Source: an uncultured virus (IMG/VR IMGVR_UViG_3300047564_005685) (Duplodnaviria > Heunggongvirae > Uroviricota > Caudoviricetes). Taken from it: 64,000 bases of DNA. The translations under genes were made by a program, and so were the position numbers. Positions 1-64,000 of the stretch are shown in pieces. The notes beneath the pieces are model-generated. The model had not been told where the DNA came from, ran no database searches, and worked only from the letters and a program-made list of their open reading frames with translations. The number at the start of each line of letters is the position of its first letter. Position 1 is the first letter of the stretch. The stretch lies in IMG/VR virus record IMGVR_UViG_3300047564_005685. One strand, given 5' to 3'.

Positions 1-1422
1 CGAGAAAATTTCGCGTACTTCTGCGAGCTGATGGGCAAGCCTCCAGCTCGTCACATGAAGGAATGGCACAAGCAATTGATTACGGGGCAGAGCAATAATT
101 ACTTGATGGATATTGCGGGGCCCAATACCTGCCTGCTCAGTCCGCGCGGCTCAGCGAAGTCGACGGTCTTGGGATTGCTGATTGCATGGCTTATCGGGAG
201 GCACGCGATAGCGCAGCGACTGCTGCGGATTATGTACGTTTCGTATAACGTCGACGTCGCCAGAAACAAGAGCGCAGCAATTAAGAATACAATTATGTCC
301 AAGGAATATCAAGAGATATTCCCAATGGTCCGACTTTCCAAGGCGAAAACATCGGACGAACTCTGGAGTATCGACTGGGAGCACGCCGGTATCGATGTTC
401 GGGGTGAGGATGCCTTCACGCTTGCCTGCGCCGGCCTAAAGGGTACGATCACATCCAAGCGAAGTAATCTGATCGTCGTTGATGACGCCATTAAGTCAGC
501 CACTGCCATTGCTAACCCGGACATCCGGAGGGAGATGGAAGCGAACTGGACGAACGTCATCGTGCCGACGATGTTCCAGGGTGCGCGTGCTATTGCGCTG
601 GGAACGCGCTTCCATTTCGACGACCTGTTTGCAACCACGTTCGTGGAGCGCAAGGGCTGGAAGGTCATTGTCCAGGCCGCGCTGCAGTACAACGAGGACG
701 GGAAGCCGCGCTCGTATTGGCAGGAGCAATGGTCGCTGAAGTATCTGTTAAAACTCCAGTCCGAAGATCGAGTCGCTTTCTCCTACCAGTACCTCAACCA
801 ACCGATCCGATCGACGGAGCTTGGGATCAGCCCTGAGCTGTTCGTCCGGGGCGAAGTGCCTGATGTCTATGACATGATGGGCGTCGGGATTGACCTCTCG
901 GCTGGAATCGGCGAGCGGAATGACTGGACCGTCTTCACGCTGGGCGGTCGCGTTGATGACAGGTGCTACATCATCGACTACCGGCGCATGAAGTCGATGG
1001 GCAACATCGAGAAGGTGGAAGCTCTCTGCGAGCTGCTGATGGAATGGAATCTGCTCGGCGTCAACGATGACGGCCAGTATTTCCCCACCAGCTCCCCAGT
1101 GACGATCTGGCCAGAAATCGTCGCTTACCAAAAGAGCTTCGAGGGCGACCTCAAGCGGATTCTCCTGCAGGAATGGGAGCTGTACAACCTGACAGTATCC
1201 CCCGTGAAGGGCTTCCGTGGCGATAAGCTGGCTCGATTGCGCGGGATGATGGGCCTGTTTCAGACAAAGCGGGTAATCTTCAACAAGTACCGCGACTTCG
1301 GGCAGATGATCGACGAGGTCGTCAATTTCGGTCATAGCCCACATGACGACTGCGCCGATAGCCTCAATTTGACCGTGCAGGGCCTGATGCGACGCGGATC
1401 CGCCCAAGTCGACTGGGATTAA
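1..1422 (+). CDS. terL: Terminase large subunit (5' end outside the window)
   Basis: Frame is open from base 1. Walker A-like SPRGSAKST, Walker B LIVVDD, coupling motif GTRFH, and RNase H-like nuclease motifs GIDLS..ND and HDDCAD. Confidence 0.92.
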   Translation, partial: RENFAYFCELMGKPPARHMKEWHKQLITGQSNNYLMDIAGPNTCLLSPRGSAKSTVLGLLIAWLIGRHAIAQRLLRIMYVSYNVDVARNKSAAIKNTIMSKEYQEIFPMVRLSKAKTSDELWSIDWEHAGIDVRGEDAFTLACAGLKGTITSKRSNLIVVDDAIKSATAIANPDIRREMEANWTNVIVPTMFQGARAIALGTRFHFDDLFATTFVERKGWKVIVQAALQYNEDGKPRSYWQEQWSLKYLLKLQSEDRVAFSYQYLNQPIRSTELGISPELFVRGEVPDVYDMMGVGIDLSAGIGERNDWTVFTLGGRVDDRCYIIDYRRMKSMGNIEKVEALCELLMEWNLLGVNDDGQYFPTSSPVTIWPEIVAYQKSFEGDLKRILLQEWELYNLTVSPVKGFRGDKLARLRGMMGLFQTKRVIFNKYRDFGQMIDEVVNFGHSPHDDCADSLNLTVQGLMRRGSAQVDWD

Positions 1423-1431
1423 CATAGAGCA

Positions 1432-3630
1432 ATGAGCCAGCCCAAGACCGAACGGTTTCGTCGCATCCTAGAGGCCGCCCGCAACCGGGACGGCAGCAGC
1501 GGGACCGACACGATGATCGTGAACTCGCATCTCGCGCAGATGCGGATGTTCATGATGCGGCAAGGCATCGAGTTCTACCCAGCGCAGGACACCTACGGAT
1601 TCCGCAAGATTTTTCTGAACTCGTTGATCCGCGACAACGAGATCGACGCTCGCCTCGAGGGAATCATTGATGACTTTCTGATCGACGGCAAGGGCCTCTG
1701 GTATTTCCGGCCGGTGGGCGAGACCTACCGGCTGATGTGGTTCAACAAGGATAACTACCGCGCGTACTACGACCCGGCAGGGCAGCTGGAAGAGGTTGAG
1801 CTGATTTACAGCTTCTCGGTGCGGGACAGCTTCGGACTCGGCGCCATGATGCCGGGCGAGGGCGGCTCATTGCGGTACGTGAAGCTCAAGGTCCGCCGCG
1901 ACACGATCCTTGAGTCGATCACCAGTGAAAAGCCTTCGTTTGAGGTGAACGCCGCAACGCTGACCTACGCGCCGCAGAGCACACGGACACTGGCAAACAG
2001 TCTGGGGTTCATTCCAGCGGTCGAAGCCTTCAACATGATGCGCTCGACCGGAATGGATGCCACGGGCGAGTTCGACTGGTTGAGCGATCACATCATTGTT
2101 CATGACGACCTCGTCAAGACAATCCGCTCAAACATTACGTTTTTCGGCAACCCGACGTTCTACTCGAGTCGTCCCAAGAGCGACATTATTGAAAGCGGCG
2201 ATGCCGATGAGTTCCGGCCGACAATCAGCTCGCAGGCTGGCTTCTATGCCGCGAATCGCCCGTCCACGCGCGTCAGTGCACCGATGGGCGGCGGTGGTGG
2301 TGCAGCCGGACGCGTGCCCCGGGTGATTGCCAACCTGGAGCCGACGGACCGGTTGGGATACGTCACTCCCGATGCGGTTTCCGGAGACCAGAATCTTTAC
2401 GCGCGTCAATACCGCGAAGAGCTGCGCAATGCCCTGGGCGGGGTGGACGAGCTGGGCATCAGCACCGGCGCCACAGCGTACGAGATCAAGTCACTCTATG
2501 GGCGTGCAGCGACGACCGCAGCGCGCAAGTGCCGTGGCCTGCTGACCTATGGGCTCTGCAAACTGCTGGGGCTGATCATCTTTCACGAAGAGCGCATCTT
2601 CCGCGACTCGTTTGCTGCTGCCGTTGGACTACAGCCGCCGCCGATTCCCATCAGGGAGCAACTGGATCCCGCGCAGTTCGAGGATGCCATCCGCAAGTAC
2701 CAAGATGACCGCGCCAAGTATGACAGCGAGGTCGAGGCCCGCATCGGCGAAGCGGTGCAGAACCGTCAGATGCCCCCGGGTGTCGTTGGCCTCATCCCCG
2801 ATGGCGACCGCAAAGTCGAGTGGCGCTGGATGGGACCGGTCTTTGAGGAGTCCACGGACGATATACTGAACTCAAGCATTGTCGTACGGAACCTGCAGGA
2901 GCTCGGTGTCAATAGCATCGAAGCACTGCGGTACCTCTTCCCGGATAAAACCGACGAAGAACGCAGCGGAATGCTTAATGGCTATCCATTCCGAATGGCG
3001 CAGGCCACCCAGCAAAGCATTGGGACGTTCCTGTCGCTCATTTCCAATCTGCAGCAGATCCCGCATCCACAGGCGCCGGATCTGCCGATGTTGGCAGACC
3101 CCAGGCTTGATCTGACGCCATACATCTATCGAGCCCTTGATTTCCTTAAGCGAGAACTGACCTATGCAGGACAGTACAACGATGACAGCGGTACCGACGA
3201 TCCCGGCATCCTCGGTCCCATCGAACGCGGTCGCGCCGAATATGGCTTCCCCGCAGGTCCAGCCGGTCCAACCTTCGTACCCGACGGCGGCACCGGCGTA
3301 TTCTCCGGAAGCGCCGGTTTCGGCCCCGCAGGCCAACCCATGGCAGGCGGCGTACCAGGGGCTCCTCGCCAGTTTGAACGCGACGCAGCCCTCCCCGGCC
3401 CCGGCGTACTCCTCGCCGATGATCCAACAGGTGGCCCCTTCCCCGGTGGCTTACCAGTCGGCGCCGGCCAGCTACCAGGCGGCTCCGTCCGTTTCGGCGC
3501 CGCTGATCTCAGCATTCCCACAAACGCCGGCTTACTCCCCGGTCTCAGCACCGGCGTACAGCCAGCCGCAAACCCAGAGCCAGAGCGTCGCCGACGAGTA
3601 TCTGGCAAGCGTCAGCAACGAAAGTCTTGA
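1432..3630 (+). CDS. Putative portal protein
   Basis: 732-aa ORF directly after terL. Called from synteny and size; the low-complexity C-terminal tail overlaps the next ORF. Confidence 0.65.
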   Translation: MSQPKTERFRRILEAARNRDGSSGTDTMIVNSHLAQMRMFMMRQGIEFYPAQDTYGFRKIFLNSLIRDNEIDARLEGIIDDFLIDGKGLWYFRPVGETYRLMWFNKDNYRAYYDPAGQLEEVELIYSFSVRDSFGLGAMMPGEGGSLRYVKLKVRRDTILESITSEKPSFEVNAATLTYAPQSTRTLANSLGFIPAVEAFNMMRSTGMDATGEFDWLSDHIIVHDDLVKTIRSNITFFGNPTFYSSRPKSDIIESGDADEFRPTISSQAGFYAANRPSTRVSAPMGGGGGAAGRVPRVIANLEPTDRLGYVTPDAVSGDQNLYARQYREELRNALGGVDELGISTGATAYEIKSLYGRAATTAARKCRGLLTYGLCKLLGLIIFHEERIFRDSFAAAVGLQPPPIPIREQLDPAQFEDAIRKYQDDRAKYDSEVEARIGEAVQNRQMPPGVVGLIPDGDRKVEWRWMGPVFEESTDDILNSSIVVRNLQELGVNSIEALRYLFPDKTDEERSGMLNGYPFRMAQATQQSIGTFLSLISNLQQIPHPQAPDLPMLADPRLDLTPYIYRALDFLKRELTYAGQYNDDSGTDDPGILGPIERGRAEYGFPAGPAGPTFVPDGGTGVFSGSAGFGPAGQPMAGGVPGAPRQFERDAALPGPGVLLADDPTGGPFPGGLPVGAGQLPGGSVRFGAADLSIPTNAGLLPGLSTGVQPAANPEPERRRRVSGKRQQRKS

Positions 3631-4144
3631 GGTCCTGCAGCACTTCGGCGCCGAGGCCCCTGCACTGCTGAACCGCTATGCCTGTGTGGTTGAGGATGCC
3701 CTGCTGACCCAGGCGCAGAACACCGCTCAGGCCCTGCAGGAACTGCAGGGTGTTCAGCAGCAACTGGTCAATGCCCATGACGTCATCCGCGCCGCTGCGG
3801 AAGACAACTCGGCCTACAACCTGCTGCTGACCGACCCCGACCTGCTGGCCAACTACGTTACCGACTTCTACGGTCCCCAGGGGCCGTATCCGGTCGAGAC
3901 CCCGCAGGATCGGCTGGCTGCTGAGGTGACCGCCAGCGAGCAGTTCTATGCCCCACAGGCGCCGAGCTACCAGCGACCTCAGCTCGAGATGCCCGACCCG
4001 AATGTCCAGGCCGGCGCCCCCGGTTCGGATTTCTGGTCGGTGTTCTCGCAGGTGAGCGAGCGCAATCCCGCCATGGCCTGGCAGATCCTGTCGCAGGCCA
4101 CCCCGGACGCCCTGCGCAGCAAGGTGCTGGTTTCCGAGGTCTGA
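3164..4144 (+). CDS. Putative scaffolding/head assembly protein
   Basis: P/A/S/Q-rich N-terminus, coiled-coil-like middle, located after the portal and followed by a terminator. Confidence 0.5.
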   Translation: MQDSTTMTAVPTIPASSVPSNAVAPNMASPQVQPVQPSYPTAAPAYSPEAPVSAPQANPWQAAYQGLLASLNATQPSPAPAYSSPMIQQVAPSPVAYQSAPASYQAAPSVSAPLISAFPQTPAYSPVSAPAYSQPQTQSQSVADEYLASVSNESLEVLQHFGAEAPALLNRYACVVEDALLTQAQNTAQALQELQGVQQQLVNAHDVIRAAAEDNSAYNLLLTDPDLLANYVTDFYGPQGPYPVETPQDRLAAEVTASEQFYAPQAPSYQRPQLEMPDPNVQAGAPGSDFWSVFSQVSERNPAMAWQILSQATPDALRSKVLVSEV

Positions 4145-4160
4145 TCCACTGACCATCACA

Positions 4161-4184
4161 GCCCCGCCCAGTGCGGGGCTTTTC
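4161..4184 (+). terminator. Intrinsic terminator
   Basis: GCCCCGC-ccagt-GCGGGGC followed by TTTT, just after the stop at 4144. Confidence 0.65.
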
Positions 4185-4186
4185 CC

Positions 4187-4507
4187 ATGATTGCTCCTCC
4201 CAATACCGCCGTCCCCGTACGGCGCAACCCTGCCGCCGAGCTGGTCTTCTCCGCGCCCCCGGGTGCGCCTGATCGAATGCAACCGCAGGTTGCCCTGCAG
4301 CAGCAGGCCATTCGTGGTGATGTACAAGCCGAGATCAGCAGCACCCAGAGGCAAGCGCTCCTGGATGGCTATGTGAGCGAACTACAGAAAGCCAGCGGAA
4401 CAGAGGCCAAGCAGGCGTTGGCCAACAAAGTCAACGAATTCATGTCCACTCAGCGGATTGCTACTCCAGCTGATGCGATCATGATGATGACCGGCATGCG
4501 CGGTTAG
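4187..4507 (+). CDS. Hypothetical protein
   Basis: 106-aa ORF in the co-oriented gene string. Confidence 0.55.
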   Translation: MIAPPNTAVPVRRNPAAELVFSAPPGAPDRMQPQVALQQQAIRGDVQAEISSTQRQALLDGYVSELQKASGTEAKQALANKVNEFMSTQRIATPADAIMMMTGMRG

Positions 4508-4536
4508 CTAACCTTTTAGGGACTGCGGGCATGTGA

Positions 4537-4851
4537 ATGCGGCTTGCTGGTAGCCCCGAGGTCTACGAGGTCCTCTCCAGGCGATTCGTCGATCGCGGCG
4601 TGCCTGGGGAGGCCTCTCGGCATCTTGCCGCTGAGGTCATGTCTGACGGCGATCAGGTCGACACCCGGTTGGACACATTCTTCCGGATGTACGAACTGCT
4701 GCAGTCCAAGGGATACAGCGAACCAGCAGCGCAGCATCTAGCGGTCGAAATGATGGAGGGTCGCGAACCGATGGCCCGGATGACGAAACGCTTTGCGGCA
4801 ATCAATGGACAGCAATTCCCTGACCCTGGCAGCGGCAGTCCAGTTAATTGA
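4537..4851 (+). CDS. Hypothetical protein (N-terminal RLAG motif)
   Basis: 104-aa ORF with an internal repeat (ASRHLAAEVM / AAQHLAVEMM). Confidence 0.6.
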   Translation: MRLAGSPEVYEVLSRRFVDRGVPGEASRHLAAEVMSDGDQVDTRLDTFFRMYELLQSKGYSEPAAQHLAVEMMEGREPMARMTKRFAAINGQQFPDPGSGSPVN

Positions 4852-5986
4852 GAGCTTTGAGGGCGTCGAGGAAGAGGCGTATCTCGATCCAATCGGCATC
4901 CCGACAATTTGCGCTGGAATCACCGTCTATCCAGGCGGTCAGCCAGTCCGCATGGGGGATGTCTGTGATAGCAGGATCTGCAAGGCGCACCTCATGGAGC
5001 TCCTGAGGGAGACTTATGTGCCGGCATTGGAATCGATCCCGGGCTGGAGCCGCCTTGGGTACCGCCGCCAGGCAGTGTTGCTGAGCTTCGCGTGGAATCT
5101 CGGGCCAAGGTTCTATGGCTCAGAGGGATTCGAGACGATCACCAGTGTCCTCAGGGAAGGTGCCACACGACCCGAAGCGTACGCGCAGATGCCTCAAGCG
5201 CTTAGCCTGTATGTCAACGCAGGTGGTGGCCCGCTTCCGGGGTTGATTGATCGCCGCAGGCGAGAAGGCGAAATCTGGGCCAAGGAGGACAATGGAATGA
5301 CTGTATTCACAGCCACGCAAGGCACGGTGCTAAAGAAAGCGCCGATTGATTCGCAGTACCTGTCTGAAGCCGGCAAGCGGGCCTACGGCAAAGGCAACTC
5401 GATTGTCGTCACGCAGGTCGACGAGATCCCCGCAGACAGTCATGCCTGGTTCACGCTGAAGGATTCCGGAGAACGCTGGGCCGCATTCCTGCCTCACTGG
5501 AAAGCAGAGTCCGCAAAACCTGCACCGGAAGCACCGCAAACAGCACAAGTCAAGCGCGTCGATTGGAGCAATTTTGCTTGTCCAGTGGGGAAGTACATCA
5601 CAGTGGGCGAGGTTCTGCAGTACGACTTGCGCAGAAAGCCGATCCCCGGCAGCGCCATCGAGCAGGCAATCCTTGCGCTCTGCAAGGAGTTCGACAGCAT
5701 ACGCGAGGCCTGGGATGGCCCGATCGGTGTCACCAGTGGCTATCGGCCGGAGCCAATCAATTCGCAAGTGGGCGGCGTGCCAAACAGCTACCACACGCGG
5801 GGCATGGCGCTGGACATCTATCCAGTCGGCGCCTCACTGCAGAAATTCTATGCCTGGCTGATCAAGCGCTGGAGCGGAGGATTTGGTGACGGGCGTAACA
5901 GGGGCTTCATTCATATCGACACCAGAAACGGCGGGAGATTCAGTAGCACACCTGACGCGAAGCCCGCTGCTGCCTGGCTGTACTGA
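4805..5986 (+). CDS. Endolysin: GH24 lysozyme plus C-terminal peptidase M15A-like domain
   Basis: E-x8-D-x5-T lysozyme triad (FEGVEEEAYLDPIGIPTIC). C-terminal TSGYR..N..VGG..NSYH..GMALD..FIHID, typical of M15A. Start taken at ATG 4805. Confidence 0.85.
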   Translation: MDSNSLTLAAAVQLIESFEGVEEEAYLDPIGIPTICAGITVYPGGQPVRMGDVCDSRICKAHLMELLRETYVPALESIPGWSRLGYRRQAVLLSFAWNLGPRFYGSEGFETITSVLREGATRPEAYAQMPQALSLYVNAGGGPLPGLIDRRRREGEIWAKEDNGMTVFTATQGTVLKKAPIDSQYLSEAGKRAYGKGNSIVVTQVDEIPADSHAWFTLKDSGERWAAFLPHWKAESAKPAPEAPQTAQVKRVDWSNFACPVGKYITVGEVLQYDLRRKPIPGSAIEQAILALCKEFDSIREAWDGPIGVTSGYRPEPINSQVGGVPNSYHTRGMALDIYPVGASLQKFYAWLIKRWSGGFGDGRNRGFIHIDTRNGGRFSSTPDAKPAAAWLY

Positions 5987-6029
5987 ATGCCCCTACTAGA
6001 ATCGAAGGCATCCGGAGGTTCTTGGCCGC

Positions 6030-8273
6030 ATGGCTGTTACCGATAAGCTGAAGCGTTGGGGAGATCGCAACAAGAGCTTCCTGGTTGGCCCGGTAACCCT
6101 GGTAGGGCCGATTACGGATGCGCGCAGGAAGGGCTTTGCAAGCGCGACCAGGATTGACGGAGCTGTTGACGTCTACGAGATTACCGACGGCATTGGCGCG
6201 ACAGAGGGTGCGTACACGATCACGATCCGGCCATATAGCGAGAGGGGCTTAACAGCAAAGCATCGCGCTGTAGGCAGGGTTGCCTTGGTGCGGCAGGTGA
6301 ACGGAGTCGGAAATCCAGGTGCGCCTTCGACGGTGGTCGGAATCCGGTCACCGCGCGACTCGAGGTCAACGGTGACCCTGGGCCCGGCTTTCATCCTGAA
6401 CCAGGACCGTGTGTTCGTGGTTATCGAACGGCAAGATACCTCGACACTCAGATATATCCTTGAGGTGGACAGGATTCCGACGCTTTGGGGCCTGGCCGGC
6501 AGCAATCCCTCACTCGACCTGCGCTTTGCGGAGAACAAGAGCCTGACCGATGCCGTATCAGGCCAGAACCTGATCAGCTTCACCCGCCAAACCAGTGGCA
6601 CCTATGTCGATAGCCAGGGAGTGATTCGCAATGCGGTGACAAATCTGCTGTTGAGGAGTGAGGAGTTTGGGACTACGTGGAGCGTTTCTGGTAACAACGC
6701 TAGTGTTATCGCTAATCAGGACATAGCTCCTAATGGCACTAATACCGCAGGCAAACTGGTAGAAGACACTTCAGCTTCAACGTTTCACCGAATCCAACAA
6801 AGTGCATCACTCGCTAACGGGCCAGTCTCTTATAGCGTTTACCTGAAAGCTGCAGGTCGCAACTTTGCTATCCTGACTGTCTTCAACGCAACAGATGGTA
6901 GCTATTCCAATGTCAAGTTCAATCTCCAAGCGGGCACGGTAGATACGGTAATTACCGGATCCGGTATTGGTAGTATTACATCCGTTGGTAATGGATGGTT
7001 CAGGTGCTCTGTCAGAGGTACGACGACAGTTAGTGCGTCAAACATTGCTTACATCTGGACTTCCAATGCTACAGGTGCCGGTTCAACTCACACCGGAGAC
7101 GGCACCTCTGGCATCTACATCTGGGGCGCCCAACTAGAGCAATCCAGCACCGTAGGCGAATACATCCCCACCACCAGCACGATCAACTCTGCCCCCCGCT
7201 TCGACCACAACCCGACCACGGGCGAAAGCCTGGGGTTGCTGGTGGAGGAGCAGAGGACGAATCTGCTGGTGCGGAGTGAGGAGTTTGATAATGCAAGCTG
7301 GGTTAAAACGCTTGCCACAGTTACGTCCGATGCGGGTATAGCGCCGAATGGCTCGACCGTTGCAGACAAGCTGGTTGGGAACTCAACTGTTGACGCTCAT
7401 TATATTCAACAGAACATCGCAGGAGCCACTAGTGGCACTCCTTACACTTCAAGCGTCTACGCCAAGGCGGCAGAGATTTCTAGAATTGAGATTCTTCACG
7501 TCATAGGAGCAACGCTTTACGCCCAGGGGTATGACTTGTCCAACGGAACGCTGATAACCAGGGTGGCCGGAGGCGCAACTGCCGCAACCGGGGGCTTCAT
7601 TCAACCTGTTGGAAACGGATGGTATCGCTGTGGAATTACTCAAACATCAGACGGAACGTCGGGCGCCATGCGCGTTACGTTGCGCAGCGGCAGCACAGTA
7701 GGCTTTGACGCCACTTCCCAAGGAGTGCTGCTCTGGGGCGCCCAGCTAGAAGCCGGAGCCTTCCCCACCAGCTACATCCCCACAACGGGCACAGCGGCCA
7801 CGCGATCAGCGGACGTGGCCAGCATTAGTGGTAGCAACTTCTCTAGTTGGTATCGGCAGGATGAGGGGACGGTGTTCTTGTCGGCCAGCGTCCCTCAGCC
7901 CTCAAATGGCAATAGGCGAGTTGCTTTTGCAACAGATGGCACATTCAACAACCGAGTTGGGATCCTGTTCAATTCATCAAACAACCCGCAATTTTTGCTT
8001 TCAGCCGCTGGAGTAACTACTGCAGCAATCTCGTCAAGTCTTACCGCTACTGGATTCGTTCAGTCTGCCGCCGGATATGCCGTAGACAATTTTGCGTTTG
8101 CTGCTGGCGGTGTTCTTGCTGGCACGGATACATCAGGAGCTGTACCGAGCACCGTGGATCAACTAAGTATCGGGTCTTCCGATGGTGCGGATCGCATTCA
8201 CGGCCACATCCGACGGATTGCTTTCTGGCCCTCTCGCCTCTCGGATTCCACCCTCCAAGCAATCACTCAGTAA
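6030..8273 (+). CDS. Virion spike/fibre protein with duplicated carbohydrate-binding-like domains
   Basis: Two copies of TNLL.RSEEF...VGNGW.RC...WGAQLE...YIPT. N-terminal ~145 aa is paralogous to ORF 8892. Confidence 0.7.
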   Translation: MAVTDKLKRWGDRNKSFLVGPVTLVGPITDARRKGFASATRIDGAVDVYEITDGIGATEGAYTITIRPYSERGLTAKHRAVGRVALVRQVNGVGNPGAPSTVVGIRSPRDSRSTVTLGPAFILNQDRVFVVIERQDTSTLRYILEVDRIPTLWGLAGSNPSLDLRFAENKSLTDAVSGQNLISFTRQTSGTYVDSQGVIRNAVTNLLLRSEEFGTTWSVSGNNASVIANQDIAPNGTNTAGKLVEDTSASTFHRIQQSASLANGPVSYSVYLKAAGRNFAILTVFNATDGSYSNVKFNLQAGTVDTVITGSGIGSITSVGNGWFRCSVRGTTTVSASNIAYIWTSNATGAGSTHTGDGTSGIYIWGAQLEQSSTVGEYIPTTSTINSAPRFDHNPTTGESLGLLVEEQRTNLLVRSEEFDNASWVKTLATVTSDAGIAPNGSTVADKLVGNSTVDAHYIQQNIAGATSGTPYTSSVYAKAAEISRIEILHVIGATLYAQGYDLSNGTLITRVAGGATAATGGFIQPVGNGWYRCGITQTSDGTSGAMRVTLRSGSTVGFDATSQGVLLWGAQLEAGAFPTSYIPTTGTAATRSADVASISGSNFSSWYRQDEGTVFLSASVPQPSNGNRRVAFATDGTFNNRVGILFNSSNNPQFLLSAAGVTTAAISSSLTATGFVQSAAGYAVDNFAFAAGGVLAGTDTSGAVPSTVDQLSIGSSDGADRIHGHIRRIAFWPSRLSDSTLQAITQ

Positions 8274-8297
8274 CCCCCTTAGACCCTCCCTCTAACC

Positions 8298-8633
8298 ATG
8301 TACTGCTACTGCTTCCCCGACCGAGCCACCTTCCTTGACCTCGCCGCTGCTGAGGGCCTGGTCAGCGACGACGAAACGCTGATCACCAGCAGCCACACGC
8401 ACTGCATCGACGAGATCGGCATCATCACCCAGGGCGGCCAGTGGGATCCCGAAACCGGCGAGGAGCTGGAGCCGCCGACTGTGCTGGAGGGGCATCACGT
8501 CAACACGCTCGGGCTGGCCCCTGAGGCGTGGGACGAATACCTCGTCGTGGTCAACACCCCCGCCCGCGTCTTCCTTGGTGGCGCCACCCAAGCACCGCCG
8601 ACCGACGTCCTTGAGGAGATCGCCGCAGCATGA
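8298..8633 (+). CDS. Hypothetical acidic protein, possible spike accessory
   Basis: 111-aa ORF immediately after the spike gene. Confidence 0.6.
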   Translation: MYCYCFPDRATFLDLAAAEGLVSDDETLITSSHTHCIDEIGIITQGGQWDPETGEELEPPTVLEGHHVNTLGLAPEAWDEYLVVVNTPARVFLGGATQAPPTDVLEEIAAA

Positions 8634-8812
8634 ACCCCTACCTGAGGGCCGCACAGGCCATTCCCGCCATCAAGACCCAGGCCATCGCCAAGCTGGAAGA
8701 ACGCCGGGTCGATACGGACGGCACCGTCTGGGTCCGCGCCCGCGACGAGGAGGGCCGCTTCATCGCCGACGACCCCGCCACCCCCGAGGACGAGGCGTGG
8801 ATAGAGGCCTAG
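8630..8812 (+). CDS. Small protein with RD..GRF..DDPATP motif
   Basis: ATGA overlap with the previous gene; the motif is shared with ORF 26035. Confidence 0.55.
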   Translation: MNPYLRAAQAIPAIKTQAIAKLEERRVDTDGTVWVRARDEEGRFIADDPATPEDEAWIEA

Positions 8813-8891
8813 TAGGCCTGAGGCGACTGCCAGGGAGGTGACTTCATCGCCGCGCGCTAGACTGGCCGCAGATTGATATTTAACCAGCACC

Positions 8892-9647
8892 ATGACTGTC
8901 ATTGACAGGGTCAATCGCTGGGGCGCCTCGGGGAAAAGAGTGCTAGTTGGCCCCGGAGAGCTCTCGGGCCCCGCTAGTGACGCGATCAAGGGACGCTTTG
9001 CAAGTATTACGCGGATTACCGGTGCTGTCGACTTTTACGAGATCACCGATGGATCTGGCGCCAATGAAGGCACGTACACGATTTCGGTAAAGCCATACAC
9101 AAAAGACGGCTTCCGCGCCAGTCTTGGAGGTGTGGGCCGAGTAGCGCTCGTTCGTCAAGCGGATGGCGTCAATACCCCTACCGCGACCGCGACGCTGTTG
9201 AGCCTAAAGCGTCCACGCGACAAGCAGACCGCTGTTACCTTGGGGCCGGCATCCATCGCGACCACCGACCGGCTGTTTCTGATTATCGAGAGACAGGACG
9301 TATCAACCATCAAGTATCAGGTTGAACTCACTCGAGTTCTGGATGCAATCACAATCAGCACGCAGCCATCCGCTAGCAGCGTGACTGCGCCAGCCTCGGC
9401 GAGTTTCACCGTAGGTGCAACGACAAATGACGGCGGCACTCTGTCGTATCAGTGGCAGCTCAGCACCAACGGTGGCACGAGCTACTCCAACATCACCAAT
9501 GGTGGTGTCTATAGCGGGGCGACAACCACGACGCTATCGATTTCCGATTCGACCGGACTCAATGGAAATCTTTATCGCGCCCGCGTGACCAGCACCGGCG
9601 GTTCTGTTGCCGTCAATTCCGATGGAGCGCTGCTGACCGTCGGCTGA
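8892..9647 (+). CDS. Virion protein with C-terminal Ig-like domain
   Basis: ITISTQP...ASFTV...LSYQWQ...TLSI...YRARV Ig-like pattern; N-terminus paralogous to ORF 6030. Confidence 0.75.
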   Translation: MTVIDRVNRWGASGKRVLVGPGELSGPASDAIKGRFASITRITGAVDFYEITDGSGANEGTYTISVKPYTKDGFRASLGGVGRVALVRQADGVNTPTATATLLSLKRPRDKQTAVTLGPASIATTDRLFLIIERQDVSTIKYQVELTRVLDAITISTQPSASSVTAPASASFTVGATTNDGGTLSYQWQLSTNGGTSYSNITNGGVYSGATTTTLSISDSTGLNGNLYRARVTSTGGSVAVNSDGALLTVG

Positions 9648-9714
9648 TCGGCAAGTATTGCGCGTCAGGCGGAATCAGCCAATACCTGTGTTGTATTGGC
9701 TGATGTCCCAATAC

Positions 9715-9846
9715 TTAGCGGCCCTGTCCGCGTGATGGCTTGCGACCGTGATTAGGCTTGGAGCCGCGCCCCTGTCCCTGCCTGGTCTTCTTGCAGATAG
9801 GATCCCGGTGGACGCATCTGGTCGAATTAGTCTTCGGCTTGGCCAT
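9715..9846 (-). CDS. Small basic protein, 43 aa (not in the ORF track)
   Basis: MAKPKTNSTRCVHRDPICKKTRQGQGRGSKPNHGRKPSRGQGR. The KKTRQG..RGQGR pattern resembles small cyanophage proteins; coupled to the upstream stop. Confidence 0.55.
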   Translation of the reverse strand: MAKPKTNSTRCVHRDPICKKTRQGQGRGSKPNHGRKPSRGQGR

Positions 9847-10268
9847 CAGATGACCCTGATCGCCATAGCGCCGACATTGAACTGAACAGTGTCGCCCTGC
9901 TGGACACTGACAGGCGTTGTCAGTTCACCGCTAGCCAGGAAGTTACCTCCAGTGACGGCATCCCAGACGCCAAAATGCGTCAACGTCACCGTCGAGCCAT
10001 TGGCTGCGTTCGTCGTGATCTGAACCACGTATGAATTCGTGATTTCACGGCCGCCGCCGGATGCGTTACCAACGGCGCTGAACGCGCTTGACGCCACCGT
10101 GGTGCGATTGGCCGTACCGGTCACGGAAGTCGTGGCATCGTCTACCGTGCCATTCACGCCTGGGTTGCCAGAGTGAATCGAGATGTGGACATTGCTGAGG
10201 GCCGCCGGGAAGGACACGCCCTTCACCCAAGTCAGGATCCTATCCGCCAGGTATTGAGAAAATGCCAT
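9846..10268 (-). CDS. Putative virion structural protein
   Basis: TLTHFGVWDAVTGGNFL..G.L...V..GD motif common in small tail-associated proteins. Confidence 0.65.
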   Translation of the reverse strand: MAFSQYLADRILTWVKGVSFPAALSNVHISIHSGNPGVNGTVDDATTSVTGTANRTTVASSAFSAVGNASGGGREITNSYVVQITTNAANGSTVTLTHFGVWDAVTGGNFLASGELTTPVSVQQGDTVQFNVGAMAIRVI

Positions 10269-10274
10269 TGCTGT

Positions 10275-11075
10275 TTAGTAGCCGTAGCCGTACGGCTTCC
10301 TAGCTGTCATCGTAGCGATATTCACGTTGCGCCCCGTCGCTGTACCGCTGATTCGATAGTTTTGCTGGAGCCTGCCGTACGGTTCCATGCGACCAATGGC
10401 CGCGCCTCTCATGATCGAAAGCGTCAAGGAAATAGGCATGGACCCTCCTGATTTCCCGCTTAGGTTCTTCACCTTGGCGGGCGCAAGGGGTGTCCCAATC
10501 GCGATGCAGGTCCCGGATGCGCTACCAGCGAGCTTGACCAATGCAACACGCGCTATGGGTTCGCCACGGAGCCGAACGACGCCCTGGCATTCCAAGTAAC
10601 GTTGCACCAGGGCATCCACGGAAAAAGGGGTTTCGCGCCACTGGTTCGTGCTGACCGTGAAATAGTAGGTACCCGGTGGCATTCGATCCAGAACCCCACT
10701 GTTGGCGCTGTTATGAATGGGCGCCATGTACGCAAAACCGTTTTCACCGAGCGGCAACGGATTGTGATCTGCGTCCAAAACGCCGACGCTGATGGTGCGG
10801 TCCGTGATTGGACGATCCATGCGCTTGACGATGCCGATCTTGGCGATAGCACTCGTCTCAATGCGAAAGAACAGGGTGGAGCGCCCTGTATGCCCACCCA
10901 CGATCCCGGTTAGACGCGCACCGAAGTTATCAACGCGACCGAGCTCTCGGGATTTGCTGAGTGAGTTGTACTGCAGATAGGCTGGTCGGACAAAAGAAGG
11001 CGCCGTGTTATCGCTGCCTCCATATGTCCGCCGATACGCTTCCTGCTGGGAGGACTGATCCAGTAAAGACGCCAC
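10275..11075 (-). CDS. Hypothetical protein (beta-rich, probably structural)
   Basis: 266-aa ORF ending 6 nt before the next minus-strand gene. Confidence 0.55.
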   Translation of the reverse strand: MASLLDQSSQQEAYRRTYGGSDNTAPSFVRPAYLQYNSLSKSRELGRVDNFGARLTGIVGGHTGRSTLFFRIETSAIAKIGIVKRMDRPITDRTISVGVLDADHNPLPLGENGFAYMAPIHNSANSGVLDRMPPGTYYFTVSTNQWRETPFSVDALVQRYLECQGVVRLRGEPIARVALVKLAGSASGTCIAIGTPLAPAKVKNLSGKSGGSMPISLTLSIMRGAAIGRMEPYGRLQQNYRISGTATGRNVNIATMTARKPYGYGY

Positions 11076-11242
11076 CTACTTTTAGCCAGTAGGCACCATG
11101 CTAGTTCGCTCTGCTAAACTCCCAGGCGCCGCCGCACGGGGATCAATCGCACGGCGGTCACTCACCAGCCAAGGGAAACGGCAAAAACCCAGGCTCCTGG
11201 AAAAAAGCCCCTGACGCCGTTCTTCTTCGGGGCTGATTAAAT

Positions 11243-11824
11243 CTAGCGAACTCCACTGCGCAGGCCTCGACGCATCGAGACATGAACGTGGGGGTAGACG
11301 CGCTTGGCAAAACGTTCGGACTCCTCGGGGCTCAGCTCGATAGCGAAGCCGCCCTTCGTGGTGATCTCTTCCGTAGCCCCAAAGCCATGACTGTCCAGGA
11401 GCAATGCGGCAGACGTGGTCAGCGGCTTTGAGCGGAAATTAGCAAAGGAGATCCGCGTCCCATCCGAACGCCCCCGATCGCACCAGAGAGTGCGGAGCCC
11501 GTGCTCGCCTGCAATGTCCATGGCGATACGGGTGACCTGTTTTTCATCGCGGGGATAAAGCAAGTCGTAAATATGCTGCATCTCAGGACAATGCACCAAC
11601 AAGCGGTGGTCGTCATAAAAGCCGCGTGTGGGGATCGTCAGGATTTCGCTCTCCAGCTGACCCGGGTATGACGCACGCAGTTGCCGCTGGATATGGCGCA
11701 AGTAGGTTAACTCGAGCTCAGAGCGCTGCAGCATCATCCAGGGGCGTCGCTTCCTGCCCAGGTGCTGAATCCTGCCGCTCCACATACAGTAGCTGAGTGC
11801 GGTGGCCACGAATTGAACTGACAT
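11243..11824 (-). CDS. Degenerate LAGLIDADG-like protein
   Basis: IYDLLYPRDEKQVT...GLRTLWCDRG resembles the LAGLIDADG_2 linker and second helix; the first helix lacks the acidic DG (ALSYCMWSG). Confidence 0.5.
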   Translation of the reverse strand: MSVQFVATALSYCMWSGRIQHLGRKRRPWMMLQRSELELTYLRHIQRQLRASYPGQLESEILTIPTRGFYDDHRLLVHCPEMQHIYDLLYPRDEKQVTRIAMDIAGEHGLRTLWCDRGRSDGTRISFANFRSKPLTTSAALLLDSHGFGATEEITTKGGFAIELSPEESERFAKRVYPHVHVSMRRGLRSGVR

Positions 11825-12425
11825 CCCACTGGTTGCTGTTGAACAGGTGTTGGCGACTTCTCGGTGCGTAAGAGCTCAGGGCATCCTTGAGCTTGCGAGA
11901 TTGCTCGGCGTCAAACCACAGCCGGGGCCTGACGCGCTCAAGATCGACCTGGGAAACGGCCCCCGTGAGCATCTCCAGCCACTGCTGCACCAGGAGCGCT
12001 TCCTGCGTGCTGAGCCCAACGCGCGCCAGTTCGGTCGTGCCGCCGGCTTGCGGCCGAGCGCCTTCTGCCCAGAGCCACGCGGCTGCTTGCGCCCCGAGCA
12101 TGTCGATCACCGTGCTGGTGATCCGGCGCTCGCCGCGAGGGTACAGCAAGTTGTAGATCGGGAACAGCTTGCTGGTGGAGACGCGAAATCGCAGGACGGG
12201 AGTGGTCTTGCCATTCGAGCGCGGCGTCGTGTTGTAGGGAACAATCTGGGCCTTGGTGGGCAGAAAATGGCGGAAGTCGGCGACCTTATCCTCCAGGAAT
12301 GCGGACTCCGACGGACCAGCGGTCAGGGTCAACTGCACATAACCCCCGCCAGGAGCGCGATATGGGGCAAGGCTGCCGTCCGCCAGCAGCAAACCCAGCA
12401 GGCCCCGGACGTCAGCAGCGTCCAA
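11718..12425 (-). CDS. Free-standing LAGLIDADG-family protein
   Basis: LLGLLLADGSL first helix, IYNLLYPRGERRIT linker, AAAWLWAEG second helix; AGGGAG RBS before the TTG start. Confidence 0.75.
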   Translation of the reverse strand: MDAADVRGLLGLLLADGSLAPYRAPGGGYVQLTLTAGPSESAFLEDKVADFRHFLPTKAQIVPYNTTPRSNGKTTPVLRFRVSTSKLFPIYNLLYPRGERRITSTVIDMLGAQAAAWLWAEGARPQAGGTTELARVGLSTQEALLVQQWLEMLTGAVSQVDLERVRPRLWFDAEQSRKLKDALSSYAPRSRQHLFNSNQWDVSSIRGHRTQLLYVERQDSAPGQEATPLDDAAAL

Positions 12426-12515
12426 AGTTTCTCCCTATAAAACACTACTATAGTAAGAGACAGGAGGCGCTTAGCGCGCTTTCTCGTACCTTGACAATTT
12501 GGAGCGTTTCATCCC

Positions 12516-13142
12516 ATGTGGATTGATAACGATTTTCCGAAGCTGCTTGGTGCTGAGCTTTATCGGCCACATCCTTCTTACATCGTTGAGATGGCTGTGG
12601 AGCCGGTTGTTGTGCATGATTTTGCTAAGCAACCGGGACAGACTGTGCAACTTGATCGATACCGCTTCTGGGGTGCTCCTGGCACCAAAGATAGCCGTGA
12701 ACGCACAGCTGATCAAACGCTCGGTACCGCATCTTCGCGTAGCATCGTGAAGGATAAGGTTCTGGTTTCTCTCAAAGAATATACCGGACCCGCAGATCCT
12801 ACCGATGTTTCTGCACCTTCTACGTTCAAGATCGCAAGGGAGACCTTGCTTACCGCCCAGCGCATGTTGCTGGATACTGGTAATCTGAATGTCTTCCATC
12901 AATCGATCGGAAGCCTTACGCTTTTGGACGATTATCGCCGCTGGCGCGATCGCGTCTTCTGCGATGAATTGTTCAAAGCTGAAGGCAATGGAGCTGCAGA
13001 TAGCACCAAAGGTGGCTACTACTATCCGCTGAAGAAAGCAAAGGCGTCTTCTGCGCCTTTCCTGACCTACGCGGCTGGTGAGTCGGCCAAATTCGATGTC
13101 AAGACCGACCTCCTCGAGGTGGTCAAAGACATGCGCAAGCGT
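12516..13142 (+). CDS. Major capsid protein, exon 1 (N4-gp56-like by recall)
   Basis: 209 codons ending ...KDMRKR at the U of a group I 5' splice site; HDFAKQPGQTVQLDRYRF capsid-like motif. Confidence 0.75.
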
Positions 13143-13494
13143 AAAGTAGTTGCGCTCGCCTAGGGCAATCTAGGCGCAAACATCCGGTGAATTGCTGGAA
13201 CCCCTTCTTCGCGTTCATCTCCCTACAACGTGGCCGGCGACGGCGAGCGTGAATGGTTGAAAAGAGGTGAATAGGGCGATCAGCAGCCAAGCTGGTCAGG
13301 AATGACTAGAAGGTTCAACGACTAGGCCGTACCCTCCAGGCCGGAGGATGAGGGCCAATAGCGCCGGAGAGCTAACACCAATGCTCTACGAAGATGGATT
13401 GGGTCAATAGAGGCCGCGGGACGCCCCATGCATTGGTGCTCTAGCTCAAGATATAGTCTACGCCCTGGGGATGAGAAACCCAGGGAGCTACGTG
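13143..13494 (+). mobile_element. Group I intron 1 (352 nt, no ORF)
   Basis: P GAATTGCTGGAA 13189, Q GATCAGCAGCC 13278, R GTTCAACGACTAG 13313, S AAGATATAGTCT 13448. P1 AGCGU/GCGCU with U.G wobble; terminal G at 13494; removal restores the frame. Confidence 0.9.
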
Positions 13495-13716
13495 AACGTC
13501 CCCACCTTCGCTGATGGGTACTACCGCTGCATTGCGGATCCCACCGCAATGATGCACCTGCGTCAGAACGACTCCTTCCGGGAGATCGCTCGTTACGCAG
13601 GTAATGGGATGGTCAACCCCATGCAACCGGAACTGGCCCCCAATGCCAGCTTCTTCCGTGGCATGGGCCCTGCTTACGGTCAGGCCGGCTTTGTTGCTGG
13701 TCAGCCCGTGATGCCT
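13495..13716 (+). CDS. Major capsid protein, exon 2
   Basis: 74 codons NVPTFADGYYRC...GQPVMP, phase 0 at both ends. Confidence 0.8.
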
Positions 13717-14822
13717 GAAACCATCGGGCCTGCATGATGCGAGTCATGCAGCAAACGGGGTGAATTGCGGGAATGCCTCCCTACTACGGCAAATCCGCAG
13801 CCAAGCCAGGCCACAACCTGGAAGGTTCAACGACTAGGTCCCGAGAGGAAACTCGGTAATGGACCCACGAGTGCCCCGCTACTTAACCATTTCAATCCAA
13901 GTATCTGCTTCCAGCTTCTTCCGCGTGATGCATGGGGCCCCAGCTCCGTAGGTCCACTGCAGGATCTTGCGAGGCTTGCCGCCAAAGGTCATCGTGAAGA
14001 AGGTTTTGCCAGACGGCAAAACGCGACTGTGTATAACTGGCTCGACGGAAAAGCCTTCCGCCACCCAGCTCGACACAGTAAAGATAATCGCTTGAGAACA
14101 ACTGCAGAGGTATAAAGACTTCTTTTTGGCGCTAATATGGCCATCGCCGTCAAGAAGACCTCTTAAGCAATGCCCCCGCAGTTCACGAGGAATCGTCGAC
14201 GGCAGAAAATGCTGTTCAGTGTTCAAGGTGATCCCTTGGGACACGAGTGACTCAGTTAGCAAGCGACTATGAATCAGGAGGCGCCCCGATGGGCGTTTAC
14301 CTTTTCTCGTCACCCTCTCGCAGGATCCCCTGTAATTAAGCAGTTTTGCCAATCCATTCAGGACATCGGCATCGGGAAACTGCAGCTCAATTGAAGTAAA
14401 CTTCGCATTGGGCTTCAAGGATGTGTGACCATCGGCAGCAAGCAGGCCCAGGTAATAGGCCTTGTCCGGGCTGTCGATGTTCTGGAAGCAGTCAACCCTT
14501 AGATCTCTGTGCCAGGGATGAGCTGTGCCCTGTCCTGGGTGGAGCAACTGGCCGCCCTGCAACGAGCGCCTACAACCGGTGCTCTTCGTGAATGACTGGA
14601 TTCCGTGGCGTTTACGAAGCACAAAGAAACTAGACGTGGCAATACCAAGCAGCTTGGCTGCCTGGGTATCCGACCATTCGGATGCCAGTTTTCTGACGGT
14701 TTCTTCTGAGATCTCGAGTTTAACTCCCTGCATAGCAACGGTTAAGTAGATGAGATAGTCTGACCTCACGGGATGGCAAACCGCGAGAACTGGGGGATAA
14801 ACAACCCCAGGATAACATAGTG
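13717..14822 (+). mobile_element. Group I intron 2 (1106 nt) with antisense homing endonuclease
   Basis: P GAATTGCGGGAA 13762, Q AATCCGCAGCC 13792, R GTTCAACGACTAG 13825, S ATGAGATAGTCT 14750. P1 GCCU/GGGC; P8 CTACTTAACC/GGTTAAGTAG; terminal G at 14822. Confidence 0.9.
13879..14733 (-). CDS. Intron-encoded double-motif LAGLIDADG homing endonuclease
   Basis: KAYYLGLLAADG and CLRGLLDGDG motifs, N-terminal HTH-like segment. ATG 14733 chosen as start; the frame extends to 14769. Confidence 0.88.
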   Translation of the reverse strand: MQGVKLEISEETVRKLASEWSDTQAAKLLGIATSSFFVLRKRHGIQSFTKSTGCRRSLQGGQLLHPGQGTAHPWHRDLRVDCFQNIDSPDKAYYLGLLAADGHTSLKPNAKFTSIELQFPDADVLNGLAKLLNYRGSCERVTRKGKRPSGRLLIHSRLLTESLVSQGITLNTEQHFLPSTIPRELRGHCLRGLLDGDGHISAKKKSLYLCSCSQAIIFTVSSWVAEGFSVEPVIHSRVLPSGKTFFTMTFGGKPRKILQWTYGAGAPCITRKKLEADTWIEMVK

Positions 14823-15116
14823 AGCGGCTTTCTCTTCGAAGGCGTGCGCTGGTTCGAAAGCACCAACATGCCCGAGAAGAGCCTGCAGGTGACCATCACC
14901 GATGCGTCGATCACCAGTGCGGTGACGGTTGCATCCCCGATGCTGTTCTTCGGCCCTCAGGCCGTGGGCGTGGGCATCGGCGGCAACAATGCGCAGATCC
15001 TGCTGAACAATAACGACGATTTCAGTCGTTTCATCATCATGATCTGGTCGCTCTTCGCAGGTTTCGAAATCCTGAACAAGGACTTCGTCACCGTGGCTTA
15101 CTCCTTCGTCTACTGA
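14823..15116 (+). CDS. Major capsid protein, exon 3
   Basis: SGFLFEGVRWFES...FFGPQAVG...DDFSRF...W, typical capsid C-terminal pattern; spliced product about 380 aa. Confidence 0.8.
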   Translation, partial: SGFLFEGVRWFESTNMPEKSLQVTITDASITSAVTVASPMLFFGPQAVGVGIGGNNAQILLNNNDDFSRFIIMIWSLFAGFEILNKDFVTVAYSFVY

Positions 15117-15131
15117 TAGGAGGTAAAACCC

Positions 15132-15782
15132 ATGGCGAAGAAAATCTATCCCGGTAACTACGTCAACCGCCTGAGCTCCTATCAGGGCCAGCCGGTGGTT
15201 GCAGTCCCGGGTCGCGTTTACTACCACGTCACCGGTTACGCGCTGGTGCCCGACGACAATGTCGGTGCGACTTCGTTCGACGTGATCATCCCGTCCCCCG
15301 ATCGCCGGGCGGACGACAAGCCCCGGGCCAGTATCACTGGTCTGGTGGTCCCCGCTGGTGCCAGCATTTACCACCTCGGCCTGCGTGTGCCCGACATGCG
15401 CAAGGACCGTGGCGTCGGTACCGCGTTCTCGGGTCTCGTCGGCACCGATACCAACCGGCTCAAGCTGGCTGACGCCATCGGTAACGACGACACCATCACG
15501 ACCTCGGCCGCTTCGACGACCTCGAGCGAGTTGGCGGTGGCCAGTACGACCGTAGCCCCGAAAGCCACTGTCAAGAGCCTGGTCACGCCTGCCATCCTGG
15601 CTGGAAACGAGACCCTCAAGGTCTACGTGACCAATAGCTCTGGCACTTCGGCTGGCTCGGCCATTTACTCCACCCAGAAAGGCGGCACGCCGCTGATCGT
15701 TGAGGTGGCGTATTTCCTGTCCGACGCCGTGGCTGACCTCGGTGACGTGACGATTCCGTTCATCACCGAAACGAGCGGCTGA
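15132..15782 (+). CDS. Putative capsid decoration/minor capsid protein
   Basis: Strong AGGAGGT RBS, directly after the capsid gene and before a terminator. Confidence 0.55.
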   Translation: MAKKIYPGNYVNRLSSYQGQPVVAVPGRVYYHVTGYALVPDDNVGATSFDVIIPSPDRRADDKPRASITGLVVPAGASIYHLGLRVPDMRKDRGVGTAFSGLVGTDTNRLKLADAIGNDDTITTSAASTTSSELAVASTTVAPKATVKSLVTPAILAGNETLKVYVTNSSGTSAGSAIYSTQKGGTPLIVEVAYFLSDAVADLGDVTIPFITETSG

Positions 15783-15800
15783 CGCGCAGTCGTTAAACTT

Positions 15801-15829
15801 GGGGGCACCGGCATGGGGCCCCCTTTTTT
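15801..15829 (+). terminator. Intrinsic terminator after the capsid operon
   Basis: GGGGGC...GCCCCC followed by TTTTTT. Confidence 0.65.
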
Positions 15830-16261
15830 ATGGCGCTGTATCAGAACAAGCGGAATGGCCAGATCGTGGAGTTCATCAACTACCACGACACTGATTGGGC
15901 CATGGTCAAGAACGCGACCGGCTCCATCCAGTACGTCGCCCTGGTGGACCTGATCTCCTATGAGCCCGGAAAGGGTCGGACTGGCGAGACCCCTGCGCCG
16001 CAGCTGCCAAATGGCAGGGCCGACGAGGACACGATTCCTGAGTCGGTGATCCCTGTCGACACCCGGCTGAACATCAACGCCGCCAGCGCAGAAGCAATTG
16101 CCAAGACGGTCAAGGGCATCGGTTACGCCACTGCCAAAAAAATCGTGGAGCTTCGGATGAGCCTTTCCGGCGAGCGTTTCGCGAACCTCGACCAACTCCG
16201 TCGTATCGGCCGCGTGGACTGGGATCAGGTCATTGCTGACGACGTGATCTATGTCGGCTGA
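15830..16261 (+). CDS. Helix-hairpin-helix (ComEA-like) DNA-binding protein
   Basis: LNINAASAEAI..VKGIG..TAKKIVE.R...F..LDQL. Confidence 0.8.
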   Translation: MALYQNKRNGQIVEFINYHDTDWAMVKNATGSIQYVALVDLISYEPGKGRTGETPAPQLPNGRADEDTIPESVIPVDTRLNINAASAEAIAKTVKGIGYATAKKIVELRMSLSGERFANLDQLRRIGRVDWDQVIADDVIYVG

Positions 16262-16293
16262 ACGCTTAGAATCAAAAAAGGTCGCTGCTGCCG

Positions 16294-16779
16294 GTGGAGC
16301 TCGACAATTACAACAAGAGTCGCTGCCGCTGGCATCTTGGCGTGAACACAGGCGCCAATATCCCGGCGGGTGATGTCGCCCGTTTGGAAGAGGCGATGGC
16401 GCGGATCCCGGATTCCTATTTCTACGACCGCGTCACTGAGCACCTGGATCGCTGTGATAAGGCGTATGCCGTCTCACAGGTCTTCCGGGTCGCGGATCAA
16501 CCGCAGCCCAGCCGGATTGAGCGGATCACCGGTGATACCGACCGCGCGATCTTTCAGTCCGATCCGCTTAAGGCGGCCAAGGACTACCGAGAGGTCTACC
16601 TGCGGGAGGTGGATCTACTCGCCGAAACGCTCTACGTCGCGAACTACCGCCGAGAGGAAGTTCGTCGTTACGCATACGAGCGTGCCGGCGCTGAGTTCAT
16701 CATGGCCATCCCGGGGCCAGCAGACACAGCCGTGGGAACCCGCGTCCTGCAGGCGACAGGTTCCATGAATTGGAGGTAA
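16294..16779 (+). CDS. Hypothetical protein, possible head-tail connector
   Basis: 161-aa helical ORF; called from position only. Confidence 0.45.
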   Translation: MELDNYNKSRCRWHLGVNTGANIPAGDVARLEEAMARIPDSYFYDRVTEHLDRCDKAYAVSQVFRVADQPQPSRIERITGDTDRAIFQSDPLKAAKDYREVYLREVDLLAETLYVANYRREEVRRYAYERAGAEFIMAIPGPADTAVGTRVLQATGSMNWR

Positions 16780-16781
16780 GG

Positions 16782-18170
16782 ATGAGTTGGGTCAATGTGC
16801 CTGGTAAGGGACGGCGGTGGCGCAACGCGGACGGGTCATACAGCCTGGCATCTCCCAGCGGTCTAGCTCGAAGCCCTGTCTGGGGGCAGCTTGGCCAGGT
16901 CATTAGCGGAGCGAGCGCTCAGGGCTCCCGCTGGCTGCAGCAGCAGATGTCCCGTCCATTGCCGACATACGGTGACACGACCCGACGATTTTTCGGTGTC
17001 GACCTCGGACAACAAGCCAGTCCCTATGACGCGTGGTTGAATGCGCCTGTTCGCAGCGGAGGTGGCCAGCGCCCTAGGCCTTCGACTGCTTCGACCCTGT
17101 CTCCCGCCCCTGGCGCGCCGGGCTCTGGCGGTCGCACGTACGTATCTCCTTTTGCCGGCAGCAGAGACGCAGCAATCAATCGGGCACGCCAGATCTCCCC
17201 GACCGCGCCCATGGCGGTGGCTCAGCCCTCGGTTAATACGACTCCTCCTGGCCAGGGTGCACCTCCGGTGCTAACGACCTCCGCTGCTGACAACCGCCGC
17301 GCCGAGGTAAACCGGATGATCACCCAGGGCGGCGGGCGGCCCTTGCCTCCCCCGGTCGAGCTGAAACCCTATTGGGCACAGAACCCGGAGATCAAGCGCG
17401 CCGCCGAGGAAGGCCCCCGTGCTACCGATGTCGGCTACTCGGATCGCGCCGATATCCAGGAATGGATGAACGCCATGAACAAGACCGAAAGCGGTCGTGC
17501 CATGGTGAATCGCTTCCTTGAGCAGCAGCGAAAGCGTGGCCTGATCCAGGAGGACACGACCGCCGGTTACAGCCCGATGTTCACGCAGCAGCAGCTGGCG
17601 GAAGTCGATGCCGCGCAGTCCGCTGCCTTCAGCCAGGGCCGCGACAGGATTCTCGGCATGCAGGGGCAACTGGCTGAGCCTCCGCAGATCAACGCTCAAT
17701 ACGGCCCCGGATTCGAGAAGGGCGACCCAGTGAACTGGGACGCTGCCATGAACGCAACGCTGCCGCTGCCTGGTGGCCCGAATGCGCAGCGCCGCGAAGA
17801 GCTGAACCGCGTCCTCGAGATGCCGGGCTCCATGGTTGAGGCGCCCCCGTCAGCAGACCCGCGCTGGGCTGCCGGCTACCAGCAGGGGCCGGAGGTGAAC
17901 TGGAATGCTGCCGCGAACTCGACACTGAATGTGCCCGGGATGCCTGGCAATGTGAATCAGCCCATGACCACCGCTGCCGGCTATGGCGCCAATCCCGGCG
18001 TGGACTGGAACGCAGCCATGAATGCCGAGGTCGACACGCCTGCAGTGCGAGGCGACATGCTCACCATGGGCGAGCCTTACAACGACCCCGACGAGCAGCG
18101 CCGCATGGCAGCCGGTTTCCTGGGTAATCAGGTTGCAGGCCTGAAACGCTTCTGGAGAGGTGCACAGTGA
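16782..18170 (+). CDS. Hypothetical low-complexity protein, possible internal virion protein
   Basis: Three repeats P.V[ND]W[DN]AA.N; G/P/Q-rich. Confidence 0.55.
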   Translation: MSWVNVPGKGRRWRNADGSYSLASPSGLARSPVWGQLGQVISGASAQGSRWLQQQMSRPLPTYGDTTRRFFGVDLGQQASPYDAWLNAPVRSGGGQRPRPSTASTLSPAPGAPGSGGRTYVSPFAGSRDAAINRARQISPTAPMAVAQPSVNTTPPGQGAPPVLTTSAADNRRAEVNRMITQGGGRPLPPPVELKPYWAQNPEIKRAAEEGPRATDVGYSDRADIQEWMNAMNKTESGRAMVNRFLEQQRKRGLIQEDTTAGYSPMFTQQQLAEVDAAQSAAFSQGRDRILGMQGQLAEPPQINAQYGPGFEKGDPVNWDAAMNATLPLPGGPNAQRREELNRVLEMPGSMVEAPPSADPRWAAGYQQGPEVNWNAAANSTLNVPGMPGNVNQPMTTAAGYGANPGVDWNAAMNAEVDTPAVRGDMLTMGEPYNDPDEQRRMAAGFLGNQVAGLKRFWRGAQ

Positions 18171-18700
18171 TGAAAAGGCCTCAGGTCACCGATGGCATGA
18201 TCCTTGACGCCAAGCGGTACAAGGAGATCGGCGAGATGTTCGGTGGAAGTATTGGCCTCGTGCCAAACAATCCCGACGTATTCACCTCCCAAGGGGGTGG
18301 CGTTACGCCGTATCCCGAGTACGCGTCTCCTTTCGGCAGAGTCAATGTTCTGACGACGGGACAGAAAACGAATGTGTACAAGGATGGGTTCCTGCCCAAC
18401 CAAGACGTGGCGCCAATCGCCGGCCGGCTCACATCCGGTTTCGCCAGTGCAATGGCGCCGCAGGTCAGGGGTTCCGACGTTCCTGGCGCCACAGCAGACG
18501 CGGCGTTCCAGCCCGGCAGCCGACTGATGCCGGCGTCGGACCCGTTTGGGCGAATCGATGCAGCAATGCAGCAGAACGTGCCGCCGCCTCAGAACGTGCA
18601 GCCGATGGCCGTGTCGCCGGAAGCGCGTGGCATGTCGACATCCGTGGCCAGCCCCGGCGCTGGCCCGCAGCGCAATGTCCCACCTCCGCAGAAGGCTTAA
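18167..18700 (+). CDS. Hypothetical protein
   Basis: Overlapping start and stop with the previous gene. Confidence 0.55.
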   Translation: MMKRPQVTDGMILDAKRYKEIGEMFGGSIGLVPNNPDVFTSQGGGVTPYPEYASPFGRVNVLTTGQKTNVYKDGFLPNQDVAPIAGRLTSGFASAMAPQVRGSDVPGATADAAFQPGSRLMPASDPFGRIDAAMQQNVPPPQNVQPMAVSPEARGMSTSVASPGAGPQRNVPPPQKA

Positions 18701-18742
18701 TCGTCGCGGTTAGGATAGTTCCACGCAATCGAGAGCAGGATC

Positions 18743-19282
18743 TTGGCTAGTAGCGCCACCAATAAGCAGCCGTTGCTGGTTGATCGGCCGCTGCATGAAT
18801 TCCAGATCGTCGGTGGTGTCGCAGCTCTCAGTAGCGCCACCAATTACACGAGCATCATCCCCTCGGGCCTGTCTCTGCTGGTGGACTGCTTCGGGAACGA
18901 GGGCGCTGTCATTGACAGCCTGTCGATCCTGATCACGGAAGCCTCGACCACCCAGAGCTCGGTGCTGCTGTTCGTGAGCAGCGCCTCTAATTCCGGCAGT
19001 ATCACGACGACAAACACGGCCTACATCTGCGGCGCGGCCATCCCCGGCGGCAACACCGCTGGTCAGCGCGTCAACATCTCCCTGCCGCCACTGTCAGTGC
19101 CCGTGCCGTCTCTAGCGAGCCCGGCTGCAACCATGGCGACCTATCCGTCCGAAACGGACAAGAAGAACACCGGCCTCTACGTGCCGGCTGATCGCGCCCT
19201 CTACGTCGGCGTGACTGCTGCATTGAGCGCACCGAGCGCCGCAACCCGGGTGATTGTCGCCGCCCAGGGCGGATACTTCTGA
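18743..19282 (+). CDS. Hypothetical structural protein
   Basis: S/T/A-rich ORF coupled to the next gene. Confidence 0.55.
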   Translation: MASSATNKQPLLVDRPLHEFQIVGGVAALSSATNYTSIIPSGLSLLVDCFGNEGAVIDSLSILITEASTTQSSVLLFVSSASNSGSITTTNTAYICGAAIPGGNTAGQRVNISLPPLSVPVPSLASPAATMATYPSETDKKNTGLYVPADRALYVGVTAALSAPSAATRVIVAAQGGYF

Positions 19283-20685
19283 TGAAGCGCGGCCTGGGGA
19301 GCAGGCCTGACGCACCGGATCGGATGATTCCGATCTCGAGGCCCCTGCCCAAGCGCGCTGCTGGTGTCTACCCGCGTAAGGGGACCGGCGCTGGCGAGTA
19401 CGGCAGCACGGCGTATCCAACTGTCATCGAGTCATACAACCGCGACAGCGACTACAAGCGTTGGCGCCTTGGACAGGAGTATTACTTCGGGACGGGTCGG
19501 AGTTGGGCTGATTTCAGCATTCATACCCTGGCGCGGTTCGTCACGGGGGCAGTCGACGGCACATCCAAGGAGATTGTCTCGCTGTTCCCGAGCGCAACAT
19601 CTCCGGAGCGGGCCTGGTATGCGGGCGTGCGGACGCGTGGATCGATCATCCTGCCGCAACCCTTGCGCGAGGAGGACATCACGCTGAACACGTCGGATCC
19701 GGACGTGGCGAATCACACGCTGACCTGGCGCGTCAGCGGCATCCTCACGCCCGGGCAGGTTGCGGTCTTCGGGATTTTCGTGGGCGACCAGTTCGAGGAC
19801 TCGGCCATCGGCCCCCAGTATCCGACTGATCTCGTGCAGCGCGATGTCGGCAGCGTCGCATTGACACTGGTTGCGGCCAACCCCGGCACGATGACGCTGG
19901 TGTTCGATCTCTCGCGTCCCCATGGGCGCATCGAGCGCAACGGGCGCGTCTACTGGGACAAGCTGCCGTACAACCCGATGGAGCCAGTGACCTGGCGCCC
20001 AGGCCGGTACCTGTGCAGCAGCTTTAAGTTCTTCTGCTGCTGTCCAGATCACTTGGGCGGCGCAGTGGCCAACCTCGAGATCCCCAGCGCCGGCCAAAGG
20101 CGCGATCTCTTCCCGATGCCAAGCGCCGCTCGCAGCGCCCAATCCCCATGGGAGCAGCAAGGCGCCGGCTACTACAGGCAATGGCGAACGCTCCCAAGGC
20201 GGCGAGATCAACGACGTGATTGCAAGCACATCCACGCGCTGCGCTGGCGATGCGGTGTCCCCTGGCTGGAGCCCAGTGACTACCCGACAGGGGATTCGCG
20301 CGACTTCCTGGAGTTCGCTGCACAGGCCGAGCGACGCCTGTACAGCGAGGAGATCATGGAATACTTCCGCCTGCGGCGCCTCAGCTGGGATCGGTACATC
20401 CTGACGGTGGCGGACACGGTGGGACTCATCCTGTTCCCCGATGGCGATCCACGCGACTCAATCCGGCCAGACCCAAGGCCAATGCTCTGGAATGATCGCG
20501 ATCAGCCACTGGTCGAGTGGTGCCGACAGAACGACTGGTGGCTGGAGCGCGGCACGCAGACGCTCAGGGTCTTCAATCAGGGGATCAACGCTTTCGAGAC
20601 GGCAGTGACGATTGCAGGCAATAGCTTTCCGGTCCTGCAAGTGGTTGACCCTGATGCTCCGGGCGCCCCGGTGATCATTCGTTGA
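19282..20685 (+). CDS. Protein with SWIM-like zinc finger
   Basis: CCCPDH ... CKHIHA. Confidence 0.55.
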   Translation: MKRGLGSRPDAPDRMIPISRPLPKRAAGVYPRKGTGAGEYGSTAYPTVIESYNRDSDYKRWRLGQEYYFGTGRSWADFSIHTLARFVTGAVDGTSKEIVSLFPSATSPERAWYAGVRTRGSIILPQPLREEDITLNTSDPDVANHTLTWRVSGILTPGQVAVFGIFVGDQFEDSAIGPQYPTDLVQRDVGSVALTLVAANPGTMTLVFDLSRPHGRIERNGRVYWDKLPYNPMEPVTWRPGRYLCSSFKFFCCCPDHLGGAVANLEIPSAGQRRDLFPMPSAARSAQSPWEQQGAGYYRQWRTLPRRRDQRRDCKHIHALRWRCGVPWLEPSDYPTGDSRDFLEFAAQAERRLYSEEIMEYFRLRRLSWDRYILTVADTVGLILFPDGDPRDSIRPDPRPMLWNDRDQPLVEWCRQNDWWLERGTQTLRVFNQGINAFETAVTIAGNSFPVLQVVDPDAPGAPVIIR

Positions 20686-20716
20686 GATCTTAGAATCGCC
20701 ATAAATAGCGGCGGCG

Positions 20717-23700
20717 ATGAGCAGCAATAAGGACCCTCGGAGGTTGCCGGTCTACGTCGATCGGATCAATAATCGGTTGCTTGCTGATCCGCAGAATGGC
20801 GGCCCGTGGTTCGTCGTCAGCGTCAGCGGTGGCGGATCTGTCCCTGCGGGATCCCTGACTGATCCCGGCATCCTGCAGCTGGAAGACAGCACCAACAGCA
20901 CAAGCACGTCAAAGGCCGCGACCCCGAATTCAGTGCGGCAGGCCTTCTCATTGGCTGACACCGCAAACAGCGTAGCTCAGGGCGCTTCTGCCAATGCGAC
21001 CACGGCGCTGAATAATTCGCAGGCGGCTGTTTCCACGGCCAACTCAGTCAGCGGAACTGCGAACACAGCGCTGTCAACGGCAAATGCAGCCGTAGCTACT
21101 GCCAACGCAGCGACCGCTACTGCCAATAGCGCCGCCAGTGCCGTCAGCGGCAAGCTCGACCTGACCGGCGGGACCATCACCGGGGATGTAATCTTCAGCA
21201 ATACAGGCAGAATTGGCTTTGAAGGGTCAACAGATGACGTCTTCGAGACGTATCTGGCCGTTGTCAATCCGACTGCTGATCGCACGATCACACTGCCAAA
21301 CGCAACAGGCACGGTTGCCTTACTGGAAACGGCCAATACGTGGTCAAGTGCGCAGGTCTTTCAAGGGACAATCAGCTTTCCAAGCGCCTCTTGCTCGAAT
21401 CAGCTGTATATCGACCACAGCGGTTCAATTGCTTTTGAAGGCTCGTCCGCGGACGACTTTGAAACATTTCTGTATGCAACGAATCCCACGGCGGATCGTT
21501 CGATCTATCTGCCAAATGCGTCGGGCACGATTGCGCTGTCGGAGGGACTGGCGACCGTTGCGACGACGGGCGCGTATGGCGACCTCTCTGGCAGGCCAAC
21601 GCTAGGCACATCTGCGGCGCTGAACGTCGCCGCTGCCGGTAATGCCGCCGCAGGGGAAGTTGTCAAAGGGAACGACACCCGCTTGACAACCAACATTTCA
21701 TACACGGCGAGCACGCGCGCCCTGGCCAGCAGCACGGGGACGGGCGCAACGTTGCCGCTCGTGGCCGATGCAGCAGCGGGATTGGCGCCGGCCTCCGGGG
21801 GCGGAACGTCTAACTACTTGCGGGCGGACGGGAGCTGGGCAGTCCCTCCAGGTGCCGCCTTGACCGATGGCGACCGAGGGGATATCACGGTCAGCGGCGG
21901 CGGCACGACGTGGACCATTGATAACGGCGTAGTCAGCTATGCCAAGATGCAAGCTGTCTCCACAGGTAACCGCCTGCTGGGCAAGGCGGGCGCAACACCG
22001 GGACCAGTCGAAGAGATCGCTTGCAGTCAGGCGGGGCGCGACTTGATCGCCGCATCTGATCCCGCGTCTCAGCGAACGGTATTAGGACTCGGCGCCCTGG
22101 CCCAGCAGGACACGCTGGGATCAATCAGTAGCACTGGCACGATTGGCGTGACGGCATCACGTCCGCTGATTACAACCACAGGCGGCGCCATTACGACTGG
22201 TACGTTCGGTAGCTCGGCAACCACTTTCTGCGAGGGGAATGACTCGCGCCTCAGTGATACCCGACTGACGCCAAACGCGCTGACCCTGGCGAGCAATGGA
22301 ACCGGCTCGGCGCCAGGATCGACATTCAATGGCAGCGCCGCGAGAACGATCTCCTACAACAGCGTTGGTGCAGCGGCTGAAACGCACACGCATGGCAACA
22401 TCTCCAGCGGTGGCGCCATCGGCGCAACCTCCGGGTTGCCAGTCATCACTGGAACGAACGGCATCCTGCAGACCGGTACGTTTGGCTCCACGATTGGCAC
22501 GTTTTGCCAGGGAAATGACGCCAGGCTGAGTGATACGCGGAACACATCGAACGCACTGACGTTCGATGGCTCGGGTACCGGCGCTGCAGCGGGCAGCACC
22601 TTCAATGGCAGCGCGGCACGAACGATCTCGTTCAACACAATCGGCGCTGCCGCCTCTGGTCACACCCACGGGCAGATCACCAATGCCGGCGCGATCGGGA
22701 CAACCTCGGGACTGCCAATTATCACCGGCGCGGGCGGCGTACTGCAGGCAGGCTCGTTTGGAACTGGTGCAACTGATTTCTGCGCCGGCAATGATTCCCG
22801 CCTGAGCAATGCGAGGACGACAGTCAACGCTCTAACCTTCAGCAATACCGGCAGCGGCGACGCCTCCGGGACGACGTTCAATGGATCGTCATCGAGGACG
22901 CTTTCGTATAACAGCATTGGCGCGGCGCCCCTCGCTTCGCCGTCCTTCACAGGGAATGTCGGCATCGGCGCCACGCTGGAAACCGGATCGCAGATCTCCA
23001 CTGGATCGGCGCAGGTCCGCGTGGGCGGCCTGCGGACCGGAACCGGCGAGTCGTTGGTTGATTTCTACCATGCGGCGGGGCAGATCGGGGCGCGCATCGT
23101 CCGCTATGGCGGCACGGATAGCAATTTCGAGTTCCAGAACAACGGCACTGGCTCGGTGGCGTTCACACTGGCTGGCACGCCTCGCCTGGTGCTGGAGAGT
23201 GAGCGGCTAGGCTTCATGACCGGAGGCGGCACCTCCGCAGGCATCCGTGCCTACTGGGCAGGCCTGATCCGTGGCGCAGCGAGCTCGATCTATCACTACG
23301 TCGATGGCCAAGTTGAGAACACGGTGACCGGCCAGGCCAACGTGTTCCGGTCAGCAGTTACAACCGCAAACTCGGCTGGTGCGTTCACCCTGCCGACACT
23401 GCGCCATTTCGACGCGCTGGGATCCGTTGCCAGGGGTACCAATACGACGATCACCACGCAAGTCGGCTTCCGGGCAAGTGGTGACCTGACATCGGCGGGC
23501 ACGAACTACGGCTTCTTGAGCAGTATCGGCAGTGGGACAGGTCGCTTCAACTTTTATGCCGATGGAGACGCGGCTAACTATTTTGCGGGCACGATTGCAT
23601 CCCTGGGCAGCTATACAGCGACGACTGCAGCCGCAGTCAACATGACCATCGACTCCGCCGGGGACATCCGGCGGAGCACATCCAGCATCCGCTACAAAAA

Positions 23701-24121
23701 GGATGTTGAAGACCTGGGGTCGCAGTATGCCGACAACGTAGTCTTCGGGGCTCGACCGGTCTGGTATCGCAGCACTTGCGAGGCGGACAATCCCGCATGG
23801 GGCTTTTACGGCCTAATCGCGGAAGAATTGGCGGACATCGACCCACGCCTCGTTCACTGGGGACGCCCCAGCAAGCGAATCCTGTTGCAGGAAAAGTCTG
23901 AGGCCATCCTCGATGACGATGGCAACGTGCTCGAGCCGGCATGCGAGGAGCAATGGGTTGACGCTGAAGACACCGATGCTCCGCTGCGGCCAGAGGGAGT
24001 TGCGTACGATCGCCTGACGGTCATGCTTATTGACGTTGTTCAGCGCCAGCAGGCGGCAATCGAAGCATTGCAGCTCTCGGTGCAAGCCATGGGAGCGGGA
24101 GTCTCGGGGGCGGGCAACTGA
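20717..24121 (+). CDS. Tail fibre with C-terminal intramolecular chaperone (peptidase S74-like)
   Basis: G/T/S-rich; three FC.GND.RLS repeats; SSIRYKKDV..YGLIAEEL...V.YDRL..L..Q coiled-coil end. Confidence 0.85.
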   Translation: MSSNKDPRRLPVYVDRINNRLLADPQNGGPWFVVSVSGGGSVPAGSLTDPGILQLEDSTNSTSTSKAATPNSVRQAFSLADTANSVAQGASANATTALNNSQAAVSTANSVSGTANTALSTANAAVATANAATATANSAASAVSGKLDLTGGTITGDVIFSNTGRIGFEGSTDDVFETYLAVVNPTADRTITLPNATGTVALLETANTWSSAQVFQGTISFPSASCSNQLYIDHSGSIAFEGSSADDFETFLYATNPTADRSIYLPNASGTIALSEGLATVATTGAYGDLSGRPTLGTSAALNVAAAGNAAAGEVVKGNDTRLTTNISYTASTRALASSTGTGATLPLVADAAAGLAPASGGGTSNYLRADGSWAVPPGAALTDGDRGDITVSGGGTTWTIDNGVVSYAKMQAVSTGNRLLGKAGATPGPVEEIACSQAGRDLIAASDPASQRTVLGLGALAQQDTLGSISSTGTIGVTASRPLITTTGGAITTGTFGSSATTFCEGNDSRLSDTRLTPNALTLASNGTGSAPGSTFNGSAARTISYNSVGAAAETHTHGNISSGGAIGATSGLPVITGTNGILQTGTFGSTIGTFCQGNDARLSDTRNTSNALTFDGSGTGAAAGSTFNGSAARTISFNTIGAAASGHTHGQITNAGAIGTTSGLPIITGAGGVLQAGSFGTGATDFCAGNDSRLSNARTTVNALTFSNTGSGDASGTTFNGSSSRTLSYNSIGAAPLASPSFTGNVGIGATLETGSQISTGSAQVRVGGLRTGTGESLVDFYHAAGQIGARIVRYGGTDSNFEFQNNGTGSVAFTLAGTPRLVLESERLGFMTGGGTSAGIRAYWAGLIRGAASSIYHYVDGQVENTVTGQANVFRSAVTTANSAGAFTLPTLRHFDALGSVARGTNTTITTQVGFRASGDLTSAGTNYGFLSSIGSGTGRFNFYADGDAANYFAGTIASLGSYTATTAAAVNMTIDSAGDIRRSTSSIRYKKDVEDLGSQYADNVVFGARPVWYRSTCEADNPAWGFYGLIAEELADIDPRLVHWGRPSKRILLQEKSEAILDDDGNVLEPACEEQWVDAEDTDAPLRPEGVAYDRLTVMLIDVVQRQQAAIEALQLSVQAMGAGVSGAGN

Positions 24122-24218
24122 ATACCAGCGCAAACGTTTGACACGTGCAACCTCGGAGGTGAGCCGAATCATGCCGAGGCAGGCCGATAGAATGAAGCCA
24201 CGAATCAGGTAGCAGTAC

Positions 24219-25085
24219 ATGCCTTCCATCACAATCGGCGGGCGCATCTACGAAGAAATCGCGGTCACGGCAACCGACGGAAAGCCGCTACCTGTCGACA
24301 TTCAGGCAGCAACGCTGAACCTCTCGGGTGATATCACTGTCGGCAATGTCACCGTCGACAATGATTCGCTAAACCCCGTCCCCGTCAGCGATAACGGCTC
24401 CACACTGTCTGTGGACGACGGTGGCGGATCGATCACGGTCGATGGCCCGCTGACCGATACGCAGCTGCGCGCCTCTGCGGTCGAGGTGACGCAAGCGTCG
24501 CAGCCACTGCCGACTGGTGCCGCCACGTCTGCGCTGCAAACCACGGGCAACTCCTCGCTGTCGACCATTAACGGCAAGCTGCCAAGTCTCGTTGGCAGCA
24601 GAATTCCCGTTGACGGCAGTGGCGTTACGCAACCCGTGAGCGATGCGGGTGGCAGTTTAACCGTCGACGACGGGGGAGGTTCGATCACAGTTGATGGTCC
24701 GCTGACCGATGCCCAGCTCCGAGCAACACCTGTTGCCGTTGGCGACGGCGGTGGCTCGCTCACGGTTGATGGCTCGGTCTCGATCACCGGCGTCGCGTCG
24801 GTGACTGCCGCAGCGCGCACGCCGACGACGACATCTGTTGCCGGCGCCGCTAGCAGCGTGTTGATTCTGGCTTTGAATGCCAACCGCAAGGGGCTGTCGG
24901 TCAGCAACATCAGCACCAGCAAGCTCTATCTGTCATTCAGCAATCCCGCCACGGTTGGCAATTCGTTCATCGAAATGCAACCGGGATCATTCCTTTTGTT
25001 TGATCAGCAGTTGATTGTTGCCAATGCGATCTACGGCATCTGGACGAACGCCAACGGGGCAGCGCAGGTCACCGAGTACGTCTGA
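24219..25085 (+). CDS. Virion structural protein with internal repeats
   Basis: Duplicated VDDGGGSITVDGPLTD.QLRA. Confidence 0.65.
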   Translation: MPSITIGGRIYEEIAVTATDGKPLPVDIQAATLNLSGDITVGNVTVDNDSLNPVPVSDNGSTLSVDDGGGSITVDGPLTDTQLRASAVEVTQASQPLPTGAATSALQTTGNSSLSTINGKLPSLVGSRIPVDGSGVTQPVSDAGGSLTVDDGGGSITVDGPLTDAQLRATPVAVGDGGGSLTVDGSVSITGVASVTAAARTPTTTSVAGAASSVLILALNANRKGLSVSNISTSKLYLSFSNPATVGNSFIEMQPGSFLLFDQQLIVANAIYGIWTNANGAAQVTEYV

Positions 25086-26038
25086 TGGGCCAGTACATCC
25101 CGGCACCAATAGGTGAAGCGTCTCCCGGGGTGGCGCCCGGCGGCCTCAAGAATCAATACTTAAGAAAGGCTTCTGACCTTGATTACGATACAGACTGGGA
25201 AGATATTGTCTTCCCAGAAGGCGGAGGCGGAGGCGCGGGAACGGACCTGGGATATGTAGCGTCCACTCGACTTCTGACAAGCAGTACAGGGGCAGATGTA
25301 ACGCTCCCACCAGCGGACGGAAGTAATGCCGGCCTGATGGCCGCAGTGGACAAGACCAAGCTCGACGGCATCGCGGCCGGCGCCGAGGTGAACGTCAATG
25401 CCGACTGGAATGCCTCCAGCGGCGACGCGCAGATCCTGAACAAGCCGACGCTCGGCACCGCTGCAGCGGCGAACACCGGAGACTTCGCAACAGCCGCCCA
25501 GGGCGCTAAGGCAGATACTGCCGTGCAGCCTGGAAGCCTTGCGACGGTGGCGACGAGTGGCAGCTACGCAGACCTGTCCAACAGGCCGACAGTCCCAACA
25601 CTCAGCGACGCCACACCTCAGGCGCCTGGTACGGCAGCTGCCGGCACGGCCAGCAGCGCTGCTCGGGGGGATCACGTCCACCCGTTGCCGGCGACGGTCA
25701 CGACATCGGCGGCCGGCCTCCAGCCTGCCAGCGGCTACGGGACGATCACCTACGCCGCGCAGGTCACGCTGGATTTCGCGGCCCGCGACAAGACGATGCA
25801 CTCCATCTCGTTGACCGGTGCGCTGGAGCTGCTGACCAGCAACCTGGCCAATGGCCGGGAGGTGCGGCTGCGGCTGGTGTGTGATGCCACCCAGCGGACG
25901 CTGACGTTCCCGACTGACTGGCGGTTCGTCGGCACGAAGCCCGCAAACCTCGCTGCCTCCAAGGTGGCAGTCCTCAGCCTCGCCGCGTTTGGCACCACCA
26001 ACGCCGACGTGGTGGCCGCTTACGCAGTGCAGTCATGA
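25085..26038 (+). CDS. Tail fibre-like protein
   Basis: AGLM...DKTKLDGIA.GAEVNV.ADWNA, LATVATSGSY.DL, ARGDHVH fibre motifs; segments shared with ORF 20717. Confidence 0.7.
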   Translation: MGQYIPAPIGEASPGVAPGGLKNQYLRKASDLDYDTDWEDIVFPEGGGGGAGTDLGYVASTRLLTSSTGADVTLPPADGSNAGLMAAVDKTKLDGIAAGAEVNVNADWNASSGDAQILNKPTLGTAAAANTGDFATAAQGAKADTAVQPGSLATVATSGSYADLSNRPTVPTLSDATPQAPGTAAAGTASSAARGDHVHPLPATVTTSAAGLQPASGYGTITYAAQVTLDFAARDKTMHSISLTGALELLTSNLANGREVRLRLVCDATQRTLTFPTDWRFVGTKPANLAASKVAVLSLAAFGTTNADVVAAYAVQS

Positions 26039-26772
26039 TGATCCGAGTCACCGAGGCCGGCACGAGCTGGCCCTATTCCCTCAGCCAGCTCCGGGCCGAC
26101 GAGCCGACCAAGAGCTTCAGCAGCAGCCCTAGCTCTGTAGAGCTTGCGGTGTTCGGCGTCTATCGGATCCAGCCCCAGGCGCAGCCCGCCTACGACCCGG
26201 CGACGCATCGGGTGGTGGAGGTGCAGCCGGTGATTGCCGATGGCAACTGGCAGCAAGCCTGGGAGCTGCAGGAGCTGACAGACGCTGAGAAAGAGGCCTA
26301 CTACCGGGCGACGCACCCGCCACGGTGGCAGTCATTCGGTGGCGCCGTGTGGGCGATGGTTCCGGTGAACGAACTCCTTGCTACCGCTCTGCAACACGCC
26401 CCCGCGCTGGCGATGGCGTTGCCGGTGGGCTTGGGCCAGGCCGCGCAGGGAGATCAGCGCACGTTCGTCGGCGCCTGGCAGGCGGCTCGCAGCGCCGGAC
26501 TGGTGGCCGATGAGCTAGTGCAGGATCTGCAGGCGCTGGCCGTGGCCCATGACCTGCCGGCTGAGTTCGTGGCCGCCCTCGGTGCGGTGGGGAATCCTGA
26601 GTGGGAATGGCCCGACAATCCCGCACGGTTTGATGAGTGGACCGCACCGGATGGGTCGGTATGGCGGTGGGATCAGCCGCGTGATGAGCAGGGCCAGTAC
26701 CTGCCCGACGATCCGGCGACACCCGAGAGCGAGTCGGCACTGCGGTGGATTGCAGTTGGAGGAGAGGCGTGA
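26035..26772 (+). CDS. Putative tail fibre assembly/accessory protein
   Basis: PAYDPATHRV...W.Q.W pattern; follows the fibre gene. Confidence 0.5.
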   Translation: MMIRVTEAGTSWPYSLSQLRADEPTKSFSSSPSSVELAVFGVYRIQPQAQPAYDPATHRVVEVQPVIADGNWQQAWELQELTDAEKEAYYRATHPPRWQSFGGAVWAMVPVNELLATALQHAPALAMALPVGLGQAAQGDQRTFVGAWQAARSAGLVADELVQDLQALAVAHDLPAEFVAALGAVGNPEWEWPDNPARFDEWTAPDGSVWRWDQPRDEQGQYLPDDPATPESESALRWIAVGGEA

Positions 26773-27548
26773 GCGTCTTCGGGTTCTCGGATCTGGCTTT
26801 TATAGCTGTCGCTGCGGGCTACACGCCAACCGATACCGACGCCGCTGCATACATCACTGCGGTTGAAACAGCAGACGGCCAAGCATTGGAACCTGGCGTG
26901 CGTCGGGCGATTGATGAGTTCGTCATCGGCTGCAAAACTGACGGCATCTGGAATGCCATCAAGGCATCGTGCATCCTGGCTGGTGCGCGCACCCGACTTG
27001 GTGCGCTGACTCCGCTAGTAGGCACTGCTCCGACCAGTTTTAACTTCGTAGACGGCGACTACAACAGGAAGACGGGGCTGGTGGGGAATGGGAGTACCAA
27101 ATACTTAGACAGCAATCGCGCCAGCAATGCCGAAGCTCAAAACAATATTCACTTGCTTGTGTATGCGCACACAATTCCTACTACCGGTGCGGCCTTGATT
27201 GGAGTAGGAAACGTTGACTCCAATAGCTGCCACTTAGCTTCCACGCTAGTGCGGAACAGAGGCTCTGGAAGCACAGCAATCACTGCCATGACTGGATGTA
27301 TAGGAACATCCAGATCGTCGTCTACTGGGTTTAACATACGCAACAACAATTCAAGCACTGTTGTAACACGAGCATCATCTGCTGCAGATTCGCAGAACCA
27401 CTTTGTTTTCAGCCGTAATTCCCTTGGGCCAAATCAAACATCTAACGCCCGCCTCGCCTTCTACTCCATCGGTGAATCCCTAGACCTCGCCCTGTTGGAT
27501 GCCCGCGTCACCACGCTGATGAACGACTTCGCAGCGGCGATCCCATGA
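26769..27548 (+). CDS. Putative virion protein with variable interior
   Basis: GC-rich ends (DAAAYITAVETADG; RLAFYSIGESLDL) around an AT-richer core; GTG start after GGAGAGG. Confidence 0.6.
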   Translation: MSVFGFSDLAFIAVAAGYTPTDTDAAAYITAVETADGQALEPGVRRAIDEFVIGCKTDGIWNAIKASCILAGARTRLGALTPLVGTAPTSFNFVDGDYNRKTGLVGNGSTKYLDSNRASNAEAQNNIHLLVYAHTIPTTGAALIGVGNVDSNSCHLASTLVRNRGSGSTAITAMTGCIGTSRSSSTGFNIRNNNSSTVVTRASSAADSQNHFVFSRNSLGPNQTSNARLAFYSIGESLDLALLDARVTTLMNDFAAAIP

Positions 27549-27838
27549 ACCTCCTGGATCTCGCCATCGCCTTCGCCATGCTCGGCATCACCGAGGCCGT
27601 CGTGAAGCCCTTGGCAAAGCGCTGGGTCCAGCGCCGCATCCTCCGCGCCGCCCCGGCGATCCTCCGCGCCATCGACGCCCGCCTGCCCGAGCTGCTGGCC
27701 CTGCCGACCGGCGAAGCGCTGGAGGCCCAGGTGCGCAGCATCGCCGAGCAGGTGACCGGCGAGTCCTGGGCGACGGATGACCTGGGGCCGTTGTTTGAGC
27801 TGTTTGATCTGCGCGAAGCAGTGAGGCGGCAGGGGTAG
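27545..27838 (+). CDS. Small membrane-anchored protein
   Basis: Hydrophobic N-terminus; ATGA coupling. Confidence 0.5.
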   Translation: MNLLDLAIAFAMLGITEAVVKPLAKRWVQRRILRAAPAILRAIDARLPELLALPTGEALEAQVRSIAEQVTGESWATDDLGPLFELFDLREAVRRQG

Positions 27839-27853
27839 GAATTCGCCGGGCGG

Positions 27854-28324
27854 CTACGCGACGAGTTGTATGTGGCGAGCCGTGGGATCGCTTCTTTTTT
27901 CTCGATAACTGGCGCACCAACGCGCAAACTCAATGCCCTCGTCCTGCGGGTCTGGATGCCCCAAGCTGCAACGGTCGCTGGTCCATTGAATGCAGTGCTC
28001 GCAAGTTGGCGACTCCGCCTCCATGTCGGGCAACTCTTTGGCGCCCTCAGTGTCAAGCTCTTGCATCAATTGCTGACGTATTGCCGCCATCGAGCGTTCC
28101 AGAGCCTGAAACTTGTCCAGCAAACGAGACGCCCTGGCCGAGGCCGCGGCATCAATTCGAGCCGTGATCTCGTCGTAACGCAGCTCGTAACTAGTGAACC
28201 GCGCACCGCAGGCCGCGCAGGCGCAACGGCGCCTGACGCGACCTGGTAAGCGGCGGGATTCCAGTACCCGGCGGCCAGTCGCGCCACATTCGGGGCAGGT
28301 GATGCCGTCCAAGCAGGCGGTCAT
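27854..28324 (-). CDS. NrdR-like zinc-ribbon protein
   Basis: CPECG...VLESR...RRRC.C..CG.RFTSYE; no ATP-cone domain. Confidence 0.7.
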   Translation of the reverse strand: MTACLDGITCPECGATGRRVLESRRLPGRVRRRCACAACGARFTSYELRYDEITARIDAAASARASRLLDKFQALERSMAAIRQQLMQELDTEGAKELPDMEAESPTCEHCIQWTSDRCSLGHPDPQDEGIEFARWCASYREKRSDPTARHIQLVA

Positions 28325-28783
28325 CGCTGCTGTCCATGCTGCCGCCGTTGACCCGCCAGTTCAAGCAGGTGGCGACCCCAGCCCAGGTGCGTCATCTGAG
28401 CGTGCGTGCCTGGCGGGGTCGGGTAGCTCTCGGCCCACCATTCCCGGAACAGCGCCGCCATTTCTGTGTCGGTGATCGGAGACGGTGTCTTCATCTGCAA
28501 CTGGCATGAAATAGTGGCAATCGAAGCCAAGCGGCGTGCTCGGGCAGATCCGCGATCGACGATCGTCCCCTTGGCCCACAAACCGCTTGCAGTGCATGCG
28601 GAGCGGACATTGGTCCTGGACGCAGCGCGAATAGTCGCCCATGCCAGGACCGTGAACACGCCCGATCAGTCTGCCATAAGCCTGGCGTTTCGCAAGACAT
28701 GGCGCGCGGAAGGCGGCGACCTGGGCAGGTTGATGACCCTCGGACGGCGATTTGGGTAGATTGATGACCCCCGCACGGAGGCC

Positions 28784-29062
28784 ATGGAGGGCAACGCGCT
28801 GATTCCACCTGGGAGCACCCCAGAGCATGAGATCAACCGAACGCGCTTCCTTGAATACCTGTACAGGCTCGACGGGCGGGACGATCCGAGCCATCCCAAC
28901 CATGCGCTGTACTCCGGCTTGATGCAGGAATATCGCTACGTGATTGGCCAGCAGGTCATCGACGACATCGTGACCCGTTGGTCCGAAATCGGGCCCGAAC
29001 TAGAGAAACACAGAGAAGCTATGCAAGCCTCCCTCAAGCTGCCGTGTTCGCCGAGCATCTGA
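28784..29062 (+). CDS. Hypothetical protein
   Basis: GGAGG RBS; R..FLE.LY..DGR....HP.H.LYSGL. Confidence 0.55.
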   Translation: MEGNALIPPGSTPEHEINRTRFLEYLYRLDGRDDPSHPNHALYSGLMQEYRYVIGQQVIDDIVTRWSEIGPELEKHREAMQASLKLPCSPSI

Positions 29063-29367
29063 CCTCCGTCGCCAGCTCCCCGCAGCGACAAATCAGCGCG
29101 ATCCTTGCCAGCCGCGACTTCCTTCTGCGATTGACGCGCCCCAAGGAAACCCCCCGGGTCGCCTCGGCTGTGCGCCGAGAGGCCTTGGCCCTGCTGCGGC
29201 ATTTCCCACCTGCAGAACGGCTGCGTCCGGTTCTTGAGCAACAGCTGCCCTCGCAGAGCTGCCAGCCGCCCTCGCCGCCAGCCGCAGAACTCGGGATCCA
29301 CTGGCCCGCTGACGCGCAGCGTGGCCTTAACGGGTCGAAACAGAATGAAACACAAGACCAGAAATAG
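28978..29367 (+). CDS. BPSL0761-like small protein (start uncertain)
   Basis: SRDFLLRL..PKETPRV..AVRREA..LLRHFP motif. Confidence 0.5.
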   Translation: MVRNRARTRETQRSYASLPQAAVFAEHLTSVASSPQRQISAILASRDFLLRLTRPKETPRVASAVRREALALLRHFPPAERLRPVLEQQLPSQSCQPPSPPAAELGIHWPADAQRGLNGSKQNETQDQK

Positions 29368-29606
29368 GCAAGCAACCAGGCAAGCACCGCTGAAAACACT
29401 GTCCATGACTGGAGCGCAACCTGCCTGCACAGCAGTGCCTCGACCCTGCAAAGGCTGCGGGTGTCTCAGGGGCAGATCGCTGTTGTGCCAAGGGCTTTAA
29501 GGCACTAAAGGCGTCCGCGGAGAGCCGGGCGGGGGTCGGAAATTAGGCACGAAATCAGGCAAGCAGAGCCCGCTTGGACCACGATTAGGCAAGCCGTTAG
29601 GCAAGC
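29366..29606. repeat. Candidate attP with integrase arm-type direct repeats
   Basis: AGGCAAGC at 29366/29378, 29557 (variant AGGCACGA at 29545) and 29587/29599: three pairs, each 12 nt apart, directly upstream of the integrase. Confidence 0.6.
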
Positions 29607-29607
29607 C

Positions 29608-30738
29608 ATGCCTGCTCCCAACTCCTGGATCAAGCGTCAGAACACAGCACTGCGCCTGCGGGGCTGTGCGGTCTCACTGGACCTAGCTGGATCGAGGATC
29701 CGCCTGCGCGCGACCCTGCCGCCCAAACCATCGGACCCGATCGGCGCATCCGCGAGGCAGCAACGCATCAGCACGGGGCTGCTGTATCCGGAACAGGGAG
29801 AAGAAGCGATCGAGCTGGCGGAGGTCCTCAGCAAGGCCCTGGAACGGCATCGAATCGGCGCCGAAGCATTCGACTGGGCCCCCTGGCTGCGGCTCTCTGC
29901 CGCCAAGGAGCCATCGGTCTCGACAGTGGCGGAGATCAGCGGACCGGCGGCAATCGAGCAGGCGCGGGAGTGGTGGTTTCGCCACGGAAAACACCGGTAC
30001 GCCGCTGAGTCGACCTGGCAGAGCAGCTACGAGCGTCCGCTGCGTCCTCTGCGCGGTATCGCTCGCCTCGAGATGAGCCACCTGCATGCCCTCGTCGAGA
30101 CCACAAAGGCCAAGACCCGTTACCGGCGCGTCCTGACCACAGCGTGCGCCACCGTGGCGAGGGCGCTGCATTGGCCGGAGGATGCCATCGATGAGCTGCT
30201 CGCCAAGGGCAAGGGGTACGCGATCTCCAGCGTCAAGGCCCGTGAAATCCCACCGGACGGCGTGATCGAGGCCGGGATCGACCGGCTGCCGTCCCATTGG
30301 CAGTGGGCCGTCGCCATGGTGGCGACCTACGGCTGCCGCCCCCATGAAGCCCTGAAATACGCCACGGTCCTGCCATCGGGACTGGCAAGTGTTCAGAACG
30401 GCAAGACCGGCGCGCGGCAGTCCCTGGCCCTGCCGGCGCAGTGGATCGAGAGATGGGACCTGCATCAGCAGCGCAGGCCAAACATTGACTTGAATCGCAA
30501 CAATCAGCAGGTCGGCGGTCTGATGAGCCAGATGCTGCTTCGTCGGAAGGCCGGATTCCGCGCTTACGACCTGCGGCACGCCTGGGCGGTGAGGGCGATC
30601 CACGACCCGAGGATCTCGCCGTCCCTGGCCGCAAAATCCATGGGGCACAGCCTGACGATGCACTCCATGGTGTATCAGCGCTGGTTTGATGGCAGCGAGC
30701 TGGAGGGCGTGCAGGCGCTGCTCAGTGCAACGTCCTGA
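29608..30738 (+). CDS. int: Tyrosine recombinase/integrase
   Basis: YGCRPHE (R), GKTG (K), YDLRHAWAVR (H-x-x-R variant), MGHS and terminal Y catalytic residues. Confidence 0.9.
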   Translation: MPAPNSWIKRQNTALRLRGCAVSLDLAGSRIRLRATLPPKPSDPIGASARQQRISTGLLYPEQGEEAIELAEVLSKALERHRIGAEAFDWAPWLRLSAAKEPSVSTVAEISGPAAIEQAREWWFRHGKHRYAAESTWQSSYERPLRPLRGIARLEMSHLHALVETTKAKTRYRRVLTTACATVARALHWPEDAIDELLAKGKGYAISSVKAREIPPDGVIEAGIDRLPSHWQWAVAMVATYGCRPHEALKYATVLPSGLASVQNGKTGARQSLALPAQWIERWDLHQQRRPNIDLNRNNQQVGGLMSQMLLRRKAGFRAYDLRHAWAVRAIHDPRISPSLAAKSMGHSLTMHSMVYQRWFDGSELEGVQALLSATS

Positions 30739-31006
30739 GGTAGCGCTCGACGTTGACGAGATACGTGGACCGCTTGCCGCTGGGGCCGGGTATCCGGCGG
30801 TAAGCGATCTCCGGGAAGCGATTGGCCAGAATCCGCCGCCGCAGCGAGCGAGGCGAGCAATGGAGCAGGGGTGCCGCCTTGTCGAGCGGAAGCCACGGGC
30901 TGGCCTTCTCTGGTGGCTGCGCCTGAGCCGTCAGAAGCTGTAACTGCGCCGATAGCCGCGTGATCTGGGCCGTCAGTTCGGCGATCTCAGGCGAAGCGGC
31001 AGGCAT
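30722..31006 (-). CDS. Excisionase-like HTH protein
   Basis: WLPLDKAAPLLHCSPRSLRRRI HTH; convergent with and overlapping the integrase. Confidence 0.6.
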   Translation of the reverse strand: MPAASPEIAELTAQITRLSAQLQLLTAQAQPPEKASPWLPLDKAAPLLHCSPRSLRRRILANRFPEIAYRRIPGPSGKRSTYLVNVERYLRTLH

Positions 31007-31228
31007 GGCCGAACAGGAGCTGCAGGGCAGTGTACGCCCTCTCTTGCGGACTGCAAGCCTTGCTAGCGTTGCCAGGCCGGAAGCGGCCTCGACCCGAGCC
31101 CTGAACACCTTGAACGGCCGGGGTACAGAGGGGTCGCAACCGGCATCCAATGCTAGGCAATTTCGGCGCTGCTGAGATTCGCGCGCCGTCGTGGCGAACC
31201 TAGGGTTACCGCAGTCTCACCAGCTGGG

Positions 31229-31816
31229 ATGACGCCAGAACACTGGAATGATTATGTGTTCAGCCTCATCGATTTATCCCCTCGAGCCGCTCGAAGGAGG
31301 TTTCAGCAGTCCATCAAAAGCGCTTGGGGCTCATGCGCGTATTGCGGTCGTTCGCGCGATCAGAGGGGAGAACTCATTCCCCTGACGCTCGATCACGTCA
31401 AACCGCGCCACTATGGCGGCAGTTCTTTGCGCTCGAATCTTGTGCCGGCGTGCCGAGAGTGCAACGAGAACAAAGGCAGCGCCAGGGATTGGAGAACTTG
31501 GTACTCTCAGCAGCAGTTCTACTGCGCCCTTCGCGCAGCCAGAATCGAAGCCTGGCTGCAGCCCGCTTGGGGCCGGTGGGGTGCTCATGAATCAGACTGC
31601 TGCGAATCCCATGGACAACGAGCTCTCGGAGGAGCAACAGTACATGTTGCGGAAAGTCCGCCTAGAGGCGGAATCTATGACTCGGAAAGAATTGATCGAG
31701 GCGTTGTGCGATTCCTGGGAGGCGCGGTATCAGCAGCGGCAGATCTTTGCGTCCATGGGGCGCCAATTCGGGCTGACCTTCACGGTGAGGGAGGAATATC
31801 CATGGCAGCGGCCTGA
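31229..31816 (+). CDS. HNH endonuclease
   Basis: CAYCG...TLDHVKP...GG....NLVPACRECNENK; the C-terminal ~75 aa overlaps the next gene. Confidence 0.85.
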   Translation: MTPEHWNDYVFSLIDLSPRAARRRFQQSIKSAWGSCAYCGRSRDQRGELIPLTLDHVKPRHYGGSSLRSNLVPACRECNENKGSARDWRTWYSQQQFYCALRAARIEAWLQPAWGRWGAHESDCCESHGQRALGGATVHVAESPPRGGIYDSERIDRGVVRFLGGAVSAAADLCVHGAPIRADLHGEGGISMAAA

Positions 31817-31961
31817 AACCGAAGAGGAGTTCAAGGAGCACCTGGGGTACGTGCCAACCGAAAACGAAGCCGAGGCTTACCTGAAACAGCTGTGGGAAAA
31901 TGCGAGAATGGACATAGACATGGACGAAATCGTCCTCACGCCGGATGAAGAATCCGGATAG
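31587..31961 (+). CDS. NblA-like protein with acidic extension
   Basis: ELSEEQQYMLRKVRLEAESMTRKELIEAL resembles the NblA pattern LS.EQ.F.L........M.REQL. Confidence 0.5.
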   Translation: MNQTAANPMDNELSEEQQYMLRKVRLEAESMTRKELIEALCDSWEARYQQRQIFASMGRQFGLTFTVREEYPWQRPETEEEFKEHLGYVPTENEAEAYLKQLWENARMDIDMDEIVLTPDEESG

Positions 31962-31964
31962 GTA

Positions 31965-33224
31965 ATGGGGCTTTCCATTCAGGACGCGCAATCCATTGCG
32001 TCAACAGCGGGGCGACTGGGCGTCGACCCAAGGGCACTCGGGGCGCTCATGGAAATGGAGTCTGGCCTGGACCCAAATATCTGGGGCGGCGCCGGAGGAC
32101 AGTATCGCGGGCTGATTCAATTCGGACCCGGCGCTCGCAAAGAAGTCGGCTTGCCGAATAAGCCGATGACAATCGCCGAGCAGATGCCGTACGTCGAGAG
32201 GTATTTTCAGCAGCGGGGCTTCACCCCAGGCAAGCATGGTACAACTGAGCTATATCGGACGGTACTGGTCGGAAACCCACGACAGAGCGGAACTGACAGC
32301 TTTGGCACCAACTCGGACAAAGCTGCTGAGCGCATGAAGCCGGGTGGTGACCTGTATCAACGATTTGCCGGCAAGTTTGATCCGGTTGCCAGCAAGATAG
32401 GAGCGCCCGGCAGCGCGGGAGCGGGGGCTCCTGCGGTACCCAGTACCCCTGACGGAACAAGCACGGAAGACGCCTTGCTCCGCCAGATCATGGGCGGCAG
32501 CAGCGAAAACGCGTTGGGGAACCTCGGATTGGGCTCGCTGAAAGCGCCTGGCCTTGAGGACATCGGTGGCACGCTGCCCGGCCTTAAGCTCGCCGGAGCC
32601 GCAGCCCCACTGGTTGCAGCGATGTCCATCATGGATCCCGAAGCTGGCAGGATGGCCGGGGCACAGCTGCAGCAGGTGCTTGCCGATCGGCAGATCATGC
32701 AGGCGCATGGCGGATTGGCCAAAGCGTTGATGCCGGAAATTCCGGGGCTGCCAAGCGTGGACAGCGGGCGAGGCGTAGAAGCCATGACAGACATGGGGCA
32801 AGTTGCGGCACAAAACCCGTCACCCGCGCAGAGGCCGCAAGGCGATGCACCCGGCATCCGAAAAACAGCGTACGGTGACAACGTTCAATTCGAAACACCC
32901 GATGGCGCTCGCTATCGACTGATCCACGGCACAAAGGACCTCAAGACTGGCACCTATGTCCAGGGCGGCTGGGGACCCCAGGGCGCCAATCAGTACGGCG
33001 ATCACTTCGATATCGCCCGGGTCGATGGCGGGTTTTTCGACCGATCGGCCCTGGATCAGTTCGCGCTTGTCAACGGCAAGCCAGTATCAGCAGGATTGAC
33101 CGTCAAGGGAGGAGAGTTTGGCGCCTCACGTGATGGAGGCTCGCGGGTACACAAGGCGTGGGATTACGCATTCGGGAAAGGCGCCCGCCTACAACTGGCC
33201 AACGGAGCACGCTGGCTGCTGTAA
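31965..33224 (+). CDS. Lytic transglycosylase-like virion protein
   Basis: LGVDPRAL.ALME.ESG.DP......YRGLIQF; C-terminal H-x3-D (RVHKAWD). Confidence 0.7.
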   Translation: MGLSIQDAQSIASTAGRLGVDPRALGALMEMESGLDPNIWGGAGGQYRGLIQFGPGARKEVGLPNKPMTIAEQMPYVERYFQQRGFTPGKHGTTELYRTVLVGNPRQSGTDSFGTNSDKAAERMKPGGDLYQRFAGKFDPVASKIGAPGSAGAGAPAVPSTPDGTSTEDALLRQIMGGSSENALGNLGLGSLKAPGLEDIGGTLPGLKLAGAAAPLVAAMSIMDPEAGRMAGAQLQQVLADRQIMQAHGGLAKALMPEIPGLPSVDSGRGVEAMTDMGQVAAQNPSPAQRPQGDAPGIRKTAYGDNVQFETPDGARYRLIHGTKDLKTGTYVQGGWGPQGANQYGDHFDIARVDGGFFDRSALDQFALVNGKPVSAGLTVKGGEFGASRDGGSRVHKAWDYAFGKGARLQLANGARWLL

Positions 33225-33282
33225 TGGCCTGCACCTGGTACATTGCCGGTGTCTTGCATCGTGCAAGCCTGCACGCGCATTT

Positions 33283-33642
33283 ATGTTGGAAGCCGTCCTT
33301 ACCGGCGCTGCTGCAGCCATCATCGGCATGGCCAGCGGTCAGGCCCTGGTCCTGACTGCAGGTCGTCGTCGCCTGGCTACCCGTGTCTCAGCCCTTGAGC
33401 AGAGCGTGCCGGAGTTGATCACGCGTAATGAAGTGCAGAACGCCTTTGCGCAGGTCGCTCAGATCGAAGCCCAGCGCCAGGCCGCCGCGATGCAGCAGGC
33501 CCGGGCGTCGGCTGTCTTTGGGAACAGCGCGCCCCCAGCTGCGGCTCCCCGTGGTGACATGAACACCATGATCAACACGCAACTGGAAGCATTGCAAAGC
33601 CGGATGAACCGGATCAATCAGGAGTTTGGTCTTCAGCCTTAG
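33283..33642 (+). CDS. Membrane-anchored coiled-coil protein
   Basis: Hydrophobic N-terminus, Q/A-rich helix. Confidence 0.5.
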   Translation: MLEAVLTGAAAAIIGMASGQALVLTAGRRRLATRVSALEQSVPELITRNEVQNAFAQVAQIEAQRQAAAMQQARASAVFGNSAPPAAAPRGDMNTMINTQLEALQSRMNRINQEFGLQP

Positions 33643-33796
33643 GCTCCAGGGTCTTCACGATCCGCTCGATGCTCGTAAAGCGATACTTGCACTCAGGGCA
33701 GCGGTAGCGGCGGCGTCGATGGAACTTGTCCCAGGCGTAACGGGTTTCAACCACCCGCATCTGCGGGCCGCTGCATTCGGTGTTCGGGCAGTGCAT
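33614..33796 (-). CDS. Second NrdR-like zinc-ribbon protein
   Basis: MHCP..EC.....RVVETR......RRRRYRCPECKYRFTSIE. Confidence 0.65.
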   Translation of the reverse strand: MHCPNTECSGPQMRVVETRYAWDKFHRRRRYRCPECKYRFTSIERIVKTLEPKAEDQTPD

Positions 33797-33800
33797 GGCG

Positions 33801-34205
33801 TTACTCGGGCTGATGGGCTGCGGACGTGTCAGTGCAGAAGATGACGGTATCCGCGAAGGCATCACCCAGGGGGATCTGCGAGCCGCGCCCGTCGTCCTTC
33901 ATGAAGCCAGCGCCATCAGGGCCCCGGAAGCGGTCGTCGGTTCCCCACGCGTTGCGCTGGTATTCCATCAGGAACAGCAGGCAGCACCCGGCATGTGCGA
34001 GGTGCGAGAAGCCGGTTTCGGGATCCCTGTCCTCGCCGCGCCACCAGGCGAACAAGTGCCGGCAGAGGGCCCCGAAGTAACGCCCCCATTCGGTGCCGCG
34101 CGCCCAGTTGTTGGCTTCGTATTTGCGCGCGCCATAAGCCAGTACATCAGCAATTTCGCCCACGGCTGAAAACGGAATCAAGTCAAAGCGGGTCTTCTCG
34201 CTCAT
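33801..34205 (-). CDS. dATP/dGTP diphosphohydrolase (DUF5664-like)
   Basis: K.RFDLIP....EIADVL.YGARKY..NNW..G......A..RHL.AW..GED.DPE.G.SHLAHA. Confidence 0.85.
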   Translation of the reverse strand: MSEKTRFDLIPFSAVGEIADVLAYGARKYEANNWARGTEWGRYFGALCRHLFAWWRGEDRDPETGFSHLAHAGCCLLFLMEYQRNAWGTDDRFRGPDGAGFMKDDGRGSQIPLGDAFADTVIFCTDTSAAHQPE

Positions 34206-34246
34206 CGGGGAGACATAAATAGGAGTAGTTAGACTGGAGGAGACGC

Positions 34247-34657
34247 ATGTACAAGGTAATGACATCGCCGCCGATCTCGCCCCAGACAGAGAACCGCGAC
34301 GCACGACGGTCGACACCCTCTGGAACGACCCGCGGCGCAGCGAATCCCGAGCGGCGCGCCAAGCGACGGGAGGCCGTGGCGAAAGCGGCAGGGCGCATCC
34401 GGAAAGCCACCGGCCGTGATGGCAATGGCTTGAAAGATGCGGCCAGGAGGGTCTCGGATGCCGTGCGTGAGCGGATGGGAAATCGCGGCAGCGAAGAACG
34501 CCCTGGGGGTCGCCCGGTCTCGCGCCCCGTGGAGGCAGGTGGCCGAGAGCGCAGCGAGGCGCCGCAGAAGGCCGCCGCAATGGCCAAGGAGAAGGTGGAC
34601 CGAGTCAAGAGTGCTGCCCAAGATGCACGACAATCGGCGGCAGCGGCTCGAGGCTGA
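34247..34657 (+). CDS. Basic low-complexity protein
   Basis: GGAGG RBS; R/A-rich. Confidence 0.45.
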   Translation: MYKVMTSPPISPQTENRDARRSTPSGTTRGAANPERRAKRREAVAKAAGRIRKATGRDGNGLKDAARRVSDAVRERMGNRGSEERPGGRPVSRPVEAGGRERSEAPQKAAAMAKEKVDRVKSAAQDARQSAAAARG

Positions 34658-34971
34658 GGACAGCAGGTGGATCGCCGGTACGCCGAAAACAGGTTCTATA
34701 ACGGCACACGCGCAGGTCCCACCCGCCGCGAGCGCAGCCAGGCCCTGGTCAGCTCTTACCTGGGACAGGCCCGCCGCGCCCTCTCTGATGCGCAAAGCTA
34801 CGGAGGCAGTACCGGTGGGCAGAAAAGCGCCGACGGCGGGGGCGGCTTGAACGCACTGCTGACCCGAAACGAGATCCTGCGGGACGAACGCGAAACCTTC
34901 AGGCAGCAGGGGTCTGGAGCACTGGGCGCGAGGGCCGCGATTGCGGAATCCAGGGGCTACCGCTGATTCGC

Positions 34972-35475
34972 TCATGCTGATTCCGTGGTAACGACACGGT
35001 CGTAGTCGAGCGAATGGAGCGGGCAAGGAGTGCCCTGCGAAAGCGAGATCTCCAGCCAGTGTTCAGATTTCGATCGCGTCACGAGCTCCAGTCGAGCCGG
35101 GATCTTGGAAGCAAACCGCTGAGCGCTGTAGTGCTCAAGACGAATCAGGACCCGGGAGCCATCTTCCCAGCCATCCGTGGCAAACGGATCCCACCAGCGA
35201 CCGACACGAAACGGCGTCTGGGTCAGCCGCCTGTAGTCAGGAAGCTGCATGTGTGCAGCATGGATCTTGCAGGCCAAGGTTGTGATTGCGCTCGCGACAT
35301 CAGTGTCCAACGGACCGGTCATGGGCTGATCTGGCAGGGCATCCTTCCATGTCAGCCAGCTATCGAGGACAATGGCCCGATAGATCGAGAACCAGTCTCC
35401 ATTGGGCCCCTGGAATTCTTCCGCTGCGGTGTCGGAGCAGCGCAGGCGGCAAGGGCGCTCAACCACGGAAGTCAT
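34972..35475 (-). CDS. Hypothetical protein
   Basis: 167-aa ORF in the minus-strand string. Confidence 0.5.
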   Translation of the reverse strand: MTSVVERPCRLRCSDTAAEEFQGPNGDWFSIYRAIVLDSWLTWKDALPDQPMTGPLDTDVASAITTLACKIHAAHMQLPDYRRLTQTPFRVGRWWDPFATDGWEDGSRVLIRLEHYSAQRFASKIPARLELVTRSKSEHWLEISLSQGTPCPLHSLDYDRVVTTESA

Positions 35476-36082
35476 AGGGCTTCTTCATTGAGAGGCGAAA
35501 TGAATCAAGCCAATCGTCTTCGCCGCTGAATTCGTTGAAGACCACGCGGCCGATTGGAGAAAAGGCAACGCTGAAACGGCTCAGCTTGGCAAGAAACTCG
35601 GTGTTTGGCGTGGCGGGGGGCAAGTAGACCACGAAGGACCATGTGGCAGCATTGACCGGCTGCCAGCGGTCGAACTCGTCGTCGTACCAGGAAGCGCGCA
35701 GCCGCCGGTAGGGAATGCAGACCGGAAAGTCCCAGATCCAGGGATGGCGGATCATGCTTTCGTGCATGGCAATCCAGAGCACGGCCTGCGTGATGCGACC
35801 ATCCCTGTACTCCCGCAGCGTCTTGTTCAGTAGGCGCCTGGACAGAGTCGCCCCGGTGGGAGTACCAAGAAACACACGCTGCTGGTCGCCGCATTGCCAA
35901 TTGCGATGCAGGATGTCATCGATATGGATCATCTCGCAGTTGTAGATGCGAGCAGCCGTGACAAGGCGGTTGTTCAGCGGCGTGCTGAAGGGATCGAGGT
36001 CAATGGCGCCCATGACAGCGCGGGCAGCTTGAATGACATTGACGGGCGGAGCAAAATGACCACGATAGTCTTGCTCATTCAT
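35459..36082 (-). CDS. DNA adenine methyltransferase-like protein, catalytic motif degenerate
   Basis: AARAVMG.IDLDPFS SAM-binding motif; VFLGTPT where NPPY is expected. Confidence 0.55.
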   Translation of the reverse strand: MNEQDYRGHFAPPVNVIQAARAVMGAIDLDPFSTPLNNRLVTAARIYNCEMIHIDDILHRNWQCGDQQRVFLGTPTGATLSRRLLNKTLREYRDGRITQAVLWIAMHESMIRHPWIWDFPVCIPYRRLRASWYDDEFDRWQPVNAATWSFVVYLPPATPNTEFLAKLSRFSVAFSPIGRVVFNEFSGEDDWLDSFRLSMKKPYDFRG

Positions 36083-36229
36083 TGAGTATCACGGCGGCAG
36101 CAAAAGAGAGAATGTACAAGAGAAAAGATATTGCGGCATCGCGATTCATGTCATAGACAAAAAAGAATACGCTACAAGTAAGGGCCAGTGAGGCTGTAAT
36201 GATTGAAAGGAACTGAACGAGAGATTGCA

Positions 36230-36676
36230 TCATGCGGCGTATTCCTCCAGAAGCGCTTGAATGGAACGAGCCGGGTATTCACGGCTGACAGGAAAAAGCT
36301 GGGCACTGCTGTTGTCTAGCAGCAGAATTAACGCAGCCTTCTCGGGGCTGGTGCGCTCGATCTGATCAATCACATCCGCAAGGAAGGACTCGAGATCAAC
36401 TGATCCCGCCTGACTAGCGGTATCACGATCAGATCGGAGATCCTCCAGTGAGATATAGGAGCTTTCCTGGGCGTCTTTATGTAACCGAAGGCAGAGAACG
36501 CCAAGACCGCGTTGAGCGAGGCCCTTGTCGTAGAGGTTCAATAAATCGGCCAGCACCGCTTCGCAGGCCAGGGTGTTGACTTTCATGGCGGCTTCTTTGT
36601 CGCCTTTGCTGCCACCCTTCTCCATGACCTCAGGGAAGAAGCGACGAAGAAGTTCGAGCTTGGTAGGTCGTGTCAT
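36230..36676 (-). CDS. Hypothetical protein
   Basis: Starts 2 nt after the thyX stop. Confidence 0.55.
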   Translation of the reverse strand: MTRPTKLELLRRFFPEVMEKGGSKGDKEAAMKVNTLACEAVLADLLNLYDKGLAQRGLGVLCLRLHKDAQESSYISLEDLRSDRDTASQAGSVDLESFLADVIDQIERTSPEKAALILLLDNSSAQLFPVSREYPARSIQALLEEYAA

Positions 36677-36677
36677 G

Positions 36678-37388
36678 TCAGGGCGCGAGCATTGCTTTAC
36701 CACGGCGGTTCTCGGCCCACCAGCTATAGACCTCAGGCGCCCAGCGCTGCACCTGAAGCGCAACAAGTTCCATCAGGCAGCGCATCTCCCACTGAGCGTC
36801 TGCCTTGAGGCGGATATCCAGAAGATGAAGCCAGCCACGCAGATTGAATGTGACGACGTCATTCTGGAAGTAACTGGTAATCAGGACCCCGCGAGCTTGC
36901 TCTTCGGAGACGCCTTTCTTGCGGAGATTGGCGTAGTCCATGGCCGAGGAAAGAGCCAACGCGATCGAGTCCTCGACGTCATGCTCAGTCCAGACGTAGG
37001 GGTCGCCCTGGCGATCGTGGTATTTCCCGGGAGGACGGACGTAGAAGACGTCTTCCGGGGGGATCTCGCCGCTTGCGACCTTTTCGATGCGTGAGCCGGT
37101 ATAACGCATCGACTGAACATCATGCGAAGAAATGCGGTGAGTCCGCAACTGCATGATGGTATTGTGATCAGCCCGTAGAGCCAGTGTGAGCGAAGGATGC
37201 TCTAATGGACCCCAATGATTACGATTTCCCTGAAGTAAGCGTTTGACGCAGATGCGGCCGCATTCAGACTCATCAAGTGAAGTCGACGCATGAAATTCTT
37301 CGGAGTAGTCGTTGTGCAGCGCAATGTAAGCGACCATCTGGGGACATTCGGTCGCCGCGACGCGCTCTACCCGGAACGGGAGCGACAA
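36678..37388 (-). CDS. thyX: FAD-dependent thymidylate synthase
   Basis: HWGPLEH, QLRTHR.SS...QSMRY, EQAR.VL, NLR..LH...R...AQWE.R. Confidence 0.93.
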   Translation of the reverse strand: MSLPFRVERVAATECPQMVAYIALHNDYSEEFHASTSLDESECGRICVKRLLQGNRNHWGPLEHPSLTLALRADHNTIMQLRTHRISSHDVQSMRYTGSRIEKVASGEIPPEDVFYVRPPGKYHDRQGDPYVWTEHDVEDSIALALSSAMDYANLRKKGVSEEQARGVLITSYFQNDVVTFNLRGWLHLLDIRLKADAQWEMRCLMELVALQVQRWAPEVYSWWAENRRGKAMLAP

Positions 37389-37483
37389 GAGTCAGGGGTG
37401 CAGCTGGGAGGCAGCTTATCGCCTTGGCGGGCACCACGCAAGACCTAGCGTGCACATGGCGAGTTTCTGACAGGAGTCGCAGA

Positions 37484-38128
37484 TCAGGCGATGAGCTCCT
37501 TGTAGCGCTTCAGCTGCGCCATCGTCTCGTCAAAGGTCGTCGGCTTGGAAACGGCCATCTTCTTGGGATCAATCTGCTGCGACAAGCGAGTCCCGTAATC
37601 GAGGCCCTCCGCAATGGCTAACTCAACTCGCTTCTGCTCGGTTTTTTGACCGGTCAAGTAGTCATCGATGTAGGCCCTGCCATAAGCATTGAGGTCGCTG
37701 TAGAAATCCTTTGACATCGGATCCGCTGGGGGCGGAGTCCGGGGGATTGCAGCGTTTTGTGTCTGGTACTCCTGGGCACGCTCGTAAGCGGCACGACGAT
37801 CAGCGACTTGCTGTGACGATGCCGCAGGCTGCTGCGGGGCAGGAGCGGGAGCAGGCGCCGAGGGCTTGACGTCTTCTTTCTTATCGGCTGCTTGATTAAA
37901 GTTGATCTTGGACCAGACCGGAACATTCTCAAAGCTGTATCCGGCGTTCGGATTGCTCCTCGCAAGGCGTCGCGTATCCGTGATGACCCATTTCTCGTTG
38001 GGGTCGTCAGACTTCAACTTCGGGGGCGCGGTGCCAGTCCACTGACGGCCATTGCCGCTTAAGGTCTGATAATTGGCCTCGAAGTCATCGGCGCGGATTC
38101 GAGAGGCGTAAGAAGGCACCGCTACCAC
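37484..38128 (-). CDS. Hypothetical protein
   Basis: 214-aa ORF with a PA-rich linker. Confidence 0.55.
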   Translation of the reverse strand: MVAVPSYASRIRADDFEANYQTLSGNGRQWTGTAPPKLKSDDPNEKWVITDTRRLARSNPNAGYSFENVPVWSKINFNQAADKKEDVKPSAPAPAPAPQQPAASSQQVADRRAAYERAQEYQTQNAAIPRTPPPADPMSKDFYSDLNAYGRAYIDDYLTGQKTEQKRVELAIAEGLDYGTRLSQQIDPKKMAVSKPTTFDETMAQLKRYKELIA

Positions 38129-38144
38129 ATAGTCACTGATAGCA

Positions 38145-38840
38145 CTATGTTAAAAGGTCCAACGACCGCTCTGATTCCTCAGCCGGGACGTCGTCGTCCT
38201 CGTCTTCTTCATCCCCTAGCAGGCGCTGCTCAATCCAGGCTTCGTTCTGCTGAAGCAGGGTTTCGAATCGCTTGGGCGTCATCGAGGCGGAAGCTTCAAG
38301 GAAATCCTTGGTCTGACGCAGGAGCTTCATGGAGTTGAACTCCAGATCAATCAGCTGCAGTTTCCGCTGGTGGTAGAAGTGCGGAACGCCCTTGACGCGC
38401 AGGTGGAGTGGGTTGCAGCAATTGACGTTCTTGCAGATGGGGTGAATCGGGAGCCTGCCGACATCCCCCCATGTGTACCAAACGGCAACGCGCTGGGCGG
38501 CGTGGGCATTGCCGCGCGTCCAGTGACGAGCGATATGGAAGCGCCCAGAATTCCATCTGGGGCACTTGGTCCCCTGCCATTCCCAGCAGTCATCAGAGCC
38601 GCAGATATCGACAAGACTCCAAAACTCGAGAAACTTGCGGCGATGCTGCCTGCTGATTTTGTGGATATCCAGCGAAAGGCGGCCTTCCGTTAACGCGGAA
38701 ATGCAGCGAACACAAGCATATGAATCGGAGTAACGAGGAATGCGGCCATCCTTGCTGCCGATGGCGTGTTCGTGAAAAAAGCACATCGGACCGCCTTCGA
38801 TCTCGTGGTGGAGATTGGGCGGAATCGGCCACTTAGCCAC
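38145..38840 (-). CDS. HNH/His-Me finger endonuclease-like protein
   Basis: DDCWEWQG...A.RVA...H.IC.N..CCNPLHL. Confidence 0.7.
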   Translation of the reverse strand: MAKWPIPPNLHHEIEGGPMCFFHEHAIGSKDGRIPRYSDSYACVRCISALTEGRLSLDIHKISRQHRRKFLEFWSLVDICGSDDCWEWQGTKCPRWNSGRFHIARHWTRGNAHAAQRVAVWYTWGDVGRLPIHPICKNVNCCNPLHLRVKGVPHFYHQRKLQLIDLEFNSMKLLRQTKDFLEASASMTPKRFETLLQQNEAWIEQRLLGDEEDEDDDVPAEESERSLDLLT

Positions 38841-38878
38841 CGCAAACCCTAACGCTGCACCGAATGTACCAGTCGAGG

Positions 38879-39404
38879 TCAGGTGTCGACGTCAGAAACC
38901 CGCTCCAATCGAAATGCGGCATGGATGGAAGGTGACTTGAGATGATCCCACTGGACCATGGCGTACTCGCAACGGGTGCCCCTGCTGTTTTTGCGGGCCT
39001 CGAAGCCGACGATGCGACCCTCGCGCCGATGTGACAGGATCTGGCAGATCGTCTTGTAGTTGGGAGAAAAGGGGCTGGCGACACAGTTGCCATTGCGATC
39101 GCGCTCACGAACGCGATCGCCGAGCCGGAGTGGAGGAGTTGACTGGTTTGCCATTGAGGTACAGCGGATAACCGGGCAGTGCAGTGAAGGTGCCGCCATG
39201 AGCAGCGAATTGCTCCTTGGTTGGCCTTGCGCGGATCTGATGCTCGGGCCACAGCTCGGTCCGCGTCATGCCTTCAAGCATGACGGGATACAGGGAGAAG
39301 CTGAGCCCATGGGGTTCGCCCCGGCCGACGATGAGCCCAGGCCTCTTGCTGATCGTGTGCGTAACGCGAAGCCCAACGGGGAAAGGCCCAAATCGACGTG
39401 GCAT
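38879..39404 (-). CDS. Two small overlapping hypothetical ORFs (38879-39199 and 39105-39404)
   Basis: LRLGDRVRE and FPVGLRVTH SH3/KOW-like starts. Confidence 0.4.
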
Positions 39405-39453
39405 GGAAGGGTGGTCTGATGAAAATCAAGGGGTGCATACGGCGGCCAACGGC

Positions 39454-39987
39454 TTAGGCGTCGATCGGCAAGAGCTGATCTTCGTAACCGTCCAAAGCGG
39501 GTTCAACCGCGCCAGAAAGCGGAATGCGAGCGACAGGAATGCCTGCTTCGATAAACATCTGCCGGGCTGCGTCAAAGCTTTCCTGCCAGCGCATTGGCTC
39601 GACAAAGTTCGGAACGACGACGCGATTGATGCCCGCCTGAATCAACTGAGCAGCACACTGATTGCAAGTCATCAACGGAAACACATAAATCGTGCCGCCA
39701 TGGAGGCAGACGCCGTGGCGAGCGGCGTAGGCGATGACATTGGCTTCGGCGTGCACCGTCATGAGCAGACGGGTTTCCCGGTGCTTCAAGCGAGCGATGT
39801 GATCGCCAACGTGCTGCGGGAAGCCGTTGTAACCAGAGGCCAGGACGCGCCGGTCGCGGACGCAGACGGCGCCAACCTTGGTGCTGGGATCCTTGCTCCA
39901 TCCGGCAATGGTCCGAGCCAGAAGTAGAAAGCGCTGGTCCCAGTCCTGCGGCTGCCGTGGCGGGCGCATCTCGGGAGGGTTAGGCAT
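39454..39987 (-). CDS. dCMP deaminase
   Basis: WSKDPSTKVGA, GYNG.P, HAEAN, C..C zinc ligands. Confidence 0.92.
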   Translation of the reverse strand: MPNPPEMRPPRQPQDWDQRFLLLARTIAGWSKDPSTKVGAVCVRDRRVLASGYNGFPQHVGDHIARLKHRETRLLMTVHAEANVIAYAARHGVCLHGGTIYVFPLMTCNQCAAQLIQAGINRVVVPNFVEPMRWQESFDAARQMFIEAGIPVARIPLSGAVEPALDGYEDQLLPIDA

Positions 39988-40040
39988 GTTTCACCCGGCT
40001 AGTCATCTTTACAATCTCCAAAGGATTCAGCAGTTGAGCC

Positions 40041-40262
40041 GTGGTTGAAGTTGCCGCCGCAATCTCAGTTGCGGCTGTAGGAGCGCTATGGAAAATAGCC
40101 AGCGAACACGGAACTATCCGTGAGAGCATGCGCTCAATCTTGAAGGAGCTGCAGTTACTAAGAACCGAGCTGACCAAGGATATAGTCCAGCTACAGGACG
40201 ACATCAGGGACCACGAGATTCGGATTCGTCGGATCGAGCGTGGTCAAGGCGAAGAGGGTTGA
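40041..40262 (+). CDS. Small membrane protein with coiled coil
   Basis: Hydrophobic N-terminus; ...DHEIRIRRIE. Confidence 0.5.
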   Translation: MVEVAAAISVAAVGALWKIASEHGTIRESMRSILKELQLLRTELTKDIVQLQDDIRDHEIRIRRIERGQGEEG

Positions 40263-40879
40263 AAGCGGCGCAATTCATCTGCCAGGGCGATGATCCGCCG
40301 GCGGATGGACGCCTGCTTGCTGTAGCGGCCCCATTCCTCGAAATCCCAGTCAGCGGGCGGCGCATGACAGGGAGGTACGAGCTTGTCGGCTGCGATCTCA
40401 AACGCCGCAGCAAGACCGCTTTCAGTGGTTGGCGCCTGATCAAAGGCGATCAGGATCGATGTCATCAATGGCGTAGGTTCGTTCACGGATCGAACGGCTC
40501 GACTGGAGTGAGAATGATTTGCGCCTGCTTCCCCCAGCCGAAGGAACCTTCCTGGATGAACTGAAAATTGCCGAAGCCTGGGATGTTGTACCAGCGCGGC
40601 CGGGTGTCGGCATTGATCCACCAGAAAGGACCGAGACGGCCGCAGTCAGAATCAATGTGCATGTGCATGATTCAATTCTCCGCGAGAGCGGAAAATACGG
40701 CGAAAACGGCAAGTACCGAAGCAATGGCCACAAGAAGTCCAGACCCAATCAAGGTCGGCAGCAGAGCCTGCCACCAAGGCCAGCTGATGTAGCCAATTAG
40801 CTTCAGGCCAATAAGAAAACCCTGCAGGAATCCCCAAGAGGCAATGACGCCAGAAGAAAAGGTAGACGCAGAAGACATA

Positions 40880-41554
40880 TCACTCCGCAGTAAATGTGAC
40901 CTTCATGTCAGGAGCGGCATCTAGTGTCGGGGCGACAAAGTGCATGACGACCAATCGCAGGAAATCACGCTCCATGCGCAGCTCCGCGACCTGCTCACGC
41001 AACTGGACGACATCAGCGGCAACTCCATTGGTCAAGCGATCATCGAAGGGAAGCTCCGTAAAGAGTTGATCGCTGGAGGATTGAGGCTGGGCGGGCTCGA
41101 CCGGCTGGTTTTCCGGAACTGGCGCCTCCATGGCCATGTCTTCAGATCGTGAAGACCCCTGGCTGTTATGACGCATCTCCCGCAGCCAGCGGCTGATCGT
41201 GCTGTACGCGATACCGGTACGTGCCCCTGCCGCGAAGGCGGACAGCCCTTCATCCAGTACCAGCCGCAGGGCCTCTGCTTTCTGCTCATCCGAAATGAAG
41301 CGATACCCCCCAACGGGACCCAGAAGCGCACTTGTAATCAGGGTCCCGGCGGGTGTCTGGGATTGGGACTCGAGGGCCTGGGCCCTGTTGACCCAGTTCT
41401 TGACAGTGGACCAGCAAGTGCCGAACTCCCGGGCAACGGAGTTAATCGGCCGCCCCTCTTCGAGGACAAGGCGGACCATTTCGCGGCGCTCGGCGGGCTT
41501 GAAGCGAAGACGGTTGCGATGGCGAGTACGCGTGCGATGTGGAGTGTTAGGCAT
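40880..41554 (-). CDS. Tandem-HTH protein resembling IS3-family OrfA
   Basis: Two ..VL.EG....A...G....T...W HTH units and LREQVAELRMERDFLR leucine zipper. Confidence 0.65.
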   Translation of the reverse strand: MPNTPHRTRTRHRNRLRFKPAERREMVRLVLEEGRPINSVAREFGTCWSTVKNWVNRAQALESQSQTPAGTLITSALLGPVGGYRFISDEQKAEALRLVLDEGLSAFAAGARTGIAYSTISRWLREMRHNSQGSSRSEDMAMEAPVPENQPVEPAQPQSSSDQLFTELPFDDRLTNGVAADVVQLREQVAELRMERDFLRLVVMHFVAPTLDAAPDMKVTFTAE

Positions 41555-41583
41555 GGGTTAGTGCGCGATGGGATGGTGCGTGA

Positions 41584-42015
41584 TCAGTCTTCGGGCTGGT
41601 CTGGCTGAGGCAGTGGCGCATGGGGCATCCAGTTGCCGGATTCACCCAATCGCCACCAAGCCGTGCCGTCGTCAGCAATGGCGTCAAAGACCCAGCCGCC
41701 AGAGGGCGACGGGATTCTCGTGATTGACCTATACGTGCGAACGACGGGCTCCTGGGAGGCGTCGTCCAGGTCCGCAAGAACCTGGAGGCTGAGCTGCTTG
41801 AGCTCGTGATCCAGGTTGCGACTGCTGCGCCAACGCCAGGTGCGCCGCCAGGGAGTGCCGTGGCCGACATTGCCCCAGAATGCGAAAGCGGTGTGAGCAG
41901 AGCGGTCGGGATCACGGCTGAGGCGGATCTCGACCTGGTAGAACTCGTCAGCGTCCTGCTCGCTGGGACGAGCCCAGTCGATCCAGTCGCTGGCGATGAG
42001 GTCTTGTACGGACAT
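41584..42015 (-). CDS. Hypothetical protein
   Basis: 143-aa ORF in the minus-strand string. Confidence 0.5.
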   Translation of the reverse strand: MSVQDLIASDWIDWARPSEQDADEFYQVEIRLSRDPDRSAHTAFAFWGNVGHGTPWRRTWRWRSSRNLDHELKQLSLQVLADLDDASQEPVVRTYRSITRIPSPSGGWVFDAIADDGTAWWRLGESGNWMPHAPLPQPDQPED

Positions 42016-42021
42016 GGCTCA

Positions 42022-42312
42022 TCAGGCGGCGTTGACGTCAGCACCGGAGCCGACCTCTGCGGCATCGAGCTGGATGGGGCGGTAGCCCTCCTGCCAGACA
42101 GTGCGCGCAGAGGCGTTCAGCTCGGTCCTGGTGAGGTTCCAGGACCGGAGGCAGTGGGTGAGGTCCGCCTTGATGTCAGCGGCGCCGTCAAAGGGCTCGT
42201 AGCGATTCCAGAGGCGGGCGCAGTCGACGATGTCCTGCCGAGAAGGCGTGGTGGCTGCCAATAGTCGATCCACCGTATGGCGATCAGTGGCATATAGGGG
42301 GTGTTGCTGCAT
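42022..42312 (-). CDS. DUF3288-like cyanobacterial protein
   Basis: Q.HP.Y..DR..VD.LL......ARL..RY..F.GA.DI..DL...L..W.LT..EL....R..W..G. Confidence 0.75.
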   Translation of the reverse strand: MQQHPLYATDRHTVDRLLAATTPSRQDIVDCARLWNRYEPFDGAADIKADLTHCLRSWNLTRTELNASARTVWQEGYRPIQLDAAEVGSGADVNAA

Positions 42313-42397
42313 GCGGTGTCCGCTGTGTCGCGCGGATCGTAGCGCTTATCGCGCAAGCAGCAAGGGGGCGGGGCTTGGCCCGGGGAAAACCAGCGAG

Positions 42398-42950
42398 GTG
42401 ACGGGGGGAGTCACCATTGAAGCCAGTCATTGCAAAGGGTTTGAGCGAAGCCCCTGCGATTTAGTGACCCCCCGTGATCAAGGCGTCATCTCAGGATCGG
42501 CTGCAGGGGAAGAGAGTTCGCGGAAGGTGACGGGGTTGACGGGGTTTCCGTAACTCTCTTTTTATTGTTCTCCCTCTTTCCTGTCTTTAGAGAGCAGGCT
42601 TCATGGACGAATGCTAGCGAGCACGCCATGGGTAGTTGTACCTAGAAACGAGCAGTCTCAGTGACGGGGTAGAAGAGACCCCGTCACGGGCCCCCTACCA
42701 ATGACAGGTCTCTGCAAAAGCCTGACAACCCCGCACATCGGCCCAGATCGACTGCAGTGCAGGGAATCTGAGGTGACGGGGTCGCGGCAGACCCCTGACA
42801 GGGTCAAATCGAGCCCAGTCATTGCAGTGGGTTTGGTTTTCCTTAAGAATCTCGGCGAACGCGTAGCCCAGCAAGGAGTGTACGCGTTGCTACAAGAATG
42901 CAAGCCCAACGGCGTCTCGCCATGGGACTCATGAGCCGGAGGTGACGGGG
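42398..42950. repeat. Candidate replication origin with GTGACGGGG iterons
   Basis: Motif at 42398, 42527, 42536 (variant), 42661, 42773, 42942 and inverted at 42679; pyrimidine/AT-rich tract at ~42550-42590; downstream of the primase-helicase. Confidence 0.6.
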
Positions 42951-43049
42951 TCGCCGTGAAGAAAACATAAACACGAAGACAGCAAGAGGCAATGAAAAAG
43001 CGCCCCATCGGAGCGCCTTGTGGATCGGATGTGTGTCGGCGATGCAGGC

Positions 43050-45539
43050 TCAGTCCTCCAGCAGGGCATTTCGGATCCAGATGCGCCGAACCTGTCCAGC
43101 GATCTTGGCGCGCTTAACCTGCCAGCCAAGGCGCTTCAGGGCATCCGTGATGGCCAGGGAGATCGTGGGTTGCCGGTCGACCGGGATATCGAGCCACTCA
43201 AAGATATCGGCCAATGTGACGTAATTGATCTTCTGCCAGATCCCACTGCAGCGAGTCTCAAGCACGCTGGCCACCTTTGCCTCAATAGCACTGTCGCTGA
43301 TGAAGCTGTTTTGGTAGCCGTTGATCATTGCCAACTCGTGGCTAGCCCAGGTGTGCGCTTTATTGTCCATGTAGGCCCTGCAGGCAGCAGCCCAGATGGC
43401 TTCCCGGTCGCGCTTAAGGCGATCCAGATCGACAATTTTGACGCTGCGATTGAGCGGGTTACGGATCTTGCCAGCAACCACGACTGGCATGAAGCGTCGG
43501 TTGCCGGTTGGATCAACGAGAAAATCCGTACTGTTCGTGGCGCCGCAGAGAACAAAGCCACGGGGGAAGTCACGTTCGTTCTCGTACTTGCGAGCTGAAC
43601 GGTCGACTGAGATGGACACCATGTTCTTGAGCTCCTCGGTGTAGCGACGCTTGAAGAAGCGCTCCACCTCGTCAAGAACAACGAACCAAGCAGCGTGCAA
43701 CTGGTGCGGGCGATCCTTCAGGGTCTGAATTCCCTGCTGGATAGTGCTGACCCACGGATAATTGTTGCTGTCGTTATTATCGGGCGGAGTGAGGTATCGG
43801 AAGAAATTCGATTTGCCCGAGTTCTGACTGCCAATCAGGATGGGCATCCAGTCATGGTCGCATCCTGGCTGCATCACGCGAGCGACAGCACCAATAAGAA
43901 AGCGTTCAATGATGACATCAGCAAGCTTGCGGCCCTCATCGAGATCAGGATTCATCAGTGGATCCCCGCTGAGACCAAGGATCTCGGTAGCGATGCTTTC
44001 GAAATAGGGGCAGGGCTCGGCATTGGCAATACAGTGCTCGAGGTAGGCCCTCACCGGGTGGTAGCGATTTTCGTAGCCGATGACTTGCGCGACGTCGTAG
44101 ACCAGGGTTTTAGGAAAGACCTTGTCAGTGCCCCGTGAGATGCGGACGTAAGATGTCGAGGAATCGTGGATGACCTTGGGTGCGTCGGCGGGCCCGTATT
44201 CCAGCTGCAGCGACAATGCGTTTTGCCGTAGGCCTGGGTACATAGCCTGCAGCCGGGACTTGATTGTCTCGATGACATCGTCTTCACCGCCACGTTGTCC
44301 GCGTCGACGCGGAATACCTGCTCGAGGTTGCTCTGGCGGAGTGAAGTCGCCCAGGATGTCGGCGTAGGGATCCTCGAGGAGTTCAGGATCGATCTCCTCG
44401 TCGGAGTCGTCGAAGTCCTCGTCGTGGAAGGCGGGAGGTCCGTCGGCACCTGAACCTGCTGCGATACCGGCAGGTTTAACGGCTGGCTGCTCCGGCGGTT
44501 GCAGGACAGTCATCCAGGGCCGCTCGGTGTCGAACAGCGAAGGAGTCGCCAGTTCTGCCGTGGTGATCTGCCGGGGGCGTTCGTTTTCTTCGTCGATCAG
44601 GCCGAGGAAGTCCTCGTGGTCGTAGCCGGCGACATTGGCGGTGGCGTGCGTGAAGGAGAACGATGAGCGCAGCTCCTCGGGCAGGGCCTTGCGCCAGTCC
44701 GGGTTCTGCTCGGACGCCAGGAAGAAGAGCGTCGCCAGGGTCGAGCGACCATGGAAGCCCCGGAAGAACTTCTCGTTGGCCTGCCGGGAGTTCTTGCCGG
44801 AGCCGTGGTGTCCGCGAGAAGCCCAGTCACTCCAGGCTTGGAACAGAGGTTCGCCAGCCGAGGCTGCTGCTGCAGTGGTGCGGATGAAGCGATCCCGCTC
44901 GCCGTCGGAGGTGGGCTCGAGGACCTGCTCCAACACGAAGACTGCTTGTCGGATGGTGTTGTCGTCGTAGTGAGCGGTGGCCCGGTCGTACTGGACGCGG
45001 GTACGGCCTGCTTCCGTACGGGCGTCGTCGATGATGGATTCCGGCAGGACCGCGTCGGGATTCCAGATCGGGTGCTCGGCCTGGTCGTTGCCGTAGAAGA
45101 GGCGGCAGGGATCCGTGCAGGAGCGGTCCCCGCCGAGGGAACGGCTCAGTAGCGTGACGGTCGCCTTGTAGAGGTCGGGGTCATCGATCCGCCACGGCAG
45201 ACGGAAGATCACGCGGAAGCGCTCCTGCTCACCCGGGCGGTGACTGCAGGTGGTGTACACCCAGGCAGCCGAGGAAGCCAGTGGGTGGGAGCGGAACTGC
45301 TCGATGGTGAGGCCATGGTCGATGTCGACCACGACGAGGTCCGCGTACCCAAAGGCGGCGGTACTGCGGTGAGCGCTGGTCATTGCCGCAGGGATGAAGG
45401 CGTATCCCTGCGAGATGAAGCCCTTGAGGGTCTCAAGGCTGCCCTTGCGTTCGGCCCAGTCGTCAGCGAAGGCTGGCTCCCAGGTGGGCGGCTTGTTGCG
45501 GATGATGGGGTGGATCGAAAACGGATGCTCGACTGCCAT
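43050..45539 (-). CDS. Primase-helicase (prim-pol-like N-terminus, PriCT-like, VapE-type helicase)
   Basis: VVDID and YTT.SH primase motifs; GSQNSGKS Walker A, VLDEVE Walker B, GATN...FL.DPTGNRRF. Confidence 0.88.
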   Translation of the reverse strand: MAVEHPFSIHPIIRNKPPTWEPAFADDWAERKGSLETLKGFISQGYAFIPAAMTSAHRSTAAFGYADLVVVDIDHGLTIEQFRSHPLASSAAWVYTTCSHRPGEQERFRVIFRLPWRIDDPDLYKATVTLLSRSLGGDRSCTDPCRLFYGNDQAEHPIWNPDAVLPESIIDDARTEAGRTRVQYDRATAHYDDNTIRQAVFVLEQVLEPTSDGERDRFIRTTAAAASAGEPLFQAWSDWASRGHHGSGKNSRQANEKFFRGFHGRSTLATLFFLASEQNPDWRKALPEELRSSFSFTHATANVAGYDHEDFLGLIDEENERPRQITTAELATPSLFDTERPWMTVLQPPEQPAVKPAGIAAGSGADGPPAFHDEDFDDSDEEIDPELLEDPYADILGDFTPPEQPRAGIPRRRGQRGGEDDVIETIKSRLQAMYPGLRQNALSLQLEYGPADAPKVIHDSSTSYVRISRGTDKVFPKTLVYDVAQVIGYENRYHPVRAYLEHCIANAEPCPYFESIATEILGLSGDPLMNPDLDEGRKLADVIIERFLIGAVARVMQPGCDHDWMPILIGSQNSGKSNFFRYLTPPDNNDSNNYPWVSTIQQGIQTLKDRPHQLHAAWFVVLDEVERFFKRRYTEELKNMVSISVDRSARKYENERDFPRGFVLCGATNSTDFLVDPTGNRRFMPVVVAGKIRNPLNRSVKIVDLDRLKRDREAIWAAACRAYMDNKAHTWASHELAMINGYQNSFISDSAIEAKVASVLETRCSGIWQKINYVTLADIFEWLDIPVDRQPTISLAITDALKRLGWQVKRAKIAGQVRRIWIRNALLED

Positions 45540-45751
45540 GGCGTGCGCCGTGTTGGTCTCTGTCTGACACGGCGGGCAGATGCTAGCCAGGACCCTGTCC
45601 CCGTCAACCCCATGCACGGCGTGCCTTGTACCCCTGCAATGCCAGTCCAGGACTTGCTTGCTGCGTAATTGATACTGATAATGGGCGTCAACCCCGTCAC
45701 CCCGTCACGACGGACTACGGTGCTATCACCCCCAGATCAGCGAGTCTTGCA

Positions 45752-46405
45752 ATGACACAGGCAGGCGATAAGCCAGTACGACAGCCCGTGCTCCATACAG
45801 ATGAGGAGCGCGCCCAGATCGACCGATTTGTCAAGGCCATCAACCAGGCGATGGTGGTCAACGGCCTGTCGCAGCGCGGGCTGTGCAATCTGATCGGCGT
45901 CAAGGTCGGCACCCTGACCAAGTACCTGCGCGGTGAGGTGGCGCCCATGAAGGTCGGGATCGGGATCCAGTCCGCCCTGGCAGACGTGCTGGGTGTGACG
46001 ACCGATGCCCTGCTGGGTTACTACCGGAATGAGGAGTACCTGACGGCGGTGACCCTGGATCAGGTGGAGAGCTGGATCCGTAGCGACGCAGGCCAGGAAG
46101 ATTTCCCTGTGATCATGGCGTCACTGCAAGCCGCCAGCCAACGATTGGTGAGCGGTGAAGCGAAGCCGGCGCAGCAAGAAGAGGAGGATGTACTGCAGCC
46201 ATGGGATTGGCCTCAGCGCGAACTGGAGGAGGCGCAGCTGTCGGAGCGGTTCCTGGAGCGAAATGGACTCACTGAGGAGCGGATTGCAGCACTGGTGGAG
46301 CGAGGTGAGTACGACGAAGACCTGGTCGAGGCATTTTCTGTGGCGTGCAATTACGAGCTGGATGCCGTGCGTGAAGCATTCAGGTCGCGTCAAGCCATCG
46401 CGTAG
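45752..46405 (+). CDS. XRE-family HTH regulator (possible repressor)
   Basis: GLSQRGL..LIGV..GTLTKYLRGE..P; divergent from the primase gene. Confidence 0.75.
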   Translation: MTQAGDKPVRQPVLHTDEERAQIDRFVKAINQAMVVNGLSQRGLCNLIGVKVGTLTKYLRGEVAPMKVGIGIQSALADVLGVTTDALLGYYRNEEYLTAVTLDQVESWIRSDAGQEDFPVIMASLQAASQRLVSGEAKPAQQEEEDVLQPWDWPQRELEEAQLSERFLERNGLTEERIAALVERGEYDEDLVEAFSVACNYELDAVREAFRSRQAIA

Positions 46406-46466
46406 TCGTGTTAAATTCGCGTTGGCTGCCTCGGGGGTGGTAGCCTGCGTGTGTGAAAGAGCCACT

Positions 46467-46504
46467 GCGGACCCATTCTGCGATGCGGATGGGTCCGTTT
46501 TTTA
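46467..46504 (+). terminator. Intrinsic terminator
   Basis: GCGGACCCAT...ATGGGTCCGT followed by a T-run. Confidence 0.7.
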
Positions 46505-46536
46505 TGCGCCAGCCATAATTCATGTAAAATGAGAAG

Positions 46537-46805
46537 GTCCCCGCTCTACCCCGGCTGGAAACATCCGGATGGGGTATCGGGCTCCTGCTGGCCCACGGTC
46601 CTTCCGCATGACCGGGGAGTCGACCCAGCAGAAGAAGTCCACCCTGGCGGAGGGGTGGCAGCATTCCCTCGAGTAGTCGGGGTATTGGCTGAGCGGTCAT
46701 CGGACGCGATGGCTTCAACGCCGGTCACGCCGGGGACCCATTCGGCAAGCGTGACAACAGAGCCCAGGCCCCTGTCCAGTCCATGAGGCGGGTCACGCCT
46801 GGGCC
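46537..46805 (+). ncRNA. Candidate structured non-coding RNA
   Basis: TAAAAT at 46525, nested helices, no convincing ORF. Confidence 0.3.
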
Positions 46806-46869
46806 ATCTGCTGTTTGCGAATAGCGAAGCGGAGAGAATAGCTAGACTCGTTGCAATAGTGGTTGGTCG

Positions 46870-47379
46870 ATGGCGGGCCTCCAGAATTTAGGCCGACGGT
46901 TTGCAGGTCAGGATCCCGAGTACCTGGGGCTCTTCCGTGAACCGGCGCTGTGGACTGCAGGATTAGGAGCCCTCGGTGTGCTTGACGCAACCAATAGCGA
47001 CAGCAGTGGAAGTGAGCTTGGCTTGAATGCTCTCATGACGCTCCTGCCGATGATTGGAGCCACTGGTGGCGCAGCTGCGTTGGCGATGAGAAGTCCGAGG
47101 GTGGGTAAGTACGTCGACGACCGGTTGGCTGCCCGGTTTGGTGGCAGGCGCGTACAAGGGAAAAAGCAGGCAGAGGAGGCTGAGCGGTCGATCGAAACGC
47201 AGGAGCAGGTTCAGAGGCTGCTGAACCCATGGCTAACCAAGGATGAAATCCAGAGCGCGATTGCAGCCGAGACACGAGAGCGGTTGCAACGTGTCATGAG
47301 CTATGGGTCCATGGCCGGCGCAGGTCTCGGCGCCCTCGGGGTGCTGGGTCATGAAAGCGCGTTGCCAGGTACCGTGTGA
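46870..47379 (+). CDS. Hypothetical protein with glycine-zipper-like helices
   Basis: GLGALG motifs; RRFAG near the N-terminus. Confidence 0.55.
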   Translation: MAGLQNLGRRFAGQDPEYLGLFREPALWTAGLGALGVLDATNSDSSGSELGLNALMTLLPMIGATGGAAALAMRSPRVGKYVDDRLAARFGGRRVQGKKQAEEAERSIETQEQVQRLLNPWLTKDEIQSAIAAETRERLQRVMSYGSMAGAGLGALGVLGHESALPGTV

Positions 47380-47693
47380 TGACCATCCGAAAAGCCGGAG
47401 ATCCTGCTGTACTTGCCCTGTTGCGCCAGGACAAGTATCGGTATCTGCCCCCAGAAGACCTGCCGACCGCGCAAGAGCAGCGCTGGATTGACGGCAATAT
47501 TGATGGTGAGCGAGAAGAAGAGCTGGATCGAAATGAATTGGCTAGATGGATACAAGAAAGAAACCAAATGCCCCCTGAATCCGAGGTTCAGGCGTATGAG
47601 GAAGCGGTTGCGCGAAGGATTGCAGAGCTTTCGATAAGGTATCCACAGCTGAGTCCGCCGGAGGTATTGAGTATGGCGATTGAGGCACGATGA
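47376..47693 (+). CDS. Hypothetical protein (N-terminal RKAG)
   Basis: Coupled to both neighbours. Confidence 0.55.
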   Translation: MMTIRKAGDPAVLALLRQDKYRYLPPEDLPTAQEQRWIDGNIDGEREEELDRNELARWIQERNQMPPESEVQAYEEAVARRIAELSIRYPQLSPPEVLSMAIEAR

Positions 47694-47821
47694 CCACACG
47701 CATGGCCGGAGACAAGCTCGCCGATGCCTGCTGGAAGGGCTATGAGGCGTACGGCATGAAGATAAAGGACGGCAAGAAGGTGCCGAACTGCGTGCCAGTG
47801 AAGAAGGAGGGCGGGCAGTGA
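47690..47821 (+). CDS. Small protein, 43 aa (not in the ORF track)
   Basis: MTTRMAGDKLADACWKGYEAYGMKIKDGKKVPNCVPV. The CWKGY..G.K.K.GK.VPNCV motif is common in phage proteins. Confidence 0.65.
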   Translation: MTTRMAGDKLADACWKGYEAYGMKIKDGKKVPNCVPVKKEGGQ

Positions 47822-47888
47822 ACACCCGCATGGCTGGAGATCGTGCCGTGGCCGATGCCGTAAAGCGGATCTACGCGGGGATGACGTC

Positions 47889-48446
47889 ATGAACCCCCTC
47901 TACCGCCTAGCGCAAGCCATCGGCCAGCAGCGTCTGCGCGAGGGCCGTGCAGAAGGCAGCGAGCGCCGTGATTTCCAGAAGCTGGGGCTGGACTATGAGC
48001 CAGTGATGCAGGCCCGCCGCCTGGCTGCAACAGAAGCCATGCAGCGTGCGGCAGCAGCGCAGCGAGAGCCGTATCAGTTGCCGGTGCCGGGCATCAACCC
48101 GACGATGCTGGCGTTGAGGGCCAAGGATCAGCCGATGACTGCCAACGAAGCGGTCGCTGCTGGCGTGTATGGCGTGGGGTGGCAACGGAGTCCCGCGTAC
48201 CCCGAACACCAGCAACTGGATCTCGAGTCCCTGCTGATGGCGAAGCAGCTGAACGAACTGACGCAGGGTCAGGCCGCGCCGCAGCTGGCCGAGATTGTCG
48301 AGGAACTGGCCAAGACCGAGCCCCAGAAAACCCGCTCCGGCCGCCGCTTGGCAATGCGCTGGGGGCTCCCGGCCGCTGGAGCGGGGCTGGGACTGTATGC
48401 GCTTGCGGGAACCGGTCAAGAACGCGAACCAGTCGCAGCAGGATAA
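47889..48446 (+). CDS. Hypothetical protein
   Basis: 185-aa ORF with a C-terminal hydrophobic glycine-rich helix. Confidence 0.55.
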   Translation: MNPLYRLAQAIGQQRLREGRAEGSERRDFQKLGLDYEPVMQARRLAATEAMQRAAAAQREPYQLPVPGINPTMLALRAKDQPMTANEAVAAGVYGVGWQRSPAYPEHQQLDLESLLMAKQLNELTQGQAAPQLAEIVEELAKTEPQKTRSGRRLAMRWGLPAAGAGLGLYALAGTGQEREPVAAG

Positions 48447-49089
48447 AACCCAGCCAGGTAGTCAACCAGGCTGGGCAGTACCCACACAGACCGGGAAAAG
48501 AATAGCAGCTTGTCCGCTGTGGCGGGCATAAGACTGCATTGGATGCTACTTTGTGGAGACGCTGACAGAAAAACCCCGACCGAAACCGATCGGGGCGCCG
48601 TCTCCAACAGGCACAGCGTAAGTACAAATGCCCACTAGTGCGTGCAGTTGTCAGCAACAGCGCACCGGTGCACGGCAATGGCAAAAGAAAACCCGACCAG
48701 GCTGGCGCCGAGTCGGGTCCGTCCGTCCATTGGTTCCGTCGAAAGTGTATCACGAAAGACGTGGCGGGCGTCTAGGCAGCAGGGTCCGGTAGAGGGGTGT
48801 CGGGGTAGACGGTGCATTGCGGCGGCTCCTCGCCGAAATCAGCGACGTACATCTTGTGCAAGACAGCATCGAGCATGTGTTCCTGCGCGGGTGTCGGAGC
48901 CTCGCCGGTCATCAGGAACCAGGCATCTGCTGCAGTCAGGGTTTCGTGACCGTGGGGATCGGGGGTGGTAGCGCTCATTGGCAGGGCGGAAGTCGAGCAC
49001 TGCAGCTTAGAGCGCCTGTCACGCCTTGCGGTGGAGACTGCGATACGCGCTCGGTAACTCACCTAAAATGATTCCGAAGCTCTGAACCC

Positions 49090-49416
49090 ATGACCATCCG
49101 CTACGCCGGTGAGGTGTTCCAGGGCTACGACAAGCCCAAGCGGACTCCAGGCGAGGACAAGAAGTTTGCGGTCCTCGTGAAGGACGATGGCCGCGATACG
49201 ATCGTGCGGTTTGGTGATCCATCCATGCAGAACTACCGCAATGGCCCCGATGGGCGCGGTGGTCATGGTGACGAGGACAGGCGCGAGAACTTCAAGAGCC
49301 GCCACAACTGCGACGAAAAGAAGGACAAGACCACGCCAGGGTACTGGTCCTGTAACTGGAGCTGGCTCTGGTTGGGCGCCCTGCTTGGAGCTCAGTTGCT
49401 CGGTGTGATCAGCTAA
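49090..49416 (+). CDS. Conserved-type small phage protein (N-terminal RYAG)
   Basis: KK..V......VRFG..M......H.D..RR..F..RH.C....D....YWS. Confidence 0.65.
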   Translation: MTIRYAGEVFQGYDKPKRTPGEDKKFAVLVKDDGRDTIVRFGDPSMQNYRNGPDGRGGHGDEDRRENFKSRHNCDEKKDKTTPGYWSCNWSWLWLGALLGAQLLGVIS

Positions 49417-50178
49417 TCACGCCACCACCAGCTGCCGCTCCTCTGCCGAGCCCTCCTGGTCGAGGGTGTCGTAGAACTGGCGGACCTTGACGAGCCACTT
49501 GTGACGGTAGTGCTCGAGGTCGTCGCCCAGTAAGTAAAAGCTCTGATCGGTCTCGGGGGTTGAGACCAGGATCTGTGCGGCGTCGATGGTCACACCCAGG
49601 GTCTCCTTGCAGGCAATCGCGTAGGCAGCCAGCTGGATGGAGCACTTGCGGAACTTGGACCAGCCGCCGAACAGGGAGCGATCGGTGTCCTTAGGGTAGT
49701 AGCGGGCGTAGGGGCCGACGGAAGTCTTGAAGTCCAGCAGGATATTGGTGCCGTTGCGGACCCCGACTAGGTCTGGGCAACCCGCGTAACCGTACTGATG
49801 GGACCAAATGCGAGATATGCCATCCTCGCCGGTACAGAACTTCCACTCAGGTCGGAGTGGCTTCTCGGACCAGATGAAGTAGTCGAACTTGTCGAGGTGC
49901 TTCGCCAGGCCGTTCCAGTAGGGCCGGTAGTCATCAGCGATGTCGATGGGTAGCCCACGGATGTAGGCCTCACAGGCAGCGTGCACCGCAGTACCCCGGG
50001 CAGCCGCTGCTTCACGGCCGCCGGGGTTGTTGAGGTTCCAGGTGAGCAGCGCCTTCTTACTGGCTTCCGTGGAGGTTCGGCTCAGGATAGCCGTGACGGA
50101 CGGATAGGCCTTGTTGGGGTCGTCGCCAGCGCGGTAGTAGCGGGTGCCATTGAGTTCGTAGCGCGTGGCTTCTGACAA
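49417..50178 (-). CDS. PD-(D/E)XK exonuclease
   Basis: YPSVT.IL, RGT.VH, G.PD, LDFKT, QLAAY. Confidence 0.85.
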   Translation of the reverse strand: MSEATRYELNGTRYYRAGDDPNKAYPSVTAILSRTSTEASKKALLTWNLNNPGGREAAAARGTAVHAACEAYIRGLPIDIADDYRPYWNGLAKHLDKFDYFIWSEKPLRPEWKFCTGEDGISRIWSHQYGYAGCPDLVGVRNGTNILLDFKTSVGPYARYYPKDTDRSLFGGWSKFRKCSIQLAAYAIACKETLGVTIDAAQILVSTPETDQSFYLLGDDLEHYRHKWLVKVRQFYDTLDQEGSAEERQLVVA

Positions 50179-50320
50179 TCAGCTGCAGCCGCTGATTCAT
50201 AATGTAACGAAGACAAGAGGGCGGGAACCCAGGGAATACCTAGCTCAAGCCGGCGCTGAAGAGCCACCGCAACGTTGTGATGCAAATCGCCGCGCCTGAA
50301 TCAGGTCAGAATCTGAGGAA

Positions 50321-50391
50321 GGGGTCGGGCTGGATTTGAACCAGCACTGAGTTCCAGTTGTCCTGGCTGCCTCTCCTTGGGCTACCGACCC
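50321..50391 (-). tRNA. tRNA-like element with non-canonical anticodon arm
   Basis: GGGTCGG/CCGACCC acceptor stem, TA-GCC..GG..GGC D arm, GCTGG-TTCAAAT-CCAGC T arm; anticodon arm only CCAG-GACAA-CTGG. Confidence 0.75.
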
Positions 50392-50442
50392 GGACGAGCC
50401 GAGGGGCTCGAGGAAGCAGTCTAACTCCTAATTTGGAGGAAA

Positions 50443-50616
50443 TTAGGAGTTGGCTTGGAGGTGACGCGCTGGCCGGATCATGGTAATCCGTACGCCTGGA
50501 TGGAGATGCCTGCAAAGCCAGGCCGCCGACCAAGCGCTATGGGCCGGGACGATGATGTCACGAGTACGACGAGGCTCGTCTTCTATGGTGGCAAGCCATT
50601 GGCGTATGGCAGGCAT
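50443..50616 (-). CDS. Small hypothetical protein, 57 aa (not in the ORF track)
   Basis: MPAIRQWLATIEDEPRRTRDIIVPAHSAW...ANS; fills the gap in the minus-strand string. Confidence 0.4.
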   Translation of the reverse strand: MPAIRQWLATIEDEPRRTRDIIVPAHSAWSAAWLCRHLHPGVRITMIRPARHLQANS

Positions 50617-50640
50617 GTAATTGGAGGTGGTTGTAGAGAT

Positions 50641-53618
50641 TTAGCCTTGTGGATCGGGGAGAGATTCAAGCTCCTCCGCGATGTTGCGCAGCTCCTGCCT
50701 GGTGCGCTCGTCGGGGCGCCAGTGGTACAGCGGGCCGCCATCCCACTCGGGGCTCTGGTGGTCGGCCAGGACGCGGAACGCAGCCGCCAGGCACAGCTCC
50801 TGCCAGTTGTCGTCAAACGGGCCGCACAGTTCGTAGCGGGCGTCGAAGGCGCCAACGATGGCGCTGGTGGCGGGGGAGTGGTCAGGCATTGGCGCCCTCC
50901 AGCTCGGCGGCGATGGCGAGAAATTCATTACGGATCCTGAGTTCTGCCGCATGTGCTTGGACTATTGATCCCCAAGGTGTCTTCTGCTCAGGCGGCACCA
51001 CCTGATCCACAGCAGCACGCAGGGCGGCGGCACACAAAGCGTTAATTCCGGCCTGTAGTGAGGCGTCAGTTGTTTCAAGCGTGATCGGCACTGCGTCCGT
51101 AGCAGAAATGCTGACTCGGCAGTATTTGCTCAGCTCTTGCATGATTTGAGCAAGATCACGACTTACCGCCTGCGCGGCAGGTGAGAGGTCAGCCATCACC
51201 CCTCTCCGCAATCTCGGCCTGTTCGGTGAGCAGGTCGCGGAGGCGCATCCTGACAGTCCAGTCACGGGCTAGGCGGTCATCCGCTGTTGGTGGCTCCTCC
51301 TCCGGCACCAACCAGTCCCGCAAGGCGCGGATCTCGGCGGCGTAGCCGTGGCGGTCGTTGAGGCCGGGGTTGCGGCCCTCGAAGTAGGCGCCTTGCATTG
51401 CCCACCACAGCGGCGGGCGGTTGGGGGTGTCAGTCATCGTCCCCACCACCAGTCACCCCAGAAGGTCCAGCTGCTGGCAGTCCGGCGGCTGTCGGTGTTG
51501 ATCCAGTGGAAGCGGCCAATGCTGCCGCCGTTGGAGTCAATCCAGATAGGCCAGGTCATGGCTGCACCTCGCCCGCAGGCAGCGGCAGGGCGCTCACTAG
51601 CAGCCAATGAGCAGGCTGCAGACTGGCAACACTCCACCCAGCCCTAGTGCCGCTGCAAACCTCCGTGGCATCCCATTGAGAAATGCCCATCTGTGGATCG
51701 GTGTAATAGTCAATGTCGTACAAGGTGAAGACGCCATCGCGTAAGCATAGATAACGGCCCGAGACATTTGGTTCTGTTGACCATGGCAGCAAATCAATCA
51801 TTGGATTCAGTTTCGTGTGTGGTGGCCGTAGCGGTCGTTGAAGGCATCAACGATGGCGAGGGTGGCGGGGCAGGGCTCAGCCACTGCCCTCCAGCTCGGC
51901 GGCGATGGCGAGGAGTTCGTGGCGGATCATCATGCGCTGCGTGCCGCGATCAGATCGCGTGCTGCACGGCGGCACCACCTGATCCGCCACGGCCCGCAGC
52001 ACAGCCGCTGCAAAGTCATCCGTGGATGGCGGGGCGGGACTGCGGGCGTACTCAGCGTCGATCGCAGCGCGGATGGCTGTGATGGCGTCAGTCATGCCCC
52101 CACCTCCCCTTTCTCGGCGCGGTCAGCTTCGGCGGTTAGCAGTATGCGGAGAGCCTTGCGTTCCTCCCAGATGGCGAATGCCTCATCGGTGGCAGTGAAA
52201 CCCGGCTCCTCTGGTTCAGGTACCAGCCAATCCCGCAGGGCGCGGATCATGTAGGCGCCCGACAGGCGCCAGTTCTCTCTAGGGCACCTCCAGAAGGCGT
52301 GGTACATCACCTCCCACAGCGGCGGGCGATCGAAGGAGTCAGTCATCAGTGATTTCCTCCAGCGGTTGAAAGTGCGGTAGCCAGTTGCCACTGGCATCGG
52401 TGAAGCCCGACTCATGCAAGAACTGCGCAGGGGCATGTTTGCGGTACTAGCCATTAGTGTTCTTGTCTAGTTAAAGGGTTTTCAGATAAGACAGGCGCTG
52501 ATCCTGCATCCGATCCAGCAGTTCCTTAAGGCGGGCATAGCAGTCCTCAGAACTGATTTCGCCCATCCTGATCTGCAGCAGCAGTGCATCCGCCTCTTGA
52601 CGCCAGACCTCACGGACTTCTTTTTCAAGCAAGCCGTGCCGCTCTCTGGGGCTAGGATTCGCACGACGCCATTCTTGCTCCTGCTCCCAGTCGGGATAGG
52701 GACAGTGCTGCCGCCAAGCATCGGCAATGCCTTCAATGGCGCGATTCAATTCACGGCTAGCGGTTTCAGTCTGGCGATTGTTGGCTGCTTTGGTCATGGT
52801 TGGTCCTCTTGATTAGTGTGTAGAACTTGTGGATTGGTCGGCGCCCTCCAGCTCTGCGGCGATATTCCGCAGCTCCTGGCGGGTGCGCTCGTCGGGGCGC
52901 CAGTGGCACAGCGGACCACCGTCCCAGGCTGGTGTCTGGTGGTCGGCCAATGCCCGCAGCGCAGCCGCCAGGCACAGCTCCTGCCAGTTGTCGTCAAACG
53001 GGCCGCACAGTTCGTATCGGGCGTCGAAGGCGGCGACCATGGCGCAGGTGGCAGAGCTCATCGGCGGGCGGTTGGGGGTGGTCGTGGCTGTACCTCCCCC
53101 GCAGGCAGCGGCAGGGCAGTGGCGGTCCAGTCATGCAAAGCAGCTCTGGCAATCGCAATTACGTCGTGATGGTCAACTCGCTTGCACCATCGATTCTCTT
53201 GGGGATTTTGGCGACACTTATCAACCCAAGCAGAAATCTCGGCAAGGCTCGGCAACCGCTCACTAACCGGCACGGGCGCGGGGTGGCGCTGCTCCAGCAG
53301 GTCGGCGGCGCGGCTCATCTGATCAGCGGTCATGTTGCACAGGGCGTAGTGTTCAACCTCGACGCATTCGGCATCAGTACGGAGCGCAGCCACCAACTCA
53401 GCCACCTCCCCCGTAACCGGTGGCGCGGGCTCCGCCTCAGCGGCCAGGGCGGCGCGGGCGCGGTCGATCAGGGCGCGGCGTTTGCTGTCTGTCGCGTCGC
53501 TACAGCCGCCTTCAAAGCGGAGCGCCTTCTGTGCGCGCTCCAGCGTGTTGGCCAGCTCGTCACACAGCGCTTTGAAATCAGTATTCATGGCGATTCGTGA
53601 ATTCGTTTGTGGTGTCAT
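50641..53618 (-). repeat. Array of short paralogous genes with shared DNA segments
   Basis: ~180-nt near-duplicate at ~50676-50856 and ~52855-53036; recurring LAIAAELEG, RPPLW, IRALRDWLVPE and ALPLPAGEVQP blocks. Confidence 0.8.
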
Positions 53619-54136
53619 TCGGTATCTCCCTGCCCCTGCTGTCTCCAGGGATCGGTAATGAGTTCAGCCTGTTCCTCGACGTAATCAATGGCAGAGCGTT
53701 CACTGCGGTAAGCGGCTAGCTCCTCGAGCAGTTGCCGTGCCAGGAGTGCACTGCCTTTCATTAGTTCCGGCAGCTCAGCCCCTTGTGTTGCCAGTCGCGA
53801 GGCAATGGCTGGACCGATCACCGCCAGGTAGGCCGTGGTCATGGGATCGATTGCGTAGCCGGAGAAGCTGGCGCCACCGGACGTAAAGCCGTTGAGGAGG
53901 TAGATAAGGTCCTCCACCGCCTTGGCCAGCGTGACCTGGCCGTGGATGACCTGTGCCAGAAGGCGATTGGTCTGCTGCTGCTCAGCGAGCTGGAGCCTGC
54001 TGACCTCAAAGAGCGTGAGGTTGTCAGTCGGTGTTGTCGAGCTCATGGAAGATACGTCCATTGGTGAAACGCACGAGGCGGAGAGCGGCTTGCTGAACCG
54101 GTGACAGGTGACGCCAGGCGTGATTAACGGCATCAC
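53615..54136 (-). CDS. Hypothetical protein (start uncertain)
   Basis: Helical ORF in the minus-strand string. Confidence 0.45.
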   Translation of the reverse strand: MMPLITPGVTCHRFSKPLSASCVSPMDVSSMSSTTPTDNLTLFEVSRLQLAEQQQTNRLLAQVIHGQVTLAKAVEDLIYLLNGFTSGGASFSGYAIDPMTTAYLAVIGPAIASRLATQGAELPELMKGSALLARQLLEELAAYRSERSAIDYVEEQAELITDPWRQQGQGDTE

Positions 54137-54447
54137 CGTCGTACCGGGAGATCACCTGCCTGACGTCCTCTTTGGTTGAGGCTTCAGCAAGTGCGGCGAG
54201 GATGTCAGGATCGGGCGCGGAGGCCGATGAAGGCGGGCTGGGGATGGGCATCAACGTAGCGGTAGGACGAGAGCACGCCAAGCCGTACAAGCGAGTCCAT
54301 TTCGTCTTGCGGGCGATCGCCTGGAATCAAGAAGATGTCCAGAGCTGGCGTCGAGAGGAACGGAGTTGAGCCGGGTGGGAGAGGGGTCATGACGCGCGGC
54401 TGCGGACAGCGCAAACCGGGTAAGGTGAACAAAACGTCTGCCAGGGC

Positions 54448-54732
54448 ATGGAGGAACGCCACCCAGAGCGTGCGCAGGATAACGGGTTGGAGCCGACCGT
54501 GGGAGAGCAGGTGCGGCTGGGTAAGTTCCTGAAGCAGCTGGATGAAACAGGTGAAGCAGAGCTGAGAACGCTTTGCCGGCAGATGGCGCATCAGGTGCTG
54601 GTGATGTACCCATCAGCAATGCGCTACCTGGCCAGGGAGGCGGCTAGGAACCTGTCGGGACAGCCGTGGAGTGCGGAGGCGTCGGAGAAACTGATGAAAG
54701 CATTAAGCGAAAATCCAAACAGCGACGCATAG
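54448..54732 (+). CDS. Helical protein, weakly NblA-like
   Basis: PTVGEQVRL...LKQL...GEAELRTLCRQM; possible TTG start at 54487. Confidence 0.35.
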   Translation: MEERHPERAQDNGLEPTVGEQVRLGKFLKQLDETGEAELRTLCRQMAHQVLVMYPSAMRYLAREAARNLSGQPWSAEASEKLMKALSENPNSDA

Positions 54733-54876
54733 TACATGTGTTCAAGAACCCGCGTAGTGCGGATTGGCGCGGATTGGCGCTTTATGCAGGAAATGAATAA
54801 ACGGCATGCAGCCGGAATCCGCGTACAGGAAAGCGGCACCCGGTAGATCCCAGGCGCCGCAATGGGTGTCAGCGAA

Positions 54877-55581
54877 TCACCAGCCTGTGGCAGGCATCGC
54901 TTCGGGTTCGGTCGCGATTTCGTGGTCCGCGCCGAGAGCGTCGCGGTAGGTCGGCGGGAGACCACTGGGTTCCGCGCCGGCTGGCTTCCCGGCAAACGGA
55001 TCACCGCCGACGAACAGGGCCGGCAGCCAGATCGAGTCAGCGACGTCGGCCCAGGCCTTCTCGTCCGCTTTGGTCGGGGCTTTGAGGGTGGGGATCAGCG
55101 TGTAGGTGGTGTCGATCTCCTTGCCCTTGCGCTTGAGGGTCAGGTAGAAGTTCGCCAGGCCGCTGGGCAGGGTGCGGTAGTCCTCCATGGCGAGCGTCTC
55201 TTCCAGCTGTTCACGCAGGTCGCGACGTGTGAACGTGTAGACCAGGAAGTCCTCGGCTTCCTTGGAGTATCCGACGAAGGACAGGAAATACTTCGGCTTG
55301 TCCTTCTCCCCGGTGCCTTTGACCTTGCCGTCGTAGGTCAGGCCGATGTCGTCGAGATAGTTTTCGGGGTACGACGGGAAGCGACGGGGGCGACCGGATT
55401 CGGTGAAGTATTGCCAGCCCGCGATGACGTGTCCCGTGTCATGGAGACCGCAGAGCCGGAACGTCGTGGAGGCGCCGTCAGCAAGTTGCTTGGTTTCGAA
55501 GTAGCGGGATTTCTTGTCGTCGTTGCTGTTGGATTGGGAATTACCAGCTGCGGGTCGGTAGTTGTCAGGCAGGAAGCCCAT
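54877..55581 (-). CDS. Putative phage ssDNA-binding/replication protein
   Basis: Aromatic-rich core, G.G.DT.Y-like motif and acidic tail; adjacent to ssb. Confidence 0.45.
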   Translation of the reverse strand: MGFLPDNYRPAAGNSQSNSNDDKKSRYFETKQLADGASTTFRLCGLHDTGHVIAGWQYFTESGRPRRFPSYPENYLDDIGLTYDGKVKGTGEKDKPKYFLSFVGYSKEAEDFLVYTFTRRDLREQLEETLAMEDYRTLPSGLANFYLTLKRKGKEIDTTYTLIPTLKAPTKADEKAWADVADSIWLPALFVGGDPFAGKPAGAEPSGLPPTYRDALGADHEIATEPEAMPATGW

Positions 55582-55618
55582 CTGTTCGTGTTAGTGGTGT
55601 TTGGATTGGTTGCGGGAA

Positions 55619-56275
55619 TCAGGACCAGTCCCAGGGCATTTCCGGGGAAGTAAAGTCCTCGTTGCTGTAGCCAGCAGCCTTGCCAGCAGAGGGATCTGAG
55701 GCGGAGGCGCCGCCTTTGGGTTTGCCGTGGACCTTGATGAGGCGCGCCTTGATTTCGGGATAGGGCTTGCCTTCCCGGTTGGTGCGCTGATCGAGGACGC
55801 CGGAGACGGACACCAGCGCGCCCTTGGGGGCTTCGGCGAGCTTGTCCATGGCGAATCCGTAGGCGCGGACCTTGAACCAGTCGGTCTGCTCCTCGCCACC
55901 GGAGTAGCGATTAACAGCCACGGTCCGAGAACAGGACTTGGCGGATTCTGTGACCTTGGGCTCTCCGGCTAGGCGGCCGACGATGTTCACTTCATTGAGG
56001 TACTGATCGGTGTGGGCATCGCAGACCACCCGGGTATAGAGCAGCGGCAGATTGCCGGACTCGCCCAGGGTGAGATCGCCGGAGACGATGAGCAGTTGAT
56101 TGGCCTGCTTGGCTGCAAGCGCACCGGCTGCGTTGGAGCCGGTATGGCATTGCAGGACGACAGTGGAAGGGTCTCTGCCGATGGTGGCGGCAAAAGCTTC
56201 CAGTGCCTCCTTACCACCGATCTGAATCGGAGTCGGTGGTGCTGCCAAGGCCACAATGAGCGTGGCTGTGGACAT
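55619..56275 (-). CDS. ssb: Single-stranded DNA-binding protein (probably tandem OB folds)
   Basis: LNEV.IVGRL..EP, VAVNR, TDWF.V...G, KG.LV.VSG.L; acidic-aromatic tail. Confidence 0.8.
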   Translation of the reverse strand: MSTATLIVALAAPPTPIQIGGKEALEAFAATIGRDPSTVVLQCHTGSNAAGALAAKQANQLLIVSGDLTLGESGNLPLLYTRVVCDAHTDQYLNEVNIVGRLAGEPKVTESAKSCSRTVAVNRYSGGEEQTDWFKVRAYGFAMDKLAEAPKGALVSVSGVLDQRTNREGKPYPEIKARLIKVHGKPKGGASASDPSAGKAAGYSNEDFTSPEMPWDWS

Positions 56276-56405
56276 ACGAGGTTGCTTGGCGCACGCCAGG
56301 CTAACGGCTCTGCAAGGCCTGGCAAGCACCAGGCAAGAGGCCAATCCTTAAGAGAGCGTGAACCGGGGCTGGTGCTCCGGGCCGCTCCCGTGTGCAGAGG
56401 AGGTT

Positions 56406-57038
56406 TCAGGACTGAGCGAACGAGCAGACCCAGTCCGGCAGTGGCGGAACCGGTTCGGCGGCTTGCGGCATGACGAGGATGAGCATGTCGAGCCCCTGGC
56501 ATTGGATGCGTAGCGGCCCGCCGTCGAAGGCCGACAGAGCGATGGAATCACTACAGCCGGCAGCGGCCTTAAGGGCCTTGGTCAGGAACGGGGCGGCGTA
56601 GCGGCCGGCGGTGGCGCTGATTGCGGGAGTGGCTGACCAGCGGTCAATGCAAGCCGCGATGGCCGCCTCGAGGGGCGGGAACTCCAGGGAGGAGTACAGG
56701 ATGGGGAACTCCTTGATCTCGTTGTCGGCCGTCTTGCGGTACGTGGTGACCCGCGCGCTGGGACCGTCAATGACAATATCGCGCTCAGCGGATTTGATGC
56801 CGGTGCAGGCGGCCAGCAGCTTGTCGCTGGCAATGAGATTGCAGCGTTCATCAGCGGTCCCCTGGCTGTCGTAGCCCAGGAAGCTGACGTGCCCCTGGTT
56901 GGTGCTGGCCACAAGGACCCCGCCGGCGTGGGGCCGGACGTGGATGGCCTGGTAGGGGGCGTACTGGCCAACAAACAAGCCAGCGAGAGCCAGAAGCGCG
57001 GAGTTGAATTGCAGCATCTCAGCTGGAGGCAAGGACAA
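56406..57038 (-). CDS. Hypothetical protein, weak sliding-clamp-like pattern
   Basis: VASTNQGH, EFP and PLRI...LILVMP. Confidence 0.4.
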   Translation of the reverse strand: MSLPPAEMLQFNSALLALAGLFVGQYAPYQAIHVRPHAGGVLVASTNQGHVSFLGYDSQGTADERCNLIASDKLLAACTGIKSAERDIVIDGPSARVTTYRKTADNEIKEFPILYSSLEFPPLEAAIAACIDRWSATPAISATAGRYAAPFLTKALKAAAGCSDSIALSAFDGGPLRIQCQGLDMLILVMPQAAEPVPPLPDWVCSFAQS

Positions 57039-57518
57039 CGCAGCCCTGAATCTCCTGCGTTGCGGGGATCCAGCGCCAGGTGAAATGGAGCCGGTTGCGC
57101 GCCATCAGGGCATTGGCTTCCGGCAATTCATCAATAGCGAGCATGGGCCGCCAGGCCGGGTCGATGGGTTCACCGGTCACTGTGTTGATCATGACGGCAC
57201 GACGGCGTTCCATGGGAGAGACGGCAGACGGTCCAGGCTAGGAAGTGCGCGGCACGGCAGGCATTGGGTCAAGACAGAGGCCCTAGGCTGATACTGGACC
57301 ACTGCGCGCCAGCGATGGACGACATTGCTGTAATGGACCGGGCCTACGAGCGGCGTCAGGAGCTGATGGCAGAGGACGACGTCATGGGAGTGGCCATGAC
57401 GCTGGAGCCGTTTGGGGTAACACTGACCATTGCGCACCGAGATGGTGGGCGCGAAGTGGAGTTTATCCCGAAAGAGATCAGCGCGTGATCGCTATCGTGG
57501 AGCCACGGAAGGAAAGTC

Positions 57519-57761
57519 ATGCAGCTACCGATTGACAACACAGAAGCGCTGATCGGCTTCGGGCTGTTTATCGCGTCGGAACTGATCGGGTTGTCAAAAG
57601 CGCGCGACAACAGCCTGCTGCAGTTGCTGCTGCATATGGCCAGTGAACTGTTCCCGTATGAGCTGCAGCGCCGTGAACCGGCGAGCCGATCGAATCGCCC
57701 ACGGCTGAAGCGCGATAGCCGTGGGCGTTATGTCAGCCGGCGTGAGCAATCAGAGGAGTAG
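57519..57761 (+). CDS. Small membrane protein (possible holin-like)
   Basis: LF.ASE.IG.SK..DNS.LQL motif; GGAAGG RBS. Confidence 0.5.
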   Translation: MQLPIDNTEALIGFGLFIASELIGLSKARDNSLLQLLLHMASELFPYELQRREPASRSNRPRLKRDSRGRYVSRREQSEE

Positions 57762-57983
57762 GTCGGGATCGGCGTGCTGGGCGACCTCTGCTTCAAGCAT
57801 GAGGTTCCGAGCGGCGTGGGGATGATCGCTGGTCAGATGCAGAGCAACAGTCACCAGTAGATCCGAGACGGCTGCGGGAGCGACGGGGGTCTTGCAGTGA
57901 TGGTCCAGCTGTGTCTGCAGCTGGGCGAACAGTGGCTTTGACTTGGGCATGGCTTGCAAGGCGGCGGTTCCAGTCGGCGGGGA

Positions 57984-58334
57984 TCAGTTGTCGTGCAAGG
58001 GCGTGATGCTGGTCACCCCAGCAAGAGGTGTTGTCACCGGCCCGCTGAATGGGTAGTCAGGCAGGTGCTCGTTGAGGGTGAGGTCGTACTCCGTAGCGAC
58101 GCGTCGCATCTTGTCGGGTGATCGGAACTCATTGAAGGCGAGCTTGCAGGCTCCTTTCATGATGGATTCCTCGTGGAAGCCAGCGGCACAAAGCACGCGC
58201 TCAAAGACATCAAACCAGGCATGGATGTCGCAGTCCTTCATTTCGCTACGAATGGTGGCGTGGATCTCGTCATGATCCGGTGTAGCACCAGAGTGGACGT
58301 TGATCTCCAGTTGCTGGGCGAACTCAGGAAGCAT
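57984..58334 (-). CDS. Hypothetical protein
   Basis: 116-aa ORF; F..FE.VL.A.GF motif. Confidence 0.45.
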   Translation of the reverse strand: MLPEFAQQLEINVHSGATPDHDEIHATIRSEMKDCDIHAWFDVFERVLCAAGFHEESIMKGACKLAFNEFRSPDKMRRVATEYDLTLNEHLPDYPFSGPVTTPLAGVTSITPLHDN

Positions 58335-58568
58335 TGGGCAAGCAGCGTTACGGGAAATGTACCGTGCTCATCGGGCCAGTTGGATTGATCATGCGCTCGT
58401 AGTGGGGCTCCAGCAGGGCGTACCACTGGGCGGCTGTCCAGTTCCGGCCGGTGCGCTGGTTAAGGATGCGGGTCGGTGAGTGCAATCCGAGCTCGATACC
58501 GCCCGCCTCGTGATAGAGGCAGGCGGCGTAACCCAGGAGCTCACTGCGATGGAGGTGCAGCTCGTTGA

Positions 58569-59345
58569 TCACGGTGCGACGGGGACCGACGGCAGGTGGC
58601 GCTTGCCGGCGGAGTAACCAGAGAAGAGGCCGCGCTTGCGGCGATCGCTGATGGCCCGCCCGGCTTTGGATCCTGACGGCTGGGTGCCGTGAACCAGGTG
58701 CGCGAAGTGGATGGGGGTACGGGAATAGGCCAGGCGATCGTCGTAGTCGATCGGCAGGTCCAGGTCGGCAGCCTCCTCGTAGGTGTCGACGACTCGAGCA
58801 GTGCGCGGAAAGATGCCTTCCTGCAGGAGGAAGTCATAGCGTCCACCCCAACAGGCGGTCAGCAGGAGGTTGTCCGGCAGGGGTAGGGGCCGACCGTCTT
58901 CGAGCCAGATGGGCAGGTTCTTGGAATAGAGATAGAAGAGGATCTCCGGATGACGGCGACCGATCTGGATCAGGGCGTTGCGGAGCGTGGTGCTCCAGCA
59001 GTCGCCCGACGTGAACCAGCGGACGCGTTCGGTATAGGTACGGACCTGAGCGCGCAGGGAGATCTCGATCAGGTCGACAGTCTCTGGCGTGTCGAGCCCA
59101 GCCAGTAAGCGGAAGTTATGCCAGCGGGCATTGCGAACTGCAGTACGCGTCTCCTCACTGGCGGCCGAGCAGCGGAAGATGGTGTACGGCCCGTCCTGGA
59201 TTTTGCCGGTGCCAGGGTCAGCCTTGGATAGGCAGTGAAGTGCGCCAGGGCAGGTGTGACCAGCCGGAATGGCAAATGTCATGGTGGTGTTCGGCAGCTT
59301 GGCGTTGCCGTGGCCGAACTTGAGCAGGGTGTCAGATAAAGACAT
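58569..59345 (-). CDS. GP88-family (gene product 88-like) protein
   Basis: GN.KL, F..PAG.TCPGA..C, C.A, VRW..SGD, FY.Y.K. Confidence 0.7.
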   Translation of the reverse strand: MSLSDTLLKFGHGNAKLPNTTMTFAIPAGHTCPGALHCLSKADPGTGKIQDGPYTIFRCSAASEETRTAVRNARWHNFRLLAGLDTPETVDLIEISLRAQVRTYTERVRWFTSGDCWSTTLRNALIQIGRRHPEILFYLYSKNLPIWLEDGRPLPLPDNLLLTACWGGRYDFLLQEGIFPRTARVVDTYEEAADLDLPIDYDDRLAYSRTPIHFAHLVHGTQPSGSKAGRAISDRRKRGLFSGYSAGKRHLPSVPVAP

Positions 59346-59398
59346 GCACAGCTGATGTGGTGCATGAGGAAAGGCCGACCCGCAAATGCGAGCCGGCC
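59342..59398 (-). promoter_or_regulatory. Repeated double-hairpin intergenic element, copy 1
   Basis: 11-bp GC stem with G.U pairs on the minus strand, then CATGCAC...GTGCATG ending in the ATG of the downstream gene. Confidence 0.6.
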
Positions 59399-60117
59399 AA
59401 GAAGAAAGATGTCAACATTCACCTGCTGGTGCCGGACGGAGTGGATGATGTGAGTGGCCGCGATTTACAGCCCAGAGAAATGAATTGGAGAGTCGGATTG
59501 AAGGATTGTGTCAACAATAACGAGATCGGTCAGTGGACGAGATGAATTACATTCATTGTTAGCAGCTCGAATCTCGCCCTCCGTGAAGCCGGAAAGAGCG
59601 GTGTCGACAAGATTCTGGCGAAACCATTGCTCTGCTTCCCCGCGTGTTAGCGGGTGTGGGGCAGTGACAACATCGAAGCCCTCCCATAAGAATGGGATGT
59701 AGCCAACAAAGGCAAAATAGTAAGCAGGTTCATGCGCCATTGCGGAACAGCGGTAGTGGGATTGTCATTAATCGGCTGGCGCCGGTGTGAGTAAGGGTTC
59801 CAGCGGGGTCGGCTTACTGTGAAGCAGGCGGGATGGCTTGCCGGTCTAACATGAGCAGTGGAAGTGACATCAGGACACCCCCTTGGTGGCGGAGGTGATG
59901 GCGCGAAGCTGCTGCAGTTGCAGTTCCCCGAGGGCGGCGGCGCGTGTGAGTCCGGCGTCGAGCTGAGCGATGGCCAGTCGCAGGGCGGTTTCGGAGTCGT
60001 CGCCGAGATCTGGAGATGTTGCTTCGCCGTAAAAGCTGATGAGGCCAAGAAGCTCAAAATAGAGAACTTCGGCCTGACTTGGCGTTAGGCGAACAATGAC
60101 TGATGCTGGTCGCGGGT

Positions 60118-60174
60118 ACATGCACGGCTGAAAAGGTGCATGAAAAAAGGCCGACCCGCAAAAGCGAGCCGGCC
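60118..60174 (-). promoter_or_regulatory. Repeated double-hairpin intergenic element, copy 2
   Basis: Near-identical to 59342-59398, with a U6 tract after the first stem. Confidence 0.6.
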
Positions 60175-60409
60175 GGTGAAGACAATGTCAGCGACGGTAT
60201 TGCTCGTAGCCTTCCATGGAAGATTCGAGCAGGTAGGCGACCAGGTTGGAAAGCGAGCGACCCTCGTAGTCGGCGCGTCGAATCAGATTCGAGTGAAGCG
60301 CCCGGGGGAGGGTGGCGGTCAGACGCAGCGAGCCTTGATTAGTAAAGGAATTAGACATGATGAGTGAAGTGAAAGAGAGATTTGTGAAAGAGGGCGGTAA
60401 TTGTGAGAG

Positions 60410-60901
60410 TCAAGCCCCGATACCGGAGCCATCGGGGCAGGAAGTGCCGGGCTCAGGCTGTATCGTGGCCCACTCCCAGTAGCCGAGGCGTGTCTTGCCA
60501 CTGGCGACTTCACGTTGCCAGATTGTTACTGGATAGCTGGGCCGCTCGCCAAAAAATCCGTATTCGGTCTGCATGTGCCAAATACCGATCGAAGGTGAAG
60601 GCGGAGTCTCAAGCGGCGAAAATGTGACTTGATTTTCGTTCCACTGATTTTCTTCTTCATCAATCAGTACGAGCCCTGAGTTAGACGCATTGGAACCCGC
60701 CCAGTCCCGGAAGAGCTTATGGTGGTGATGATATTGAGGGATCCAGGTGTTGTTAAAACGCGAATAGAAATCGGCATAGTCCAGGCATAGTACCGGATCG
60801 ATTGTGCCCATAATGCGCAGACCATTGGGCGCGACGGCTTGGTAATAGGTGATTTCCTGAGTCATTGGGATTCGGGTGTTGGTGGGATGAATAGATTGCA
60901 C
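60410..60901 (-). CDS. Hypothetical protein
   Basis: GE.P.YP...WQ.EV..G.TRLGYWEW motif. Confidence 0.5.
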   Translation of the reverse strand: MQSIHPTNTRIPMTQEITYYQAVAPNGLRIMGTIDPVLCLDYADFYSRFNNTWIPQYHHHHKLFRDWAGSNASNSGLVLIDEEENQWNENQVTFSPLETPPSPSIGIWHMQTEYGFFGERPSYPVTIWQREVASGKTRLGYWEWATIQPEPGTSCPDGSGIGA

Positions 60902-61507
60902 TGAGACAGAGCGGGACTTGAGTTAAGCCCCGACGCCGGAGCCATCGGGGTAGCGAATTTCGGTGGGTGAAGGAGCAGGCAGCACATATTGCACTGCGGT
61001 AAATAGTGAGGCAATCGAACCGGCCATGAGTAGCAGGTACAGCCAAGCCAGTGAGGTTGAGCGACGGGCCCTACGTCGACGGCACGCCCGGCAAGCGGTT
61101 GATGCCGACGTAGTCACCGGGAAGGACCTGGTATTCATCGTGGAACCAGTCACGGAAGGGGAGGGTTTGGGGACCGTTGACAACGGCCGATGCGGAGGTT
61201 GTGCGGACATAGCGGCAATAGGCGCGGATGTGGCAGTCGGTGTAGTGAATAGCAGGCTTCATGTACGGCAGCGAGCGTCGGACTCCATCAGACCAAAGAG
61301 TCCGCAATGGGGGAGCGGACCGGTGATGGCGTCCTTCTCCCAGGGGTCGCGTCGGAATTGGGAAAGCAGTTCCTCTGGGGTGGTCTTCAGTTCTTGGGCC
61401 CAGCGCTGGAAGTAATCGCGCTGATCGGGGGTGATGTCGTCCAGGGTGAGGGTCATGGATGAAAGCGTGAAAGAGAAAGGGCCACAGGCTGTGGCCCATG
61501 AGCGAGA

Positions 61508-62560
61508 TCAGGCCAGCGCCAATTCGGCATTGGGAGCGAATTGCTCTTCCAGGTAGGCCAGGAAGCGCTGGTTCGTGCGGGCCCTGGCGCCTTCGAGCTG
61601 AGAGCGCAGCGTGCGACCACCGGAGCCGGCGGACTCGCCAACACGCTCGTGGCTGGTGTACTGGGTGACCGCAGATGCGAGGCGCCAGAGATTGCCCTGC
61701 CGGGTGGGTAGATCGCCGCCGATCAGGTCGTAGTCATAGATGTGCTGCAGGCGCTTGACCGTCTGGCTCTGGCCGTCGGGGTCGCGGAAGAAGGCGCGGA
61801 TGGCATTGCGCGCTTCGGTATGGGAAACGGGGATCTCGAGCATGCGATCCTTCATGCGGCTGTAGGCGGCGCTTTGCTGGATCGCCTTGCCGAGGACCTG
61901 TGCGATCTCGTCGTAGGACTGGACGATGCGGTGGGTCAGCTTGACCTGCTGGTCGGTGACCTTGATGGACAGTCCGTTGGAGCAGACGAGCTCATTGTTG
62001 AAGATCACCGCCTTGGGCGAGAGAGATTCGCCGTAGTAATCGGTGACGACCAGCCACGAGTCGGTGCGGTCGAGTTTGTCCATGTAGGCACTGCTGCCCT
62101 GGCGCGAAATGTCCAGGCCGCCGCCGACGCCGTAGCCGCCGCCGATCGTGGAATCGAGCAGGGCGTGGTTATTGCCGCTGAGCTTGCTAGCCATGTAGAA
62201 CGTGCGGCCCCCGTCGAGGGTGCCGACGAGATCGAGGCTGATGCGCTTCTCGCTGGCAGCACAGAAGGAGCGGAAGAAGTCAACGAAACTGGCAGGCTGG
62301 ATGACTTGGCGGCGATTGCCGAAAGCGCCGAGGTAGTTACGGTTGTCACTGCGCAGCCAGAGCTGGCAGTCGGGGTAGGTGCGATCGCAGACCTGGGCGG
62401 GATGGCGCTCGACCTGGAAGTTGCAGCCGATGGAGCGGAGGATGGCCTCGTTGTCCATCCAGTCATGCACCTCGGCTGCTGTGCCGCGGAAGAGTTTGCG
62501 GTCCGCAGCGGTCAGTTTGCTGGTGGATGCGGCGGGGGCGGTGGCTGGTGTGATGGTCAT
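61508..62560 (-). CDS. DUF932-family protein
   Basis: RSDN..YLG..G.R..VIQ, G.L.GG, VC.NGL, H, NLW....AVTQY..H. Confidence 0.75.
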   Translation of the reverse strand: MTITPATAPAASTSKLTAADRKLFRGTAAEVHDWMDNEAILRSIGCNFQVERHPAQVCDRTYPDCQLWLRSDNRNYLGAFGNRRQVIQPASFVDFFRSFCAASEKRISLDLVGTLDGGRTFYMASKLSGNNHALLDSTIGGGYGVGGGLDISRQGSSAYMDKLDRTDSWLVVTDYYGESLSPKAVIFNNELVCSNGLSIKVTDQQVKLTHRIVQSYDEIAQVLGKAIQQSAAYSRMKDRMLEIPVSHTEARNAIRAFFRDPDGQSQTVKRLQHIYDYDLIGGDLPTRQGNLWRLASAVTQYTSHERVGESAGSGGRTLRSQLEGARARTNQRFLAYLEEQFAPNAELALA

Positions 62561-63132
62561 GGTGTGTTGATGGATTCGGATTTAGCGAGGTAGGCCGTCA
62601 TGGCATCGCGGCTGATCTCGAGTGAGTCGAGGATCTCGTCGGAGACCAGGAGGATGGAGCGGAGTTCCGCAAGAGGCATGCGGGCATCAGGGGTGACGGT
62701 GCCCCGTTTGAGCAGCTCCTGGATGCGGAGCTGACTGCTGATTGGCGCAAACGTGTCCAGCGTCTGCTCAAGGGACAGAACAGAGGAGCGGACAAAGCCG
62801 TGATTGCGATCAGCGACACGGACAAGCACCTCGCGCTCGTCCGCACTGAGGGAGGCAAAACTCCCGTCACCAGCTGCCATCTGGTCGTGTTGGCTCTTCA
62901 GCTGCGCCTCGATCTCTGAGAGGAGATGCAGCGCGGTCATCATGAGCTGGACGAGGTTGACGCCATTGGATGATTTGGCGATCAGCGTGCTGACGACGAA
63001 CTGCAGGTCGCAGGGCCCACCAAAGCGATCCCCGAAATTGAGCTCGGGCAGTAGCTTGCTGACGGGTGCGTCGTCCTGCTTGAGCAGGGATCGCAGCAGG
63101 TCGGGTGAAACGGCATCGGGGATGTCACTCAT
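62557..63132 (-). CDS. Hypothetical protein
   Basis: ATGA-coupled on both sides. Confidence 0.55.
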   Translation of the reverse strand: MSDIPDAVSPDLLRSLLKQDDAPVSKLLPELNFGDRFGGPCDLQFVVSTLIAKSSNGVNLVQLMMTALHLLSEIEAQLKSQHDQMAAGDGSFASLSADEREVLVRVADRNHGFVRSSVLSLEQTLDTFAPISSQLRIQELLKRGTVTPDARMPLAELRSILLVSDEILDSLEISRDAMTAYLAKSESINTP

Positions 63133-63728
63133 GGGAATTGGGGAAGAAGGTCCAGGGCGCGGCGGACCTGGTTGACGGCGATCTCAAGCGAGTTGCGGTC
63201 ACCGTCGATGGCATCAGCGAAGACCTGGCGAATCGGGGAGTCCGGTTGCTCGCTGTTGGCCAGGAAGAGGTCAATGAAATTTGCCTTGAGTCCTGAGGCT
63301 CCACCAGTGCCGCGCCTGGCGGTCAGTATGCCAGCTGTGTCGGGCAGCCGGTAGGCCGCTTCACACAATGCGCCCATCAGAGAACGGACCGACCACTGGG
63401 TGGAAACGGAGCCGTCTCCCTTGATGGAGCCCTGGCATGGGAGCGCCAGGACGAAAGTGCAGTTGGGAACTGGGCTGAGCAAGCGCAGCTCGAGGTATTC
63501 GCGACCGGCGCGCTCGCTGATCTGGCAATCGAGCAGGGCATGAAAAGCCAGGCCGGTGGCTTCCTCGATGACACGACGAGGCGTGCCGTACGACTCGCCG
63601 TACGCATAGAGGCGACCCTGCTGGTCGATGCCGAACCAGAAGGTCTCCTGCCTGGGGGCGGGCACGAGCGCGGCTTCGAGTGGATCGAAGGGCGCGTCGA
63701 GTGTTGCAAGTGGCGGTGTGTGATCCAT
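63129..63728 (-). CDS. Hypothetical protein
   Basis: Probable start MDHTPP, downstream of a terminator-like hairpin at ~63771-63802. Confidence 0.5.
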   Translation of the reverse strand: MDHTPPLATLDAPFDPLEAALVPAPRQETFWFGIDQQGRLYAYGESYGTPRRVIEEATGLAFHALLDCQISERAGREYLELRLLSPVPNCTFVLALPCQGSIKGDGSVSTQWSVRSLMGALCEAAYRLPDTAGILTARRGTGGASGLKANFIDLFLANSEQPDSPIRQVFADAIDGDRNSLEIAVNQVRRALDLLPQFP

Positions 63729-64000
63729 AAACGAAGCAGAGAGCAAAAGTGCACTGCTGGCAATGCACACAAAAAAGCCCCGGCAGTTCTGCCGAGGCTG
63801 GGTAGGATGAAATGCAGTGCGAAAGAACTGCATGTACGCGGTCATGCCGGCTGGCCAGGGATTGATGACAGGTGAGCCTGCGCCGTCACAGCAGCCGGGT
63901 GGGTTGGTCCGCGAGCTGATTGAACTGGCGGGCTTCCTGAAGGAACTGGAGACGCAGGCGCATCTGGTGCATCTGAATTACGAGGGCGATAATTTCTTCT

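Follow-up and report, generated by a model that had tools for sequence, protein, structure and literature searches.

A vertically inherited pair of LAGLIDADG-fold genes beside the capsid gene of an S-EIV1-like cyanophage lineage is independent of the capsid introns

What are two overlapping LAGLIDADG-type genes doing 90 nt from an intron-split phage capsid gene, and are they tied to its introns? The question is raised by a 64,000-nucleotide stretch of DNA (hereafter the window) from the uncultured virus IMGVR_UViG_3300047564_005685, a freshwater cyanophage relative belonging to the S-EIV1-like lineage. An initial annotation had proposed that the pair could serve the capsid introns or consist of domesticated capsid regulators, pointing to profile and structure searches, dN/dS and co-occurrence of the pair with the introns as the relevant evidence. 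The features concerned are as follows.

9846-11075, minus strand: downstream syntenic virion genes, comprising g266 (10275-11075) and a gene for a Gp80-like protein (9846-10268)
11188-11235, minus strand: terminator-like hairpin and T run, directly after ORF2
11243-11824, minus strand: ORF2, a 193-aa paralogue of ORF1 with an ATG start and a complete LAGLIDADG fold
11718-11824, minus strand: overlap of the ORF1 3' end and the ORF2 5' end, 107 nt, with ORF2 in frame +1
11718-12425, minus strand: ORF1, a 235-aa two-domain LAGLIDADG_2 protein with a TTG start
12426-12515: divergent spacer of 90 nt between the ORF1 start and the capsid ATG (12516)
12516-13142, plus strand: major capsid gene, exon 1
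13143-13494, plus strand: group I intron 1, 352 nt, ORF-less (RF00028, 70 bits)
13495-13716, plus strand: capsid exon 2
13717-14822, plus strand: group I intron 2, 1106 nt (Rfam, 50.7 bits)
13879-14769, minus strand: LAGLIDADG_3 ORF of 296 aa within intron 2 and antisense to it (PF14528, E 1.1e-7)
14823-15119, plus strand: capsid exon 3, stop codon included

Much of the gene arrangement described in the initial annotation was upheld. ORF1 lies head-to-head with the capsid gene across a 90-nt AT-rich spacer, the capsid gene is split by two group I introns recognised by Rfam, and a third LAGLIDADG ORF resides inside intron 2. An uninterrupted orthologue of the capsid gene matches PHROG 1357, major head protein (E 2.8e-20), and a PF23140 match was found among the downstream virion genes (E 1.6e-23). 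The two overlapping minus-strand ORFs are likewise paralogous, as had been claimed from their common linker: BLASTP aligns this linker with 16 of 46 residues identical (E 4e-8), and an hhalign comparison of the ORF1 and ORF2 family profiles extends over 159 aligned columns (probability 98.65%, E 4.6e-16).

Profile and structure searches, on which the initial annotation had staked its family assignment, recovered a LAGLIDADG fold in both proteins. ORF1 scores 30.6 bits against Pfam PF03161 (gathering cut-off 25), and this profile is matched by 8 of 23 ORF2-family members at E<=0.01 (best 8e-7), with no Pfam match for the window's own ORF2. AlphaFold2 models of ORF1 (pLDDT 77, with residues 200-235 below 50) and ORF2 (pLDDT 95, pTM 0.89) both comprise two alpha-beta-beta-alpha-beta-beta-alpha domains packed via two LAGLIDADG helices. 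Foldseek returned I-SceI, I-WcaI and I-DmoI as the best matches of the two models (E 4e-9 to 4e-7); the best solved match of ORF1 is I-SceI (E 3.8e-9, TM 0.65-0.68), ORF2 matches I-DmoI, I-WcaI and I-SceI at TM 0.61-0.72, and an ESM Atlas model of ORF2 resembles LAGLIDADG_2 models at TM 0.77-0.84. Also among the fold matches were WhiA (ORF1, E 2.9e-5; ORF2, TM 0.66-0.67), a weaker match than I-SceI, and, as the sixth-best match of ORF1, the bI3 maturase. Sequence-profile searches of the PDB gave no match at E<=1 for the ORF1 profile and two chance-level matches only for that of ORF2 (E 0.55 and 1.1). Pfam identified no helix-turn-helix (HTH) or other extra domain in either protein; PHROGs, NCBIfam and PADLOC yielded no match for either; and GenBank phages contained neither near-identical DNA nor a tblastn match to ORF1 or ORF2. 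A literature search found no description of the pair, and the main text of a preprint on the marine branch of the lineage (10.1101/325100) mentions neither LAGLIDADG proteins nor introns. ORF1 and ORF2 are thus tandem paralogues of LAGLIDADG fold.

The paralogues differ in their catalytic residues. In the ORF1 model the LAGLIDADG helices span residues 3-16 and 112-122 with an acid at the C-terminal end of each, motif 1 ending in D16 and motif 2 in E121, and both residues are present in 63 of 63 distinct relatives. The initial annotation had considered ORF1 degenerate on account of a WAEG sequence in helix 2; this is not so, because the E of WAEG is the invariant E121, located at the end of the second LAGLIDADG helix. 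Since both metal-binding acids are kept, ORF1 is probably an active sequence-specific DNA endonuclease. The motif-1 Asp is missing in three more distant family members (P0133, P0136 and P0148), whose context is unknown. For ORF2, the claim that the first acidic motif is lacking was half right: the motif-1 helix is present (residues 3-15), whereas an acid at position 16 occurs in 0 of 61 distinct relatives (S16 in the window, K or R in 52 of the 61). The motif-2 acid D116, in turn, is retained by 59 of the 61, leaving ORF2 without an acid at the end of one of its two helices. ORF2, with translation starting at an ATG within the ORF1 3' end, is likely to be a partner that binds DNA and either nicks it or leaves it uncut. 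The start giving 193 aa is the real one, because this ATG is invariant in 64 of 64 sequences and the selected reading frame switches ~36 nt past it. From entropy by codon position, the overlap is constrained in both frames over those ~36 nt (11789-11824), and the ORF1 residues after ~212 are unselected read-on over ORF2. The overlap measures 65-161 nt in relatives and is absent in distant clades.

To place the pair in its lineage, we compared loci from metagenomic contigs, many of them close kin. Throughout one large branch of the S-EIV1-like cyanophages, all relatives have the pair in the same position, with ORF2 following ORF1 in 75/75 loci with room for it, and g266 and gp80 following the pair in 58/58. 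The same gene order holds in 13/13 distant loci with room, at identities of 63-80% for capsid exon 1 and 36-54% for ORF1. No truncated or decayed copy of either ORF was seen among relatives. Within the capsid-selected loci, the 33 with ORF1 have a capsid exon-1 identity of at least ~83% and the 36 without it at most ~83%, and no empty site was seen within the pair-bearing clade. ORF1 distances track capsid distances (rho 0.65; capsid versus g216, rho 0.68). In a sister clade, the head-to-head neighbour of the capsid gene is instead a NUMOD4+HNH_3 gene, in 65/65 loci; this HNH gene is 53-100% identical across 99 matches, none of them broken, and g226 of this clade shows no similarity to g266. 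When the three states of the slot (pair, HNH gene or nothing) were mapped onto a capsid tree of 101 representatives, rooted by midpoint only, 2 changes sufficed, compared with a mean of 47.8 after shuffling. The complete genome of the cultured phage S-EIV1 contains neither PF03161 nor HNH_3; S-EIV1 is viable without such a nuclease, and the pair is not essential to the lineage. The pair is therefore vertically inherited and fixed in one branch, in synteny with capsid and virion genes. It is also under constraint. With dS near saturation and values correspondingly rough, the dN/dS analysis suggested by the initial annotation gave medians of 0.205 for ORF1 and 0.457 for ORF2, indicating purifying selection on both, and, with the same saturation, 0.223 for g216, 0.182 for g266, 0.101 for gp80 and 0.070 for the capsid gene. 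ORF1 evolution thus resembles that of its structural neighbours (dN/dS about 0.2).

Given the ORF-less intron only 717 nt from the pair, it was natural to suppose, as the initial annotation did, that the pair serves the capsid introns, either as trans maturases or as the collaborative-homing nuclease of intron 1. Precedents are described for T4 mobE, which mobilises the nrdB intron in trans (PMC2790892), and for F-CphI, which works with the psbA intron (PMC6083498). Both F-CphI with the S-PM2 psbA intron and mobE with the nrdB intron resemble the present case in that a free-standing nuclease gene lies near a neighbour's ORF-less group I intron, and the bI3 match of ORF1 points the same way. 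Capsid introns are moreover enriched in pair-bearing phages (21/69 loci versus 2/70 others; Fisher p 7e-6, the loci being phylogenetically non-independent); capsid-selected locus sets favour uninterrupted capsid genes, and their intron count of 0/80 was excluded from the evidence. Against this reading, the capsid gene is uninterrupted in 48/69 pair-bearing relatives, while group I introns are also present in pair-less loci, 2 in L304 and 3 in L306. Capsid introns occupy at least 8 different sites, and that of intron 1 is common to only one other locus (L060). Furthermore, genomes that have the pair but lack the intron retain an unbroken intron-1 insertion site (as few as 1 mismatch in 48 nt), such that these phages would carry the pair's own target. 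A single base could still protect this site from cleavage. Unlike in the F-CphI and mobE cases, then, the pair persists without an intron in most relatives, and the co-occurrence expected of a maturase or homing partner with the intron it serves was not observed.

Comparison of near-identical strains leads to the same view: intron 1, intron 2 and the intron-2 ORF vary among them, whereas ORF1 and ORF2 are constant. DNA contigs from other runs lack exactly the intron-1 sequence. The intron-2 ORF, which has a 73% identical and likewise antisense counterpart in L017, is present in some strains and missing in others, with a 13883>14745 joint in runs X7 and X9. An RNA contig of run X20 that skips both introns was rejected as proof of splicing because it is ~8% diverged and intron-less DNA alleles exist. 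The pair is thus independent of the capsid introns, and the fixed module of three LAGLIDADG genes and two introns envisaged in the initial annotation is not supported, in that introns and intron-2 ORF come and go while the pair stays. By the reasoning of that annotation, conservation in intron-less relatives refutes the maturase role and leaves room for domestication; overall, service to the introns as maturases or homing partners is highly improbable.

The sequences flanking the pair were also examined for regulatory features. The spacer contains the ribosome-site region of ORF1, a conserved TATAGT core, a variable hairpin and, ahead of the capsid ATG, a GGAG. Its length is 89-95 nt in 64 loci, and 85-95 nt when distant clades are included. 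In an alignment of 40 distinct spacers the TATAGT core falls within a palindrome at 12446-12455, inside the AT-rich string quoted in the initial annotation (12436-12457), and this -10-like element is the only strongly conserved one. The consensus spacer hairpin is weak (-1 kcal/mol, 4 pairs), and a sigma-70 scan of 9600-12700 returned no promoter-like site. The palindrome/motif CTATAGTA occurs once in the whole window, at the spacer, which rules it out as a recurrent promoter word. Beyond the other end of the pair, a hairpin and T run follow ORF2 in 27/61 relatives compared with 13/61 shuffled sequences, a faint hint that ORF1 and ORF2 may form a two-gene unit; across 9600-12700, terminator-like sites are no commoner than in shuffles. 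The TTG start of ORF1 suggests low-level production of this protein.

Our preferred reading, held tentatively, is that ORF1 and ORF2 constitute a vertically kept, free-standing nuclease pair that acts on DNA, probably when co-infecting phages compete. The pair would go back to a free-standing gene for an I-SceI-like, two-domain LAGLIDADG protein that was duplicated in tandem long ago, leaving an ORF1 that probably cuts and a half-dead ORF2 that probably binds DNA without cutting, or nicks it. During mixed infection the pair would cut relatives lacking it, which might skew inheritance towards the capsid and virion genes linked to the pair or do no more than cripple the rival; through the ensuing break-and-repair traffic, mobile introns may come to settle in the capsid gene. 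The pair resembles monomeric LAGLIDADG homing endonucleases of the I-SceI/I-WcaI type (PF03161) in its two-domain fold (TM 0.65-0.72), and ORF1 does so in passing the PF03161 cut-off and in the acid ending each LAGLIDADG helix. It departs from them in being only 10-14% identical, with no sequence-level PDB match, and in being free-standing rather than intron-encoded, tandemly duplicated with one copy lacking an acid, and fixed and vertical rather than sporadic. A model for the proposed action, damage to a co-infecting relative by a homing-type nuclease, is PhiPA3 gp210, this intron HNH endonuclease being described as giving a competitive edge over PhiKZ (PMC11620839). Unlike the pair, which is known here from sequence and models, gp210 is an intron-encoded HNH enzyme that was tested experimentally (PMC11620839). 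Sitting uneasily with the competitive reading are the long-term retention of the pair with no empty site seen in the clade, which may reflect a domesticated internal function, the ability of S-EIV1-type relatives to manage without any such nuclease, and the three distant family members lacking the motif-1 Asp. According to standard homing theory, an element that has reached fixation, with no empty sites left, should decay.

The main rival to the competitive reading is a domesticated pair with an internal function, an option that we regard as possible though doubtful. The proteins might, for instance, bind specific DNA sequences to regulate the divergent capsid/late promoter in a WhiA-like manner, or cut or nick a particular site as part of the DNA metabolism of the phage itself. 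Deep vertical conservation with no decayed copy, a spacer length that stays within 85-95 nt out to distant clades, the fixation of another nuclease family in the same slot of the sister clade, and the WhiA fold matches all favour this rival. WhiA has lost its catalytic acids and added an HTH DNA-binding domain. WhiA and the bI3 maturase share with the pair a fold and long retention, and ORF2 has likewise lost an active-site acid, but ORF1 keeps both acids and the pair has neither a C-terminal HTH or other added domain nor any dependence on introns. Further counting against domestication are the viability of S-EIV1 without such a gene, the poor placement of the pair for switching late genes on, since it heads a late-looking operon next to the capsid gene, and the absence from the spacer of any strongly conserved element besides a -10-like TATAGT. 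Homing and domesticated nucleases are, however, described as indistinguishable by bioinformatics alone, the HK97 HNH protein being cited in this respect (Barth et al., PMC10448857). An ordinary selfish pair, still cycling by homing and of no benefit to the phage, appears improbable. Like mobile homing-endonuclease genes, the pair is free-standing and intergenic, flanked by conserved genes and only 90 nt from the one that is most conserved in its module; relatives have other nuclease families in the slot, and the TTG start, suggestive of low expression, would fit. Yet the sporadic presence and absence and the decayed copies typical of such genes were not found: there are just 2 state changes across the 101 capsid lineages, no empty sites seen in the clade, and divergence in step with neighbouring genes. 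Homing-endonuclease genes are described as clustering next to essential phage genes (PMC10448857). T4 seg/mob genes and the homing-endonuclease islands of ICP1-like phages (PMC10448857) offer a parallel in placing an intergenic nuclease beside a conserved essential gene, in a slot common to other nuclease classes in relatives and with introns nearby; at least 8 of 20 LAGLIDADG genes in the ICP1-like phage data are intein-encoded (PMC10448857). The present pair differs from these in being LAGLIDADG, with one probably active and one degenerate member, and in its much deeper, strictly vertical conservation.

A broader version of the competitive reading would treat the site upstream of the capsid gene as a selected nuclease slot, in which both the LAGLIDADG pair and the NUMOD4-HNH gene are phage-owned interference weapons and not parasites, ORF2 acts as a nicking or target-masking partner, and the swarm of ORF-less group I introns in the capsid gene represents the footprint or the armour of such conflict. 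As a whole, this scenario strikes us as rather unlikely.

Free-standing homing-type nucleases are usually viewed as short-lived parasites. The pair described here contrasts with this picture, being a LAGLIDADG pair kept intact, vertically and under purifying selection across a widespread aquatic cyanophage lineage. Our analysis corrects a tempting but wrong link between the pair and the capsid introns, and brings to light a so far untouched family of probable sequence-specific nucleases that comes with a natural one-acid paralogue. With another nuclease family fixed in the corresponding slot of the sister clade, these phages provide a good natural case in which to ask whether such nucleases are kept for beating co-infecting relatives.

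ORF1 and ORF2, two overlapping minus-strand genes, lie head-to-head with the plus-strand major capsid gene, with 90 nt separating the ORF1 start from the capsid ATG (12516); these coordinates confirm the placement proposed in the initial annotation. The capsid gene was recognized through an uninterrupted orthologue (L009, 96% identical over the exons) matching PHROG 1357 'major head protein' (E 2.8e-20), and contains two group I introns identified with Rfam, whose borders were set by alignment to the uninterrupted orthologue and the U(-1)/terminal-G rule. The locus comprises:

11243-11824, minus strand: ORF2, 193 aa, ATG start
11718-12425, minus strand: ORF1, 235 aa, TTG start
13143-13494, plus strand: group I intron 1, 352 nt, no ORF
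13717-14822, plus strand: group I intron 2, 1106 nt
13879-14769, minus strand: LAGLIDADG_3 ORF in intron 2, 296 aa

The window covers structural and replication genes of a phage (terminase, tail, endolysin, primase-helicase, ThyX and SSB), and the public runs in which this sequence occurs are metagenomes from freshwater or other aquatic sources. Elsewhere in the window, 31229-31816 (plus strand) encodes a further HNH endonuclease (PF01844, E 6e-11), and 40880-41554 (minus strand) a transposase-type HTH protein. Among GenBank phages the sole cultured relative is Synechococcus phage S-EIV1, with a capsid identity of 68%.

Profile and structure searches recovered the LAGLIDADG fold for both proteins. 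ORF1 passed the Pfam cut-off for PF03161 (30.6 bits against 25), and its AlphaFold2 model (pLDDT 77, falling below 50 over residues 200-235) retrieved I-SceI as the top solved structure (E 3.8e-9, TM 0.65/0.68) together with I-WcaI, with the bI3 maturase, I-DmoI and WhiA ranking next. Pfam gave no match to the window's own ORF2; PF03161 was matched at E<=0.01 by 8 of 23 aligned ORF2-family members, and the very confident model of the 193-aa protein (pLDDT 95, pTM 0.89), with which an ESM Atlas model agrees, resembles I-DmoI, I-WcaI and I-SceI (TM 0.61-0.72). A profile-profile alignment of the two families spans 159 columns (probability 98.65%), and the paralogous linker noted previously is borne out by BLASTP (E 4e-8). 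ORF1 and ORF2 are LAGLIDADG proteins and paralogues.

ORF1 had been described as degenerate on account of a WAEG in helix 2. However, D16, G17 and E121 are invariant in 63/63 distinct sequences (G122 in 61/63), the two LAGLIDADG helices of the model end at D16 and E121, and Glu is a usual catalytic residue at the second motif in this family, consistent with PDB titles such as 'I-DmoI E117A'; the protein is therefore not degenerate. Three distant ORF1-family proteins of about 200 aa (P0133, P0136 and P0148) have T, C or S in place of the motif-1 Asp. For ORF2, the reported loss of the first acidic motif holds for the acid, which is absent from all 61 sequences, although the first helix itself (residues 3-15) is present; position 16 at its end is K in 41, R in 11 and another residue in 9, with S in the window's phage, and D116 of motif 2 is retained in 59 of the 61.

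The ORFs overlap by 107 nt in the window and by 65-161 nt across relatives, the range arising from a variable ORF1 stop; distant clades have an ORF1 of about 200 aa that does not overlap ORF2. The ORF2 ATG is invariant in 64/64 distinct ORF2-frame sequences and opens a conserved N-terminal stretch, 'MS.QFVA.ALSY.LGKG'. Variability is maximal at the ORF1 third codon position 5' of this ATG, is constrained at all three positions over the following 36 nt (mean entropy 0.48), and is thereafter maximal at the ORF2 third position. From these patterns, the overlap is real and the start of ORF2 is at 11824; the switch in variability places the end of ORF1 function near residue 212, the tail beyond being unselected read-on with a variable stop.

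An alignment of 40 distinct spacers gave an ORF1 start of TTG in 39 and GTG in one, and common to all were a 'TAGGG' ORF1 ribosome-site region, a TATAGT core, a variable hairpin (weak in the consensus), and GGAG followed by the capsid ATG. In the window, the TATAGT core lies within a perfect 10-bp palindrome (12446-12455; TACTATAGTA), the 8-base core of which occurs once in the 64 kb. The spacer reads as a putative capsid promoter and leader.

At least 259 relatives of ORF1 were identified at E<=1e-3 in a word-index search, the best 120 being 225-279 aa long and 58-100% identical; an ORF1 profile yielded only 103 clusters at E<=1e-3 from a library of 1.84 billion representatives. Across 80 viral-contig loci selected by ORF1 (among them L001, which matches the window at 100% identity and could come from the same phage), gene order is constant: the capsid gene diverges across the spacer from ORF1, ORF2 and the virion genes g266 and gp80-like. 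Where contigs leave room, ORF2 is present in 75/75 and g266 with gp80 in 58/58. The spacer measures 89-95 nt in 64 loci, longer ones owing their extra length to insertions at the 5' end of the capsid gene. Among 69 loci selected by capsid and extending 800 nt or more beyond the gene's upstream end, ORF1 is present in 33 and absent from 36, dividing cleanly by capsid identity; ORF2 accompanies ORF1 in each of the 30 ORF1-bearing loci where the upstream sequence reaches 1400 nt or more. Of the 24 loci returned in a search for more distant phages, ten came from clades already sampled; the remaining 14 (capsid exon 1 63-80%, ORF1 36-54% identical) retain the pair and its synteny in 13/13 with room, with Asp and Glu kept in all ten ORF1 orthologues read. 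None of 80 loci near S-EIV1 holds the pair, and neither PF03161 nor HNH_3 was found in the complete S-EIV1 genome.

In a pair-less sister clade (L195-L320), a 122-aa NUMOD4+HNH_3 gene stands head-to-head with the capsid gene in 65/65 loci with room, its 99 full-length copies being 53-100% identical and none broken. Its arrangement in one member, L205, is:

2019-2387, minus strand: NUMOD4+HNH_3 gene
1310-1990, minus strand: 226-aa ORF after the HNH gene, weakly Endo VII-like at its C-terminus (PHROG 3281, E 1.9e-5)

A sigma-70-family gene lies just upstream in this clade. Thus, two unrelated nuclease families have each become fixed at the same place in sister clades; a third clade has no nuclease there. 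One pair-bearing locus, L338, contains an HNH-like stretch (3367-3648, 31% identical to the sister-clade HNH) between the capsid 5' end and ORF1, adjoining group I introns, so both nuclease types can share one genome.

The capsid tree drew on 284 loci with all three capsid exon segments, of which 21 of unknown state were dropped; the remainder, 165 distinct capsids, was reduced to 101 rows by discarding any that were 97.5% or more identical to another of the same state. The states pair, HNH and none require two changes on this tree, the minimum possible, against a shuffled mean of 47.8. Pair-bearing lineages are basal under a midpoint root, which is itself unreliable; L339 sits on a long branch. 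Pairwise ORF1 and capsid distances correlate (rho 0.65) much as capsid distances do with those of the neighbouring g216 (0.68) and gp80 (0.67). Median NG86 dN/dS (pairs with dS 0.1-1.5, near saturation, the pair sets differing by gene) was 0.205 for ORF1 and 0.457 for ORF2, and 0.223, 0.182, 0.101 and 0.070 for g216, g266, gp80 and capsid, respectively. Truncated copies of ORF1 or ORF2 were not encountered among the relatives examined.

Within the pair-bearing clade, the major capsid gene is a hot-spot for introns. Selection by ORF1 carries no bias as to introns, and 21 of the 69 fully covered capsid genes in that set have insertions, at eight or more sites; Rfam identified 27 group I introns in 16 insertion-bearing loci, with as many as four in one gene (L021). 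Only L060 has an insertion at the window's intron-1 site; about eight loci have one at the intron-2 site. Most introns in the capsid genes of L005-L072 and the window (gene at 12516-15119) lack ORFs, and some carry LAGLIDADG_2 ORFs 24-26% identical to ORF1. The intron-2 LAGLIDADG_3 ORF is antisense to the ribozyme and capsid gene, as in L017, whose ORF is 73% identical. Other runs contain near-identical strains with an intron 2 that lacks the ORF (joint 13883>14745), one such version being on a contig 99.5% identical to the window, which indicates that the ORF was recently gained or lost.

The initial annotation had proposed that the pair could be maturases or homing partners of intron 1, or else domesticated capsid regulators. 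Introns are indeed commoner beside the pair (21/69 versus 2/70, Fisher p 7e-6, the loci not being independent). However, 48 of the 69 pair-bearing capsid genes are uninterrupted, and among 70 from a pair-less clade, selected by way of the gene that follows capsid, 68 are uninterrupted while L304 and L306 hold two and three group I introns; introns and pair therefore each occur alone, and the anticipated co-occurrence does not hold. Intron-less genomes that bear the pair have an intact intron-1 insertion site (one of them with 1 mismatch in 48 nt). Three DNA runs of other studies yielded contigs with alleles lacking intron 1, alleles lacking intron 2 and the ORF-less version of intron 2, with ORF1 and ORF2 covered in all three runs. 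The pair's distribution among relatives and its independence from the introns thus disfavour a role as maturases or collaborative-homing partners.

Taken together, these genes very probably constitute an ancient, tandem and vertically kept LAGLIDADG pair, independent of introns; neither literature searches nor a preprint on the lineage's marine branch yielded an earlier description of it. A domesticated internal role, in keeping with a pair that is fixed and without decay, fits equally well as a role against other phages, and Barth et al. (PMC10448857) hold that sequence data alone cannot separate homing from domesticated nucleases. For a role against other phages, precedents appear in PMC11620839 and PMC10448857. 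The intact catalytic acids of ORF1, the dispensability of the pair in S-EIV1, and the presence of another nuclease family at this slot point to such a function, in which the pair would serve as a DNA-level accessory weapon or drive against co-infecting relatives.

Follow-up and report, generated by a model that had tools for sequence, protein, structure and literature searches.

The locus described here raises the question of how the major capsid protein gene of a phage comes to be interrupted twice, and whether the interruptions serve the phage or only themselves. The gene lies on the plus strand of the window, i.e. the whole 64,000-nucleotide stretch of DNA that was analyzed, and is made up of exon 1 (12516..13142, 627 nt, 209 codons), exon 2 (13495..13716, 222 nt, 74 codons) and exon 3 (14823..15116, 294 nt, 97 codons and a stop). 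A preliminary description of this DNA had proposed that the three fragments form one reading frame once 13143-13494 and 13717-14822 are removed, and these coordinates proved exact; the joined exons encode 380 amino acids (209+74+97) with no internal stop. In the unspliced RNA, a stop is the seventh codon past each exon junction, in agreement with the seven-codon limit given before, and from these stops it appears that the capsid protein of this genome needs two splicing events, as had been claimed. Gene callers are likewise expected to miss the full capsid protein, since the gene would be split.

The exon boundaries are supported by alignment to intronless homologues, a check that the preliminary description had itself proposed. 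Among 81 loci found via exon 1, the capsid gene is a single uninterrupted match across the first junction in 80, and across the second junction in 78, with two loci ending before it; the 81st locus (L002) is identical to the window. The spliced protein is collinear with the 80 intronless relatives at 69-96% identity, and the exons of the window are 95-96% identical to intact relatives and contain no stop. When three intronless relatives served as queries for a spliced alignment free of constraints, the introns came out at exactly 352 and 1106 nt; the alignment permits a one-base slide, and the register is settled by the U.G pair of the P1 helix and the terminal G of each intron.

Several observations identify the product as a major capsid protein. 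Exon 1 is 74.6% identical to the gene of Synechococcus phage S-EIVl, exon 3 matches the PHROG 1357 family (E 5e-7) and exon 2 matches it weakly, while an intronless relative (L003, 96% identical) matches the PHROG 1357 major head protein at E 1.6e-20. An alignment-based AlphaFold model of the L003 protein has a pLDDT of 81.6, and its top PDB matches in Foldseek are phage capsids (8i4l, 9vye and 8h89; E 2e-12 to 5e-11, TM ~0.5). Family profile and fold, both obtained on L003, agree in placing the protein among the HK97-fold major capsid proteins; a Pfam search and a PDB sequence search with the capsid protein gave no match. The surrounding genes, which include a terminase, tail genes, an endolysin, thymidylate synthase, dCMP deaminase, a helicase and an exonuclease, are those of a phage genome segment. 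Runs that contain at least half of the stretch (8 of 22 rows, four of which are possibly the source) are freshwater metagenomes.

A comparison with 50,697 phage records turned up a single close isolate, S-EIVl (KJ410740), which is thus the closest named phage; identities are 68-75% for the capsid protein, 55% for the terminase and 46% for the next structural protein. Unlike the window, S-EIVl has a capsid gene without an intron. The virus is therefore likely to infect a cyanobacterium and to be an S-EIVl-like phage of Synechococcus, a host assignment based on this one isolate. A scan of prokaryote genomes was set aside as evidence for the host, as it returned 12 loci in metagenome-assembled genomes of unrelated taxa that are probably mis-binned phage contigs. 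As a separate observation, the GenBank annotation of S-EIVl misrepresents its capsid gene as an ORF on the opposite strand plus a fragment.

Both inserts had been assigned to the group I introns, and a covariance-model search had been suggested as a further check. Two regions match the Rfam model RF00028, namely 13131-13485 with 70 bits (E 1e-15) and 13707-14787 with 50.7 bits (E 6e-10). Both exceed the gathering score of 50, and the model has no further match in the 64 kb window in either gathering or E-value mode. Intron 1 (13143..13494, 352 nt, plus strand) contains no endonuclease gene. Its P1 helix pairs 13135-44 with 13150-59 and includes U13142.G13152 at the 5' splice site, P3 pairs 13183-89 with 13362-68, P4 pairs 13193-98 with 13280-85 and is accompanied by a long P5 extension, P7 pairs 13320-24 with 13454-58, P8 pairs 13369-74 with 13442-47 around an extended loop, and a P9.0 element and the terminal G13494 complete the intron. 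Intron 2 (13717..14822, 1106 nt, plus strand) has P1 at 13713-18/13724-29 with U13716.G13726, followed by P2, P3 (13756-62/13872-78), P4, P6a, P7 (13832-36/14756-60), P7.1, P8 (13879-88/14740-49), P9.1, P9.2 and the terminal G14822. Helices P3, P4, P7, P8 and P9 were located in both introns, the P7 guanosine-binding helix is intact, and each intron is preceded by U and ends in G, exactly as the earlier account had it. These features confirm, at the level of sequence, that two group I introns interrupt the major capsid gene.

The RNA fold of intron 2 is further supported by covariation among five endonuclease-free introns at the same site; on a structure drawn on one of these five, 98.2% of cells are paired and 29 of 67 pairs show compensatory change. 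None of 500 shuffles scored as high, and slid controls were 31-45% paired. The P10 helix of intron 2 covaries and has a predicted energy of -4.5 kcal/mol, whereas that of intron 1 comprises only ~3 bp with a duplex energy of 0.0. Across nine introns, the guide sequence pairs better with its own 3' exon than with those of others (means of -4.7 versus -3.5 kcal/mol; permutation p 0.01). Both introns carry a paired insert after P7, where IA2 introns have P7.1/P7.2, the comparison having been made with the general group I model only. The introns closest to the core of intron 1 are those at capsid site 30.2 of relatives, with 72-79% identity and a tree support of 100; one of them carries an antisense endonuclease gene. 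Within its P8 loop, intron 1 has a short ATG-led stretch, a putative remnant of a deleted antisense endonuclease, which was unconfirmed and left uncounted. A contig from RNA run X18 that lacks both introns was rejected as evidence of splicing, as its exon 1 is 92% identical and it possibly represents an intronless relative.

Intron 2 also contains a gene that the preliminary description did not mention and that would explain mobility, namely a LAGLIDADG homing endonuclease gene encoded on the minus strand within loop L8 (13879..14733). The protein has 284 amino acids when read from the ATG at 14733, and the frame is open from a GTG at 14769 (296 amino acids). It combines an N-terminal HTH-like part with two LAGLIDADG motifs bearing acidic residues, the assignment being supported by alignment, by PF14528 (E 1e-7, above cut-off) and by PHROG 4645 (E 8e-25); the aspartates of the motifs are invariant across seven aligned proteins. 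The protein is 73% and 51% identical to same-site relatives, 23-28% identical to those at other sites, and 29% identical to its relatives among the intron-encoded endonucleases of Staphylococcus phages Romulus and Remus. Compared with the two same-site relatives, pS is 0.82 and 0.95 and pN is 0.18 and 0.36; the gene is intact and, judged by these values, under purifying selection, and the large excess of synonymous over non-synonymous difference argues that it is or was expressed. The DNA-metabolism genes of the window lie on the same strand as this gene, and a search of 12300-16400 for a sigma-70-like promoter for the antisense gene found none. By analogy with its site-specific relatives, the enzyme is predicted to cut capsid alleles that lack the intron, at the position where intron 2 inserts. 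A free-standing LAGLIDADG-like pair upstream (11243-12425, minus strand) was considered as a means of mobilizing intron 1 by collaborative homing and was rejected because 41-42 of the 81 loci retain this pair although almost all of them lack introns.

How stably the two introns are held can be judged from close relatives. In contigs that are ~99% identical to the window and come from three independent DNA studies, each intron and the endonuclease gene are present or absent. In run X5, the exons are joined across intron 1, intron 2 is present with its endonuclease gene (15 differences in 1539 nt), and a further insert of ~1.2 kb lies near codon 139. In X7, intron 1 is present (13 differences in 1855 nt) and intron 2 lacks the endonuclease gene, 861 nt of the loop being replaced by 8 nt. 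In X9, the exons are again joined across intron 1, and intron 2 is the same endonuclease-free form as in X7. Two IMG/VR pattern scans for other introns at codon 209, the site of intron 1, found only the twin of the window, and beyond this virus the site is occupied in X7. A loose pattern scan of metagenome contigs yielded 120 loci, none of which encodes this capsid protein, a result that is uninformative about that collection.

The distribution among more distant relatives is similarly patchy. In a sample collected with exon 3 (80 loci minus seven partial genes and minus the twin of the window), 63, 2, 2, 2 and 3 of 72 full-length genes contain zero, one, two, three and four introns, respectively, an apparent intron in L143 that proved to be a frameshift being counted as zero. 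A Poisson distribution would give 51.6, 17.2, 2.9, 0.3 and 0.03 genes, and with a variance-to-mean ratio of 2.9 the introns are clumped. This clumping is partly kinship: on a capsid tree built by a quick method, the intron label requires nine changes as compared to 16.8 when shuffled, and several contigs are near-copies. An identical capsid protein is encoded with two introns in L130 and with none in L005. Both introns of the window thus look like optional, mobile elements.

Extending the survey, with pattern and endonuclease searches followed by spliced alignments, reveals the capsid gene as a hotspot across the clade. The survey gave 75 introns, which were assigned to 23 sites and come from 28 contigs, with up to five per capsid gene. 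As a few of these assignments may be 1-3 nt off (6.0/6.1 and 35.2/36.1) and several contigs nearly duplicate one another, ~20 is the more cautious number of sites. Forty-seven of the 75 introns contain no long ORF. All 15 cases of the endonuclease family of the window, distributed over five sites, are antisense and located in L8. A second LAGLIDADG family is encoded in the sense direction in nine of nine cases at five other sites, directly after P7 in those checked, and three near-identical introns at site 4 carry an HNH gene in antisense orientation. Among 79 loci retrieved with the family alignment, the capsid-intron members are antisense, the distant homologues in other phages have intron-like matches mostly on their own strand, and 44 have a match of neither kind. 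One of these loci belongs to G015, a distant phage with a complete genome of 81 kb, whose terminase shows 30% identity along part of its length. All three introns of G015 interrupt its PHROG 1357 capsid gene, and one of them encodes an antisense endonuclease of the family found in the window. Related intron cores occur at different capsid sites (37/48 and 232/283, support 99) in a core tree whose deep nodes lack resolution and in which some rows were poorly extracted.

The preference for the capsid gene holds when whole records are searched. In 20 records (~1.1 Mb), all 42 Rfam group I matches fall inside the capsid gene by coordinates; they come from 13 records, five of them complete, that were picked for having capsid introns, and the informative part is accordingly the absence of matches outside this gene, which is an absence relative to one general model and the first-look filter of the search. 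The most 5' of these matches in G019 lies just upstream of codon 4 of a gene whose start codon was not found. The seven other records yielded no Rfam group I match. When a profile built from these introns was run at full sensitivity against four complete genomes and the window, 13 of 13 matches were again in the capsid gene. No group I intron interrupts the thymidylate synthase, helicase, dCMP deaminase or terminase gene of this phage. Among 33 genes of the window, the capsid gene is the most conserved in four of four genome comparisons (84-96%). However, conservation by itself does not suffice to explain the preference for the capsid gene: the terminase is 80-82% conserved and carries no group I intron, and within the capsid gene the insertion sites exceed the remaining positions in conservation by only a small margin (p 0.02, or 0.05 once close sites are merged).

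Taken together, the two inserts are probably working, self-splicing group I introns that persist as optional, selfish homing passengers of the capsid gene. Two-step splicing, homing and co-conversion are established group I biology (PMC3984707, PMC2988022), and splicing, cutting, co-conversion and antisense transcription are ascribed to the present introns on that footing. Each intron would leave the late capsid mRNA via the two-step, guanosine-initiated reaction. During co-infection, the antisense LAGLIDADG protein would cut intronless capsid alleles near codon 283, and repair of the cut allele would copy intron 2 across. The endonuclease-free intron 1, located 222 nt upstream, may hitch-hike by co-conversion, or it may be left over after loss of an endonuclease of its own. 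The simplest guess for transcription of the antisense gene is an internal minus-strand promoter. Repeated across the clade, such events would lead to accumulation at ~20 sites of the most conserved essential gene; the capsid gene would collect introns because its conservation preserves target sites and repair homology between divergent co-infecting phages, and once one endonuclease-bearing intron resides in the gene, its neighbors could hitch-hike with it.

The preliminary description had instead suggested a possible timing or metabolic checkpoint. On this reading, the phage retains both introns because their splicing, being slow or dependent on GTP, light or translation, would set the time of capsid production. 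No capsid protein can be made from unspliced RNA, T4 intron splicing is reportedly dependent on growth state, and splicing of a cyanophage psbA intron is condition-dependent, responding to high light (PMC8557907). A regulatory, i.e. domesticated, intron would be expected to keep a fixed position across relatives, whereas here 63 of 72 sampled genes are intronless, identical proteins are encoded with and without introns, ~99%-identical relatives differ in each intron, none of the ~20 scattered positions is fixed, and an intron at the site of intron 1 turned up in no other virus in two IMG/VR pattern scans, X7 being its one further occurrence; a checkpoint is thus very unlikely. It is less likely still that the gene is dead or an assembly artefact; splicing is deduced here from DNA, but each intron recurs in independent studies, the exons match intact relatives at 95-96% without a stop, and the intron structure covaries.

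Two further readings could add to homing. The endonuclease might help its carrier by cutting the capsid gene of a rival in co-infection, an essential target that is more conserved than any other gene compared. Alleles with and without introns are found within the same sequencing runs, and a jumbo-phage intron endonuclease is said to serve as such a weapon. The idea has also been stated for other viruses (PMC6247863). However, the endonuclease is often lost while the intron is kept (47 of 75 introns have no long ORF, and X7 and X9 retain intron 2 without it), which fits a selfish cycle of gain and loss, and we regard this contribution as rather unlikely. It is also conceivable, if distinctly improbable, that excised intron RNA, most abundant at the capsid transcript, re-inserts nearby, so that conservation is not the main cause of the preference. 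Close cores at different sites (intron 1 with site 30.2, and the pairs 37/48 and 232/283) and the intron-free state of the well-conserved terminase would agree with such local spread, but none of the 39 window proteins scanned is a reverse transcriptase and the core tree is poorly resolved at its deep nodes, with some rows poorly extracted. Beyond the homing of individual introns, a more speculative and on balance improbable proposal is that a guild of group I introns has specialized on the capsid gene across phages with this capsid family, G015 included, and that the antisense orientation, seen in all 15 LAGLIDADG cases and separately for HNH, has been selected; it would uncouple the nuclease from the strongest late transcript, and base-pairing of the antisense RNA with capsid pre-mRNA may reduce splicing.

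Group I introns in capsid genes are as such already known. The HNH gene of the phage W31/PhiI intron (I-TslI) is reportedly antisense. Capsid-gene introns have been described in crAss-like phages of the Delta and Zeta groups (PMC7886860), and the rarity of such introns implied by the preliminary description was therefore overstated. As here, the crAss-like major capsid gene is split by several group I introns, into five fragments in one genome, and some of these introns carry endonuclease domains; in contrast, they are spread over core genes (PolB, primase and RNA polymerase) with up to 14 per genome, they belong to a different phage group with different hosts, and the parts of the paper considered mention no antisense endonucleases (PMC7886860). 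The Faustovirus E12 capsid gene similarly contains many introns, five of them group I and two with homing endonucleases, but this is a giant virus of eukaryotes with GIY-YIG enzymes and additional introns outside group I (PMC6247863). Classical phage introns (T4 td/nrdB/nrdD; Bastillevirinae, PMC11878797; Jug phages, PMC12880540; Pf-WMP3, PMC3428280) have an IA-like core with extra helices after P7, to which the paired inserts of the present introns may correspond, and share with them an endonuclease in a loop, a patchy distribution and several introns per gene, yet they reside in DNA-metabolism or terminase genes and not in a structural gene, and their endonucleases are sense HNH or GIY-YIG enzymes and not antisense LAGLIDADG. 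Nuclear rDNA introns such as Dir.S956-2 encode an endonuclease opposite the ribozyme strand in a peripheral loop, P8 among them, but in protist nuclear rDNA and not in a phage protein gene (PMC3679873). The parts considered of PMC3428280, PMC10286775, PMC10580990, PMC6669764, PMC10914365 and PMC8557907 contain nothing on capsid introns. Within a literature of mostly open papers, taken without supplements, we found no publication that reports capsid introns for S-EIVl-like phages or that places a LAGLIDADG gene antisense within an intron of a phage; the supplements of PMC7886860, PMC12880540 and PMC12350094 may list more capsid introns.

The clade-wide pattern is more interesting than the checkpoint idea. 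Surveys of other phage groups place introns in DNA polymerase, terminase and reductase genes (PMC11878797, PMC12880540), and a survey from 2025 describes it as mysterious that phage group I introns favor genes for nucleotide synthesis and DNA metabolism (PMC12350094). The present clade is a natural counter-case, as such genes are present and intron-free while all introns found lie in the capsid gene, a distribution that favors target conservation, homing and co-conversion over nucleotide-sensing. The near-identical intron-plus and intron-minus alleles, together with the cultured relative S-EIVl, make the idea testable, and the clade is a source of several LAGLIDADG nucleases, predicted to be site-specific, whose antisense layout is unusual. 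In roughly one of every eight genomes of this clade (9 of the 72 sampled), the capsid marker would be broken into pieces by gene callers and in surveys based on it. If a capsid-specialized guild of introns does exist, it would overturn the view that group I introns have a functional preference for nucleotide-metabolism genes.

Introns in the capsid gene also occur at other positions and in more distant phages. In three related loci (L116, L093 and L096), capsid codon 4 is followed by an intron, which in L116 spans 798 nt (3167-3964), and the 5' part of this intron contains an antisense HNH-HTH endonuclease gene. The complete 81 kb genome of a distant phage (G015) contains three group I introns, all of which lie within its PHROG 1357 capsid gene (locus L330, 974-3517), and one of the three carries the antisense LAGLIDADG gene. 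In two MAG-binned contigs (L400, 4001-5394; L404, 4001-4870), the capsid matches exceed the length of the intact gene or begin later, and both genes probably contain further introns. The capsid gene of another relative (L143) is intact except for a frameshift at 5660-5690, which is either real or a sequencing error.

In the nearest isolate, Synechococcus phage S-EIVl (KJ410740.1), the intact capsid ORF (locus L001, 9001-10131) is unannotated; GenBank instead lists a C-terminal fragment and a hypothetical protein on the opposite strand. Its terminase large subunit gene (L001, 2222-4762) contains an intein (PF14890, E 1e-11), whereas the window's terminase has none.

Three further ORFs of the window (29608-30738, 31229-31816 and 38145-38840) lie between its structural and replication modules: one weakly resembles integrases, and two are HNH-like and free-standing. 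Within intron 1, the extended P8 loop (13375-13441) contains a short ATG-led stretch on the minus strand, whose placement matches that of the first codons in the antisense endonuclease genes and which may be a deletion remnant. Upstream of the capsid gene and divergent from it, two LAGLIDADG-like ORFs are arranged in tandem on the minus strand (11243-12425), one of which (11718-12425) matches PF03161. The sense-strand intron endonucleases of relatives are weakly similar to this pair, which is retained in 41-42 of the 81 capsid loci, with or without introns, and possibly represents domesticated DNA-binding proteins.

Follow-up and report, generated by a model that had tools for sequence, protein, structure and literature searches.

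A backwards two-motif LAGLIDADG endonuclease gene in a group I intron of a probable cyanophage capsid gene

Results and discussion

A major capsid gene with two group I introns was found in the window (the whole 64,000-nucleotide stretch of DNA that was analysed). The window makes up the first 64 kb of a virus record 87.8 kb in length, which also contains a terminase gene. Intron 2 carries in its P8 loop an intact gene for a predicted two-motif LAGLIDADG endonuclease, and this gene is encoded on the strand opposite to the capsid gene. The gene is conserved among relatives, and capsid alleles in which the target site is empty are present. We consider it fairly probable that intron 2 and the backwards gene together form a homing element, with a minus-strand mRNA that would start in the 3' end of the ribozyme and a layout that would spare the capsid pre-mRNA.

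The interrupted capsid gene and its likely host

The capsid gene (positions 12516-15116, plus strand) consists of exon 1 (12516-13142, codons 1-209), exon 2 (13495-13716, codons 210-283), which ends in the U of the P1 U-G pair, and exon 3 (14823-15116, codons 284-380). Exons 1 and 3 were delimited from the spliced frame and from relatives. When both introns (13143-13494 and 13717-14822) were removed, an open frame of 380 amino acids with 95-96 % identity to uninterrupted relatives was obtained. One uninterrupted relative (L004) matches phrog_1357, a major head protein, in a profile comparison (E-value 1.6e-20), and the capsid protein clusters with Phage_capsid_3/4 in the Atlas at 0.97 in addition to a weak TIGR04387 match. 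When an HK97-type capsid fold was sought by structure prediction, the model had a pLDDT of 44 and gave no significant structural match.

Among 50,697 annotated phage records, a single relative of the capsid gene was found, Synechococcus phage S-EIV1, whose homologue shares 75 % identity across the first 209 residues of the capsid protein. As S-EIV1 is the sole annotated relative, the phage in the window likely has a cyanobacterial host. A search of genome contigs returned 12 phage contigs within unrelated bins, which carried no host information. In the S-EIV1 record (KJ410740.1; L232:4926-6152) the capsid homologue appears as two hypothetical genes, one of them on the wrong strand. Annotators should thus be aware that this capsid gene was overlooked or wrong-stranded even in the record of an isolate.

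Structure of intron 2

When Rfam was applied to the 87.8-kb record, two group I introns were observed, both in the capsid gene, and no others. Intron 2 (13717-14822, plus strand) is 1106 nt long, with splice sites at 13716/13717 and 14822/14823 and a terminal G at 14822. It matches RF00028 above the cut-off (50.7 bits) and contains a P3-P7 core with the P, Q, R and S elements that characterize group I introns. The 3' strand of P1 is located at 13726-13729, and P7 is formed by 13832-13836 with 14756-14760 (compensatory P7 change in four of ten introns). A U-G pair at the 5' splice site is present in P1 of 8/8 homologous introns. When these eight introns were aligned, 99.7 % of cells in the 5' half of the ribozyme were paired (28-47 % in slid controls) and covariation was seen in P2-P6. 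Compensatory changes were found in 19 of 40 ribozyme pairs in the eight homologues. These figures used a structure drawn from the window's own sequence and therefore favour that structure. Judged from its sequence, intron 2 is a group I intron that is likely self-splicing and would remove itself from the capsid mRNA.

The original prediction had placed the endonuclease gene inside the P8 loop, bracketed by a 10-bp stem of which its TAG stop codon is a part, and this description proved accurate. The 5' arm (13879-13888, plus strand) and the 3' arm (14740-14749, plus strand) are exact reverse complements, and the first three bases of the 5' arm (13879-13881) are the reverse complement of the minus-strand stop codon. 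Of 200 shuffles of intron 2, 69 contained an equally long perfect inverted repeat (10-mer), so the repeat by itself is within chance. It was assigned to P8 because it is located between the 3' strand of P3 and J8/7-P7, and because pairing is kept while the sequence varies: in nine other introns at the same site (site 283), the arms differ in sequence and retain 7-11 pairs.

A predicted DNA-cutting enzyme on the minus strand

The endonuclease gene (13879-14733, minus strand) encodes 284 amino acids and is the sole long open frame on either strand of the P8 loop, with 0 stops versus 8-15 in the other five frames. An intact antisense ORF had been claimed from the start, and these counts bear it out. 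The sense strand across the gene contains 8, 8 and 14 stops, and the Leu and Ser codons TTA, CTA and TCA are freely used. The start ATG (14733) lies 6 bases inside the 3' arm. There is also an in-frame GTG at 14769, which is probably not the start codon, since 13 of the 15 aligned family members begin at the Met equivalent to ATG 14733.

The protein matches Pfam LAGLIDADG_3 (PF14528; E-value 1e-7). In the predicted structure (pLDDT 86), two alpha-beta-beta-alpha-beta-beta-alpha domains were seen, with the LAGLIDADG helices at residues 89-101 and 183-197. Both of the proposed motifs are accounted for by these helices, as their catalytic aspartates (D101 and D197) are invariant in 15/15 aligned family members. 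The two-domain fold gave a Foldseek probability of 1.0 to I-DmoI and intein endonucleases, and the best matches were intein endonucleases, I-DmoI and I-Tsp061I (E-values of 2e-7 to 2e-6). The protein is thus predicted to be a DNA-cutting homing enzyme of the two-motif LAGLIDADG type, which would cleave both strands as a monomer before homing. The folds of WhiA and of the bI3 maturase are also among the structural matches, and a non-cutting maturase or regulator would be in keeping with them. We find such a role highly improbable given that both catalytic aspartates are invariant and that copies of the intron exist without the ORF.

At the N-terminus, residues 10-42 form three helices in the model, and Atlas matches of this domain to helix-turn-helix families (0.80) are weak leads. 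No operator was identified for a putative autoregulation of the I-TevI type, and autoregulation by the N-terminal helix bundle is speculation.

Distribution, selection and decay of the enzyme family

A protein search yielded 14 sequences with 52-100 % identity, nearly all of them 283-285 amino acids long. In loci with capsid exons, 37 of 37 family hits were antisense, and the start codon was just beyond the 3' arm of P8 in 33 of them, which is wherever an ATG was found. A set of 52 distinct capsid introns with fitted splice sites was assembled (three junctions did not fit and were left out). Thirty of these introns carry a backwards family gene (17 at codon 31, nine at 283, two at 209, one near 139 and one at 144), four have a sense ORF (the one scanned was LAGLIDADG_2), 17 lack any ORF and one was unclassified, although these proportions are biased as most of the set was found via the enzyme. 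Codons 88 and 107 are sites of sense-strand nucleases in this same capsid gene family. No further loci were obtained when the site-209 enzyme was used as the query.

The dN/dS values ranged from 0.13 to 0.18 in three unsaturated site-283 pairs and from 0.09 to 0.29 in 18 site-31 pairs, after saturated pairs, including every pair with the window's own copy, had been dropped. By this measure, taken on relatives of the window's copy, the backwards frame is under purifying selection, which argues that the endonuclease protein is made.

With exon 1 as the query, 79 other capsid loci were collected; codon 283 is covered in 77 of these, and the intron is absent from all 77. In the capsid tree (modest support) the site-283 intron occurs in three clades and is interleaved with empty alleles. 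Empty cognate alleles are thus common and the distribution is patchy, as is typical of homing endonucleases. In a co-infection, the enzyme would cut at codon 283/284 of relatives whose capsid gene is intron-free, and in this way spread the intron. Alternatively, its main role might be that of a weapon against co-infecting relatives, whose capsid gene it would destroy, with homing being secondary; interference competition between co-infecting phages is described for the PhiPA3 intron nuclease gp210 (PMC11620839), and here the target gene is essential and conserved and empty alleles dominate. This seems improbable to us, as the repeated decay of the enzyme fits a selfish cycle.

Such decay is seen in intron 1 (13143-13494, plus strand; 352 nt; RF00028, 70 bits; spliced frame open), which has no intact ORF. 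Apart from a deletion of about 770 bases, intron 1 resembles the enzyme-bearing site-209 introns of L170 and L172, and its alignment with the L172 intron falls into two pieces separated by a gap of 770 nt. A relic of the site-209 backwards endonuclease is left in its P8 loop (13372-13429, minus strand), where the first and last codons were kept and about 770 nt were deleted; 12 of the first 14 codons agree with the L172 enzyme. From these alignments, intron 1 holds a decayed sister enzyme. The second decayed case is L293, in which the site-283 intron has a 38-base P8 that still contains the last codons of the enzyme and the rest of the ORF is gone.

In a tree of 96 proteins with weak deep support, the cyanophage enzymes are mostly together and backwards genes are found in several separate parts. 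Since the cyanophage enzymes mostly group, the 37/37 antisense count largely represents one event. The backwards layout would have arisen once in an ancestor of the family and been retained on moves to other introns of the capsid gene. Four proteins that are not intron-encoded group beside the site-283 clade, so the tree does not prove one clade; two of them (L214 and L188) look free-standing and have a C-terminal repeat domain.

Capsid genes of several relatives (L002/L084, L086, L162, L164 and L299) contain three to six introns. Some multi-intron capsid genes have a sense LAGLIDADG_2 gene between P7 and P3 and a backwards LAGLIDADG_3 gene in another intron.

RNA contigs from a relative

RNA run X1 (a metatranscriptome) contained 16 % of the words. 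One of its contigs joins capsid exons 1, 2 and 3 exactly, without either intron, and comes from a relative with 92 % identity in exon 1 and 97-98 % in exons 2 and 3. Codon 284 of this contig is AGY, which was found in six of the ten intron-bearing alleles and in 0/75 distinct empty alleles. Because the exons are joined exactly and AGY is confined to intron-bearing alleles, the contig is likely the spliced mRNA of an intron-bearing phage, and it is from this contig of a relative that we infer splicing.

Three other X1 contigs (87-89 % identical) cover 13941-14733 of the enzyme ORF, and none covers the ribozyme core. Coverage was 2.5-5 fold and the contigs show neither strand nor ends, and thus gaps carry no inference; DNA can also occur in a library of this kind. 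Among the differences listed to the enzyme contigs, 25 of 33 were at third codon positions when read in the backwards frame (excluding two positions next to an indel). All of these contigs belong to a relative (87-98 % identical) and do not fully settle the strand or the intronless origin.

Codon 284 in exon 3 is often AGY in intron-bearing alleles and ACN or TCN in empty ones. AGY at this codon may serve P10 pairing and mark spliced RNA.

Orientation of nuclease genes in phage introns

Three intron-motif scans were performed blind to the endonuclease, and the first 80 loci of each with full flanks were used. The counts cover ORFs in core loops between the P and S elements, and the motif of the first scan was derived from this window, which favours its family. 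The table of Pfam-named ORFs does not include five ORFs with an unnamed host, ORFs without a Pfam name, four long loops without an ORF call and three exon hits with wrong bounds.

The blind samples contained 42 distinct Pfam-named nuclease-type ORFs, of which 39 were sense and three antisense. The statement that intron endonuclease ORFs usually lie on the sense strand is therefore supported, as is the statement that phage introns mostly carry GIY-YIG or HNH enzymes (5/42 were LAGLIDADG). The original prediction also held the arrangement to be unusual, and this stood in part: the backwards layout is rare, but a capsid intron of the mycobacteriophage LittleE shares it (see below) and LAGLIDADG_3 genes occur in other phage introns. 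When distant LAGLIDADG_3 kin near intron cores in other genes were examined, 22 hits were sense and three antisense. The sense kin with a named host were in polymerase, PhoH, terminase, recA and similar genes, and the antisense kin were in capsid-like genes.

All three antisense cases of the blind samples are in major head genes. Among nucleases with a named host, antisense genes made up 3/11 in capsid genes versus 0/26 elsewhere (p=0.021). When all long ORFs were considered and this capsid family was counted once, the counts were 2/12 in capsid genes versus 0/31 in others (p=0.073). We also considered a rule that the backwards layout is specific to capsid genes, and this was rejected because sense genes outnumber backwards ones within capsid introns too (8 versus 3). 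Sense nucleases are common in capsid introns and present in this gene family, so the backwards layout is not required there, and its link with capsid genes amounts to an enrichment at most.

With the gene backwards, ribosomes would be kept off the P8 loop of an abundant capsid pre-mRNA and the level of the enzyme would be uncoupled from that of the capsid. In phage T4, translation of I-TevI from pre-mRNA inside the td intron is described as reducing td splicing (PMC2988022). The orientation could instead be a frozen accident, in which an ancestral gene landed backwards and was inherited without any capsid-linked benefit, and we give this somewhat less than an even chance. The grouping of most cyanophage enzymes in the tree, the weaker p value with the family counted once and the persistence of sense nucleases in capsid introns are all in its favour. 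It accounts poorly for the separate backwards lineages in capsid genes (L277, with an HNH gene; L150/L190; a single-motif gene in L190; LittleE) and for the lack of any backwards case among the 26 blind non-capsid nucleases.

The unrelated multi-intron capsid gene of L190 has two backwards LAGLIDADG genes in addition to sense HNH-like genes. Group I introns with sense ORFs of 350-400 amino acids were also observed in Hsp70-like genes of viral contigs (L241, L253, L254, L272 and L414); these ORFs mostly have no Pfam name, and one is TnsA-like.

Expression of the backwards gene

An antisense transcript of its own had been proposed for the gene. Minus-strand RNA is logically required, and this part stands; a dedicated promoter is putative, as the candidate -10 element is also present in other introns. 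A sigma70 scan found 0 sites, and seven terminator-like sites were found versus 3.2 ± 1.8 by chance. No Shine-Dalgarno sequence was present ahead of the enzyme ATG, and inspection by eye upstream of the enzyme did not reveal the motif that precedes the capsid gene.

The minus-strand mRNA would most likely start at a sigma70-type extended -10 in the 3' end of the ribozyme, some 70 nt ahead of the start codon. The candidate element, TGnTAnnnT (14809-14817, minus strand), is made up of the intron's 3' end read in reverse and lies 81 nt upstream of the ATG. TGnTAnnnT was found in 9/9 site-283 and 17/17 site-31 backwards introns and was absent at sites 144 and 209. No other TAnnnT hexamer occurs within 260 bases in four of the site-283 copies. 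It was also found in 8/22 capsid introns without a backwards gene and in 28/62 and 21/62 motif-bearing introns of the endonuclease-blind samples. As a marker of backwards introns the element was thus rejected, because it separates them poorly from other introns. The candidate at 14809-14817 is in large part a common 3' motif of this intron type, and the chance that it acts as the promoter of the backwards gene is about even.

The enzyme could also lack a promoter of its own, with trace amounts produced through read-through or pervasive transcription of the minus strand. Such an origin is compatible with the lack of sigma70 consensus sites and of a Shine-Dalgarno sequence and with the low specificity of the candidate element, and the same has been proposed for T4 segD, described as lying backwards beside a capsid gene without a recognisable promoter (PMC2988022). 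We judge it unlikely, because the called genes for about 11 kb downstream are all on the plus strand, leaving no nearby minus-strand operon to read through, and because the site-31 hexamer retains TA and its final T, with variation at the three bases in between.

A further proposal was that the backwards transcript acts as an antisense RNA on splicing or, more broadly, tunes capsid output. If a minus-strand RNA began at about 14800, it would be complementary to P8, J8/7, P7 and P9. The effect on splicing is unsupported, as L293 has the same intron without the ORF; intron 1 has likewise lost its ORF, and conservation follows the protein code. A role of this kind is very unlikely in our opinion.

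We return to the reading of a homing element with a minus-strand mRNA from the ribozyme. A broader version would be that capsid genes select for backwards nucleases whose ready-made extended -10 is supplied by the ribozyme 3' end, and that such nucleases have persisted in several lineages unrelated to one another and radiated across the capsid gene. This is a tentative suggestion, which we hold to be rather doubtful; if true, ribosomes in the intron would be a cost that the most strongly translated mRNA of a phage cannot bear. An enrichment in capsid genes, should it hold, would provide a rule for how a passenger gene spares the splicing of a highly expressed mRNA.

In the backwards genes of L277 (1444-3216), L105, L190 (1586-2023, a second gene at this locus) and LittleE (L231: 1565-2098), one sense frame has 0-2 stops. 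The nearly stop-free sense frame of L277 continues into the next capsid exon. The cyanophage copies have no such near stop-free frame. Cyanobacteria are not known to have Rho, and this might explain the stop-rich sense strand here versus the near stop-free frames elsewhere.

Comparison with known systems

The closest precedent for the layout is the major capsid gene of the mycobacteriophage LittleE, in which a probable group I intron, spliced in vivo, is described with an endonuclease ORF (gp14) on the bottom strand (PMC3706429). Gp14 is annotated as HNH in the record (JF937101), and its Pfam score is above the LAGLIDADG_3 cut-off. It differs from the window enzyme in its length (177 amino acids), in a weak hhalign probability of 5 % and in its position in another part of the tree, whereas the window enzyme has two motifs, an N-terminal helix bundle, a location in P8 and a family spread over at least five capsid sites. 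The layout as such is thus already known, and what is added here is its family-wide retention over capsid sites and the selection on the backwards frame, together with an RNA from nature that is likely spliced, the intron 1 relic and an initial count that suggests capsid enrichment.

Romulus_081 of Staphylococcus phage Romulus (JX846613) resembles the window enzyme in its combination of a helix-turn-helix with LAGLIDADG_3 (29 % identity over 74 % of the query). It is likewise encoded in a phage intron, where it lies between R and S, but in sense orientation and in a non-structural, recA-like host gene. The two-motif enzymes I-DmoI and I-Tsp061I and the inteins PI-SceI, PI-PfuI and TliVMA are the best fold matches; they share 15-20 % identity, belong to archaeal introns or inteins and have no such N-terminal domain.

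For Didymium rDNA it is established that antisense intron endonucleases can have transcripts of their own, as reported for I-DirII and I-DsqI, whose genes lie antisense within a group I intron and are expressed from the opposite strand (PMC3073962, PMC9548176). These are His-Cys enzymes of eukaryotic nuclear rDNA, described with polymerase II expression, poly(A) and spliceosomal introns (PMC3073962, PMC9548176). The overlap of an ORF end with the ribozyme is referred to as 'core creep' in one of these reports (PMC3073962). Several group I introns in one capsid gene, as in the window, are also described for crAss-like phages, which are a different phage group (PMC7886860).

No paper on this enzyme family or on a link between capsid genes and antisense orientation was found in a literature search of main texts. 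With the present data, two-motif LAGLIDADG enzymes gain a cyanophage family whose predicted targets lie in an essential, conserved gene. The intact, deleted and empty states at the same sites also form a natural series in which the homing cycle can be studied.

Neighbouring genes

Two overlapping LAGLIDADG-like genes (11243-12425, minus strand) point away from the capsid gene. The first matches Pfam LAGLIDADG_2 and has a degenerate second motif, and the second belongs to no family. Of the 79 other capsid loci, 43 contain at least one of the pair, and almost all of these 43 are intron-free; the pair therefore looks domesticated. Between this pair and the capsid gene, a conserved element with a near-palindromic TATAGT box (12440-12455) is a candidate two-way promoter. 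Further along the window (38000-64000), the GC skew steadily turns positive where minus-strand genes predominate.
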